A DNA stretch of 64,000 nucleotides from the NCBI GenBank assembly GCA_004022145.1, contig RCNU01000002.1; one strand, written 5' to 3'. Origin of the DNA: Paecilomyces variotii. Lineage: Eukaryota. This document shows, piece after piece, positions 1-64,000 of this stretch. The translations under genes and the position numbers were made by a program. Within the stretch, counting starts at the first letter, position 1. Each line of letters opens with the position of its first letter. The notes under the pieces are model-generated. The model was not told where the DNA came from. It made no database searches and saw only the letters and a program-made list of their open reading frames with translations.

Positions 1-897
1 TGATTCCTTTTACCTTCGATTCCTCGAAGTAGGCCGTGTCCGTGTACGGTCACGCTCGTAGTTCCGCCACAACTGCGCCGTAAGCACAACTCGAAAAAGG
101 CATCGTAGAATCTCCAGAATCAGCCCAGCTCGCTCGAGCTGATCAATGTCCTCTCGTGAACTCGAATGCCATCTCGATCGAGGGACCTACTTCGTCGATA
201 CGGAACCAAGAGCGAGGTTTCCAACCAGCTTTATATCCATCCAAGGCTCTAAAGGGAATATCATTTTAGCAGACATTATCAGAACCTCTTGCGTCTGTCG
301 ATGAGCTACCTGCACAGCAGTGTCACAACTGAAGGGCCGCTAAGAAACAGTCATTTCTACCTTAAAAGCACACCCGTTCCGGTTGCCAGTGTTCAATATA
401 TGGACCTGTGCAGGTCCCCTGACGCAATCTGTGATCTCTGATATAGTCCAGACAGCTTTCATCGAAAGTATTAGAGCCTCTTGATGCACGGTTATCTACC
501 AGTAATGATGAGTTAGTTATTAATACTTGAAGTATCCGGAGATATCTTACTCCAGGAACATGTTAGCTATACAAAGATCATATCCAACGACAAATGCTTA
601 GATCTATCAATTCTTAAGATACCATTGATTCTACTGAGATCGTCTTACGCTGTAATCAAGCCAGAGATCACTACACCTACTCGAATGGAAATACAGTATT
701 ACTCATAACTTGAATGGTTCCAACCTGCTAAAAACCACTCACTGCAATTTCATCATGCAGGAATTCCAATGGTATCAATTTATCTCGCCACTACTCTTGA
801 CTCCTGATCTCATATACAAAATATGAATATAATAATAATAAGAAGAATAAATCCATATAAAAAAAAATTGCGACAATCTCCTAAGTCCATCACACAA

Positions 898-1139
898 TCA
901 AGCTCCCCTAGTATATCCATGCCACCACTTCGAAAAGGCTCCGCCTTTCGCTATCTGCTCATTGAAACTCTCTCTTCTCGCGGCAGAAGCAGCATCTGGA
1001 GAGTCTCTCTTCTGAGTTGTCAGGTTGGCGAAGAGGCCGGGAGTGCTGCTCTTGCGGCGGTTGCTGGAGTTAGAGGATGTAGAAGCGTCGGAGGTCTGAA
1101 ATAAATATGTGTGAGCGTGGGGATCTATGGGGAGTTTGG

Positions 1140-1177
<38 letters not shown>

Positions 1178-1399
1178 GAAATTGGGAAATAGGAGGAGGA
1201 GTGGACTTACTCGTCGTTGTTCGGTTCCTTCGATGGGAGCGTCTAGTTTCCAGGGTGCTGTTGTGGCAGGGCCTTTGATGCCGCCTCTGAGCCAGACATT
1301 GTGATGTTCATGGCGATCACCGGGGGCGCCGTTCCAATGGCGACGGGTGGGAGATGGTGCACTGGGTGTGATGTTCGATGTTGAGCTTGCGTCGGCCAT
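898..1399 (-). CDS. Small 2-exon protein (~128 aa), Ser-rich, with a fungal-type C-terminus GLFANLTTQKR...ARRESFNEQ...FSKWWHGYTRGA; function unknown
   Basis: Exon 1 1399-1211; intron GTAAGT...TTTCAG (1210-1096) holds an A-tract; exon 2 1095-898 is in phase 0 and open to TGA. The C-terminal motif resembles small fungal 'conidiation-specific expression'-type proteins (from memory only). Confidence 0.7.
1142..1176. repeat. ~35-nt T homopolymer (A-tract in the intron of the 898-1399 gene)
   Basis: Directly visible; it produces the spurious poly-K/poly-F ORFs. Confidence 0.95.
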
Positions 1400-3784
1400 G
1401 ATAGTTTATTTTGGATTGAGTCTGTCGTTCAGAGTAGTTCGTATCTGGAAAATGTCGCTGGGTGAGGGATGTTTTGCTGTTATTTTCTATACTGGTCAGC
1501 ATTTCAGTGTTCGCTAGAATGAGCCATCATGGTCTTTTTTTTTCTTTTTTCCTAGAAGGAGGAATGGCAGAAGCAGCTTCATAATAGCAAATCAGAGACA
1601 ATGGAGATGGAGAGTATAGATATTTAAAGACAAATCATATCGGCATGATGATGAAAAACATTGAATATACAGGAAAGCATATACTCTCCATTATACAATA
1701 CATTCTATCATCTGATGTCCCAACCACAGATAAGACAAGCGAGAGTAACAAGAGGACAGTGTTCCATGTTTTGCTATTCACAACGTCTCCTCTCAAGCAG
1801 AAGGGTTATCTGCTTACCTTTCCAGATGTAGGGCTCATATGGTTCGAATTCAACAACTCAAGCTACAATCACGAGGCAGCGGGACACAGTTATATAGGAC
1901 CAAGAGAGAGCCACGGCCATGCTTCCAGCTAGGTAGTCTACCATATGATCCCAATCTATGCTACGAAAGTACCCCGCAAAGGTCTAGACAAGAGAACCAG
2001 TGGTTCGATCATGGGTCGAGCCATCCGGACAATGCTGGTCTCTCAAGGCTCGTCTCTGCCTCGCATCCTTCGACTCTCCAAAGAAAGCGAGATTACAAAT
2101 GCGACTGCTGAGCTTTTTCCAATCCGGACATGACGACAGGGATCGCGTGCGCAGGACTGGCGATTGACCCATGGGATATTGTTGTCATATCATATCAAGT
2201 CGCATCGACTGCGTCACCAAAGGCGATTGGAGCGTGTGAGCGCGTGGATATACCATATATGTATCATACCGGTAGTCAACTGCGATCAAATTGGTGATTG
2301 AACGGTCCCGCGAGAGGTAGTAAGTTACAGTAAAAGTCGAGTACCATAAGTTTGTTTGAAGTCATTGACGTCTCAAGACCAGAAATGCGGGGTACGTTAA
2401 GTAGTCCCGCCAACGGATGAACTTCCGCGGCGCCTCTAAAGTGTGCTTTCAACATTGTAACACTCATCCACGGATCCCGCCACTGGAAAGCCATCTCAAA
2501 ACAAACGGTTGATGGTCATTGGAGAGTGGGAGCCTGGGAATATCACGGTCGATGATTGACGCCGGTTCTTGAGTCGATGCATTTCCGCTTGCAGGTATTG
2601 CCATTGAATATCGGTCTCGATGAAGAGTTTGTCGCTGGATCTGATTACCATACACAGTTGATCATTTCCGACTGTATCCGTTCCTCTCAGCAAGGTGCGA
2701 GACTCAGATGTGGCGGACATCTAACGCGTGGAACTCTCCACCAGAATCAGGAAGTTGAAGTCACTACCTAGTTATAGGAGTTATCACTGTTCAAGAAAGA
2801 GCGTACTTTAAGACTCGAGATTAAACACTCACCAGATCTCTCCTTCCCGACACCTAGAACATAAGCCGACACGATCAATAATAAGCCCACTCTCTATGGC
2901 AGGCCTGCTATCAAGCCGGTATTGGAATGACCTTAAAAGCGAAAGTACCGAAGAACAATCCATACCGTATTATCGGCGAGCGCTAGCGAGGCGATAAATT
3001 AGGGTACTTCTTTTTACGTTCCTTTGCCAAGCCTCCTTTTCATTGGTCCTTTTCTTCCTGATTCTTCCTGATGTCACGTGCTCTTTTACCGCTTTCCTTT
3101 TTGGTATATTAAAACAACTGGCTAGGGGTGTTAGAGGCGGTATTATTATTCCTGTAGTTACATATTGAGTCACATGCTCCTATTTTGCTTCGTAATGAGC
3201 GCTCGGCGTCTTTGCTACGGTCTGGCGCGGGCGCCCCGTAGGATAACTGGTAATAACAAACCATCGAAATCCCTACTTCCCCCCGCTCGAGACATGGACA
3301 TTTCATCATTCTCGATTCAGAATGGCGGCCAGTATGTACATGTGCATTCATCTACTCTACTCTACGTACCACACGCAATGCCACTGGCATACGGACCAAG
3401 ACCCACGCTGGACTATGGTATGACGTTCCCAGAGCGTTTAGCCGGGTCCTCAATAAGATGAGGCTTAGCTGGTTAGTTGGTTGGTTGGTTATTCGTTATG
3501 TGATACTTACTAGAGTAAGTCTATGGAGTACGTCCTGTGCCTCAGGACAAGGGAAATGATGTATGATTTATATTATATATCTTATCTTACCTACCATGTG
3601 GCAACAGATCCTTAAATTAAAAAAAAATATCTTACCAAAGTAAACAAAAAGCCCCTTTCTCTCTCTCTCCTAACCTTACCACGCAGAAACAAAACACAAA
3701 CAAGAGCCCCCATCCCTCACCAAACTTCTTACAATAAATAATAATCCAACTCACCAAATCAATCATAACCAACCAACAAAAACC

Positions 3785-4142
3785 ATGTCCACAAACCCCT
3801 CCTCGATCAACGACTTCATCAAAAAAGACCCCTATCCACCAAATAGTTCTTTCCTAGATCGCTACGACCCCGATGCCCTTTCCTCCGCGCGAGATGGAGG
3901 TCTTACGCATCCTACTACGTCTGAGACGGATGAGGAGTTAGGTATATCAATCTACTTGCATATAGTCATTATAGTATAGTGGAATGTACTGTGTATGAAT
4001 GGAGGGCTAATGGCGAGATCTATTAGGATACGTGAATCGAGATCCGGAGCGGGGTTTCAGAGGGAGTCGTGAGAGTAAAGGGGGGCAGTATGCGCGGTCG
4101 GAGAAGGAGAAAGAGAAATGGGGTGATAAGAGAGGGGAGTGA
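3785..4142 (+). CDS. Small hydrophilic 2-exon protein (90 aa), function unknown
   Basis: ATG in AACCATG context after an A/C-rich leader. Exon 1 3785-3941; intron GTATAT...GCTAAT...TAG 3942-4026; exon 2 4027-4142 continues in frame (EELGYVNRDPERGFRG...KWGDKRGE*). Confidence 0.65.
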
Positions 4143-4391
4143 GGAAGGTCGGTTTTTGTCAATTGGGTTAGAGCTTTTCTTGGTGGAATTGATGGATGGT
4201 TTGGAAGAGTGTATATAGGCCCTTGGATGAGATACTCCACGTTGTATAACGTTAGAGCATTGAGCAGTACGTAACTAACTTCTAAAGAGGGAGAGTTTCG
4301 GTTTTTTTTGGGCCTGCTTTACTCGCTATATCATGCTCTATATGGTGTTTTTATCAATCGAAACCGTCGAGATATACATACATACATACAT

Positions 4392-6374
4392 CTACAACCT
4401 CCCCGAGACACGTATCGTGGCACCAAAGCCCTTCAGCTCCTCCCAAACCCTCACTCCTTCATCCCACCTCTCATCAATCCAAACATCAACTTTCCCATCC
4501 TCCCTCAACCTCCTCACCTCCTGAACCCTCCCAGGAACCGCTTCCCAGCCAATATCGTCCTCTTGTCCCTGGACGAACTTGACAAGCGGCTCAAAGACGC
4601 CTTTCCTCACGATGTGTTTTTCCCTCTCGAGCATCCGCATGCCATTTCCCCAGAACCAGATCCACTGGTCCGCAGCATGCGTGGCGCCCCATTCGGGTGG
4701 GAAGATGCGATCCACGCACTTGAGGCGGAATTCCACACGGTAACGATAGATCAGATGGCCTGCGCCCGTGCGGGCCAGGGCGTTGATGAGACCGCGCTCC
4801 ATCAGGTGGATCTGCATGTCGGCGTAGATGCGGCCGAAGGCATCGGTGTGCCAGTTCTTGCAGTCCGGTGGGAGCTTGCCGTCAGGATAGTAGAGACGGA
4901 TCAGCTTATCGACGGCGGGTGGGGGGAAGTAGTCTGCCTTGAGCCGATGGGCGAGTGAGGCGAGAGTGTCGCTCTGTGGAGGCCGGTGGGTAGCGTAGAG
5001 GAAATGCTCGTCGCGGCACTCGCCGATCATGAGACGGATATTGCGGGAGATTAGTTTTTCGGCAAAGATGCCGTTGTCGATATCTTGGAAGAGAGAAGGT
5101 TGGATGAAATCGGAGTCGGTGTGAGGGCGGAATTCGTGGTAGTGTTTGATACTGTCGAGAGCATCGAGTATGGTGTCAATTGGTAGGGAGCGGAGAATAG
5201 CGATCTTATCAGCTGGGGGTAGAAGGAGCGGGATATTGAGGACAGATAGAAGTTCATCAAACTGATCCTGCGCAAACAGGCGAGATTTGGGTTGCATGGC
5301 TGGTCCGTTTGACCACATGATGGCTCTTTTAATGATGGCGTTGCCGTCCGGTTGATAGAGATCGTATGCAAGCTGATAGAATACGGAGTACGAGCCTGCA
5401 TAGAGTCAACACGATCCCTCTCAACCAATTCAATATCAACCCCAATATACTCACCAGCCGAGTATCCCGCAATGGTGATATTATCAGGATTGCCTCCGAA
5501 ACACCCGATATTCTCTTTCGTCCACTCGAGCGCCATGCGTTGATCCCAAAAGCCCTGGTTTCCAGAGGGTTCGCCGAACATTTCCGCATCACGCTCCAGT
5601 TCGACGGACGAGAGGAAACCAAAGACGCTTACGCGGTAAGCTGGCATGACGATAACACACTTGAAGTCCGTCTCGCCCAAGAGGGCGGCAGCGGAGAAGG
5701 TATTAGGTGTTCCAAATTGAAGAAAACCACCATCTGGGAAAAACAGAAAAAGGAACATCATCAGCTCTGTAAAAGCTCATCAAGGGAACAGAAAACAGCG
5801 TACGAATGAAGAAGAATACCGGCCATCCTGCAATATGATCGATCATCAGCACTGGCTCCTCAAACAGCATAGCAACAAATCTTACTTAGCCAAAAGACAA
5901 AGAAGACAGAAACATACCATCCTCCGGCCTCTCCTCGTCATCCAACGGACACCAAATATTACACTGAAACACATCCTCCCTTTCAGCCTCATTCTCCTCC
6001 AACTTCTTCCCTTCCTCCATCAGCTTCCTCTTCAGCTTCTTGCGCAACGCATGAGCTCTCCCGGGCTGCGGACACTCTCTCGTTCTACCCGTGCAATCAC
6101 CGGGATTGTGCCTCGTGCCGTATACAAAGTCTGACGGGAGAGGTCGCGCTCTCCGCCATCTCTTTGCCGGCGCGAAGGCATAGCGCACGCCACCGTAGTA
6201 ATGGCAGAGAGGGATTGGGCTGGAATTCGACTTAGTCCGTGAGGAAGGAGATTGCGATGCAGATGATGATGATGACAGTGTCAAAGGCTGGCGGGAATAA
6301 TAAGTAAGACCACGAACGAAGCCTCGACTCGCGAGGTCTTTGACGTGCGGTTCGGAGATGAGATCGAGGTCCAT
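4392..6374 (-). CDS. Type-B carboxylesterase / alpha-beta hydrolase (multi-exon)
   Basis: Spliced exons give YYGGVRYA..RWRRARPLP, WPVFFFIHGGFLQFG (oxyanion hole), YRVSVFGFL, GNQGFWDQRMALEW...FGGNPDNITIAGYSAG (nucleophile G-x-S-x-G), GECRDE and GATHAAD (catalytic His). Confidence 0.9.
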
Positions 6375-7228
6375 CCTCTTCCTCTGTGTTGTGTTGTGTT
6401 ACTTATGTCGTGTCAACCCAATCCCTCACCGACCAGCAAAGCAAAACAGAGACAAAGAAAAAGAAAACAAAACAAGTCGGTTATAACCACAGGACAAGTA
6501 GTAACCATATCCCAATCAATTGAATCCGTAAGTTAGTTTTCCCCGCATGAACCGTCCAGCGAAGCTTTGGTGCCGATCGGGGCCGAGACTTTGTCCCTTT
6601 TCTGTCTAGTTGCGATCGGAAAGCTGCCTGAGGATGGATTCCATTATCTTAGGTATATTATAGTCTTGTCTTTACGGAGCTAGCTATTTGCTTTCTATTG
6701 TTGACGATCAGTTCGAGGCTTTGAACGTGTCAACTGACAACCAGCTTATTCGGAGTTTCGTATGTATCCTTTCTCGCCGAGATATATACCAATATATATT
6801 CTTGTCTACATATGACATAAATATGAACCCACAGATAACGATAGGATACCAATGAATACATATAGATAATCGATTAGCTATAGTTCTTATCTGACAAGAT
6901 ATCGCCTCTGTTATAATTGACGTAGCAGTCGCTTCGGCATACCTACAGCTAAGTTAGTTACAGGCACAGGTGCTTGGGTTAATCTGAAAACATGGTAACT
7001 TAGAAATAACTAGTTATATAATTCGTTGATAATTGCCATCGCTTTAGAATACACAGAGTGCGCCGTCCACCCTCAATCAAGGGAGGTGAGAAAGACCAGC
7101 TGCCAACCAATGACTTCTTCCAAATGGCGACAGCGTCAACACATCATTCATATTCATGGTATGTCTATCATATATGGAGTAGAGCACAATCGTGATAGGC
7201 TTTTTCTCCTCGCAATATACTACGAAAA

Positions 7229-10200
7229 TCATGCCTTGGTGATCTTGCAGACGAGATCCTGGCTGTCAACAGAGTCGCCCTCCTTGACCTGGAGACCGGC
7301 GACCTTTCCACTGTGGGGTGCGGAGATAACCATTTCCTAGAAAACGTGTTAGTTGTTGTATGCTTCGGAAACAAATCAGAAATCGGTGGAAGACCTACCA
7401 TCTTCATGGCGCTGAGAACAGCAACAGGGTCACCCTTCTTGACCTCGGATCCCTCGTGCACGCGGACCTCGACGACGACACCGCTCATCGGCGCTCCGAC
7501 CTGGCTGCTGTCGGTAGCATCGGCCTTGGGACGAGCAGTGTTGTCGACGGAGGCCTTCTTGTCGTCGACGGTGACCTGGCGGACCTCACCGTTGACTTCG
7601 TAGAAGACCTCGCGCTGGCCGGTCTGCTCGGAGAGCGGTCCGATGGCAAGCAGCTTCAGGATAAGCACCTTACCCTGCTCCAGCTCGACGTTGAACTCCT
7701 CGCCAATCTCGGGACGGGACAGGAAGAAGCGAGTGGGCAGGACGGACAGATCACCGTACTTCTGCACGAACTTGCGGTAGTCCTCGAAGACCTTGGGGTA
7801 CATGGCGTAACTGGCCACGTCGCACTCAGTGGCAGTTCCGAACTTCTCCTTGATCTCGGCCTTGATCTTGGCCAGGTCGAGCGGCTCCAGGTACAGACCG
7901 GGGCGCTTTTCGAGCTTGCGGCGGTCACGCAGGGCTCGGGAGCGCAGAGGCTCAGGGAATCCACCGTAGGGCTGGCCCATGAGACCCTCCAAGAACTCCA
8001 GAACGGAGGCGGGGAAGTCGAGCTCGGCCGCGCGAGCAATGACATCGTCGGCGGTCAGCTTGTTGGAGACCATGAACTGAGCAAGGTCACCAACAACCTT
8101 GGAAGTGGGAGTGACCTTGACGATGTCGCCCAGTAGGTCGTTAGCGGCCTCGTAGGCCTTCTTGGTCTCGGCCCACTGCTGACCCAGACCCAGCTGGCTG
8201 GCCTGGAAGATGAGGTTGGTCAGTTGACCACCAGGAATCTCGTGCTCGTAGACCTCTGTCAACAAGTTAGCGTATATTGCGGTATCAGTTTGAAAGCAAA
8301 CAAGCAAGTAAGTAACACGAATAGATACACTCCAAGAAGCCCAGGGAGCCCTGAGGTTGTTCCAGTCTAAAGACAAGGGGCCAAGACAAATGCAGAGAGA
8401 AGGCAGGAGAAGAAGAAGGGGTACTAACCAGGGTCCGGACCGGTCAGACCGGCCTCGAAAGGCGAGTACAACAAACGAAGCTGGGCCCAGTAGCTGTCAA
8501 TGGCACGGATGTGGTGGATGTTGAGCTTGGGGTCGAACTCGGAGCCCTCGAGCGACGCGAGGATGGCACCCAGACTGGGCTGCGAGGTCATACCAGACAT
8601 GCTGTCGGTGGCCGCGTCGACGGCATCAGCACCCGCCTGAGCGCACGCAACCATGGAGGCCACACCGGTACCAGCGGAGTCGTGGGTGTGGACGTGGATG
8701 GGAAGGTCAGGGTAACGCTTGCGGATCGAGCCGACCAGCAGGGTGGCGGCCTTGGGCTTGAGGACACCGGCCATATCCTTGATACCCAGAGTGTGGGTGC
8801 CCAGCTTGACGACCTTGTCGACCAATTCCAGGTAGTAGTCCAGGTTGTACTTCTTCTTGGGGTTCAGCATGTCTCCGCTGTAGCAGATGGTGGCCTCGAC
8901 CACACCGCCAGCGGCCTGCACGGCCTTGATACCGACCTCGAGCTGGTCGATATCGTTGAGGGCGTCGAAGACACGGAAGATGTCGACACCGTACTTCTTT
9001 GCCTGCTTGCAGAAGTGGTAGATGGCATTGTCAGGCAGAGAAGAGTAGGCAACGCCGTTGGCTCCTCGGAGCAGCATCTGGAAGGGGATGTTGGGGACCA
9101 GCTTCCTGAGCTTGCGAAGACGGTCCCAGGGGTCCTCGTAGAGGAAACGCATGGCGACATCGAAGGTGGCACCACCCCAGCACTCCAGGGCATAGGCGTT
9201 GGACAGCGCGTAACTGGTCTCCTTGGCAATGTTGACCAGGTCGACCGTACGCACACGGGTGGCCAGCAGAGACTGGTGAGCATCACGCCAGGTGGTGTCC
9301 ATGATGAGACAGCCCTTGTTGGCGCGCACTGCCTTGGCGAAGGCCTCAGGACCCTCGCGGTCGATGATCTGCTTCCAGCCAGTGGTGCAGGGCTGGGTCA
9401 CGTCGATGAGTTTGCCGGCATCGTCGTACAGCTGGGGGAGGATGATCTCGCCCTTGAATTTCGGCTCACCGATCTGACCCTTGATGCTGCTGCCATTGAC
9501 AGCCAGGTCACCCAGGTAGGCCAGCAGCTTCTGGGCACGGTTCTGGCCGCCGACCAGGGCAAACAGCTCAGGGGTGTCGTCGATGAAGGTGGTCCAGCAG
9601 GTGCCTTCAATGAAAGTTGGGTGGCTCAGCAGAGAGGCCAGGAAGGGAATGTTAGTCTTCACACCACGGATACGGAACTCCACCAGGGCACGCAGCATCT
9701 TGCGGCGCGCAATCTCGTAGGTGGATCCCAGACAGGTACACTTGACCAGCATGGAGTCATAGTGAGGAGTGATGACGGCACCGGCAAAGCCGTTTCCACC
9801 GTCCAGACGGACACCGTTACCACCAGCGGAACGGTAGACCTCGATCTTACCGGTGTCAGGGGAGAAGCCCTTGGCCGGATCCTCGGTGGTGATACGGCAC
9901 TGGATGGCGAAACCACGAGTAGAGATGCGCTCCTGCGTCAAGCCCAGCTGCTGGAGCGTGGCACCGGCAGCAATCTGGATCTGGGCGGCGACGATATCAA
10001 TACCCGTGATCTCTTCGGTGATGGTGTGCTCGACCTGGATACGGGGGTTGATCTCGATGAAGTAGTAGCGGTTCTGCTGGTCGACCAAGAACTCGGCGGT
10101 ACCAGCGTTGCGGTAGTTGACGGAGCGAGCCAGCTTGACGGCATCCGCCAGGATCTGGTCGCGGACGGCGGTGGGCAGGTCCTTGGCCGGGGCCAGCTCG

Positions 10201-11048
10201 ACCACCTTCTGGTGACGACGCTGGACGGAGCAGTCACGCTCGAACAGGTGGACGACGTTGCCCTGGCTGTCACCCAGCAGCTGGACCTCGATGTGCTTGG
10301 GCTTGTCGAGGAAGCGCTCGACGAAGACGGTGCCGTTTCCAAAGGCGCTCTTGGCCTCGGAGGTGGCACGCTCAAAGGCATCGCGCAGGTCAGCCTGGTT
10401 GCGAACAACGCGCATACCACGGCCACCACCACCAAAGGCAGCCTTGATAATGATGGGGAAGCCATAGGTATCGGTGAAGTTCTTGACCTCTTCGTACCGC
10501 TCCACGGGGCCCTCCGTTCCGGGCACGACGGGGACGCCGCACTTGATGGCCAGCTGACGGGCGGACACCTTGTCACCCAAGGCCTCGATGGTTTCCGGGG
10601 TCGGGCCCACGAAGACGATACCGGCCTGCTCGACCTTGCGGGCGAACTCTGCGTTCTCGGAGAGGAATCCGTAACCGGGGTGGATCAGCTGGACGCCGTG
10701 CTGGAGGGCGATCTTGATAATCTCGTCTCCGGCCAGATAGGCGCCCACGGGGGTGTATTGACCGCGCTTTCCAATCACGTAGGCCTCGTCCGCCTTCTGA
10801 CGGTGCATGGACAGGCGGTCCTCGTACGAGTAGACGGCGACGGTCTGCAGGGACAGCTCGTGGGCGGTACGGAAGATACGGATGGGGATTTCACCACGGT
10901 TGGCGACGAGGATCTTCTGGAACTGCATGATGGTGGAATTGGCGCGCAGACGCCTGTGGACAGAGTCCTCGACGGCGGTATGGCTGTGATCCTCGACGAG
11001 TTCGGCATCGTCGATGGCCTGCTCAGGCTGGGGGTGGTGGGAGGCCAT
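7229..11048 (-). CDS. PYC1: Pyruvate carboxylase (~1194 aa, 3 exons)
   Basis: KILVANRGEIPIRIFR (biotin carboxylase domain), DTTWRDAHQSL and HVHTHD (carboxyltransferase domain), AMKM biotinylation site. Exons 11048-8429, 8255-7399 and 7336-7229 join in frame. Confidence 0.98.
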
Positions 11049-13119
11049 GATGGACAGGGTGGACGGTCAACGCCCGACACTCAACTGCGTCTCAACAGTC
11101 AGCGAAGGCGACGAGGAAGGCAATGGAGAAGCTGCAGGGAGAGACGAGGAGGACAGGTACAGACAAAAAGGAAAAAAAGAACCGAGGAGGGAAATAATGA
11201 GTCAACGGGGCCTGGAGGAATTCTTCCAGCGGGAACTGGTACAACGCGGAGACGGTTGCGGCGGGGCAGAAACCGGCTCCGGAACCAACTGCACGCAGCA
11301 CAGGACGCCGTCCGCTGAAGCTGAAGCAGAAATAGAAGATTGCCCAAGGGAAAAAAAAGGAACTAAACTGCAGTTTGTACTTTGTAGACAGCTGTGGGAG
11401 TGGAGATGGTAGAGAGAGAGAGGGGCAATGGTGTATCGAACACGAACGGTTAATGAAGCTCAGCAGCGGAAAGCAGGTGGGGGAAAGCAGGATGTTGTAT
11501 GGCCGATACGGGATGTACCGTAATTTATCAAAAAGACGGGGAAGCCGAACCAAAAATACCAGCGGGACTGCCAGAGATCGTGCCAACAATCGGTAATCCA
11601 ATTACCAGCTCCGTCAACTTCACCGGCACACCGTCTGGGACACCGAGAAGTGCGAGAAGTCGCCGACCGGAATCCGACGACGGGCAAGGAAGAAGTTGAC
11701 TAGTTGCTTGGTTGTTCGTTTAGTTGAGTCGTTAATTATTATTGAATGAATGAATGATAATAATAATGATAATTATTATCCTCGTCGAACTGTCAACAGC
11801 TGCACCTCTCTTTATCGTCTTCGTCGGGCCGGACAGCCGGATGCGGTGACGACACACACAACCCCACGGACTCCCGAAAAGGAAACAAAGGGAGAGAGGA
11901 GAGTTATTTAGTAGATATAATAATAATATATATAATATATATTATTGATAAGCACTCGTCGATGATTTGTGCAGGGCCCCAGAACCAATCCAGGATAAGA
12001 CGAGGACAGCACAGTTAAACAAAAATAGAGTATGATAGGGGATGATATAGATATATGTATCTATAGATATATATATACTCTATTATAGAGTAGCTACCGC
12101 TCCAATCCAATAATCTAGTTAAACCTATCTCACTACTTTATTATATACATACTTCCGTCCAACCCCCCCATCGTCTTCCGTCCGATTTTCTTTTCCTTCT
12201 CCGCATGGCACTCCTTTCCTCGTTTCCCCTCATGGACTCATGCCTGTGCTTCCGACTTGGCCCGTCGCAAACCGAGAACGAGAACGAGAACGAGAATCCT
12301 CTCCCCAAGGTGCAACAATAATAACGCGTCGCTCCCCCGCGTACCTCGGGTGCTCGGGCTATCTCGAGTACACTTGCGTCTAGAAAAGTGAACTAGAGTC
12401 GTTTCGTCGTTGCAGATGCGCGGTGCTTTAGTCTCGAGTAGGCAATTTTTCCTTCTGTCTCATCCACTCCCTTATCATCACCGCCAGTTTGGTGGGGGAA
12501 GGAAAAAGAGGAAATACCCACCGAATACTAACAGACTACTGTTCGAGTATGTACGGACTACGGAGTAGATGGGTCAAGTCTACCATACGTGCAGGTCTGG
12601 GAATTCCGTCCGGGGGGTGTCATCTTGGTAGTACGTAGGTACTCGAGGAAGGGCCAGATAAAATCAACTAATTATGTAGTTAACGGACCAAATGCATCGT
12701 TCTCCGCGATGGCCATCCCGTCTTGCGCGGGAGCAGAAGGGCTCTTCTCTTGGCCTGGCCCCCCTCGGAGTCTTGGACTCCAGATATGACGAGTCTTGGA
12801 AGCCACGAAGCGAGGCTGTTAGGATGCTGGTAAGGGAAACCAGTGGAACAGTAAAAAAAAAAAGGACAACAGTCAAGGTCGGACGTCGAGAGTCGAGACA
12901 GGCGCTAGTAACCTTAACTGGGACTTGATCGCGTCAATAATAATACAGCGAATCCACAAGTGAATAATAATATCCTGTCCGCAACCACTATTCGGAAGAT
13001 TTTCCCGAGATCGACCATGGTTAAATTGTCCCGTCTCAGTCTTCAGATTAACATTAACAGTTAGTTGATTGACTAGTTGGCAGTTAAGTCACTCAGATGC
13101 AGCTTACATCAACAAAACA

Positions 13120-13192
13120 GCTCGCATGGCTCAGTTGGTAGAGCGCATGACTAGTAATCATGAGGTCCGCGGTTCGAATCCGCGTGTGAGCA
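13120..13192 (+). tRNA. tRNA-Thr(AGT), intronless
   Basis: Cloverleaf: acceptor stem GCTCGCA/TGTGAGC, D-arm GCTC..GAGC with TGGTA, anticodon stem CATGA/TCATG with loop CTAGTAA, T-arm with GGTTCGAATCC, and a downstream T-run (Pol III terminator). Confidence 0.97.
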
Positions 13193-13877
13193 TTTCCTTT
13201 TTGCTCCCGTCTCTTTTTTTTTTCTTGGCTCAAACTTTCTCGCTCGACTTCGCAGATCCTGATGATCTGATCATCACTTTGGCTCCTTTCATACTGTCCA
13301 TTTTGGCTACTGTCTCATCTAGCCCCTCCGCTAACTTATGTTGCGCTTAGCCCTTGTCCCAGACTCCCAGCAGGTACATACATCGCCGTCAATATAACAC
13401 AATCGGTGGTACTCTCAGCTATTGTCGCAACTTCACTTAGCCGCCAACTCCGCCAATTCACACTACTTTACAGTCCCTACAGAAGTGACACCGTGTTCTA
13501 CCACCGTTGCTCGAACAAGGAAACAGGAAGAGATGATAGTTAATACCATTACCGGAAATGTAGATGCTTGCGGCTACGGGAGAAAAACCATGGGAATAAG
13601 AACACGTAAGCAAATGGCAGCATATCAAATACACCATCACAGGGGAAAAAAATAAAAAACAACCGCAAGAAGAGTAAGAGGAAAGGCCTAGAATGTGGTC
13701 GGCTCCGCCATCATTACCGCCCAGGCTGAACTTCACCACAAGGCGATCCTCCACATTACACATGAAGCCAGGCCTCGAAACCCCGGTCAGTCCTCAAAAG
13801 AGAGAGCCCTCACCAGAATCCGCCCATCCCCGCCGACCGTCCGTGTCTATTTTACATACATCGTCAGAACTGCCCAT

Positions 13878-16800
13878 CTAGAAGGCGCGGAACCCGGTCG
13901 CCTGCGGCGTGATACCGTTGGCAAATGGCACCGGGCTGGGCGCCGCTGCCGGCCCCTGAGTCAGCATCAGACGACTACCACCCAGGATTGGCGTGTTGTC
14001 CTCTTCCTTCTTCTGCGTCACTTCCCTCGCCTTGCGCTCCTCATTGTCCTTCTTGAGCAGCTCAATGGCGCGGGTCTGCTCGCTGAGGAAGTTGATCATG
14101 TAGGGCATCGTGAAGTCATGCAGGCCGTGGCGCCACGAGATTTCCATGATGACGTCGGGACGGATGAGGTCGTAGCAAGCGTAAAGCATTCCAACGTAGC
14201 ATTCGCGGCTTCCAATGTCGACGAACTATACAAACCAGTTAGCAACGTCAGACATCACAGAGAACAAGGAAAAAGAAGGGAGTCTTACGTATCGCAGAAG
14301 GTCTTCCACAACCTCCGACTTGCCGGACATGGCGGCGGTTTCAATAGCATCCTTGAACAGCCTGTCTTGCTTGGACAAGGCGATCGACTTCTCCCAGCGC
14401 TTGTTCTTGCGGTAGATGTTGGCCGCAATCTGGCGGAAGAACACCAGGTCGTGCTTCTCAAGGCGCTGGGCGAGATCGACGGGGTCGTAGTTATCGTAAT
14501 TCTCGACAGAGTCGCGCAGCGTCTTGTAGTCTTCCTCTTCGATCAACAGATCGTTGATCGCATCGTTGACGGCCCGCTTGTTCTGGCTCTGCACGCTAAG
14601 CAGGAAGGGCTTGATCAACGGGATGTTATCCGAAGCCTGGAAGATTCGGACAACACGGTTAACATCAATGCGGGGAGTCAGGACCTGCAGGAGATCCGTG
14701 AGCAGAAGAGGCTGCTCCTGAAGGTAGAAGTTGAGCGCTCGGTAGTAGATCTCAAGGTTAGCAACCTTGACGATAATGTCCTTGAAAGAGTGGTGCTCCC
14801 AGGCGTCAACCGCCCGCTCCATCATCGCCAGAGCGGCGTTATCCCACTCATCGTAGTGGCAGTACAGGAAGACGAGTTCTGGCCACAGATTGGCTTCCTC
14901 GCAGGCCTTGATCATCTTGGGGATGTTGATACGAGACCAGAAGATCTTGAGGTGCTCCATGACCCGCTCGGGGTGGTACTTCGACAGAGCAATACCAAGT
15001 TCGGTGAACATACCCATGTGCGCTCTCTCGAGACCAAGACCAGCTTCCAGGACGGAGATGAGTTCGTCAAAGTAGCCATTGCGCTCGTACTGGCGGACCA
15101 GATCCTGAAGCTCCTCTGCGTGCACGATAAGGTTCAGACCGCAAATCTGTGCCAGGCGGAATTCCTTCTTCTCGATACAGGCAGAGTTGACTTCCTTCCA
15201 GACCTTGACGCTGTTGGCCTTACGAGCGGATTCGACGGCTGCCTGGTAGTCACCGAGGTGCACGAGAGTGGTGGCGAGCTTGGCCCAGTTCGAGATGCTG
15301 CTGTAGAAGATCTTGGCAGCCTCGTGGTAACCTTCCGCGTATGCCTTGTCACCAGAGGCTTCGACATCAGCGACATTGGTAGAACGAAGGAAGTCCTCAA
15401 GCTCCGCCAGTTGGTCCAGACGGGCGTAGCAGAAGGCGAGAGCAGTGTCAATAGCAGGCTCACGCAGAGTCTTCCGAGCCATCTTGAGGAACTTGACGAG
15501 TTCTTCATCCTTGCCAGCATGGGTAGCCGTCTCGATGACCTCGTTGTAGTTGGAGGGATCGCCCGCACGGATATACGACTCGATAGCATCAGACACACGG
15601 AGACCATCAAGCTGCGCCTTTGCAACCTTGCTCCAAACCTCTGGCAGCTCGACACGTTCGGCGTATTCCTGAGCGCGGTCGATGCTGACAATGTTCTCGA
15701 CGAGGACATTGGTGGCAGCGAGGTGGTTGTCGACCTTCTTGTAGATCTCAAACGCCTCCTCATAAAGACCGACTGAAATGCACATTTGCGCAATCTCATC
15801 TGCGCTGAATTCATTGAGCTGGTGGATGTAGTCCATCAGACGTCCCTTGTCCGCCTTGGCAGCGGTCAGCATGAGCAGGTTCTGCAAACTGCTGTTGTCA
15901 CTGAAAGGAGAAGGCTCCAAGATGATCTTCTCGAGCAGTTCGATCAGCTCCGCGGGAAGATCAGCGTCCAGGAAAGACTTGACGGCGACGGACACCTTGT
16001 CAGGCTCGGTCGACTCGGGAACAGCAGTGGCAATGACCTGATCCACGACTGATCGTCGGTGGATGTTGTTGTCGTTCAGAACGAAGGCCCAGATCTCAGG
16101 ATCGGCGCGCTCCAGCAGGTAGCGAGCCTGGGCTCTGTACATGGAGTTCTCGTTGGTGATGTTGATAAGCTCCAGGTCATTCTGACCTTTCCTGTAGGCA
16201 ATGTATGCGAGATTGGGGTCACGCTTCTCACAGTACTTTCCGACGGTCAACGTGTCGTACATGTCGTTCTCCTTCAAGAACCTCTCGGGGTTGTTGTTGC
16301 TATCAATGTAGATCTTGGCGAGAGCATTGTAGACGGCCTGCTGCTGGTTACCTGTGGCCAGGGTAGCCTCAAGGAAGGGCAAAAGAAGCTTGAGCCTGTT
16401 GCGGCTTTCGACCTCGTTGACAAGATCGTCGATGGGAATCGAAGCAGGATCGACAGTTGAGAGAAGGTTCTTGATGATGCTCTCATCGCAGTCAACATCC
16501 AGGAGACCTCCAACGACAGCGGGAGTGCGAGACGGGTTGACACGCTGCACATAAACTTCGATCGACTTGAACTGCTGGTTCTGGTACAGATACAACACCA
16601 AGTCATGAATGAAGTTGAAACGGTCGCAGACGATGATCAACGGCAGCTGCTCAGTGAGCTTGGCCTCCTTCAGGAAGTTCTTGACCTTCTCGGGGTTGTA
16701 GTAGTTGCTCTCACGGCAGATACGCTCCACCTCGGTGATCTGTCCCATAGCCGTAGCGGCTTCAATGTACTTGAAGTGGACCTCGGGGTCCTCGCTAAGA

Positions 16801-19283
16801 TTGACAATGCTGCCGAGGTAGTAGTACAGACCCTCAGCAGTGCGGTACTTCTCGAACAGATCGATGAGACGGTTCGGGCCCAGAAGGTCAGAGAACTTCG
16901 TTGCGATCTGAACGACAGCCTGCAGGTTGAGGCGGATGTTTGCTTGGAGCATCTCGTTCAAGCAGTCAAGCGACTGCTCGACCGAAAGGCGACCGAAGTA
17001 GTTCATCAGCCACTCCGGGTTGAGCTTGTCGGTATGAACAATGATGCGCTTAATGACAGCGGGGTCATCAGTGTTCTCCAGGGCACGCTGGTAGAGCCCG
17101 GCGGCCTCGCAGAGTTGCGCAATTCTGGCCTTGTCGTAGTACGTGAAGATCTCATTTCCGAGAATGGCATCAGCGACCTGCGGAGCGTTGACAAGGTTCA
17201 TCTCGAGCAGACGAGTCTGCAAGTGACCGTGCTCAGGCTTGTTATCCTTTAGGGCATCTAGGAGGAAGGAGGTAGCTTGCTGGATCATGTTTTGAGAAAG
17301 GAAGACGTCCACGACACGGTCCAGGTCGACGAGAGCGCCTGTCTCTTCATTTGCTAGCTGAGCAGCAAATTCCGCGCCCTTCTCGGGGTTGACACGCACA
17401 ATGTGCTGCAGAAGCTGGGTGTAATCGGGCTGGTATCCAACCTGCTTCGAATACGCAAGGATCTTGTCAAACTGGCCGGTCTCGGCGAATCCGGCGACAA
17501 CCTTGTGAGGGACATTGGCCTGGAGGTAGATCTGGAGGGCGAGGTTCATGTCATGAGGGCGAACAATATCTCCAAGCTCTTCAGAGGCCTCCAGCTTGTT
17601 CTCGCGCATCCACTTCTCCAGTAGATGCTTGCGGTTCTGCAACAGCACGGGGCGTACAAGCTCCAAACTTTCATACTTGTTCAATGAACCCTTGTCCAGG
17701 AGCATTCCGAAATATTGTAGGATAACCGACATCTGACCGGTTTGCGGAGCGTTCTTGAAGCGGTTGATGGTCTCCGGAGTTCTGAGAAACCCACGCGGAG
17801 AGTTTGCTGCGATCTTAGCCGCTTCAGAGTAGTTACCCTGGGCAAGAAGGTTGTCGAACTGCTGCTGGTAGAGATGATCAGCTCCCGGGAGGCCAGCCTT
17901 CGACGCAAGCTTGACGGCGAGCCCGGACATGGCAGGGTTCTCCATGAGGTACGGGATGATCGTGTTCTCGTCGACGCTGACAGACAGCACCTGACCCTTA
18001 CGGTTGACACCGACAAGACCAGCAGAGTCGGAGTCTGGGGCGGTTGTGAAGATGGTCTCACTGGATATGCGGTTCATGAAAATACATGTGCCGGTCTCGA
18101 GGTCGTAGAGATGAATGAAACCGTACTTGGTGACGAGGTATACGATATCGTACTTCCTCGACACCTGCATAGCAACAGGGAAGTCGTTGACCGCCTCCGT
18201 AGGGAAGAAGACCTCCACAGCCTTCTTCTGGAACCTGGGGTTTGGCTCTTGGTGATCAATCTCGGCGATCTGCAGCTTCGCACCGGTGGGAGTGCGGACG
18301 GCAAAGGTAAAGAGCTTGTGAGGAAGAGGAGACCCTTCGACGTTAATCGTTGCGAACGCGGCAGCATGACCTTCGATGAATTGGGATATCCCGCGCTCCC
18401 GAGAGAACAGCTGCATCGAGCCGACAACACGTCCCTGCTGCTGGCTAATTCCAACGACAACCATCCATTTCTCGTCGTCATTGACGCGGTAGTTAATGAT
18501 TTGGCATCCCTGTCCAGCATTAGCATTAGCACAAGGGTTTATCACAGCCTTAGATGAAGCGTACATTCAGATTTGGAAGTCGCTCGAAGATCTTTACGGG
18601 GTTGCCCTGCGTAGGGTCGAAGACATCCCAATGGTAGACGGAGTTATCCGTGACGAGACCAATGCTCGATTCACTGATCCACTTCCAGTATACGATATCC
18701 TCGTTCATTGCAGCAGACTTCAACTTCTGCTTTGCCGTCAGATCGAAGGTCTGAATTGTTCGTGCCTGCCTCAGGGCGATGATGTTTCTGTTCCAGTGCA
18801 TGATGGCACTGTCTGCATTGATGGGGCGGCGAATGATCTCATTGTTGTTCTTGAGATTAATGATGATGACTTGTGGCTTGTCCGCTTCATTGAGCTTTTG
18901 TCGGACGCAAACGAAGTGATCCGACTCTAGAGTCTATTTTTTTTAGGCAGGCGGATTAGCCAGGGCTCAAAGAACAGACCCAGATCTGAGCATTACTCAC
19001 ACAAGAATTGAAACCAATCGATGCCGGCTAGTTCAGAGCAGCAGCGTCAGCAAGTTATCCGCAGAATATCCCTCTCCGCAACGCGCAATCGATGTCGTCG
19101 CACAAGTTGGCAGCGGCTGGGGAGCTAGGCACAATATGGATTGGAACGTACCGCAATATCAGCGCTCGTCAACTAAATATCAGAAACAACAAGTTAGTAT
19201 CTTGCGGCATAACAAGCGATTGCATCGCAGCAGGTAAGACGTACCTGGAGCAGCTCCGTGAACTTGATGGGAAGAGGAGCCAT
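13878..19283 (-). CDS. CHC1: Clathrin heavy chain (multi-exon, including two N-terminal micro-exons)
   Basis: N-terminus MAPLPIKFTELLQ|LTSADIA|PASIGFNSC|TLESDHFVC, followed by the beta-propeller, CHCR repeats (e.g. AANSPRGFLRT, LGLERAHMGMFTEL) and C-terminal LYACYDLIRPDV...DFTMPY. Confidence 0.98.
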
Positions 19284-19518
19284 ATTTACGAAGGCCGCAA
19301 CACGACCTCATCCACCCAACGAAACGCCGTACGAATCAACTTTGCCCTGACCGGAGGAGAAGAAGAAAAATGCAAGAAAGCAATGCAAACCGGAAGGAGG
19401 GAAGGAGAAGGAAAAAAGTGAGGGGGAATGGTAGCGGTTTGGTTTGCGAATTGAGACGCGGAAGTGAAGCTCAGGAGGCCCTCTGGTTGTCGTTGCTTAG
19501 GTGTCGCTAACAGATCCC

Positions 19519-19570
19519 GTCACGTGCATTGAGGCTGTTGACGGCCATCCCCACAAGTGGAGATCACGTG
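19519..19570. promoter_or_regulatory. Two RTCACGTG E-boxes (Cbf1-type bHLH sites) upstream of CHC1
   Basis: GTCACGTG at 19519-19526 and ATCACGTG at 19563-19570, about 240-290 bp upstream of the CHC1 ATG. Function is inferred from the motif only. Confidence 0.4.
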
Positions 19571-20281
19571 CGTAATGCCGTCGCCCGAAATAGCTGGATG
19601 AAACGCCCGCGTGGATCTCCAAGCAGTTAATCTCCCCAAGTTATGGCTAGAGAGATACACTAGCTAGTCCTGTGGGCCACTCGAATACCTCCGACTGAAG
19701 CCCTTAGTTAGGCAAAGAAGCTTGACATCAATAATGGCTCCTATTGTTATTCCCTGAAGATCTCACTGTCCTTCAATTGAGGCTCGCAGAGCTCTTCAGA
19801 AGCGATTCTCCGCGCATTCTTTCTGCGCCACAAGCGGTTGACTATCCACATAATTGCCGCTAACTACCTAGTCTATTGGAGATGAATGCTAAGATTACCT
19901 ATCTAGATACCCCTTCGATTCTTTCTTCACCAAGAATTATCGTCACTGCCGCCATGCATGTTGGCGGAGACCCCCCCATGGTCTCTAGATGAATGATCGA
20001 GTCAATGAAAGAATATTTTCCGTCCTCCATGTGAATAGTGATAACCATGCGGTCTCCAGACGTCTCTTGGCGCTTCGACTCCCCATTACGGAATTCCAAG
20101 TTTCCATTACCATATTCTTGGACACAAACAGAACTATTCCACTGAAGATATGTTCTTACTTATCATGCTACACACTGATAACAGTAACAAGGCTTGAGAT
20201 ACACCTATGCACCATTGCTATCGAGCTATTCAAAATCGCCATTCAATATTTACATGAAGAAGAGGGGTTAATGACCAGACT

Positions 20282-21754
20282 TCACTGTAACGGCGTCAGG
20301 AAAAGACCGTCCCTTTCAAGACTCGACGAAAAAGCATCATAGACCTGTCGTCTCCATCCTGGCGGAGTCAACTCTACGACCTGATGTTTCTCGATGACGC
20401 CATCACTTTCAATTGCGGACAAGAGTCGTGTCCCTGTTTTCTCTTCATTATGCCACAGACAGCACGTGCTGTGCGGAGTCCGTGATCGATATGCAGCAAC
20501 AGACATTGTAGGAAGGGGTTTCTCAACCCGTCCTTCGAAGGCTGGATCATCTTGCCCGATAAGTAGGGCTGACGGGACTTTTGCCCCCGCGAGGGTCTCC
20601 TTCCACGTCTCCCCTTCTGCAAGAGACTCAATGACCCATTTCTTAGCCAGGACCTCTGTGTTATCCGGTGTTCGTATTAGATATAGCAACGAGCCATCAT
20701 CATGGCCTTTCACCGGATGGTACGGGATCGTCCACGTTTTATTCCTGATGATATCCCGTCGATTGTATGCAGAGTACATCGATCGACATCGAGAATCTTC
20801 CCGTTGAAGATCAAGCAACCACAGCCGCTTTATATGGGGGAAACTGGACGAATGGTCCAATTGACCCAGATACTCGGCGATCAACGTTCTCGCTTCAGGA
20901 CGGTTGATGTAGTAATCCGTCCAACCGTATCTTTTGCCCATGAATGTCGTGCATACGTAGCTGTCCGAACAGCAGTTTATCATTGCTGTCTCCAAAAAGG
21001 GGTATTGTGATGGCGGTTCAGATTGCACCAAACTCTTCTTCTTCCCTTCTTCCTCTGCTGACCCACTATCGGAATCAGAACTGGAATCAGAATCTGAACC
21101 CGACCCCGACTCTGGCATATCCGCCCCGAATAACGCAGGACACATTCTACGAAGTCGTAATCGAAGATGATGTAACCGTGGAATAACCCCAGCAAGGATT
21201 TCACAAAGATGCGACGACCCCGGACCATCCTGATCGCACCCTCCCGTATCTATTTCTAAATAGACACACGTTTCAGGAAGTGCTTTGATCACGACACCAA
21301 GAAGCGGTCTCGACAGCCAAAAGCCACGTGCATCTCCATGTCCTACAACGAACGAGAAAGTCGACAATTGAGACATCGTTCGAATAACACCCGGGAGACA
21401 TTGCATATGGCTCCAGACCGCTCCGACATTGCCCAGTCCATTCTGATTATGGAAGACCACTTCCTCATAGTTCTCCGCCTGTTCCAAATCCTTGGAGAAA
21501 TCAGAAGGATCAATCGTTATCGTGAGTGACTTGACCAAATGGCCCTTTTCACGAGGAAACTTCTCCAGGAAGAGCCCCAAACCCGAAACACCAAGGACGA
21601 TATCCCGATAATGTTCGCGGAGAGCGACTTCGTGCCAAGTTCTGCAGCATACGAGACAGGATACGAACGATGCGGGAGATGAACTCTGCCTGACGTGCTG
21701 TAGGATATAAGAGAGTACTTCCTCTGGTAGGGCATTGATGGTGAGAGCTTGCAT
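20282..21754 (-). CDS. F-box domain protein with LRR-like region (intronless, ~490 aa)
   Basis: N-terminal F-box signature INALPEEVLSYILQHV...SCLVCCRTWHEVA; LRR-like segments (LVKSLTI, LSTFSF, LHHLRLRL); a Ser/Asp low-complexity insert. The ATG at 21754 is preferred over the upstream TTG. Confidence 0.8.
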   Translation of the reverse strand: MQALTINALPEEVLSYILQHVRQSSSPASFVSCLVCCRTWHEVALREHYRDIVLGVSGLGLFLEKFPREKGHLVKSLTITIDPSDFSKDLEQAENYEEVVFHNQNGLGNVGAVWSHMQCLPGVIRTMSQLSTFSFVVGHGDARGFWLSRPLLGVVIKALPETCVYLEIDTGGCDQDGPGSSHLCEILAGVIPRLHHLRLRLRRMCPALFGADMPESGSGSDSDSSSDSDSGSAEEEGKKKSLVQSEPPSQYPFLETAMINCCSDSYVCTTFMGKRYGWTDYYINRPEARTLIAEYLGQLDHSSSFPHIKRLWLLDLQREDSRCRSMYSAYNRRDIIRNKTWTIPYHPVKGHDDGSLLYLIRTPDNTEVLAKKWVIESLAEGETWKETLAGAKVPSALLIGQDDPAFEGRVEKPLPTMSVAAYRSRTPHSTCCLWHNEEKTGTRLLSAIESDGVIEKHQVVELTPPGWRRQVYDAFSSSLERDGLFLTPLQ

Positions 21755-22666
21755 TATCGTTGTTGATTTCTCGTACTCTAGAAAGGTCTTGTGGAGTATC
21801 AACTATCTGTCTAGTTAACTTAGTCGTTTGACAGATACGATGCGACAATCAGATGGCCATGGCCATGGCCATGGCTGCGCTAAGAAGTCCGAGGTCCGAG
21901 ATCGCTTGAGCTCGTGAATGGTCGTTTTATCCTTGCAGAATGCGCTTGAGCTTCACGAGAATGCAAATGCAACAGGAAGTGACAATTTGTTATAAATAGG
22001 AAAGATACTAATTTAAAACAGAAAGCAGATCAATAATCCTTGAGCGATATATCTAATGTATATCGAAATAGATCCAATATCTTATCGGGGTCGAGTAGGT
22101 CGAAATTAAGTAGGGCCCCACTACCTACCTAACTAGCGGATCGGTTCTAGTGACATCACCAAAGGAAAGGAGAGGGTAGAAGTTCATGTATGGTATGGTA
22201 TCAAGAAAGAATAGAAGGCTACAATAGCTAAAGTAGATGATATTATCTAAAAGACAAAAAGCTATCACAATTTTATTACCAGTGAGCTATCGGATATGCT
22301 GCACTTAAAAGCTACATAAAGCATGGGGGTATTCCCAATTTCCCACTTATCCTACTCCATCATGGGCCTGGGGGAAAAAAAAAAGAAAAAAAAGCAACTA
22401 ACCCACTACCAGAAAGTCTCCCTCAACATTATCATCCCCAGCAATAAACTCCAGGGCATCAGCCAGTCGAGCAAAAATCCAAGCGTTTTCCTGAAATACG
22501 CCGGAGTAAAGGTATGTATCATCCACCATGAGCATAGGGCAGATAGCAGGCAAAGACTCTCTCCCAAAAGGCTTGGAGAGCGATTTCGTCCATTTCAAAC
22601 ATATCCGGATTATCCGCTTCTTGGACAGAGAGGCATTTTGTCGCCTTTTCCCATCTCATGGCCCAG

Positions 22667-23381
22667 TCAAGGTTCGAAACAGTGCGCTCGGCAGGCCTGG
22701 TATACATGTTAATGATAATAGCCTGGCGATATTCAAGGCGCCGTGAAAACTACTTACCAAGAAGTCAACTGTACGTGAAGATCCCACCCAGGGCCACTAC
22801 ATCATTAAATTAGCCTTGATTTGGTTCGCAGAGATATACCTGGAGCACGTACTGTGTATTCCAAACGCGAGGTTTAGCGACTTTTCCGCGTACCGTCTCA
22901 TCATTTCCCTTTCCCGCACCGACCGTGGATTGCAGATTACCCTTTGTGTCAGGGAGGCCTTCAGCATTGAGTGCATGATTTTGGTTTGAATCTCCGCCAG
23001 AGACAGTCACAGGACCACAGAGTCTGCTTGGACTCGACGATCAGTATCATATCATAGAATCATAACGACAGAAAAGCTGACACATCTCATAGTCTCAAAA
23101 GTAAAGATGCATAGCGAATAGGCCGATGATAGGCAATTGCCCAATCAGCCGTAGATAAGAACATACCTTTCTCTTCGTAAGGCTTCCTTGTGCTGGTATT
23201 CAAACTTTGACATGAACTTCCCGTCTATTTTAATGCAAGACAGCTCTCCACAATCTTCCATCAAGGATTTCATGGAGTATACGAATGTGCCCAAGATAGT
23301 CAGCACTGCAATGAGGGCTACAAATAACCCCAATCCAATTCGGACAGGCTCGGGTACCCGCATCTTGCTTCTGTCCGACAT
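22667..23381 (-). CDS. Predicted 4-exon single-pass membrane protein (~155 aa), function unknown
   Basis: Exons 23381-23167, 23023-22840, 22796-22758 and 22696-22667 have GT-AG introns with branch sites and consistent phases. Hydrophobic helix IGLGLFVALIAVLTILGTFVY. Confidence 0.55.
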
Positions 23382-23965
23382 CTCGAGAGCTGAATAGGAA
23401 ATCGATTTCGAAGTATGATCGGACTCCCTCCCAAGACGAACTCGCATTTTGTGTCTTTCTGTTTTTTTGTTCTTTTCGTGAATCACCTTCGTCAAGAAAT
23501 ACTCTCTCTCTCCAGCAAAAAAAGCGCGCGTAATAGTTAGAAACGAACTAGACCAAACAGGCCCGATCAGTAATCCGACTAAGTAACCAGGCGCCCTCCT
23601 TCTCCTCCACCTTTTTTTTCTTTTCTTTCCCTATACTAGTCCACGAAGGACAAAGGAACCGTAGAACCCCAACCGCCTTGCTGGGAGAAACTTTGATATA
23701 CCTTATCCGTCATGAGCCGAAGAACCAAAACTTAAACAACTAAACAACCATGGAAAAAAGGAAAGATGACGTCAAAACACATAATTCACTGACCTCAGTA
23801 GTTTAGACACCTAGGTAGGTATTCTTCTATCTTTTTTACTTTTCCTTTTTTTTCTTTTCGAAACGAGAAACACAGACTGAATGAATGGTTCCCAAAATCG
23901 AGTGAGATCCCACCGGACGAGGAGGTGAGATAATCGTGGCTGAAAACAAGCTTTCCGGTCCAGTA

Positions 23966-24163
23966 TCAGACTTGAACTGGATCCTCCGGACGCTGAACCA
24001 CGGGCGACTGGAGCTCTACCAGGCCTGGGTCTGCGCCTTCAGAACGGACGGTCTGGTCTCGCTGAAAGAGGAGACGGAGGAAGTAGACCGTGAAGAAGCA
24101 AGCGAGTAAGAATGCCAAGACAATCTCAACGATTATGAATGTGTCAATCATGCTTTTAGACAT
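23966..24163 (-). CDS. Predicted 65-aa single-pass membrane microprotein
   Basis: MSKSMIDTFIIVEIVLAFLLACFFTVYFLRLLFQRD... has one TM helix followed by basic residues and an acidic/Pro tail. A pyrimidine-rich leader precedes the ATG. Confidence 0.5.
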   Translation of the reverse strand: MSKSMIDTFIIVEIVLAFLLACFFTVYFLRLLFQRDQTVRSEGADPGLVELQSPVVQRPEDPVQV

Positions 24164-24846
24164 GAGGTTGATAGATAGGGATAGAAAGATAAGTGGATGA
24201 GTGGTAGAGAGGGAGGCAGGGAGAAAAAATGAGGATGGGATTTTTTTTCGTGTGATGTGAAAGGAGCGACAGACAAGACCGGGGCGCAACCCTCATCGTT
24301 ATGGTGATGTGCTTAGTCGTTGTGCTTAGTCGTTGTTTCCTTAACATGTTGACGTGTTAGGCAAAGGGGATAATCACAATGAAGATGGAATTATACCTAT
24401 CGCTGTGCCCAGCTGTGAACAGACAAGGCATATCTAGATGCCGATTGCTACGTTCAGACAGACGCTATAGAGCTATACAACCATGGAACATCAAATAATG
24501 GAAGTATCTCCTCGGACCACAGCTTCTCAAAGTTACTTTCACATTAATAGAGCTAGGTAACAGTCTATTTCCTATGAATGACTCTATATAGCAGCTCTAG
24601 GATCCGACCTTAGCTTATATGTGTATAGCAAGACATGAAGCGGGCGCTACTGCCATCAATCTCTGGGTTCCAGTGCGTCTGAACCGTCAATATTCATAAT
24701 CGGAAGTCCTGGCATATTTGAGGGGCGGGGTGCGAATCGTGAAAAGGTCTCTCGAACGGAAACCATATAATCAACAATTGGAAGCCTAAGAAGAGGCGCC
24801 CAATATACTAGGGGAGAAGCGAAGCGTTCATGATGAGAGTCGAAGA

Positions 24847-26629
24847 CTAGTGGGAGCCAGTCGACTGCAACTCAACCTCCGTTGAAGCTCCATATGCTTC
24901 ACCATCCTTGGAATTTTCAGCTTGTTTTTGACCGGCGACGAATCCATACTGAACGGCCATCTGTTCGACCTCTTCAGTTGTCAGGTGAGGAAGGTCTTTC
25001 GCAGCACGGACGTGTCCCTTGCCGTCTGTCCAGCCCTTCGCGAAGACAATATCGATCTCTTCCAAGCTGCGTCCCGCAGTCTCCGGGTAGAAGAAGTAGA
25101 TTACTGGAATGAAGAGGGCGTTCATGCAAGCGAAGAACAGGTAGGTTCCCCAGCCGATGTTGGAAATCATGACGGGCGTGACCATGACTATGATAAAATT
25201 CCAGAGCCAATTGGTGCAGGTAGATAGAGCATTGGCCTTTGCACGAGTCTTAATGGGAGAGATCTCAGCCGGGTAAAGCCACGGCAGAGACAACCAGGTA
25301 GCACCGAAGAAAGCGATGAAGGTAAACAGGCCAACTGCAGCACCCTTTGCATTGCCTGTCGTATCGTTGACCAAGCAAGCGAACGTGATAACCATAGACA
25401 GGGACTGGCCTGCGGCGCCAATGAGGAACAACTTGCGGCGACCGACACGCTCGATAAGGAACCACGAAGTGGTGGCGAAGATGGAGTACACAATCATGTT
25501 AATTCCGCCCATGAGAAGAGCCATATTGTGGTTCTCGCCGATAGATTCTTCAAACAGAATCGGGAAGTAATAGATCACTGCATTGCATCCACCGACCTGC
25601 TGCATGAATTGTCCAGAGGCACCCAGAAGCATACGGCGCAAATGTTGAGTCTTTCCGCTTGTGAACACAGCTGAGAGCGGAGTTGACTTGCCACCAACAC
25701 CCGAACTATATCAGAAGAAACTGTCAGTGGATCTGAATATCTTAGACGAGAACTAAATGGTGGTACGTACGCTCTAAGAGAGTCCAGAATTGTCGCTTTC
25801 TCGACCTGCACCAACTTATCTGAAGGCTCCACGCCGCCAAGGGCAGCGATAACTCGCTCGCCTTCGTCATATTTTCCTCTCAGAAACAACCATCGGGGGC
25901 TGTCAGGGAGGAAGTACATGCCCACTGTGATGGAAATACAGAAGAAGCATTGGAACGCAATAGGGAATCTCCAGACAAGATCATCTGGTCCGTACGAGGC
26001 ACCATAGTCGATCCAATAGGCAACCATGGTGCCAATGGCAACGACGCCTCCTTCGATACAGATCAACAGGCCTCGATTGCTGGATTTGGAACACTCAGCC
26101 TGATAGGTTGGAATGGTAGAAGTGTTGATGCCATTTCCTACACCCGTTACAATTCTCCCAATGACGAACTGTGCGAGCGGCTGATTTCCTGGGTAAACTA
26201 CCACTTGAAGAATCACACCGATCATCATGGTGATAGCCCCAAGGATGATGGCTTTGCGTCGTCCCAGACTGTCTCCAGCCCAGATGATGAAAGCTGCACC
26301 AACAAGACATCCTACGATAGCTTAGAAACCAATTCAAATACTTGTTGTATGAACCCAACTTACCAATCTCGAAAATTGCAGTCACAAAACCTTGCATGGT
26401 TGAGTTACCTTTGGTCTCCTGGAGGACTGCTGCGAATGCGGGCGCCGTGATAATCCCCGACATGACACCCTCTAAGCAAGGTCAGTTGGCTTCCTTTTTT
26501 TTTTTTTTTTAGTCAACCCTATCAAAAGTACTTACGGTCATAACCGAATAACATGAATCCTGTTGTAGCTATACATGACACCATGAGGGACAAGGGCCGT
26601 CCCGAAAGGCCCATATATTTTGGAGGCAT
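24847..26629 (-). CDS. STL1: MFS sugar porter, STL1-like glycerol/sugar:H+ symporter (multi-exon)
   Basis: MPPKYMGLSGRPL...FMLFGYDQGVMSGII, GRIVTGVGNGINTSTIPTYQAEC, WRFPIAFQ, PDSPRWL, QFMQQVGGCNAVIYY, PWLYPAEISP and PETAGRSLEEID. Confidence 0.88.
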
Positions 26630-27465
26630 GATGGACAGAAACTCCAAGATAGCGTATTACTAGGAGTAGTCACCCTGGAGAAGATAATGAGATGTAGTAT
26701 ATCCAAGTCGTGATAACTGAAGACGCAGAGAACAAATATTGAGTGAATGATATGATAGAATCTCCTCAAATGTCAAGTTGAGGATAGACCAAATAGAGAT
26801 AGTGCACAGGAGAGAACTTCATTAACGATGTCCATTTCCAAATACTTCTCATCTCCCTTTTCCATCTATGCCAGTAGTCTTTATCCAAGACGGGCCTGAA
26901 GCCACGAGGAACCATGGCATCTTCCCCGGAGACAGCGCAAGGTTTGGTTAGAAGACAACGAGCTTGACTGCTAGACAATACTCGATCTGTGCCTGCTAAA
27001 TTGAACACCACTGGGGTTTGAAGCCGTGGTAATCTCGGCACCTAGGTTCTTAGGCTACCATGAGAAGTTATACTTTGCTTCATCCGGAAGTAAATATGGT
27101 TTGCGGGAAAGCACCACGGCTCGTTATCGTAAGGGACCGCGGAGTAATAACCAAAGACTAGGACTAAGAAGCCAAAGCATACCTAGGTAGTTCAAGAGAA
27201 AGCCGAGACTTTTCAGGGGGAATTATTATCTCCCTTCTAGGTTTCCAAGCTACTTTCAATGTGAGTGAAGCTTACACCCCAGCCGCTGCTGAGCCATAAT
27301 AGTAAGCACTAATCATAATTTGTTATCAATTCAGTATCCTACAGACGATGAGCCTTCTGGAGATGATCAAATGGCTGACGAAAGACCTGCTTTCGTCCAT
27401 TTCGATTGTTGATATTACTATTACTAAGCGAGTATTGCGATATTTTATCTTCTTTTTTTCAGCAA

Positions 27466-29986
27466 CTAATCTGCCTTCTTGGGCGTTATTTGACCGCTCT
27501 CAGGAGCAGACCTTCCTAAGCGACTGGCCACAGATATAGCCTCGATGAGCTTGATGCCCGCATCGGTAGTCTCCTGCGCAGTATGGTGCCAGGACCAGAA
27601 CTTGGTAGACTTATCAGAATCGCGGAGTAGATCAGTATCGGTCCTACAGATTTTGTGGGGAACCTCTGTCTCGTTCCCATCTTCAGTCTCATCCTCCGAG
27701 GGACGGACATGCTGGCTAGATGCCGCTGTAGGATCCAATCTGTTAGTCTCAATCACGACGTCCGTGACCTCGTTAAAACGGACGCGCGGCTTATATACTC
27801 TGCACAGTTCGGCTGCTTCCTCAGAGAAGGTCTCCAGATAGCGTCTTTGGATAGTATCGCGCCGTGCTTTCTCACGATGGATGGTCTCTGACCCGATCTT
27901 CTGTAGCGCAGTGCGGACAACGTACCGAGCGACATAATAAAGTTGCTCAGCGACGAAGATCGTCAGAAGCAGAGACCACAGTTCGACCTGTCGGACATTT
28001 CTGCGGTAGAGGTGCACGATGGCCGCCGTGGACAGACAGCCCAACCAAGCGATGAACTCCAAGATGCTGAGGCAAGGGCCGATGGTGTCGGTACGGAGCG
28101 GCGCTGGTCGCTGCCGCTCCATAATGGTCTTGAAGAGCTCACTGCGGAAGCCAGTCCAGTGGAGGAACAAGAACACCAGAGGCACAAGTGGCCAGACTGC
28201 CCCGAAAAGAGCGAGATACCCGAACTGGACGCAGATCTCCAAGAGATTATCCTGCACATCGCGTACAGTAGCCTCGGACTCATCTCTCACGCGGCTCAAG
28301 AAACCGGACTCTTCGGGATGGTCGATCAAAAGGAGAGAGGAGCTGTTTGAGCGCCGGTATGGATGAAGGATATCCGTTGGCCTGTCGGGCAGGTAGTGGA
28401 GATACTTCATGAACGAGACCTGCGCGCCGTGCGGCAGGAAATTCCTCTCCCTGAATTGCAGCATGACAGTCACCAGCACGAAGGAGATGACTTGCTGCTG
28501 TAAGCGGCGGGAATCTATATGTCTTGGAATCCGGTCAGAGAACCAAGTGAAATGCAAGGCATCCAAAGAGGAGCCAATTCGGTCCCCAAAGGGGACGCAG
28601 ACAAAAGCTGTCAGTAGCAAGGGCAAGAAGTAGGTGATGAATCTCGATAGGAAGGTCTTCTGGGCTCGTGCTAGCTCATACTGGGCCTCAGTGCGATGGT
28701 TCTCGTAGTCTGTCAACCTGGCCGCAGCCTTACTGAGGATCGAGCTTATTCTTGGCAGGGAGAGGGCCAAGGATATGGTCGGGAGGAAGTCCTGCGGAAT
28801 CACTTGTCAGACGGGTATATTCCATTTGAGATTGGGAGATACGTACTATGAAAGCTTTAAAGGGGCCTTTGTAGACCTCCAAGGCGAGGAGCTCGACAGT
28901 AAAGGTCACCAGGACCAAGGAACCAATGAAGAAACTGGCGAGTATGGCAACTGCGAACTGTGGTAGCTGTCGAAGTAGCTGCTTTTCGACCTGGTAGATC
29001 TCTTTTGTCCTCTGCACCGTTTGATGCCCCTGCGCTTCTTTTTCCCAGGTGCTGTGGGCCCTATCGCCCTTGACCTCACACACACCTCTAGAACCCCATC
29101 TGATGGCGAGATCGGTTTGTTGCACCTTCCAGTATTCGACAAAGATGATACACCATAGACAACTGATGACAGAGAAGCCGATAGAGTACGAGCCGTAGTA
29201 CATCCAGCTGAGAGTTGCGAAAACTGCTGCGCCAGCAAGGAAGAAACCGTAGTATTGCCCAAACGCAAAGTAAAGTGCGACCTGTATGAAACCTATTAGT
29301 GCTGGTGAATCAATTATATAATGGCTGAATAAGTACCCTCTCGCCAAACAAGGCTCGTAGCTCATCTAGATCGTCCGACTCCAGAATCCTGAGCCGCCTC
29401 CATCGTCGAAAGAGCCCTCTGTTGGCATTGGGGCTATGGAGCGGAAAGCATGCTTTGACATTCTTCCACCTCCCGCGATTTGCGGTTACTTCTGCACCAC
29501 CGTCGTCTTTTCGCCCTGTAACGAGGTGATGAATCGACCGCAGCTCCTCCGCCTCGGTATCACCGTCGATAACAGTGTGACTGTCGCCCACGGGACGGAT
29601 ATCCGAGATCCCATCGAGCCAGTCCTTGACTCTATATCCCTTCATTTAGCACGCAGTAATCAAGACCTCGATGGAGCAGTTAGTCCTCACCTAGACTTGA
29701 AGACTTCGTGCCCCAGACGTTCTCTGGGCGCATTGACGAAGACCAGTAATGAGGCTCCATTACCATGTCGGACTTGGGTACGGAGACCCGCCTCATCCAG
29801 GTCCCGGATCAGGGACCGAAACTCATCGATAGCGGCAGCGGTATCTGAGGATGATGTCAGCTGTGATCTAGTTACGAGGTCGACACCAACGGAAAACATA
29901 CCAGCACCATCAAACTGATAGCGGATAACCCAGTCGACACCGAGATTCTCTTCGTCAGATGATCGACGATCGGGAAAGAGCACCAT
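27466..29986 (-). CDS. IST2: Anoctamin/TMEM16 (Ist2-like) lipid scramblase/channel homologue with an atypical Ca2+ site (multi-exon)
   Basis: NLGVDWVIRY, VKDWL, FPLH, LDELRALFGE.VALYFAF, FVEYWKVQQTDLAIRWG, LTDYENHRTE, LLLTAFV.VPFG, EICVQFGYLALF..VWPL and RP.P.RTDTIGP all match fungal TMEM16 motifs. Confidence 0.88.
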
Positions 29987-30202
29987 TGCCCTCGTGAAGA
30001 ATAGCAGCGCTGCAGTGACGGGTGCCTCGTCACGAGGAAACCGGAAATGACAACTAGGAACGGAAGCAGGACTAAAAATGAAGCACTTTTCTCATCGCAT
30101 GATGGACGAGTATGTATATTTTTTTGTCGTGAAGCAGAGATCTCGAGAATCAACTGGCTTCTCAGCGTCACATTATCCACTGGTATTATTTGTCGAGTAT
30201 CA

Positions 30203-30229
30203 AGAGTAGAGTAGAGTAGAGTAGAGTAG
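30203..30229. repeat. (AGAGT)5 pentanucleotide microsatellite
   Basis: Directly visible upstream of the TMEM16 gene. Confidence 0.85.
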
Positions 30230-31710
30230 GCAGACGAGGAAAGATGCGGGAGGAACCGGCTGGGCAGTATTTAGGGAAAGGAACAGCAAGTGTTTGACAG
30301 CTCAGCCCTACTACTTAACTTAGCAAAGAACGATTGATTACGCATTCTTACTAGATTACTAGCAGTAACTAACTAGTTAGCAGGGAGAATTCTCTCAGTT
30401 ATTAGTTTAGTTCACTTCGAAAATCACAAATCAGAGCGGGGCGCCGGTCGGGTGACTGAGCATTCCACTTCCCACGTGTCTCAGTATAAGTAGGAGAGGT
30501 AAGTTAAGTACAGTAGTAGTTAAGTGAATATTGATTTTCAGACGATGACGGAGCCGATACAGAGCAGAACAAAGTCTCAAAGACCTTTGTGCGTTTATTA
30601 TTATTATGATCAGTCAGATATCGACCTCTGCACGAGGACAATCCGGTTTGACTTGTGCAGAACCGCCTAGAAAAACTACTACAACTAGCAAACGAGGGGA
30701 TCATCCGGGCAATTCCCACAGCATGATCACGACGGGGTTCAGTGATGTGAGCTAACCCGCACAAGTTCACTAAGGACAAGTCAATGGCCTGTTTTTAGAA
30801 CATTTCAACACACCAAGCTGAGCCAAGCTTTTCGGGGCTTGATTAGCGGTCCCATCGTTCCGGTGATGGCCTTTGTTAGCCGGAAACTAGTCATGGGCCA
30901 TGAAATGAAGAGTCTCCAAGAGGGGGAAAGGGGAGGAAAAGGGAGAGAAGCACTGTGTTAATAATGATAATATTCAATTAATCCCTACCTATCTTGTTCT
31001 CTCGAAAATCCAGGTGGTCTGTCCGAGGTCCTGATAGATAGTATAAATACTAGATAGATAGTGAGAGGGAATTGACTCAATTAATAATAATGGCTATGTC
31101 AGCCCCACAGAATGAAAAAGTTAGACGAAGAAATACTAACTAGTACTCCATAATAATGATATGAAAAGGAAATGATCTGATTACTTGACGACAACCCGGT
31201 TCCCCAGACGGGTAAGGCCATCCTATCGTATTTTCTCATTATTCCCCGACTCCACACAAACTCAACTGCCAAGTATTCTAACGGGCTTCCAGAGTTCCGA
31301 TCTGATAGACGAGATCTAAAACGAAAATCGCTACATAAGAGAAGGCACAGTAAGAATACCATTATAATGAAACTGCCCTCCCGTCGGTCTTGGCTGCGGG
31401 GGGGATACCGGGGTCCATTCCCCTGACTTAGTATATATAGACTACTATGGTACTACACACAGGCTGTTTGCGGAGTACTTAGCTCGCTGCGTACCGTAAT
31501 TAAACAATCTATTTTAAAGAAATGATCGTCCCTAAATACGGTGAACAGATACCATGGTCCACGAACAGGGACACAAACCCCTTGCATACTATCACATTTC
31601 CACCTGACAACCATGGATACCACCACACGCCGGGATTTGGGGTTACATATTTAGACCTCACTCTTCCAATCTAGTCGTTGCAGATACATATCAACGTTAC
31701 CATCTCCATC

Positions 31711-33264
31711 TCAAATACTCGCCTTGCTCGTATAATACTGTGTGAAGTCATGCAGGAGAACATTCAAGAACTGCTCATCCAACGAGGTCAGATTCATCTC
31801 TTCGAACAATATAGGCCGCAGAATTCTTTTTTTTAAAAACAAAGAGAGGGAATTTTCTTACCATTGACATTTCCAACGCGAGCTGCGGATCTTTTTCCGC
31901 CTTCTGACACTCCACCAGCAACGGATCCGTCTGCCCGCATTTTCAGGGTCATTCTTGCTCAGACGGTAGAAGTTCTCCCGCGACGATGGATCAATCACTT
32001 CTGTATAGATCTTGCGACGGATCTCGGCGTACTTATCGAGGATGGAATCGTCTGCGAGACCCTTGTGGATTCCGACCAGACAGTCGTAGAGGCTGCCTAC
32101 GTCGGCGATACCCCCCGTGAGGCCAAGGCCGCCGCTACAGAAGTATCAGTATAGCTCTGATACCGACCATCATGACGAAAGAAAAAGGGGAATGGGGTCA
32201 AGAAACATACAATGGATTACACAAATGCGCCGCATCAGCCGCCAGGATGAACCTCCCCACGCGAAACTTTGGCGCGCATCGCTGCTGCAGCTTATACGGG
32301 CTGATATTCGTGATTCTATACTCCCCCGGCTTGGGGCTTCCAGGTAGGAATTCCTGGAACCGCATCGGCTGTCTCTTCTTGTATTCTTCCGGAGTCAGAC
32401 CGGGCTTATCGCAGTATGAGACACGATATAACCCGTCGTTGGCGATTTTCGCAACCATGTGCCAGTTGTCCGGGTCGACGATATAGTTTGTGTCGAGGTA
32501 GCCGAATTTCGTGAAGTCGTAATATACCTGTTCCATTTCATTCAAAGATGCATCAGTCTTTTGAACTTCCCATTCATCGCCCTCTCTCATCAAGGGGATG
32601 CCAATTCTTTTCACTTCATATGAAAAGAAAAGAAAAGATAAGATCTTCTTCCATTTCAACTCACATTCGTCGCGATAATCTGCGCATCCAACGTCTCCCC
32701 GGGAAAATTCATCTCCCCAAACAACGCTCTCCGGATCTTACTATTCCCACCATCACACCCGACAACATAATCCGCCTCGAACATCTTCACACCCTCGGGC
32801 GTCTCGACTTTCGCCCACGCCTTCTTCTCATCCTGTCCGATATCCACAACTCGATGCGACCAATTCACCTTCGCGATCGGGTCATACTTCTGCACATGTG
32901 CATAGAGGACTTTTCCCAATCTGTTCAGCGGCAACACGACCATCGCGTCCGGGTTATCGGGAAAAGTCATCTTGGCGATCACACTCCCGTCTACTTTGCG
33001 CCAGCAGGCCGTGGAGGGTTTGAAGCCGCGAGCCGCGACGTCGTCGAGAACGCCGGCTTTGCGGAGGATCTGGATCGCAGGGGGTGCATAGTGTGCTGCG
33101 CGAGGTTGTTCGTCGAGTTGGGAGGTTTGTTCGAGGAGTGTGGTGGAGATTCCTTGTCTGGCGAGGAGGATGGAGAGTAAGAGACCGGATGGACCGGCGC
33201 CAACGATGAGGACTTTGGATAGTTTTCCTCCTCCTCTTCCTGTTGTGATCTGTTGTCCCGACAT
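31711..33264 (-). CDS. FAD-dependent monooxygenase (group A aromatic hydroxylase, FAD_binding_3), multi-exon
   Basis: [11 protein letters not shown] (Rossmann fold), [15 protein letters not shown] (DG motif), [27 protein letters not shown] (GD motif); last exon [19 protein letters not shown]. Confidence 0.92.
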
Positions 33265-33841
33265 TTGGCTTGTTTTTTTGTCTTTACTTCTTTTATCCAA
33301 GACTTTTCTTTTTTTACCAATGATCGTGATACTCTAACAGACAGAAACAGAAAATCGTTCACCGACAGGGAGACCCTTGCTGTCTCTCTTAGAGAATAAT
33401 TATATCAATCAATCAGTCAATCAATCTCCCACACCTTCCCCCCCAACTCCACGCGACATTAGAAACCATTTATGTTTGGGAAAAACCATCGTGGGGCTTC
33501 TACCACCACCACCACCACCACCTACCTAGGTACCTACCGACATAACTAACTTAACCCCCCCGATGTCGCTCAACTCGGGGAGGAGGATGACAAGAGATAC
33601 GAACCCACACGCCCATCCATCCCATGCGGGGCCTAAATAAGAACAATAATAGTAAGCAAAAACATGCAGACCGCCATATCTAACCAACTAACAAACAAGA
33701 AAAAAAAAGAGAGAGAGAGCTCAGACTGCCCGAACAAAGTCCGGAAAATATAGATCCCACCGGGAAAACTCCCTTGCGGGGAAAGACAATAATGGAGCGG
33801 TGGCGGATAGGAAATACTGCAATTCGAGTTTAGTAGTTTAC

Positions 33842-33913
<72 letters not shown>
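33842..33913. repeat. (TAG)~24 trinucleotide microsatellite
   Basis: Perfect tandem TAG run in the intergenic region upstream of the monooxygenase. Confidence 0.97.
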
Positions 33914-34608
33914 AAATTGAAATAATATTATTCTACCTATACGGGAGGGAAAATGTTCATACCCTCGGGTAACTAAACTCCTGGGGGGAAGATTAATACA
34001 GTACGCCTGTTTTTGGCCTTGCTTTCTTTGGTGGTGGTCGTGGCATAGATTGAAAGTCGTTATTTGAACTACGAAGGTGTGTTGATATAGAACTGCCACG
34101 TAGGGTTAATCAGTGTTCATGGAAGGTTAGGTTGGGTCTTGATCTGTTTGTTCAGAGGCATATCTAGTGTGTTGTTGAGGTAGATACTGGAGTACGGAAT
34201 ACCATACGGAGTACTATAGAGAGAATGTGGATATGGTGGCGGAGTGGAAAATGCGGGGGTGGCCAGCCAGGATGTGGAGGCTTCGGTACAGTCTTTTTGC
34301 TCGGGTAAAGCACTTTTCTAGATCATAACGTGCTCTCACAATATATACAGCCCATACGGATCTAGATATTAATTACAATGTCATGGCTGATTAAGTTTAC
34401 GAGACGAGGCATTTGAATCAGAACGAGTTGAATTGTCCTTGATATATTTTTGTCTATATCCTTCTTTTCCCACAGAAAAACGAAATGCTTATATAACTCA
34501 GACCAAAAAAGAAAAAGAAAAAGAAACTACGCCAGACTTTATCGTCAGCTGCGTATTCGGGAATTCATATGTCAATGTCGTCTTGTCGCTAAGATACAGA
34601 GAGCCAGC

Positions 34609-36736
34609 TCAGTGGTGGAACAGCCGAGTGCCCTGCTCGACGTACACGATTCCGAGCTTCTCGGCAGTCTCGAAGACAGCGCCGTCGTTCTGGCTGCCGC
34701 TGGGGGCCGCAATGTACTTGACACCGGAGCGGGCGGCACGGAACACGTTGTCCGTGAAGGGGAACTGCGCATGAAAATGTTAATCACAATATAACACCAA
34801 TATGAAAGATTAGGATCACATACGAAAGCATCCGAGGAGACTGCAACCTCGCTCAGCTGCTTCAGCCAAGCCTCGCGCTCCTCCTTGGTGAACTGAGCAG
34901 GAACTTCCTCGAAGACCCGCTCGAATTCGGCCTTCTCGATCTCGTTGCTGGGCACCTGGCCGGAGCACAGCATGTCGATGGCGTTGCTCTTGTCGGGGCG
35001 CTTGGTGCCCTTCTTCCACTTGAGGTTGAGAGCACGGTCGTGGAAACGCATCCACCAGTTGTCGGCCTTGTCACCGGCCAGACGGGTGCAGTGGATACGG
35101 CTCTGCTGACCGGCACCCAGACCGATGACTTGGCCGTTCAGGGCGTAACAGACAGAGTTGGACTGCGTGTACTTCAGAGCAATGGTGGCCACCGTGAGGT
35201 CACGGAGAGCAGAGTCGGGAAGGGTCTTCAGGTCCTTGGGGGTGACGATGGTGTTGAAGGTCTTGGTAGGAGTGATGGTGACGTCGTTGCGGTGCTGGGT
35301 AAGCTGGACGCCGTAGAGGGTACGGGTCTCCTGAGGAGCAGGGACGTAAGACTCGTCCATCTGGAGAACAAGGTACTTGCCGCCCTTCTTGCCAGTCAGG
35401 AGCTTGAGAGCCTCGGGCTCGTAGCCAGGGGCGATGACACCGTCCGAGACCTCACGGGAGATGATCTTGGCGGTGGGGACATCGACGATGTCACTGAGGG
35501 CAATGACATCTCCAAAGCTGGACATGCGGTCAGCGCCACGAGCACGGGCGTAAGCCTGGGCGAGACCGGAGTTCTCGAGTCCCTCAATGTCATCAACCAT
35601 GTAGACCTTGCGCTCCTTCTCGTTCAGGGGAACACCGATAGCAGCACCAGCGGGAGAGACGTGCTTGAAGCTCGCCGCAGCAGGGAAGCCGAGGGCCTGC
35701 TTCAGCTCCTTGACCAGCGGCCAGGCGTTGAGGGCATCGAGCAAGTTCACGTAGCCGGGAGATCCACCAAGCACCTTGAACGGAAGCTTGCCCTGGACCA
35801 TGTAGGCAGCGGCAGGCTTCTGGTGGGGGTTGGTACCATAGCGGAGAGAAAGATGCTGAAGACCGTTACCAGCATACTGCTTGCGGAAGAAGCCCGAGAT
35901 GGCAGAGTCGTAGTCGGCAGTCTGCTCGAAGGCCTTGAGGGCGTACAGCTTGCGGCTCTCCTCAGTGACCTCGCCGGCCTCCAGCTCCTTCAGGAACTCG
36001 GGGTAGTCGTTGGGGTCAGAGAGGATGGTAACGCGGGAGTGATTCTTGGCCGCAGCACGGAGAAGAGTCACACCACCAATGTCAATCTCCTCGACAGCCT
36101 CGGGGATAGTGACGTTGACCTTGGCGACGGTCTCCTTGAACGGGTAGAGGTTGCAGACAACGTAGTCCACCTTGGCGATCTTCTGGTCGGCCAGGTCCTT
36201 CTCGTCGGACTCCAGATCGCGAGCCAGGATACCACCATGCACGGCAGGGTGGAGGGTCTTGACACGTCCACCGAGCATCTCGGGGGCGTTGGTGATGGCA
36301 GAAACATCCCTTATCGTCAGGTCAGCCGGAGTTTCCTCCAATATGACATATCCTGTCCATCGTCCAGCCAGAAATAACCACACCACACCACACCCCTCAG
36401 TTGACAAAGGAGTGTGACCACCATTACTATCCCGCATGATGTATGGGAAGACTCACTCAACGGGGAATCCAGCCTCGCGGATCAGCTTCGCCGTACCACC
36501 AGACGCGAGCAGACGGACATTGTGCTTGACAAGGCCCTTGGCCAGGTCCAGCAGACCGGTCTTGTCGTAGACGGAGAGGATAGCTATGTCAGAGCGTCAG
36601 TTGAAGCCATCATGACAATTGACCATATAACAACAGTATATATTTAAAAAAAAAGATAAAAAGGACCGACCCGATCCCATCCCTCAACCATATTGCTTCA
36701 AAATATCAAAAATGACGTACCTGACTTCTGCGCCAT
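34609..36736 (-). CDS. ADE17: Bifunctional AICAR transformylase / IMP cyclohydrolase (PurH)
   Basis: [78 protein letters not shown] and [15 protein letters not shown]; ends RLFHH*. First exon ATGGCGCAGAAGTCAG|gtacgt. Confidence 0.98.
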
Positions 36737-37759
36737 GACGGATGGAAACCCTGTCGAACTAATATCATCGAAAGAAACCAGTATTAGCCCCAGATTCCAA
36801 TCAGTTTTCTTCACGGCACGAAAAACCAGAAAAACCACAACCAAGTATTATTAGAGAGACAGGAAAGGCACAAAAGCTCAAGACCACAGATTTCACATAC
36901 CCTTTCTTCGATCGATTGAGACAATGCAAGGAAGTGCGAATCCAACCCAAGATCACTGCGAGAAAGAAGGTCAAATAAAAAAAGAAAGAAAGAAAGTTGA
37001 ACACCGACCTCGCACTTTTTCTCCCGTTTCCCTTTTTCCCGCGGGGTTCGACCTCGCACTCTGAACTCTCTCGGATCAAGTAAGAAAGACGGATCCGCTC
37101 CTTGAACCCCGCACCATCCCGCATCAGGTTTAGCGCATTATCCAGTTTCGCCATTGACATCAGCTATTCACCGCTTTCCTAATCTGATAGATATCTTGGA
37201 TCATGTGGTATCACCTGATGTGATCGATATCACCTGATGACATGGCGCACAGACCATCTGCCTAAACGGGTCCGCGTATATTTTGAGATTTTTCGGCTTC
37301 GAATTTTCCTTTTTCTTTTCTTTCTTTTTTTTTTTTTCTTCATGAACAACGCAAATAATCAACATTCTTCTCAAAAAGCGTTCCTACGAGGTTTACTTCA
37401 CGTTGGCCTATGAAGTACGGAAATCGTCATAGAGAATGGAGATCAGATGTGGCTGACTTCTGTTGGCTGCATGGTGTCGATCTTGGGTGCAGTGCCTTCC
37501 TATTGTAAGTGGAAGGGATTGCAATGATTGACTCTACATGCTCCTTTTTCTTTCCCACTATATTTCTTTCTGTCTACGTAAGTGAAGGAAGATTCATCGC
37601 GTAAAAATTCGTATTCTGCGTTGAACAGCCTATTATTATTTAAGAGTTGATCGGTGTATGGGTGTGCGAGTCATAACGTTTCAAGGGATCCCTTTCTCTT
37701 ATCCCTCCGGGTATAAAACGACAATAATGATCGACTTTTGCATGTCTCTCGGAACGAGT

Positions 37760-38890
37760 TCAGCGGCTTGCTGCAGGTCCGCTCGGTGCCAGCAAACGTC
37801 CAATGTTTCCAAAGCACACGCATGCGCAAAACAGGACACTGGCCACCCACGTGCCGATCGCAATGCTGTCCCAGGAGAGTCCCAGCTCGAGGCCGTATAT
37901 CTGCCCCGAACCGTTGGGGATCGTAATCCGAGCGGGTGGATTGGTTGGCATTGGGATCACCTCTGGGCTGACCTGCAGGATGACGCCCATTCCGATTATG
38001 CCCACTGCTGTCGACAGGAAAAACCCAGGCTTGGAGCGATCCACAAGGTACCACAGAACCGGGTTGACGAGGGCGAGGGTGAGAGAGGCTTGGGCTGTAC
38101 TCTGCCAGGGCAATCTGCGCTATAAGATTGTCAGCAATCCGAAGTATATGTCAGGGACGGGAGGGAAATATATATAGCTGTAATGAGAACTTACAGTAGC
38201 GAAAGCAATGCCAACAAAGGCACCAATGCTGCGGACGACAGGACTCCAGCGTGAGAAGCGAGACTCTGCATCTGGCTGTTTGGCTGGCTTCGCAGCTTCA
38301 CCCAGAAAATCTCCCCATAACCCGTCCAGCCAGGGCAGCACACTCCCCAGGGCCACGCCGGCGAGTCCCCATAAACCAATGTACTCCCATGAAGACGAAT
38401 CGATATTCGTCTTCACCGGCGTGATCCAATGATTCTCGTGTAGATGAGAGACGAGGGTGCCGTAGGCAACGCCGAAACCGAACAGGAGGACGCTCCGCTG
38501 CACAAAGGGGAGAACTGTTCCACGAAAGCCATGGCTGCGACGAGCAGAGGAGCCTCTCCTCAAAGCTGGCTTTTCTTCTGACACCGGCGACAACTGCGTC
38601 TTCTCAGCGCCAGAAGGCTGGACCTCCGTCCCCCACGGTGTTGAATCGTCGCCGCGCGGGTTGTCGAAGGCGGTTGGAGAGTAGATACCGTACAAGGTGG
38701 ACGAGGTCAGGTTGAGAATCGAGCCAGTACGGCTTCCCAGCCCGTCTTTTGTGCTTTCCTTTGTGCTCAGTAGATCTGGATTCGTGGGCTCCGGATGAGG
38801 CGTGGAAGGCTCGGAGGAATCGTTCGACGGCGCCAGTTCGAAAGTGCGCCGCGGCACAGGTTGCACGATCGTGGGCTGTTGTTGAGACAT
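37760..38890 (-). CDS. INSIG-domain ER membrane protein (Nsg1/Nsg2-like), 2 exons
   Basis: SRTGSILNLTSSTLYGIYSP, LFGFGVAYG.LVSHLH, WGLAGVALG..LPWLD, VRSIGAFVGIAFA.RRLPWQST.Q, LALVNPVLWYLVDRS and SVLFCACVCFGNIGR. Confidence 0.92.
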
Positions 38891-40220
38891 AGCGGGCGAC
38901 AATCAACAGTTGCTCACCGGGCAAGAAGCTGCTTCTGCACCCGTAATAATGAATAATGTCAAAAGTCTGCAATAATGATTTTTTCGCGCCCCCAAGGCAG
39001 CATTCAACGAAGGAGACTGGGCGGCTGGCTCCCTAAGCTTAGCGTTGTCGCGGGCTAAAGTTAAGTAGAGGAGAGAGCTCGGATCGATTCCACTCTACTC
39101 AACGCTCCAAAGAAGACTTTTGTAGTACGTAGTACTGTACAATGGAATGGAAGTCTCCGCCAAAAGCCGCAGTGATGTGATGCTCCCTTCAAGTATCTGG
39201 GGAAATAGTCCTGTGGTGCCGGACTACTGTCTGTTCTTAAGCTCACCGCGCAACGGATTGTGACTGTCCCGACGCCGACGGGGTCAACAGTTTCGGCGCT
39301 AACTTATTCGCAAATGGACCGAGAGGATTGGCGGGAAACTTAAGCAGTCAAGAACGCGGAGAATCGCTGATCACCCGGTCAGTCAATAATCGAAATGGAC
39401 ACTTAACTTACTCTGCATTCCTCACGGAGCGGGGAAGAGATGGGGGGAACGTACCTTAGTTGCTTGCCTGTTGCGTTTCAGGTCGATCCCACCCGCGTGT
39501 ACTTATGAGGAGAGAGGAAGACAAGCTTGTTCCGGTCTGAAAAACACAGGAATAATAAGTAAGTAATGGATAATCTAGTCTAGTTTGAGAAAACAAACAC
39601 CAAGAATAAGAGGCATCGAAACGATTCAAGAAGAAGAAAAAAATGACGTCTTTGACTGGTCGAATTAGATGGAAGCAGGTAGGGCAGATACTTAAGCAAG
39701 AGGGACAGAAATAATCATAATAATAATAATAATTATTGATGAAGTCTCCGTGTCCCTGTGCTGTTATGGAGACGCTATCCGATCAATCCGGTCTGATCTC
39801 ATCCATTCACCCTCAATACGGAGCAAAGATCAGTAACGCCCTTTCTTCCCCCCGCAGATATTCTACCATCTACAGCCGAGGCCATCGTTGTGCGTGTGCG
39901 AGGCAGCCACCATGCGGGCCCTCGTACGAAGAACGATCACTCACTCAGCATCCTTACATCGCTCAACAGAGACTCGATTGAGCTGTAAGAGTGATTCGAT
40001 ACGCTAATGTTGAGAGTCGTTGATGCGATCTAGCCAGCCATTTGCGATGCTTTGATCCAATCGGAGGCTTCCTGGACGCTTGAAGGAGCAAGGGTCATTC
40101 CTGATAGTTGCTCCGGAATCCCACTCTAATTCTCGATAGAGAATTGCCATGCCTCGACATGATGAGGAATAGTAGACGTGGCGCAATCTAGCATCCAGCT
40201 ACGGCTGGCTGAGACACGTG

Positions 40221-40244
40221 ATATATATATATATATATATATAT
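40221..40244. repeat. (AT)12 microsatellite
   Basis: Directly visible. Confidence 0.9.
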
Positions 40245-40712
40245 GCCCCATCAGTGTGTGGCACACGATGAGCTTCAACGAAACACAGAATAGCAATCAT
40301 TTCACCCTCTCTGGGTCCGGAAACCGTGAATTCAATCACAAGTATAACGACAAGACTATCAAGTCTTGGTTTCACAAGAGATTCGATCTATAGATAGCGA
40401 GGGCAGAATAGACTATGCAACTTGTACTGTATCTCCAACACCAAGGGACAATGGACAATCTCTTTTTGCAAAGCAGAAACTGACACATACAGTACATCGC
40501 AATGGAAACAATATTTGGTGAGGACAGTGGCGCCCCGGACATGACCACCCTTCTGACACAGTAGCACCTGAACGCGATTTCGACAGAGGGGGAAGAAATA
40601 GTAAGACAGTTAGAGAAAAGACAAAACAAGAGCCATGCATGCCATGCGTGGTGATTACCCGTTGCCAAATACCCCCCCCCATAAGGACCCAGATATCAAG
40701 TGCCTCCCACCC

Positions 40713-43429
40713 TTACTGATCTTCCATGGTTTCATCGTCATCGCCTTCTCCTGCTTCGTCTCCTTCCACCTCAACTTCGGCTTCGCCCTCAGCCTCTCCC
40801 TCTACATCGGCCTCAGGCTCCGAGCTCTCGCTCGCAGCGTAGCCGTTGCCTCCGTAGTTAGACTCGTTCTCGTTCTCTTCACCATCGCCTTCGCCTTCTT
40901 CAACATCTTCGTCTTCAGCTTCCTCCTGCTCTTCGTCGTCCTCATTATCAGTAGAAAGGGCATCGGCATCCTCGTCGACATCAGCTTCTGCCTCGCCTTC
41001 ACCGCCTTCGATGAAGCTGTCCTCGTAGCCCTGATCCTCGTCGCCAGGGGCCAGGTGGGCACGGCTAGAAGATGGAGCAGGTTCGCCGCCTTCTTCACCA
41101 GCGAGTTCTTTGTCGACCTCGTCCAGCACTTCCTCGCCCTCTCTTTCGACATCTTCATCCACAGACGCAGTCGGCATGGGCGAGAGCTCCTGACGGAGCG
41201 GAGACGGCGCTTCCAGACCGTCCTTAGCAGTAGCGACTGCGAGACCAGCCCGGGAGGTACGACTACGGCCGCCTTTGCTACGACTAGCAGCGAGCCCGTT
41301 CCTCCTGGGCGTGGTGTTAGTGCTGGCAACAGGCTTACGTCGTGCACGGCTAGTTCTTCCTCCTCGACCTCGAGAAGGACTCCCAGGACGAGCATCGGAA
41401 GGATCGACTACCGTATAGCCATTGAGCTGTGACTTATGCCGCTCCTCTCGTTCCTTCTTTCGGTCTTTCCTGGGGCCGTTAGCCTCTTCCCAATCCCAGC
41501 GGTCCAGTCTTCGGTTGGCCTTTCGGATGACAGAGAGGAAAAAGCTTGCAGCTTCGCCAAAATCATCCTCTTCCGCAGGGTTGGGGAGCAAGCCACCCTT
41601 TCCCCAGGAGTTCTCATCTTCCGTGTCATATCCATCTGGAAGGCCCTGGAGCAGGCGACAGTAGCGTGCCATGGGAATCTCAGCCTCGCGCTTTACTCGC
41701 AGAGCCTTGTAAGCCTCATTCTTGCGCTGAGCTAGGAGGTAGTCAATCCGCTGTCGGCGATTCTGCTCGACGGCAAGCTGATGCTGAGTGAGAGGGCGGG
41801 GTCTGCGGCCGGGCGTATGTTGTGGCGTGATAGCCGACTCCGTGACGAATTGATTGAGAATAGGGTGACCCGATCCCGGGGGTGCTGGTGATGCGGTGTC
41901 AGGTGTCTGATCCATCTTCGTCTTGATGATCAGACGCTGTTGGGCAGCAGAGACAGGGAGTGACTCCCTCTTGACCCGTTTGTAGCGTCCGCGTGCAGAC
42001 CCGGGTGTACGGTAGTCTTCCTCGTCATCGAGGCGTCTGGAGGAGGGATGCAGCGGAGTGGACATGGCGGAGCGGCCACCCAGACTGACCCTATCAGCAC
42101 GACCTAAAAGAACTATTAGACAAAGAGCTTGAGACATCCCAGCGGTTGGTCACTTACCAGAGAGATCACCGGAAGCCTGGTCGTCTTCGAAACTGTAATC
42201 TGCCGCGCCTAGATGTACCATCAGTCATCCGACAAATATACCAAGAAACGTTGCATAGCTACTTACCCTTTCGTGATCGCTTCGTCGCTCTTGGGATAGG
42301 CTCATCTTCTTCCAGGATGCCTGTACATTAACAATTATTAGGCCAAGTTCACTGCTAAGGGACGAGCTCAATAATAAGAGTCTGAAGGGGGACTTACGCT
42401 TTCGTTCTAGTTGTTTCTCTTGCCCATATTGGATCTCCTCTGGGGTATCCACATTTTCAGCATCTGCCTGCTCCTCAGTCAAGCTCTCAAAAGCAGGGAC
42501 CTTGATAGGCAGGCCCCCAGTGCCTTCTCCTTCGAGACCAGGGCCAAAGGGGTTGTTGAGTGCTGCTTCGCGAGTGAAGTCACTTTCCAGATACCACCAC
42601 ATAAGCCAAAGAAAAGCTCTAGCACGGCTCTTGCTGCTCAGAGTAGCCCGCATGACCAGGTCAAAAAAGTCGCGCGGAGCGAAGAAATGTGTCTCGGATA
42701 TCTTTGGGGCATATTGCGACAGGACAAAAATGAGGTTGACTGGATTTGTGCGAGGAACTGGCACCCGCTTGATCTTCTCGATTGTGTTCGGCTGATCCGT
42801 ATCTTCAGAAGCACCTTTAAGGATGGACTTTAAGCGCGGGGCATCCTGCAGCTGCTTGTAGGCGTTGGGGTCCTGGTGCGCTTGAAGCGAGGGAATCGAG
42901 TGGTAGGTCCGTAGCTGCGCTCGCATTTCGGGGAAGACTATCAAAGGTCAGCTTCGTATATCGAGCAGAGCAGTCTGATCCATAGAGGATACGCACAGTT
43001 GAGAGTCGTGTTCATTCTCCCAAAATTGACAAGCAAACAGACCATGGCCATGCTGATGGCCGCTTGCTTGTCATTCTGTAGCTTGTCCTTGAGAATCTTG
43101 CTGGTTTTGCTGCTTTTTGCCATTGCATCGATGTAGATATCCGCAAAATCCATGCCTTTGCGCCCGTCGGACAGACGAGTGAATACAGGCGTCCTGTCCT
43201 CGAAGACCAATTTGAGGAACTGGTACTGAATGTCTTTCCGCCATAGAGGGATACCATCCTCCTTCTTGAGATGTCTGATCTTGTTTCCAGAGTACACAGA
43301 GCCTATAGTCCCATTGGCCTGGCGCCTGGTGCCTACGGTCGCGCTGACCGTCGTGTGACTAGGCTGTTCATCCTGGGCCTCCGACTGCGCAAGCGACTCG
43401 TCCGCGGCACTGCTGTCGACTTCGGCCAT
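40713..43429 (-). CDS. IES1: INO80 chromatin-remodelling complex subunit Ies1 (multi-exon, acidic C-terminal tail)
   Basis: IRHLKKEDGIPLWRKDIQYQFL, CLLVNFGRMNTTLN|FFPEMRAQLRTYHSIPSLQ, KQLQDAPRLKSILK, PRTNPVNLIF and SRARAFLWLMWWYLE. Confidence 0.9.
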
Positions 43430-45446
43430 GATGGTAAGATCGTTCTTCAACAGACAAGATTAGGCCTCTGAGCTCAGGATACAGACAGCAAATTCGATGT
43501 AGCGGCGTGCCAGCGCCAGGAGTGTCAGGTTCGGGATCGACCAGATGGACGTTATGGACGTGAAGGACGGGGAAGATAATCGCGACGAGGAGGTACTAAT
43601 TGGAAGGAAGTTCGGACGCGAACCAACTCAGGAGATCCCGGAGGAAGAAACGAGATGGTATTTGCTTATCCTAGCGAAGGGAGACGCTGAGAGAGTCAGG
43701 ATCAAATTTGATGTGAGAGCAGAAGGTGGTGTCCCTGGATTTCTTAGAACCGCGTGGTCACCTCGATCGGAAGAGCCGCAGTCCTGGTTCGAGTGCGGAT
43801 CGGAGGCAGTCGATCCCGCTGAGCTTCGATGGTTACTGTAACTAGTCAAGTAGAATACTTTAAAACACGCCGCCTAAGTTCCCGCTCAACACTTCATGAA
43901 CCCTGTAGGTTTTGGATCGCCTCTCTTTTTGACTATTGAAACTTGATAAATAAGGATGAGGCTCCCAGAAAACCTGCAGGTGTTCTCCGTCAGTCTGCTC
44001 TGCATAGTCACTGAATGGGACATTAGTGAATCGCACGGTTCCATTCCCGATGAAAAGGGCTAGTTAGTTACTCTGACATTTGTATCAAGGCTGGGAAATT
44101 CTTTCCTACTACCAGGTGCAAAGCAAGGAAGCTAAGCGCGACGTTCGAGAAAACAAGTCTTGGGAGTCACGCCGTACAACCTCCGCTTGCAAATAGGCTA
44201 CTGTGAGGTCAAAATTCATTTAAAGCGTCAGGACTACTAGAGACAGTCACTGAGCTACAGAACATCTACGAGAGGAACTATTTCTTGAAGTATCGCAGAT
44301 CTTTTGCGTGGATTGAACTTCAGTTATGATAGATACTAAATAGAGAAACTTTTTTTGAGAGCTCTCTCCTCTTCAGGCTTCGAGATCTCCAGGCTCTCAT
44401 GAGCCACGCCATCAAAGGGCCATCTCCAGCGTCATGCCTTCGTGTCGAAACCTGCTGCTGACATGAAATAACTATGATGTCCGTGCACCAGAAAATTAAG
44501 AAGCATCAGCAAAGCAGCTTTCTCCAATCCTCCACGAGTCCGAAATAAGAAACAGATCCCATCAGATGTTTACCCCACGGACCCCAGTGCAGAGAACTTT
44601 TGTGGTTGAAGCAGCTCAAGCTAACGCCAATCGCAATGCAATGAATCCAGTCTATACCACCTCGTGCATCACCGATGCACATGCCGTATCTGCCGAAGAA
44701 AGCCCACGATCGGTTTCCTCCCTCCTGCGCTCGATGACTGCGCAGGCAAGAGCAACCATTCAAAAGCCGGAGAACATACAGTGACACGAAAGCCGGAGAA
44801 GAAAGCGCCGTTTTTTGGTAAAAGCAAAAAAAGTAGGTGGCTGTGTCGAGAGAAGTGCAAAGGAAACAGAAAATAGAGAAGTCGAGAAGCCCGCCATTAG
44901 ATACCTGAACTCAAGAGATCTATCTTGCGAGACACGGTCGATGCAGATGGAGGCGCACCGAGCACATGAAAATCATAAAGCAACTTTTCAAAGAAAAGCC
45001 GACAAGCCCGCCCGGCGCGTCGTGCAAGTGTGCCCCAGTCTTGGAAGCTCAACAAAGTATGGGTATCTGATGAAAGCGGTCATAAAAGAAAGCCAGTGCT
45101 GTCTATGATATTCATGCAATGCCGATATGAGGTGTCCTGGACCGTTCAGTCACGATCCATGGACTGCAGAAGATATCGGACTGCACCGAATGCCCATCTC
45201 TAAATCAGTGGAGCAAAGGAAAAGAGAAAAAAAAAAAAAAGACAAAAACCTCGAGAAATACTGGATACAAGCAGAAGCACATCGAAATAAAACAAAGCAT
45301 GAGGAAATTCGTCGCAGTCGTGACAAAGCCGGCCTCGGACGAAAGAAGAAGCCCGAAGACACTGTTCTGATCGTATCCGTTAAGAAATGGTAAGATAGCA
45401 AGGAAACAATCAGACTCATTGGCCTCGTCAAGAGACCACAACTGAT

Positions 45447-47579
<2,133 letters not shown>

Positions 47580-48672
47580 TCAAATGAGTTGATTCGTGGG
47601 TAATCAGGAGATAAGAAATCTGCAGATGCCTGAAATCGTTTTAAGAGCTCGTCGTGAACACTTAACGAAAGTCCGCAGGCGGGCGAATGTGTTGATGATA
47701 TCGAGATAAAAAAGAGAGCGACGAAAAGTCCGTGTAACGTCTCAAGTCTCTCTCGGGTGGCGATCGAAACACAGAAAAAGACCTTCAAGAGAGACCAGAA
47801 AAAAAATCTCTCCAAAGATCTAAACTCTATGCCTGCGGAAGAAAAAAAGGAAAGAGAAAAAAATGACAAGGTGGATTTTAGATAAAAGGAAGAGTTATGG
47901 AGGAGGTTGAGGGGGTTGTGAAGGGTTTGTGGGAAGGAGGAAGAGATAAAGAAGGGAGGAGGCGCAAACCTAGGAGGTTTTAAAAAAATGGCGAAGGCAA
48001 CAGGCGGTCCGTCGTGTGCTGGGCTGGGCTGGGCTAGCCTGGGGTTCGCCTTCTCCCCGGCCCTGTTTGGCTCACGGCCGCTTAGAGTCGAATTTTGCAC
48101 CCGCGGGCGACGCTGGGTCTTTGGATCAACCAACATCGTGCCCTCTCGCTTGCTCTCTGTTCCCTCTCTGGTCCACTTCTTTGGCTCTACTGGGACTTCC
48201 CTTCCGTTGGCAAGACACATCTAACAGGAGAAAAAAGTGAGAATAAAAGCTTGTCGCCACCCGAGAGGCTAGTCTAGTCATCTTTTCCACTGCTCTCACT
48301 AAACCGTCACTGTTAGTGTCTGGTCCACCAGACACTTCCTGATCTCCAGTCAACGAGGTCTACCATATACTCGAAACAGTCAACTACATGCACGGCTTGT
48401 CAGTAGCAGTCTCGAATCACCTTCTTCGGTCGAGACACTGCTTCGTCGGGACCGTTGATAGCCCGACATTCATCTGGGAAGAGTTCACGAGTGGCCAGCC
48501 CTTGCTTTTCAGATCTTCCTAGGACATCTTGTCGTGGCTTGCTGTGCCTGAATAGACGCAGGATAGTCCAAAGTCTCGTCACCAACCCTGATTAACATCA
48601 TCGCTGGGCTCTTTCATCTTTCCCTCAACTCCTGAATAGACCACTACTGTTACCAAGCGTCTCACATCAGAA

Positions 48673-49679
48673 ATGTCTAATGATCGCACGGCATGGCGTA
48701 ATGTCTTTATCTACGACGGTTCGACTGGCACCTCTCTAGGTGGCGTGCGTCAAAATGGTTCAATAACTGAGGCCGTCTTCCTTTGGATGCTCACCTACGT
48801 CCTGATACCTTCAAATCACGCACTGCGTGTTATATCACGGACCACTCAGCAACCGCTCTTTCCCACGAACAGTCCCCTTCGGACGGGGGACTACGACGTC
48901 TACTCAGCTGCTGGTGTGTATCTCTTACATCCAAATATATCTATATGACCTTTTTTTTTTTTCGCTAACCATAACAGGCAATTTTACGCTGACGGATGAA
49001 GTCCCTGCTTCACGAATTATCTCACACAGCGTAAGCGGTCGAGAAGAATCTTTTCGCGACGATGTACGTAAACGAGATCAAGGATGTGTCTTATCCGGCA
49101 CCAAAAACACAATGGCGTCTTTCGGCCAGTGGCGCGGTTTTGAAGCCGCTCATATCTTTCCTCTAGAGAAAGAGCTTCTCTGGATAAAAGAAGATTGTCA
49201 GCGGTGGATCACGGATATAGATGACGAACGCGATACCAAAATCAACTCGCCCCAGAACGGCCTACTTCTACGAGCTGACATTCACTCTCTGTTCGACGAT
49301 TATCTTGTCTCTGTAAACCCCGACGTGAGTGACCTCTTAGAGAATTAACATTCGTCTTCATTACTAAGATTGTCTTTCTTTTGAAAAGGATAACTACCGC
49401 ATTACAGCATTTAATACCGACTGGGCAGGTCTTGATGGAAGGATACTGGACCCCGCGTGCCGCGACCCTGCTCATCCTCACCGTGCATGTGATGAGTTGC
49501 TCCGATGGCACTTCAGACAGGCAGTTCTCGCTAATATGAAGGGACCTGGAGAGCCTATTTTTGAACACGACTTCCCGCCGGGGACTGACATGGTCGGAGA
49601 AATACGAGAAGGCCCTAAAGCACAGGAACGCTTTGAGCTGGAGCTTGCCTCAAGGTTGTATGGTCATACAACAGACTAA
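48673..49679 (+). CDS. HNH endonuclease domain protein (HNH_2-type), 3 exons, ~292 aa
   Basis: Exons 48673-48913, 48978-49324 and 49389-49679 are in frame. Motifs FRDDVRKRDQGCVLSG, FEAAHIFP, INSPQNGLLLRADIHSLFD and LLRWHFRQAVLANMKG. Confidence 0.88.
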
Positions 49680-50077
49680 ATCCCGTTACGCCTAAAGCCC
49701 GTTGCTGCTTAGTATACAATTATTAATTAGCTTGTATAGATACCTAAATTACTGCCCACATTGATTCCTATCTTAGACAATGGCCTCCGATGTCATATGG
49801 TAGTATCAGAGTAGTTATCACGTGATACAAGCAAATCGCCACCCTCGATGTGGCGATGCCGTGTGGCCAGGCGGGTCGATGATAGTTTACCCCGGTTGAG
49901 GAGACTTCTCGATTGTTCGGAACAAAAGATTAGCGCCAGGGCTCCTATCTTATCAAATAATTAGAGTAGATGGCTCGTGTCAGTTTCTCTACCATAGACG
50001 GAGAAGGACATCCAGTTTCTAGACGGAGTGTGAGGCATAATCTATTCTTGTGGCATAACTCGACAGGATAACCCTTT

Positions 50078-50265
50078 CTAAACCATGGCCTTCTCTTCCT
50101 CCAGTGACTTGTTCACAGAGTTGCGGCGTCTGAGATACACAACGACAAGCGCCACAACAGCAAGCAGTACAGCAATCTTAGTGAAAGGTACAGGACTCTC
50201 CGTCTCTTGGACGGGCGACGTCTGTTCTCCTGGCTTCTCTTCGGAACTGGGTATTTCTTCGTAGT
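50078..50265 (-). CDS. cypB: Putative alternative last exon of cypB encoding a linker, TM helix and short cytosolic tail
   Basis: Donor G|GTAGCC at 50349/50348, branch GCTGAT, acceptor AAG at 50268-50266. The 188-nt exon is in phase and reads DYEEIPSSEEKPGEQTSPVQETESPVPFTKIAVLLAVVALVVVYLRRRNSVNKSLEEEKAMV*. Confidence 0.75.
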
Positions 50266-50328
50266 CTTATGTCACAAGCGCAATATATCAGCGATTCCAG
50301 AGCAGCAAGAGATGGATCTCAAAAAGGT

Positions 50329-51330
50329 TTAGAGCTCATTGTGGCTACCTTTCTCGGGCTCAGACTCCATCTCAAGTTCACCGCTCTTGACGATCTTGAC
50401 CTCCTCGGCGGGCTTGTCTCCGGCGCCCTTGGGGACATTCTCGATCTTGTCGACAACGTCGTAGCCCTCAAGGACCTCGCCGAAGACGACGTGACGTCCG
50501 TCGAGCCAACTAGCAGGAGACATTAGGGCTTTCGTCCAAAGCTGCATAAGCGCCATGCGGAGTACTTACGGGGTGGCAACAGTAGTGATGAAGAACTGAG
50601 AGCCGTTGGTGTCCTTTCCGGCGTTGGCCATGCCTACACAAAGTCAGTATGTCGACATCATCTGTGGACGTGCAAGGGACATACTCAGGAGACCCTTCTT
50701 AGTGTGGCGGAGCTTGAAGTTCTCGTCGGGGAACTTGGCACCGTAGATGGACTTTCCACCAGTTCCTACAGATCTGTCAGTATCTATTTGACATCGTAGA
50801 ACTTTAATAAGGAGAAGGATTCCTACCATCTCCCCGGGTGAAGTCACCGCCCTGGATCATGAACTGCTTGATAACACGGTGGAAGGTAGATCCCTCATAA
50901 CCGAATCCCTTCTCGCCAGTAGCCAGAGCTCTGCACAGCGTACCAGTCAGTGGTTATCCATTACGAAATCATATATAGGCGAAGAAGATTGTCATACCGG
51001 AAGTTCTCAGCCGTCTAGGTAGTAAAGTAACCGTCAGCATATGATACGGAAGTAGACACTGATGTCGCCTTGCTTACCTTAGGGACGGTCTTGCCGTATA
51101 ATCCCAGGACGATTCTTCCCAATGGCTTTCCACCGTGCTCAATATCGAAGAAAACCTGCAGTAAATCCCGTCAGCACATAGCCTTCGCTATCGATAGATC
51201 TTCGAATTCAGTGCCATACCTTGTTCGTAATCTTCGGTCCGCGAGGCTGCTTCGTTTCGTCCGCCTGAGCCAGCGCGAAGCCGACAACAAAGACGAGGAA
51301 GAACGAGAAGAAAAGCCTCCTGAAATTCAT
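50329..51330 (-). CDS. cypB: Cyclophilin B, ER peptidyl-prolyl cis-trans isomerase (soluble HNEL isoform; many short exons)
   Basis: Signal peptide [96 protein letters not shown]-terminal HNEL*. Confidence 0.96.
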
Positions 51331-51792
51331 TTTGTTTCTCAATTGGATTCCTCAACCGTAGGAGGGAATCGTCTGAGGTGGGAGATATCGGGAATAATAG
51401 ATAGAGGAGCACGGCGGTAATCAAGCCAGCTTGCGCGTAAAGTAGTTATGCAGTAGCTTAGGACAATGAAACGCTCCCCAGACAAGGGGTGGGGTGGTAA
51501 TTGCAATATACTGTTGCAATGAGGTGTATATTATTAGCCAATGGTAAGTCGCAAATCCAGGCGTTCACTGATAATTACGTGATAGATTGCCGTACCAAAG
51601 AATGTAAATTACCAATAAAACGCGCAAAAATGCCGCACTCCCAATCGATGCTCGGCAGAACTTTATTGCGGGCTGATTTCTTCCGCGCTCCGCAACATAT
51701 GGTGAAGGTCCGCATATCGAAGTGTCGACTGCCAGATTCGGGCATTGCCAACGCTGTAGCAGCCAGAACAGTCCGTATCTCAGCCAGGCAAG

Positions 51793-52377
51793 ATGGTAAG
51801 TGGTACCTCAGAGGTTGCTCAATCTCTTGAAGATCGCATAACTAACACGAACTAGGTCTTCATTCTCGGTGTCAACTTCCCTGAGCGGAACCTCGTCAAG
51901 GCAAGCATATATACGCACTCGCCCATTAGCGTCGACCACAGGAAACCCAGAATTGCAAACTAACCGTCGTTTTTCGCCCATGTACAGAAGTCCCTCGAGT
52001 CCTTCTTCGGCGTTGGTCCTCAGCACTCCTCCCGGCTCATGTCCCGCTTCTATATCCACCCGACGGCCAAGGTCGGCGAGCTCGCCAACAAGCAGGTGCT
52101 CGAACTCACAGCGGCGCTATCGGAAATGAAGATCGAGAACGACCTCCGCAGACAGGTGTTGGATGATATCAAGCGATTGAGGGATACCGGTACTTACCGT
52201 GGCCGGAGACATGCCCTGGGATTGCCGGTCCGCGGCCAGAACACGAGGAACCAGGTGCGTTTTGAACCACAACTTACTCCTGTCTCGTATTTGGTGGGCG
52301 TCTGGAGTTGCTAATATTGGAATCGCTTCTAGATCAAAACTGCTATCAAGCTCAACCGTGTCGAGCGACGACTGTGA
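51793..52377 (+). CDS. SWS2: Mitochondrial ribosomal small-subunit protein uS13m
   Basis: M|VFILGVNFPERNLVK|KSLESFFGVGP...IENDLRRQVLDDIKRLRDTGTYRGRRHALGLPVRGQNTRNQ|IKTAIKLNRVERRL*. Exons 51793-51795, 51856-51900, 51988-52254 and 52333-52377. Confidence 0.95.
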
Positions 52378-52687
52378 TATATACGCTTTTTCATTGTGGG
52401 GAAACATCGGAGGGCGTTTATCTTATTATTTCCTGCTGCTGGTCATCGCCTCAATTCCTTTTATAATGTACAGTATTTGTATCACGAAGCTCGAAGAAGA
52501 ATAGAGAAGGAAAAAGGATAACACTTTTTCTCAATCAAATCTTGCGTCATCAGTATCAATAGATACATTAACTACAGCATGTAGACCATGAAACAAACGA
52601 AGTTCTATGACACCAATCCAATGTACACACGAAGACAAACTAGATGCACTTTTCTTTTCTCATTCCCAACGCCTCTCTGCTCTATTC

Positions 52688-54218
52688 TCATTTCCCAGTG
52701 CTACCATTCGAGGAGAGCACGCCCTCCCCGCGGTTGATCTGGATTCTCTTGTCTTCTCCGGCACTGACGATGCCTACTGTCTTGTCCCAGCAAACGCTGA
52801 ACACCTTGACACCCTCGCCTCCGACACGCTTGGAATCGGCCTTTCCTTCCTCTTCCAAGCTCTTTCGCGAAATAGTATAAATGCTCTCGCCAACAACGCC
52901 ATCCTTCTCCGTCTTGGTAGATCGAATATCCCAGATGCGACATGTACCGTCATGACTACCACTGATAAGGCCGTACGTGCTGTGAGGGTCGCGATGGAGA
53001 GATACAACGGCATTGGTGTGCCCTCGTAGCGTCATAGCTGAGATTGTTGTGGCAGATACACGAGGATCGATAAGAGTGATGTGGCGGGCAGACGTTCCAG
53101 CCGCGAGAAGATGAAGGTCAGGGAGATGCTCGAGTGACAAAAGGGAATGGGACGTCGAGCGCGTATCTACCAGTGCAGAGGTAACCAGATCCCATGTACG
53201 CAATGAGTGATCCCATGATGCAGAGTATCCGACAGTCGAGTCTTTTGCGTCGAAGATAGCAGCCGATACTGGTCCAGTGTGACCAGACATCAAGGAAAGC
53301 GGTCCGCGCTGTGGGGTTGTCACAGAAGAGTTCAACTTCCGGCGCTTTGAGCTTCGAGCAGCGTTAGACGGCAACAGGTTCTCCGGAGCAGCTGGTGCGT
53401 CCGACTTCTTCGTCGACCAGAATCCAACGGTGTGGTCCGAGGAAGCAGACAGAATGCGGTTCGAGGGGCCATGCACCGCCAACGAGTTGATACCTGATCT
53501 ATGCCCATATAGATCTAGTTGTGGAGAAATCTTTCCAGAAAATCCATCTTCTTCGGCATACTTCCACAATTTCACCGTCCGATCCAAGCCTGCGGATGCG
53601 ATCTGAGTTGGCGACACGAATTTTGCCGCCTTGACGGACGCTGAGTGACCGCCATCAGCAACGGAGGGAGAGACCGCGATTGTCTGAGACGACATATTCC
53701 ATATCCGTAGGAGACCATCGTAGCTTCCAGAAAGAATCCTTTCTTGTCCTTGCGAAACCTGAGCAGAAGACGTCCAGGATGCGGCCGGGGCAGTCGTAGA
53801 AAGCACATCAACGGAGCTGACCCAGTCATCGTGTAAAAAGGATGCGACATGGAGCGGAGGCACCAGTGCCCGCACATACTCGACTTCAAGAGTGGTTTCA
53901 GCAGAGATGCCGTTCGCAGTTAGGTATTCGTCGATCGATGTGCGAAGATACGTCCCGTTGACCAAGAATTCGAAAGGAACGGGTTTCTCGTTACTCAGCA
54001 GGTTATTCACAAGGGTCGAGAGCGCATATCTTCGCAAACCTGGAATATCACTTTATCAGCATTTGATTAATAGATCGTTCATGGTTTAGTCGCGGTTTAC
54101 CTGTGGGCACAAGAATAGATCCAGTATTTTCCGGCAACGCAAATTCAGCGTCTCTGGTCGTTAGCTGCAAGCGCACCTGCCTCTGGGCAGGCTGCGCAGA
54201 TGCTGTAATTCCCTCCAT
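52688..54218 (-). CDS. YTM1: Ribosome biogenesis WD40 protein Ytm1 (WDR12)
   Basis: N-terminal UBL/NLE domain (QVRLQLTT...[14 protein letters not shown]...[14 protein letters not shown]), LHDDWVSSV, and multiple WD repeats ([24 protein letters not shown]). Confidence 0.96.
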
Positions 54219-54520
54219 AATTGCCGCAAAAGGAGCCGACAGTATATCTTCGTCCTAAGGAAATCCAGTATGAAAACTGAAACTGCCGCGGCGTCTACTA
54301 CCAGAAAGCTCGTGAGGAAAAAATACGGCGACCGGGGCGGCCACTTGTGCAACGGCGGTCCCGCGCCGATTCGTTCAATCTATTATTTACTCTTTTAGAA
54401 TAAGAAGCCAAAGTCAACTGAGTTGCTGAGAGCATGTCCCTCGCAAATTGTCTTTCTGATGAATCATGACATTATAATATCCTAGTGGACCCTAGTAGTA
54501 GACTATTTTGAGTCGACCCA

Positions 54521-57173
54521 TCATGACCTTCGAATTTCCGCAATGGCTCTTCGTCGATGTTCTGATTCGGCAAATAAAGCCTCTATCAGATCGATCACTT
54601 CTTCGGGCGAAAATTCCAGTCGCAATTCGCCCTCGAGCCAAAGGAACTTGATATCAGCAAGTGAACTTTCGAGAATATTGATCAGATACTGGAATTTCAA
54701 CCAGTTTCTGACGTAGACTGCTGTCATCGGCACGGCTTCAGTATCCCCACTAGTTTCGGGCATGAAGAGAGCTTCGAGTGTTGTGACCTGATTGCAAAAA
54801 GACACTAGCCTCTGGGACTCTGGCTCCGAGATATCACCAAGGTCTTCAACATCAACAATGATCTTGTTGATTACCGTCGAAAGTAGCGAACCCACTGACT
54901 GAAGGAGCGCTGAGTGTGAAAGTATTGATTTCCATTCTTTGTAGACGTCCCGTATTCGATCAACAGTCGCGCTGACCGCATTTTCACATTCACCAAGGAA
55001 AGGCTGCTGGGAGCAGTTACCGAATCCTTGGGCCCCATCAAGCAAATCTATGAGGATTGTGCGCTGTGTCTGCATCTCTTTGCTGTATGATAGTTTGCCG
55101 AATTTCTCAAGCCCATCGACATCGGAACTTAGCCTGTTGAATTTACGTTCTTCCACGATGTTCCGTATCTGTTCCGCCAGGAACATGCTATCGTTATAAA
55201 GATACATGTGACCTGCGTTCAGCTTCAGGGTATAAAACGTGGGTGCCGTGGCTCGGAACATAGCCAGAATTAGAGTCGGTAGAGCCAAGAGGCCAGCTGC
55301 TGACGAAGCGACTCGAGATGTGGTAAACCTAGAATATTGTGAGTTACAATTCACGTTGCATGATACTGTGGACTTACTCTTCTTGCGATAGATTGTGCGA
55401 GTCGGTGATTTGTCGCACAACAGTTGCAAGAATCGAGTCGGGGATATCTGTTACCGTATAATATTCTCTCAAAGTAATCTCCCGTTCCGCAGGAGCATGC
55501 TTATCACTTCTCCCGTTAACCTGCTTTAAACTTGCAGCAGTGGGAGGCGCTTGCATGCTTTCACCCTTGTCGAGTTCTTGTTCCTCGTCGTCGCCCCAAC
55601 CCCAGGCATCTTCGGCCTCATCGTCCTCGGGGGACTCTCCCGCGATAGGCTCGTCAACTTTTGTATCACCATCATCTTCATCCAGACCCCAAGCGCTGAC
55701 GTCTTCCTCATCCTCTGCGCTATGTTTTGCATTTGCGTCGTTCGTGGCCTCTTCATTCTCATTTTCCCAACTCGCATCCCAATCATCCGTTGCACCGCCT
55801 TCCAGCAAGGCTTCGTTTTCGCTCGATACCTTCTCCTTTTCCACCCTCTCGACTTTTCTCGTCGTGCCTTTGCTATCTGCCAAAGCTTTACGAACCTCGT
55901 CAAGAGAGCTGACTCGTCTTCTCGCAAGCCAAAGTCGGGGGGCTTGATTAACCCAAGACACAAGTTCTGTTTGACCATTCCATCCAAACTTCTCTATAGT
56001 TTTAGAAAATTGAAGGACACGCTCCAAAGTGTCTTCATAGTCATGCAGACCGTCTAAGTCAGTAGGTATAGACGGCGAAAGCCAGGATGAAATAAGTTGT
56101 GAGCTGATGGTAGGGATGACTATCTCCGACAACCGCGCCGATATTGAAGTTGGCAGATGCTGCTTTAGATACCCTAATACTCTGGCAACGCGCTCGAGGA
56201 CCTCCGCGATGGGTGCTGTTGAGAGGGACTCAAGAAAAATACCAGATTCCTGCACAGAGACTGCGAAGCTCTTTCCTGGAAGACTTGGAAGTAGTATCAG
56301 ATTGAATATCGATGCAAGTAGATCCTTTTGAAAGGAGTCATTAATCGAATCGAGCATGTTCACTCGGGACAGTGCGATAATAGTAAGTTCCAAGGACGCA
56401 TCTACCTTTGGTCTTAGTCAATGATACCTGGTATAAATGAAAGAAGCCATTACCTTTTTGATCCGTTATAACTAGTCGGTGATTTTTCTTATCGAATTGA
56501 ACCAGCGAATCCCAGCGCACACGCAGAGCCTCTATAATCGATCGCCGCAGTCCGTTAAGACCTTCGTAGAGTATAGCCGTCACGTTACTGTTCTTAGGGA
56601 AGGCGACCTCTCCCAAGGCCTTTTCTGTATCCTCCAGCGACTCAATTGCAGCTATAACGTCTCCCTCCGCAAGCGAGGTTCGGCCAGCATCAAGGCGACA
56701 AGAAAGCTTGTGCACTTGCTCCAGTGTCTCTGTCAGAGCTTGATTGAAGGCTATTTCAGTCTTCAACAGCTCAACTTTAGCTGTGGCGTCTTCCACTTGT
56801 AGCTGGATCGGCCTCGTGTTTTCATGTTGCGCGACAATTTCCCGGGCTGTCACTCTCGATCGTTCAATATCCGCATGTAGCTGTCTGGCTTGAGCAATCC
56901 ACCCGTCTACGTCGGAGGCGTTTTCTTGACTTAGGGAGCAGATTTCTGTCTTTTTCAGGAAATACGAGTAAAATCAGCAATAGATCCGACACAATGGATA
57001 TTCTTCCTCACCTCCGCTTGCTCTCTGGATTTCGATATCCGCTCCAATTCGTCTCTAACGGCAGATGAAGGGAACTCAGATGCCACTACATCTTCCGATT
57101 CTGGATATTTCCCCTCGATCACAAAATCAAGCAGCGCTTGGCACAAGTCGCTCTCTGGAGCTTTCTGCCCCAT
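54521..57173 (-). CDS. ZW10/Dsl1-like ER-Golgi retrograde tethering / kinetochore protein (multi-exon)
   Basis: Helical rod with an acidic, Trp-containing lasso (DDWDASW, DVSAWGLD, DAWGWGDDE), YLYNDSMFL, ILIDLLDGAQGF, DLGDISEPES, WLKFQYLINILESSLADI and FSPEEVIDLIEALFAESEHR. Confidence 0.9.
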
Positions 57174-58184
57174 GTCGACGCTTGTCGAGTCAGCACAAGC
57201 TCTCCGCGCTTGCTGGACACACCAATGATGGATAGCTTCAAACGACTGTCAAGTAGCTGCAAACAAACCCTCCGGAACTGAATATAGCATGAATCTTGCA
57301 GGAAATTGCTCAATGTCACCGCTTGGACGCGATTGAAAACGAATACTTGTCGCTACGGTCGACAACATTTACTACTGAGCTGTCAACGGCGGGATGCGCT
57401 CATGCCATGTGACTTGGCGCTACCGCCTAGGAATGGCCATCAGCCATTGGTCCCTTCTTTTTAAAGAAGACTACCACGCACAAGGCCTCTATTATATCAA
57501 TGGACGCGGCAATTTGACGCCTTGATCGTATAAATCTATGTTCTAAGTTCATAGGTTATACATATTCTCCATTGGCTCTGTGAGTGGCGGGGGAGAACGT
57601 TGATTCGTCCTGATGCGTCTCAAGTAACGTTGAGTGAGCCTAAACCCGTTTGAAAAAGTCAATCACAACCACAGGAACTGAGGGATCATTGCCGGAGCTA
57701 TACGCTATATTTGAAGCTCCAGCTTGAGAATCCCACGGAAAGATCCATCGTGCTTTGTCTACACTCTGTTAAAGGACTGGTACAAGTCACTTCGACTTCG
57801 TCCAGGTGAGTAAGCGTCAAAGGTGAGGCTTATGACGCCTAATTTCCGGCCCCTCATCTACGTCAGATTTGTCTGCACCCTGAGTCTGGAGACAACTTGA
57901 GGAATTGCATGCATGTTGATATACTCTGTTCTGCGTGAATAATTTGCTTCGTTCCCTGTGCACTCAATAAGTAGATATGGACATGGTCCAGTTTCAACCC
58001 CGTTAGATGTGTGTTCAGAATCTTGCAAATCTGTTGCGGGGTCTTCTTTGTTACTGCCTTGCAACTATCTCCAGTAAAAGGAGCAAGAAGATAGCTGACA
58101 CCGAGTAGGTATTCCAAGCTGCAGCGGGGTTTAATCACTAAGTTCGTGGGACTTACTGCCCTCTCGCTCTCATCTTTACTCAAG

Positions 58185-61100
58185 ATGCCTGCTCCGGAAT
58201 ATAAGAGCTATTTTAAGCTACTTCAGAAGTTCAAGCCAGACTATTCTCCTAGCGAGTTCACCCAGTATGAGTCTGAGAGAACCGGCATGAGGGTGGTCGT
58301 TATCGACCAAAAAGGCCCTAAAGTGACTGGCTATTTTACACTTGCGACCGAGATCCATGACGACTCCGGTGCTCCTCATACCCTCGAGCATTTGTGCTTC
58401 ATGGGATCAAGGAACTACCGCTATAAGGGGTTCCTTGACAAACTTGCAACTAGGGCATATTCGAATACAAATGCTTGGACGGCCACCGATCACACCGCCT
58501 ACACACTCGATACTGCTGGATGGGCTGGCTTTTCCCAGATCCTGCCAGTATATCTCGAGCATGTGATCGCGCCTACCCTTACTGATGAGGGATGCTATAC
58601 TGAAGTCCATCATATCGATGGTACCGGACACGATGCCGGGGTGGTATACTCGGAAATGCAGGGCGTCCAGAACAATGCCGCGGAACTTATGGACTTGCGT
58701 GCTAGACGATTGCTATATCCTGAAGGCGTGGGGTTCAGATATGAAACTGGAGGAATGATGGAACAGCTGCGCGTACTGACTGCTGAACGAATTCGCCAAT
58801 TCCACCGTGATATGTACCAGCCCAAGAATCTCTGTCTCATAATCACTGGCGAAGTCGATCACGAAGATATGCTTCGGACGCTAGATAAGTTTGAAGACGG
58901 CATTCTCGATATTATCCCTAGTCCACAGGCTCCCTTTAAGAGACCCTGGGTTGAGTCTCGCCAGGCCCCGGCTCTCCCACAGTCTATCGTCGAAACCGTG
59001 GAATTTCCTGAGGACGATGAATCTTCTGGTGAGATTGAGATAAGATTTCTGGGCCCAGACTGCACAGATCCAGTACAGAGTAAGTCTCTTTTTTCCCCTC
59101 TTGTGGAAATGTCGCTGACAACAAATAGCTGGTGCCGTGAATGTTATGCTCTTGTATCTGGCAGGTTCTTCGGCTTCTCTTTTGGAGAATGTCCTTGTAG
59201 AAAAGGAGCAAGTTGCCAGCGCCGTCTACTATTCTACCGAAGATCACCCCAGCATTGAGATCCGCTTCACCTTGACCAGCGTTGCCACGGAGAAGCTGGC
59301 TCAGGTGGAGAATAGATTCTTCGAGGTCTTGAAAGATGCCATGGAGCAAGAGCTTGACATGAAGTATCTGCATGAATGTATCGAGCGCCAAAAGCGTAGC
59401 TGGAAGTTTTCCACAGAAAGCTCCGCGACATCTTTTGCCGAATATGCCATTTCCGATTTCCTGTTTGGCAAGAGAGATGGTTCCACCATGCTTGATGTCG
59501 CAAGTTTGAAAGAATATGATACCTTGGAGAAATGGAGTGAAAATGATTGGCGCAACTTCATCAAGAAGTGGATTTCCGATGCACCGCATGTTTCTATCCT
59601 GGGTGTGCCATCAGCTAAGCTCTCTGAGAAGCTGAAGAACGATGAGGAAGCAAGAGTCGCAGCACAGAAGGAGCGATTAGGACAGGACGGCCTAAAGAAG
59701 CTCGCAGAGAAACTTGCAAAAGCTCAAGCAGAAAATGACAAAGAGATCCCCCAGGAGATGCTTGCTAAGTTCAAGATTCCGCCTACGGACTCGATCCATT
59801 TCGTGGAGACGACAACTGCTCGAGCAGGGGCAGCATTAAAAGACGGACGACCAGATAACAAGATCCAGAAGCTAGTGGACAGAGACGGTTCCGACTCTCC
59901 TTTGTTCATTCATTTCGAGCATATTCCAAGTAGCTTTGTCCAGCTTTCTGTGCTTATATCTGCCGAGTCTGTCCCTGTGGAGCTTCGCCCCCTACTCGCT
60001 GTCTACATTGAAGCATTCTTCGGTCTACCGATTTCTCGAAATGGCCAGGTGATTGATTTTGAACAAGTTGTTGTTGGACTGGAAAGAGATACCGTTGGAT
60101 ATTCGATGGAGGGCGCCCGAAGCTTGGGCAACTCTGAGATGTTACGCATCTCGTTCCAGGTCGAAGTAGAGAAATACAGCACTGCCATCAACTGGTTGAA
60201 GGAGCTAGTCTGGGATTCGATCTTTGATATTGACAGGCTCAAGGCGATCACAAGTCGACTTCTGGCTGATGTTCCGGATGCCAAACGCAGCGGAGATGAC
60301 ATGCTTGCCGCGGTTCATGTCATGGTCCATTATGCTGCCGAGTCTATTGTCCGGGCGAAAAGCACTCTAGTAAAAGCTCGTTATCTGAAGCGTATCAAGA
60401 AGCTTCTCGCTACCCAGCCAGAGCTTGTCGTCTCTCGCATGGAGGATATCAGGAAGTCTCTCTTCCGCTTCGAGAACTTCCGCGTTCTGGTGATCGCTGA
60501 TATTGAGAAGCTTGCCAACCCCGTCTCATCCTGGAAGCCATTCGTGAACAAGTTGGAAAGAACCAGCTCCGTCAGACCTGTGACAAACCGGAGAGCTCTG
60601 CTCAGTGAGGCTGGAAATAACCTTGGCAAATTATCGTATGTAGTGCCGATGCCTACCATCGACTCATCTTTTGCGTATGCAACGGCTAGGGGTCTCGATT
60701 CTTACGATCACCCGAAGCTCCCAGGTTTGCTGGTGGCACTTGCTTACATGAATGCTGTCGAAGGCCCTCTGTGGGTTGCGGTGCGCGGAACAGGTCTGGC
60801 ATACGGAACAAGCTTTGCCTACAACATCGATACAGGCTTCGTCCACTTTGACGTATACCGCTCTCCAAATGCTCACAAAGCATTTGAGGCAAGCAAGAAA
60901 ATCGTCGGCGATCACGCATCTGGCGCCACTCAATTCGATGACATGATGCTTGAAGGTGCAATTAGTAGCATCGTGGTCAGCTTTGCCAATGAACAAGCCA
61001 CTATTGCCAGCGCAGCACAAGGCAGCTTCATTCGGCAGGTGATTCGGAACTTACCTAGCGACTACAAGGAAAATATTTTGAAGAAAGTCAGCGCTATCAG

Positions 61101-61458
61101 CACACAGGAGATCAATGAGGCGCTAAAGACTATCATCATGCCCCTATTCTCTCCCGAGACGTCCAACATCGTGATCACTTGTGCTCCGATTATGGAGAAG
61201 GTAAGACAGACCCGGCCACCTCCTTAGTTTCATTCAGTGCGTACTAATTCTCCTTTGCAGACCATCAAGGAAGGTCTAGAATCTTCCGGTTACAAACCCG
61301 AAGTGCAACCGCTCAAGTATTTCGAGGATGATTACGGCCTGAAGGTCGGTGATGACGATGAAGAAGACGATGATGATGAGGATGAGGATGAGGATGACGA
61401 AGAGTACGAAACTGGTTCAGAGGAAGGAGATGACGATGAATCCGAAGCTTCTGAATAG
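58185..61458 (+). CDS. Peptidase M16 family zinc metalloprotease (Sdd3/YOL098C-like), 3 exons, acidic tail
   Basis: Inverted zinc motif DDSGAPHTLEHLCFMGS (HxxEH), NAWTATDHTAY, GVVYSEMQG, and C-terminal EGPLWVAVRGTGLAYG and FDVYRSP. Introns near 59080-59129 and 61201-61260. Confidence 0.92.
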
Positions 61459-62083
61459 TTGACATAGAGTGTCCCTCGATAGATAGTCCGATGAACTTTG
61501 TCTGATCGTTCATCAATGCATTTCGTACGTCCTTTCTAATACAGGCCAGCGTAGGAAGTTCTGATGTGCTATCTAGCTATTCTTATATTACAGGATTAAG
61601 CCTATTGCGCTACCTGCCGTTTCATTGTCCGATTTTACGAGGCTAAAACCGATGAACACCAGTTCAGTATTCGAAAGAAAGCTGGCCTGAGGGAATGCGG
61701 CCAGCAGCTTCCTGCAGAATTCCATCCACTCGCATCACGTCCGCATAGCTACATGGCTGGAATGCAGCGGTGAGGTCTGCTATCAGCATACGTTAACTCC
61801 AAGGGCGGCTGTATTGTGCTTAGGCAGACTCAAAAGGCGCGATGCTTCTGCCTCAGGCGTCAGTCCGCTCATCGTCATGGTCATTATTGCCTAGCTTTCT
61901 TACTCTCTTTCCATTAAAACTTCTTTCCCTCATCTCATCCAATTGTATTACAGTCCGATTCCAGGATAACCCATTCGCAATCAAGCTTGCCAAAGGGCGT
62001 CTCTCCCCTTAATACATCAAATAGGTAGTTGACGCTTTTCCTAGTGAACAGTTCACAACAATAAGTACGTTTTAGCAACCACG

Positions 62084-63208
62084 ATGGTTAGCTCATTCAA
62101 TCGTCTTCCACTGGACGTGTGGATCATTATACTTCGATACGCGCCAGATCTTCCAACGATATATAAAATTTATCTGTGCTTCCGCGAATGCAAGTGCAGC
62201 TTTTAAAATCGACTCACCTCATATTTTGAATGCTTCAATAGAGCGCTCAATCCCAGGCTTTAAGCATGAAGCTCGTATGGTTGCTATTCTAGGCACATTT
62301 TTAGCGTCATCATCAAATTCCACCTTCGAAAGCCTAGTCCATGCGTACAAAAGTCACCCGAAAGAAGTTCTTTCAACAACTCCAGCATCTTGTGCATTTA
62401 TGAGAGGAACACCAGGCCCTCGCTACCTAGTGTTAACAGCATACCGTATAGAGACTCTTCAACATATATGCTTCATCTCTCTTCTCCATAACATCCATGA
62501 AGCTTTATGGCCCGTTCTGCCTACCGTAATACAGAGATTCATAATGACTCCATCAAAAAGTCTAAGGCTGGTATCGATTTCCAGGCTGTTGCATGGTGGT
62601 CTTTGTCCGGGGTTGAAAAGTCGCGAATTACGCGGGCATATTGGAATATAATTATTTATTGGAATATTCAGGAAATCTGTCCCGATCTGACGACAACAGA
62701 TGATGGTGATTTTTCAAAATACAGGGCAACAATCAAGCGCATCGATCCATATTTTCGACCGTATTCATGCAAGAGGTTTTCAACGAATCCAGTTGAAGAG
62801 ATGAAGTGTGTACTGGCCGCTACTCGTGATTTCTTGAGCTTTCCTCATGATTCGCGCTTATTTACTCCATTAACGATTCGCCAGTCTTCTAAATTCGGGC
62901 TTGAGAAATGGGTATTTACTACTGTTTTTCAAGAAAACCCGTGCGGGAGGTTTGAAGAACGAAAGCCGGTCAAGGGGTACAGACTTGGATTTCATATCGT
63001 TGCTTGTTTGAAGAAAAGGAGAAAACTTGCAAAGGAATTTTCCTCAGGCCATTCAAATTCGAAGCCGGGCCACGACGATCAATTTATAGACTACCTTGGA
63101 ATATGCATCTGGGACAAGCAACGACCTGATTGGGTTGCATTGGGATCAGTATTCTATTTGAGAAATACCCAGGTCCGTGTCTGGACTCGTTCTAGGGCTA
63201 TTAGATGA
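62084..63208 (+). pseudogene. F-box-like gene broken by two frameshifts
   Basis: Starts MVSSFNRLPLDVWIIILRYAPDLPTIYK. Removing one base near the A-run at ~62165-62168 restores FICASANASAAFKIDSPHILNASIERSIP. A second shift at ~62510-62575 joins the 62226 and 62507 ORFs. No obvious splice signals explain the shifts. Confidence 0.6.
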
Positions 63209-64000
63209 CCCCAAGAAGCAACTGTTATACTTTTAAATACAGCAAATACCGACAGCAGGATGTATACCCACGATAGATAGTTGGACTACCACAACCTTCG
63301 AAAGACTTGGAAGCCCGTATGCGAGAATGCGAGTCTTACATCTAGTATAATAGTACCATGATTCTGATGACTCTTTGATCATGACGAATTGGAACACATG
63401 ATTTGTCTATGATAATCCTCTAATGATAACATAGCCGTGATTGACTCTGCCGACTCTCCTGCTCCGAGAATAAAAGGCTCGTTTGCAACGTATATGCTAC
63501 CGATGGAGGTAGTCGCGTCAGGGGGTAATTCCAGCGTCATTGGGATGACAATGGTTTATATCCATGGCTTCAATGGGGAGTAACTCGGAGCTTACTGCAC
63601 AGATCTATAGGAGTCATCATACGGTAATAGGGCATTTCACCAACCACATACTCTTCTAACTCTGAGACATCGAGCAATATAACACACAAAAAAGTAAACT
63701 GAAAGATTATATACACAAATACCTCTTCTTTGTTCGAAGTATAAGGAAGGCTGTGGATTATTTTCTCACAAAACTTGGTCACATCTTGGTTCGGCCAGAT
63801 GAGCGAGTCATAACGGAGAGGAGAGTAGAAATGAGTACATAGTAACGAATCAAGATCGTGAAAGGATCTGCAGGGTCCTTCGTAGGACTATGAGGTGGGC
63901 GCTGAGATTATTATGTGAGACAATCTAGCATCGTCTTATGCGAGAATTTAAGGAATATAAAATATATATAATTCGAGAAATACCCGCGCGGAATGGTACT

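Follow-up and report, generated by a model that had tools for sequence, protein, structure and literature searches.

The last intron of a cyclophilin B gene in Paecilomyces variotii probably acts as a two-way switch of the C-terminus, offering a soluble form that ends in HNEL when it is retained and a membrane-anchored form when it is removed. The intron-retention switch as such appears real and ancient, with the HNEL form as the dominant one in P. variotii. Both coding outcomes are conserved, as judged from sequence comparison, across distant species of Pezizomycotina, and both mRNA states, retained and spliced, were seen in relatives, the retained one alone being seen in P. variotii; we infer that the spliced long form is made in this species as well. 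The gene lies on the minus strand of a 64,000-nucleotide stretch of contig RCNU01000002.1, the whole of which is referred to here as the window, and is the cypB-like gene for the endoplasmic reticulum (ER) peptidyl-prolyl isomerase of a P. variotii-type fungus. The idea of one gene with two C-termini chosen by intron retention comes from an original prediction made on the window; it has gained from the conservation and from the contigs of relatives described below, and the splice junction in P. variotii itself was not seen in the assembled contigs of four runs.

HDEL-type tails keep soluble proteins in the ER through retrieval by the HDEL receptor. In the proposed scheme, cyclophilin B would enter the ER by means of its signal peptide. 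Retention of the weak last intron would be the default; the six codons spanning its donor would then be read and followed by a stop, and the product would be a soluble, lumenal enzyme of 211 amino acids, the tail of which the HDEL receptor would be expected, on established knowledge, to retrieve. Splicing would remove this tail together with its stop and would provide instead a tail of 61 residues, in which a linker leads to a helix, some 15-19 residues long, that is followed by RRR and a cytosolic end of 17 residues; the spliced product would be a type-I membrane protein of 267 amino acids with its catalytic domain in the lumen. The residence of the long form and any regulation of the ratio between the two forms, for which the original prediction considered stress a possible factor, are likewise what we infer.

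The exon borders were set by reading the sequence, and the joined exons were then translated (Table 1). All six constitutive introns are backed by joints in RNA-derived contigs of the runs X3 and/or X7; for the micro-exon, an X3 contig links 50931 to 51078 via 16 intervening letters that match exon 3. The seven exons encode the short product of 211 amino acids ending in GSHNEL (stop at 50331-50329), exon 7 closing at 50349 with the G that begins the split Gly/Asp codon, and the interval 50078-50265 constitutes 3' UTR in the short-form mRNA. The Pfam domain PF00160 was found in both forms at residues 39-194 (175.8 bits, with a gathering cut-off of 21.7 bits; E-value 1e-51), the match covering profile positions 1-157 of 159. 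The available part of a survey of fungal peptidyl-prolyl isomerases (PPIases) gives R55, F60, M61, Q63, A101, F113, W121, L122 and H126 as the catalytic and CsA-binding set of hCypA (PMC8192932); the motifs expected to hold these residues occur in the translation, as read by eye. A signal peptide is predicted from the hydrophobic N-terminus, judged by Kyte-Doolittle hydropathy, and the same N-terminus is shared across all CypB-like relatives. The short form carries a C-terminal tetrapeptide of the HDEL/KDEL type, HNEL, which is a predicted retrieval signal. The cypB genes of Aspergillus (A. nidulans AN4467, A. fumigatus Afu4g07650 and A. niger An04g02020), with a signal peptide, PF00160 and an HDEL-type end, are orthologues; no difference was seen at the gene level, the window gene being the Paecilomyces orthologue, and Aspergillus also has long models with a transmembrane (TM) segment.

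Table 1. Features of the cyclophilin B gene of Paecilomyces variotii (positions in the window)
Feature	Position	Strand	Basis or remark
Cyclophilin B gene, long-form coding span	50078..51330	-	ATG 51330 to stop 50080-50078
Signal peptide, about residues 1-23 (predicted, as is the cleavage site)	51262..51330	-	hydropathy window 2.0, residues 6-24
Exon 1	51220..51330	-	joint to exon 2 in runs X3 and X7
Exon 2	51078..51155	-	joints in X3 and X7
Exon 3, 17-nt micro-exon	50998..51014	-	X3 contig joint
Exon 4	50827..50930	-	X7 record 22
Exon 5	50685..50765	-	X7 record 22 and X3 joint
Exon 6	50570..50633	-	X7 record 22
Exon 7, last exon common to both forms	50349..50509	-	X7 record 22
Short-form ending G-S-H-N-E-L-stop	50329..50349	-	Gly codon G^GT spans donor
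Alternative last intron, 83 nt, mostly retained	50266..50348	-	GT..AG; kept in X7 record 22
Alternative last coding exon, 188 nt including stop	50078..50265	-	split codon followed by 61 codons and stop
Hydrophobic membrane helix I236-L250, IAVLLAVVALVVVYL (predicted)	50132..50176	-	hydropathy 2.42
RRR directly after the helix, positive-inside	50123..50131	-	translation
C-terminal E-K-A-M-V	50081..50095	-	local copy of the conserved [DE]-K-x-hydrophobic-(x)-[VAL] end

The retention peptide and its stop both sit within the alternative intron, and the first 20 bases of the intron would, after the exonic G, complete Gly-Ser-His-Asn-Glu-Leu-stop. The donor GTAGCC (50348-50343) comes right after base 50349, a branch-like CTGAT (50291-50287) is located 22 nt from the 3' end of the intron and the acceptor is AAG (50268-50266); once the 83 nt are removed, exon 7 continues in phase 1 into 50265-50078 through the codon G^AC. 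The candidate intron that had been proposed at 50348-50266, with its donor, branch and acceptor and with GSHNEL inside it, holds at all its coordinates. The weakness ascribed to the donor was likewise borne out, C being present at +5 as against G at +5 in six of the six constitutive donors; the constitutive acceptors are YAG in all six cases as against AAG in the alternative intron. The alternative intron is probably spliced inefficiently, because its donor is without G at +5, the positions +2 to +6 are restricted by the codons that they form and the acceptor is AAG, and inefficient splicing fits the RNA assembly, which yields the retained form in P. variotii. The donor would be hard to strengthen, since positions +2 to +6 also belong to the codons for Gly-(Ser/Ile/Thr)-(His/Arg), a mutual constraint on the splice site and the peptide.

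Translation and hydropathy confirm the in-phase exon of 188 nt that had been predicted with a linker, a helix, RRR and an EEEKAMV end. The long product of 267 amino acids has the tail DYEEIPSSEEKPGEQTSPVQETESPVPFTK-IAVLLAVVALVVVYL-RRRNSVNKSLEEEKAMV, in which an acidic and Pro-rich linker is followed by the helix (residues 236-250), RRR and an end of 17 residues closing with EEEKAMV. The 19-residue Kyte-Doolittle hydropathy has its maximum of 2.42 at residues 231-249, and the long form has just two hydropathy peaks, at residues 1-24 (2.0 at 6-24) and 227-253. With a signal peptide, one helix on the C-terminal side and the basic RRR on the cytosolic side, the sequence of the long form is that of a predicted type-I single-pass membrane protein. 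When the exon was shuffled (mononucleotide shuffles, n=20,000), 4.5% of the shuffles stayed open, and 0.07% were both open and in possession of a hydropathy window of at least 1.6.

A role in retrieval had been suggested for RRR or the C-terminal Lys. A dilysine signal (KKxx/KxKxx) was rejected, as E-K-A-M-V has a Lys at -4 only, and most of the aligned relatives likewise have a Lys at -4 only; what is left of the suggestion is that a conserved C-terminal motif, [DE]K-x-hydrophobic-[VA], exists, which is a candidate sorting signal. RRR requires no di-arginine signal, the positive-inside tendency being a sufficient explanation for it. The short helix of the long form would suit early-secretory membranes.

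Four runs (X1, X2, X3 and X7) were compared with the window in the form of assembled Logan contigs. The sole clean RNA contig, record 22 of X7 (2497 nt, depth 1686), splices out 50510-50569, 50634-50684 and 50766-50825 and is unbroken from 50509 to 49600 and beyond, so that the alternative intron is retained in it. Abundant assembled mRNA thus retains the alternative intron and covers the whole alternative exon, and a contig running through this exon argues against polyadenylation upstream of 50265. The joint 50349^50265, to which the original prediction pointed, is present in none of the four runs, a result on assembled contigs, which drop minor variants, that bounds its abundance loosely and cannot prove its absence. 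Record 14 of X3 begins at 50042, 36 nt beyond the long-form stop, and keeps the constitutive intron 50510-50569 too; it may therefore derive from pre-mRNA or DNA. The contigs of X1 and X2 are 90-95% alike to the window, carry the whole gene unspliced, appear DNA-like and come from a relative, and are uninformative on splicing. They allow a comparison of divergence, in which the alternative exon of the relative differs from the window by at least 3 substitutions (two Ser>Pro and one synonymous) with no indel among the matches listed, and the 478 nt after the long-form stop by at least 36 substitutions and at least 12 indels.

Both products were encountered in the sequence databases. A word-index search with the 62-residue tail returned the 267-residue protein of P. 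variotii, one protein among 133 candidates, and a near-length search with residues 196-267 of P0001 returned one among 59, again from the Paecilomyces cluster only; such word-index searches are too insensitive for a tail made of linker and helix, and both found the Paecilomyces cluster alone. The 90% cluster of the 267-residue protein has eight members. P0004 (267 amino acids, several strains of P. variotii) is identical to the long product of the window and P0007 (XP_028487916.1, 211 amino acids, P. variotii CBS 101075) to the short product; therefore, different pipelines have already deposited both readings. The alternative exon is included in the GenBank models P0001-P0006 and P0008, and the description of the splice switch as hidden has to be given up, an identical model of 267 amino acids being already present in GenBank for P. 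variotii. The 267-residue models of P. variotii may be ab initio predictions without RNA support. In A. fumigatus, a record (KAK9549750.1) bears the title 'Peptidyl-prolyl cis-trans isomerase B, variant 2 [Aspergillus fumigatus]', and Logan is among the sources of the short form and not of the long form; the long mRNA may therefore be rare in Eurotiales.

The RNA contigs and the models raise the question of whether the soluble HNEL protein is the only one made here, the helix frame being a relic or plain 3' UTR and the 267-residue models artefacts of predictors that would have picked a weak intron to lengthen the open reading frame. We consider this unlikely. It is consistent with the retained intron of X7, with the lack of the joint in the contigs of the four runs, with the departure of the donor (C at +5) and the acceptor (AAG) from the canonical sites at the gene's six other introns and with the 211-residue model of CBS 101075; the predictors moreover disagree and err at this place, the models P0064, P0070 and P0075 reading partly through the intron. 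It does not account for the state of the frame, which has stayed open and in phase and still encodes a helix in diverged lineages of Paecilomyces: the more distant P0006 and P0008 show 13-14 differences from the window product within the 62-residue tail and 10-11 within the first 205 residues, and have the same length with no indel. An open frame with a helix arose in very few of the shuffled exons, as shown above, and divergence is, among the matches listed, far lower in the alternative exon than beyond its stop. The helix frame also occurs in four other loci and in many genera, and spliced long forms of relatives were found on cDNA-sized contigs.

A convenience sample of 153 CypB-like proteins, fetched by a search with the long form, contains models of two sizes. 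The chain ends in x-x-[DE]-L without a hydrophobic tail in 76 of them and has a hydrophobic tail in 68, and the remaining 9 are long forms by eye that were mis-binned by the regular expression. A Gly is present one to four residues ahead of the terminal x-x-[DE]-L in all 76 short relatives (tails read by eye), and the cypB product of A. nidulans (P0096) ends in KGSHNEL, as in the window. The sources of the long forms span Eurotiales (Aspergillus sections Fumigati, Nigri, Flavi and Circumdati, many Penicillium species and Thermomyces), Chaetothyriales, lichen fungi and Claviceps, the genera outside Eurotiales being Exophiala, Fonsecaea, Cladophialophora, Candelaria, Candelina, Pleopsidium and Claviceps. 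Short and long models of the same species were paired in A. fumigatus (209 and 262 amino acids), A. niger (212 and 271) and A. flavus (208 and 272), and further in A. lentulus, A. udagawae and A. tubingensis; every pair splits just before the Gly of the retention peptide, after K/E.

The 20 aligned long-form tails are built in the same order. An acidic/Pro/Ser/Thr linker of variable sequence leads through S-[LI]-x-K into 17-19 hydrophobic residues, after which come a basic cluster and a short spacer, and the C-terminus is [DE]-K-x-hydrophobic-(x)-[VAL]. The hydrophobic stretch of 17-19 residues is at the same place in all 20, which come from four classes. A basic residue is found within two places of the helix end in about three quarters of them, as read by eye; at least two neutral residues come first after the helix in A. 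fischeri, A. fumigatus, Pen. ucsense, Pen. CMV, P0081 and P0115. A phmmer search with the tail alone against 1.84 billion representatives returned no sequence homologue beyond one spurious hit, P0009, which is a tandem-repeat protein of 1447 amino acids with no matched stretch. The conservation of the tail is therefore architectural and not at the level of sequence.

Metagenome contigs were scanned with a relative of the short form as query, and 80 loci were kept. All 80 were screened for the domain end, which gave 14 matches, and those ending in a retention peptide were analysed. In four loci (L001, L006, L064 and L076), the open reading frame ends in G-I-[HR]-x-[DE]-L-stop with the donor within the Gly codon (GTATCC, GTATTC, GTATCC and GTATCC, respectively), and an in-phase helix exon ending in EKSLV, EKSMA, EKNMA or QKHLA is located downstream. 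The conservation of a TM-coding frame after cypB, which the original prediction had proposed to look for, is seen in relatives, in 20 of the 20 aligned long forms and in these four environmental loci. None of the six donors known at the alternative intron, namely that of the window, those of the four loci and GTACCC of a further locus (L002), has G at +5. The contig of L001 (1064 nt) has an uninterrupted cyclophilin frame followed by the retained intron and then by the helix exon, and looks like a mature mRNA that keeps this intron alone. The spliced state is represented by L005 (1028 nt), a spliced long form of 274 amino acids, and by the long forms P0081 (288 amino acids, contig of 1131 nt) and P0115 (285 amino acids, contig of 1116 nt), the contigs of which appear cDNA-like because they are too short for an intron-bearing gene. 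The contig of P0116 itself was not recovered in the metagenome scan, the best match being 76% identical.

The distribution of the models allows the inverse possibility, that the membrane-bound long form is the intended product and the HNEL form results from translation of incompletely spliced pre-mRNA, without a selected function. Among the fetched sequences of Chaetothyriales, Claviceps and the lichen fungi, long TM forms are present with no short model, and in the basidiomycete-like contigs L012 and L020 the TM tails are read straight through, both of which would agree with such an origin. The peptide itself argues otherwise, as each of the 76 short models keeps G-x-[HR]-x-[DE]-L-stop, and so do L001, L002, L006, L064 and L076; a peptide conserved at the start of an intron implies that the intron is not always removed, since constant removal would not maintain it. 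The assembled mRNA of high depth is the retained form here, contigs of about 1 kb from Logan and JGI encode full-length short forms, and the cloned cypB cDNAs of A. nidulans and A. niger are reportedly of the short form. This explanation appears highly improbable.

The retained L002 (ending in GTRDDL-stop) has a close relative, L004, from which exactly the corresponding interval is removed, and the spliced tail of this lineage (AHRGPGPH...ETL) is without a helix; the membrane anchor is therefore not universal. The selected effect of splicing could accordingly be the loss of the retention signal, with release toward later compartments or secretion, and the helix could be a lineage-variable addition, a view to which the highly variable linker sequences would also be congenial. 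We hold it to be very unlikely, in view of the helix, the basic cluster and the [DE]K-x-hydrophobic-[VA] end in all 20 aligned long forms from four classes and of the same features in the tails of four of the five environmental loci. A switch between a soluble and a membrane-anchored form remains the preferred reading.

Switches of this kind are known from other fungal genes. In Saccharomyces cerevisiae PTC7, the retained and the spliced mRNAs both encode functional, differently localised proteins, according to the available parts of two articles (PMC3597508, PMC7491326), and the likeness to cypB consists in a long-conserved fungal intron-retention switch with a membrane helix in one product. 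The PTC7 intron, which is in frame and free of stops, encodes an N-terminal helix, whereas the cypB intron encodes a C-terminal retention peptide and a stop, with the helix placed in the exon that follows; the two cases also differ in enzyme family and in compartments. Fungal glycolytic enzymes reportedly choose between cytosol and peroxisome when the PTS1 tripeptide is swapped by splicing or read-through. The literature on such targeting includes an article entitled 'Cryptic peroxisomal targeting via alternative splicing and stop codon read-through in fungi' and PMC4207609. In PTS1 switching too, a choice at the 3'-terminal splice site exchanges a sorting signal at the extreme C-terminus and leaves the enzyme otherwise unchanged; unlike cypB, PTS1 switching involves no secretory pathway and no membrane anchor.

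The cypB gene belongs to the inducible set of the unfolded protein response in A. fumigatus and is raised under secretion stress in A. niger, both at the level of the whole gene in the available portions of the literature. Two surveys of fungal PPIases treat it as a single soluble ER form, and a design with two isoforms is not discussed in the accessible portions of either (PMC1618848, PMC8192932). No description of an HDEL/TM isoform switch in cyclophilin B was found in the full-text literature searched, so far as its accessible portions extend. Some Swiss-Prot entries for fungal PPIB may presumably list 'long' and 'short' isoforms. Both products are in the sequence databases and, as far as found, not in the literature, the switch being of a known kind and apparently a further ancient example of it.

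In S. cerevisiae, ScCpr4 has a putative TM domain and is described in the available part of one survey as a membrane-associated, heat- and tunicamycin-induced cyclophilin of the ER/secretory pathway that exists beside soluble ones (PMC1618848). The secretory-pathway cyclophilins of Saccharomycotina are separate genes, unlike the forms of cypB, which are isoforms of one gene; it may be speculated that these separate genes arose by subfunctionalisation of such a switch. A wider reading, which we offer as tentative and rather doubtful as a whole, would be that a dual-coding 5' splice site has been deliberately kept weak throughout Pezizomycotina over hundreds of millions of years, a single set of bases serving as donor and as Gly/HDEL-type signal/stop, and that it sets a possibly stress-tunable ratio of soluble to membrane-bound cyclophilin B. 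The membrane form would then carry a conserved cytosolic sorting code of its own ([DE]-K-x-hydrophobic-[VA]-COOH after a short helix of ER/Golgi length) for another station of the secretory pathway, with budding yeasts using separate genes instead.

Annotation pipelines assign the product of 211 or of 267 amino acids more or less at random. Because either may be picked, orthology tables, predictions of secretomes and membrane proteomes and proteomics databases are inconsistent for cypB. Functional, conserved alternative splicing is considered rare in fungi, according to the part of the PTC7 literature available (PMC3597508). If true, the cypB switch would be another ancient case, residing in a core ER folding enzyme of species used for protein secretion (Aspergillus, Penicillium and Paecilomyces).

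The extreme C-terminus of the long, membrane-helix-bearing forms of cyclophilin B follows the pattern [DE]-K-x-hydrophobic-(x)-[VAL], which is kept in the window (50081-50095), in the proteins P0031, P0038, P0124, P0127 and P0201 and in the environmental loci L001, L006 and L064, with the variants EKAMV, EKSEV, ERSIV, EKSVV, EKSIV, EKSLV and EKSMA; the long form of Penicillium ends in EKEFDA. No match to this ending was found among the sorting signals tested. The same last intron is present in one environmental lineage (L002:743-870 and L004:638-720), where the retained form ends in GTRDDL-stop and splicing gives a short tail, AHRGPGPH...ETL, without any membrane helix. In this lineage the switch does nothing but remove the retention signal.

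Part of an intron is taken as coding in several deposited Penicillium and Aspergillus models (P0064, P0070, P0075, P0059 and P0102), for example ...KGSRDELLMRGLLKEYDDY..., which shows that the cyclophilin B gene is treated inconsistently by predictors. Further upstream in the gene, a contig of run X3 joins 50931 to 51078, and the 16 letters in between match a micro-exon (see table). A high-depth 'joint' at 50736-50838 was observed in the contigs of all four runs, with 101 nt skipped and 40 unrelated letters in their place; rather than a splice of the cyclophilin gene itself, the joint most likely represents transcripts of a paralogous cyclophilin, alike only in the conserved flanks. Downstream, a contig of run X7 spans from cypB over the ORF region at 48806-49676, and therefore the 3' ends of cypB and the convergent gene probably overlap or abut.

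Features within and downstream of the cyclophilin B gene
Feature	Position	Strand	Remarks
Micro-exon, 17 nt	50998-51014	-	cyclophilin gene; joint in X3 contig
ORF with HNH_2 endonuclease domain	48806-49345	+	PF13391, E 3e-17; downstream of and convergent to cypB
Next ORF	49368-49676	+	no Pfam match

The cyclophilin B-like products of two cDNA-sized environmental contigs (L012 and L020) are 308 and 321 aa long; in both, the helix-bearing tail is continuous with the domain and the retention peptide is absent. Fungi of other phyla are a possible source of the two contigs, and this gives a hint that anchoring may have been the earlier condition.
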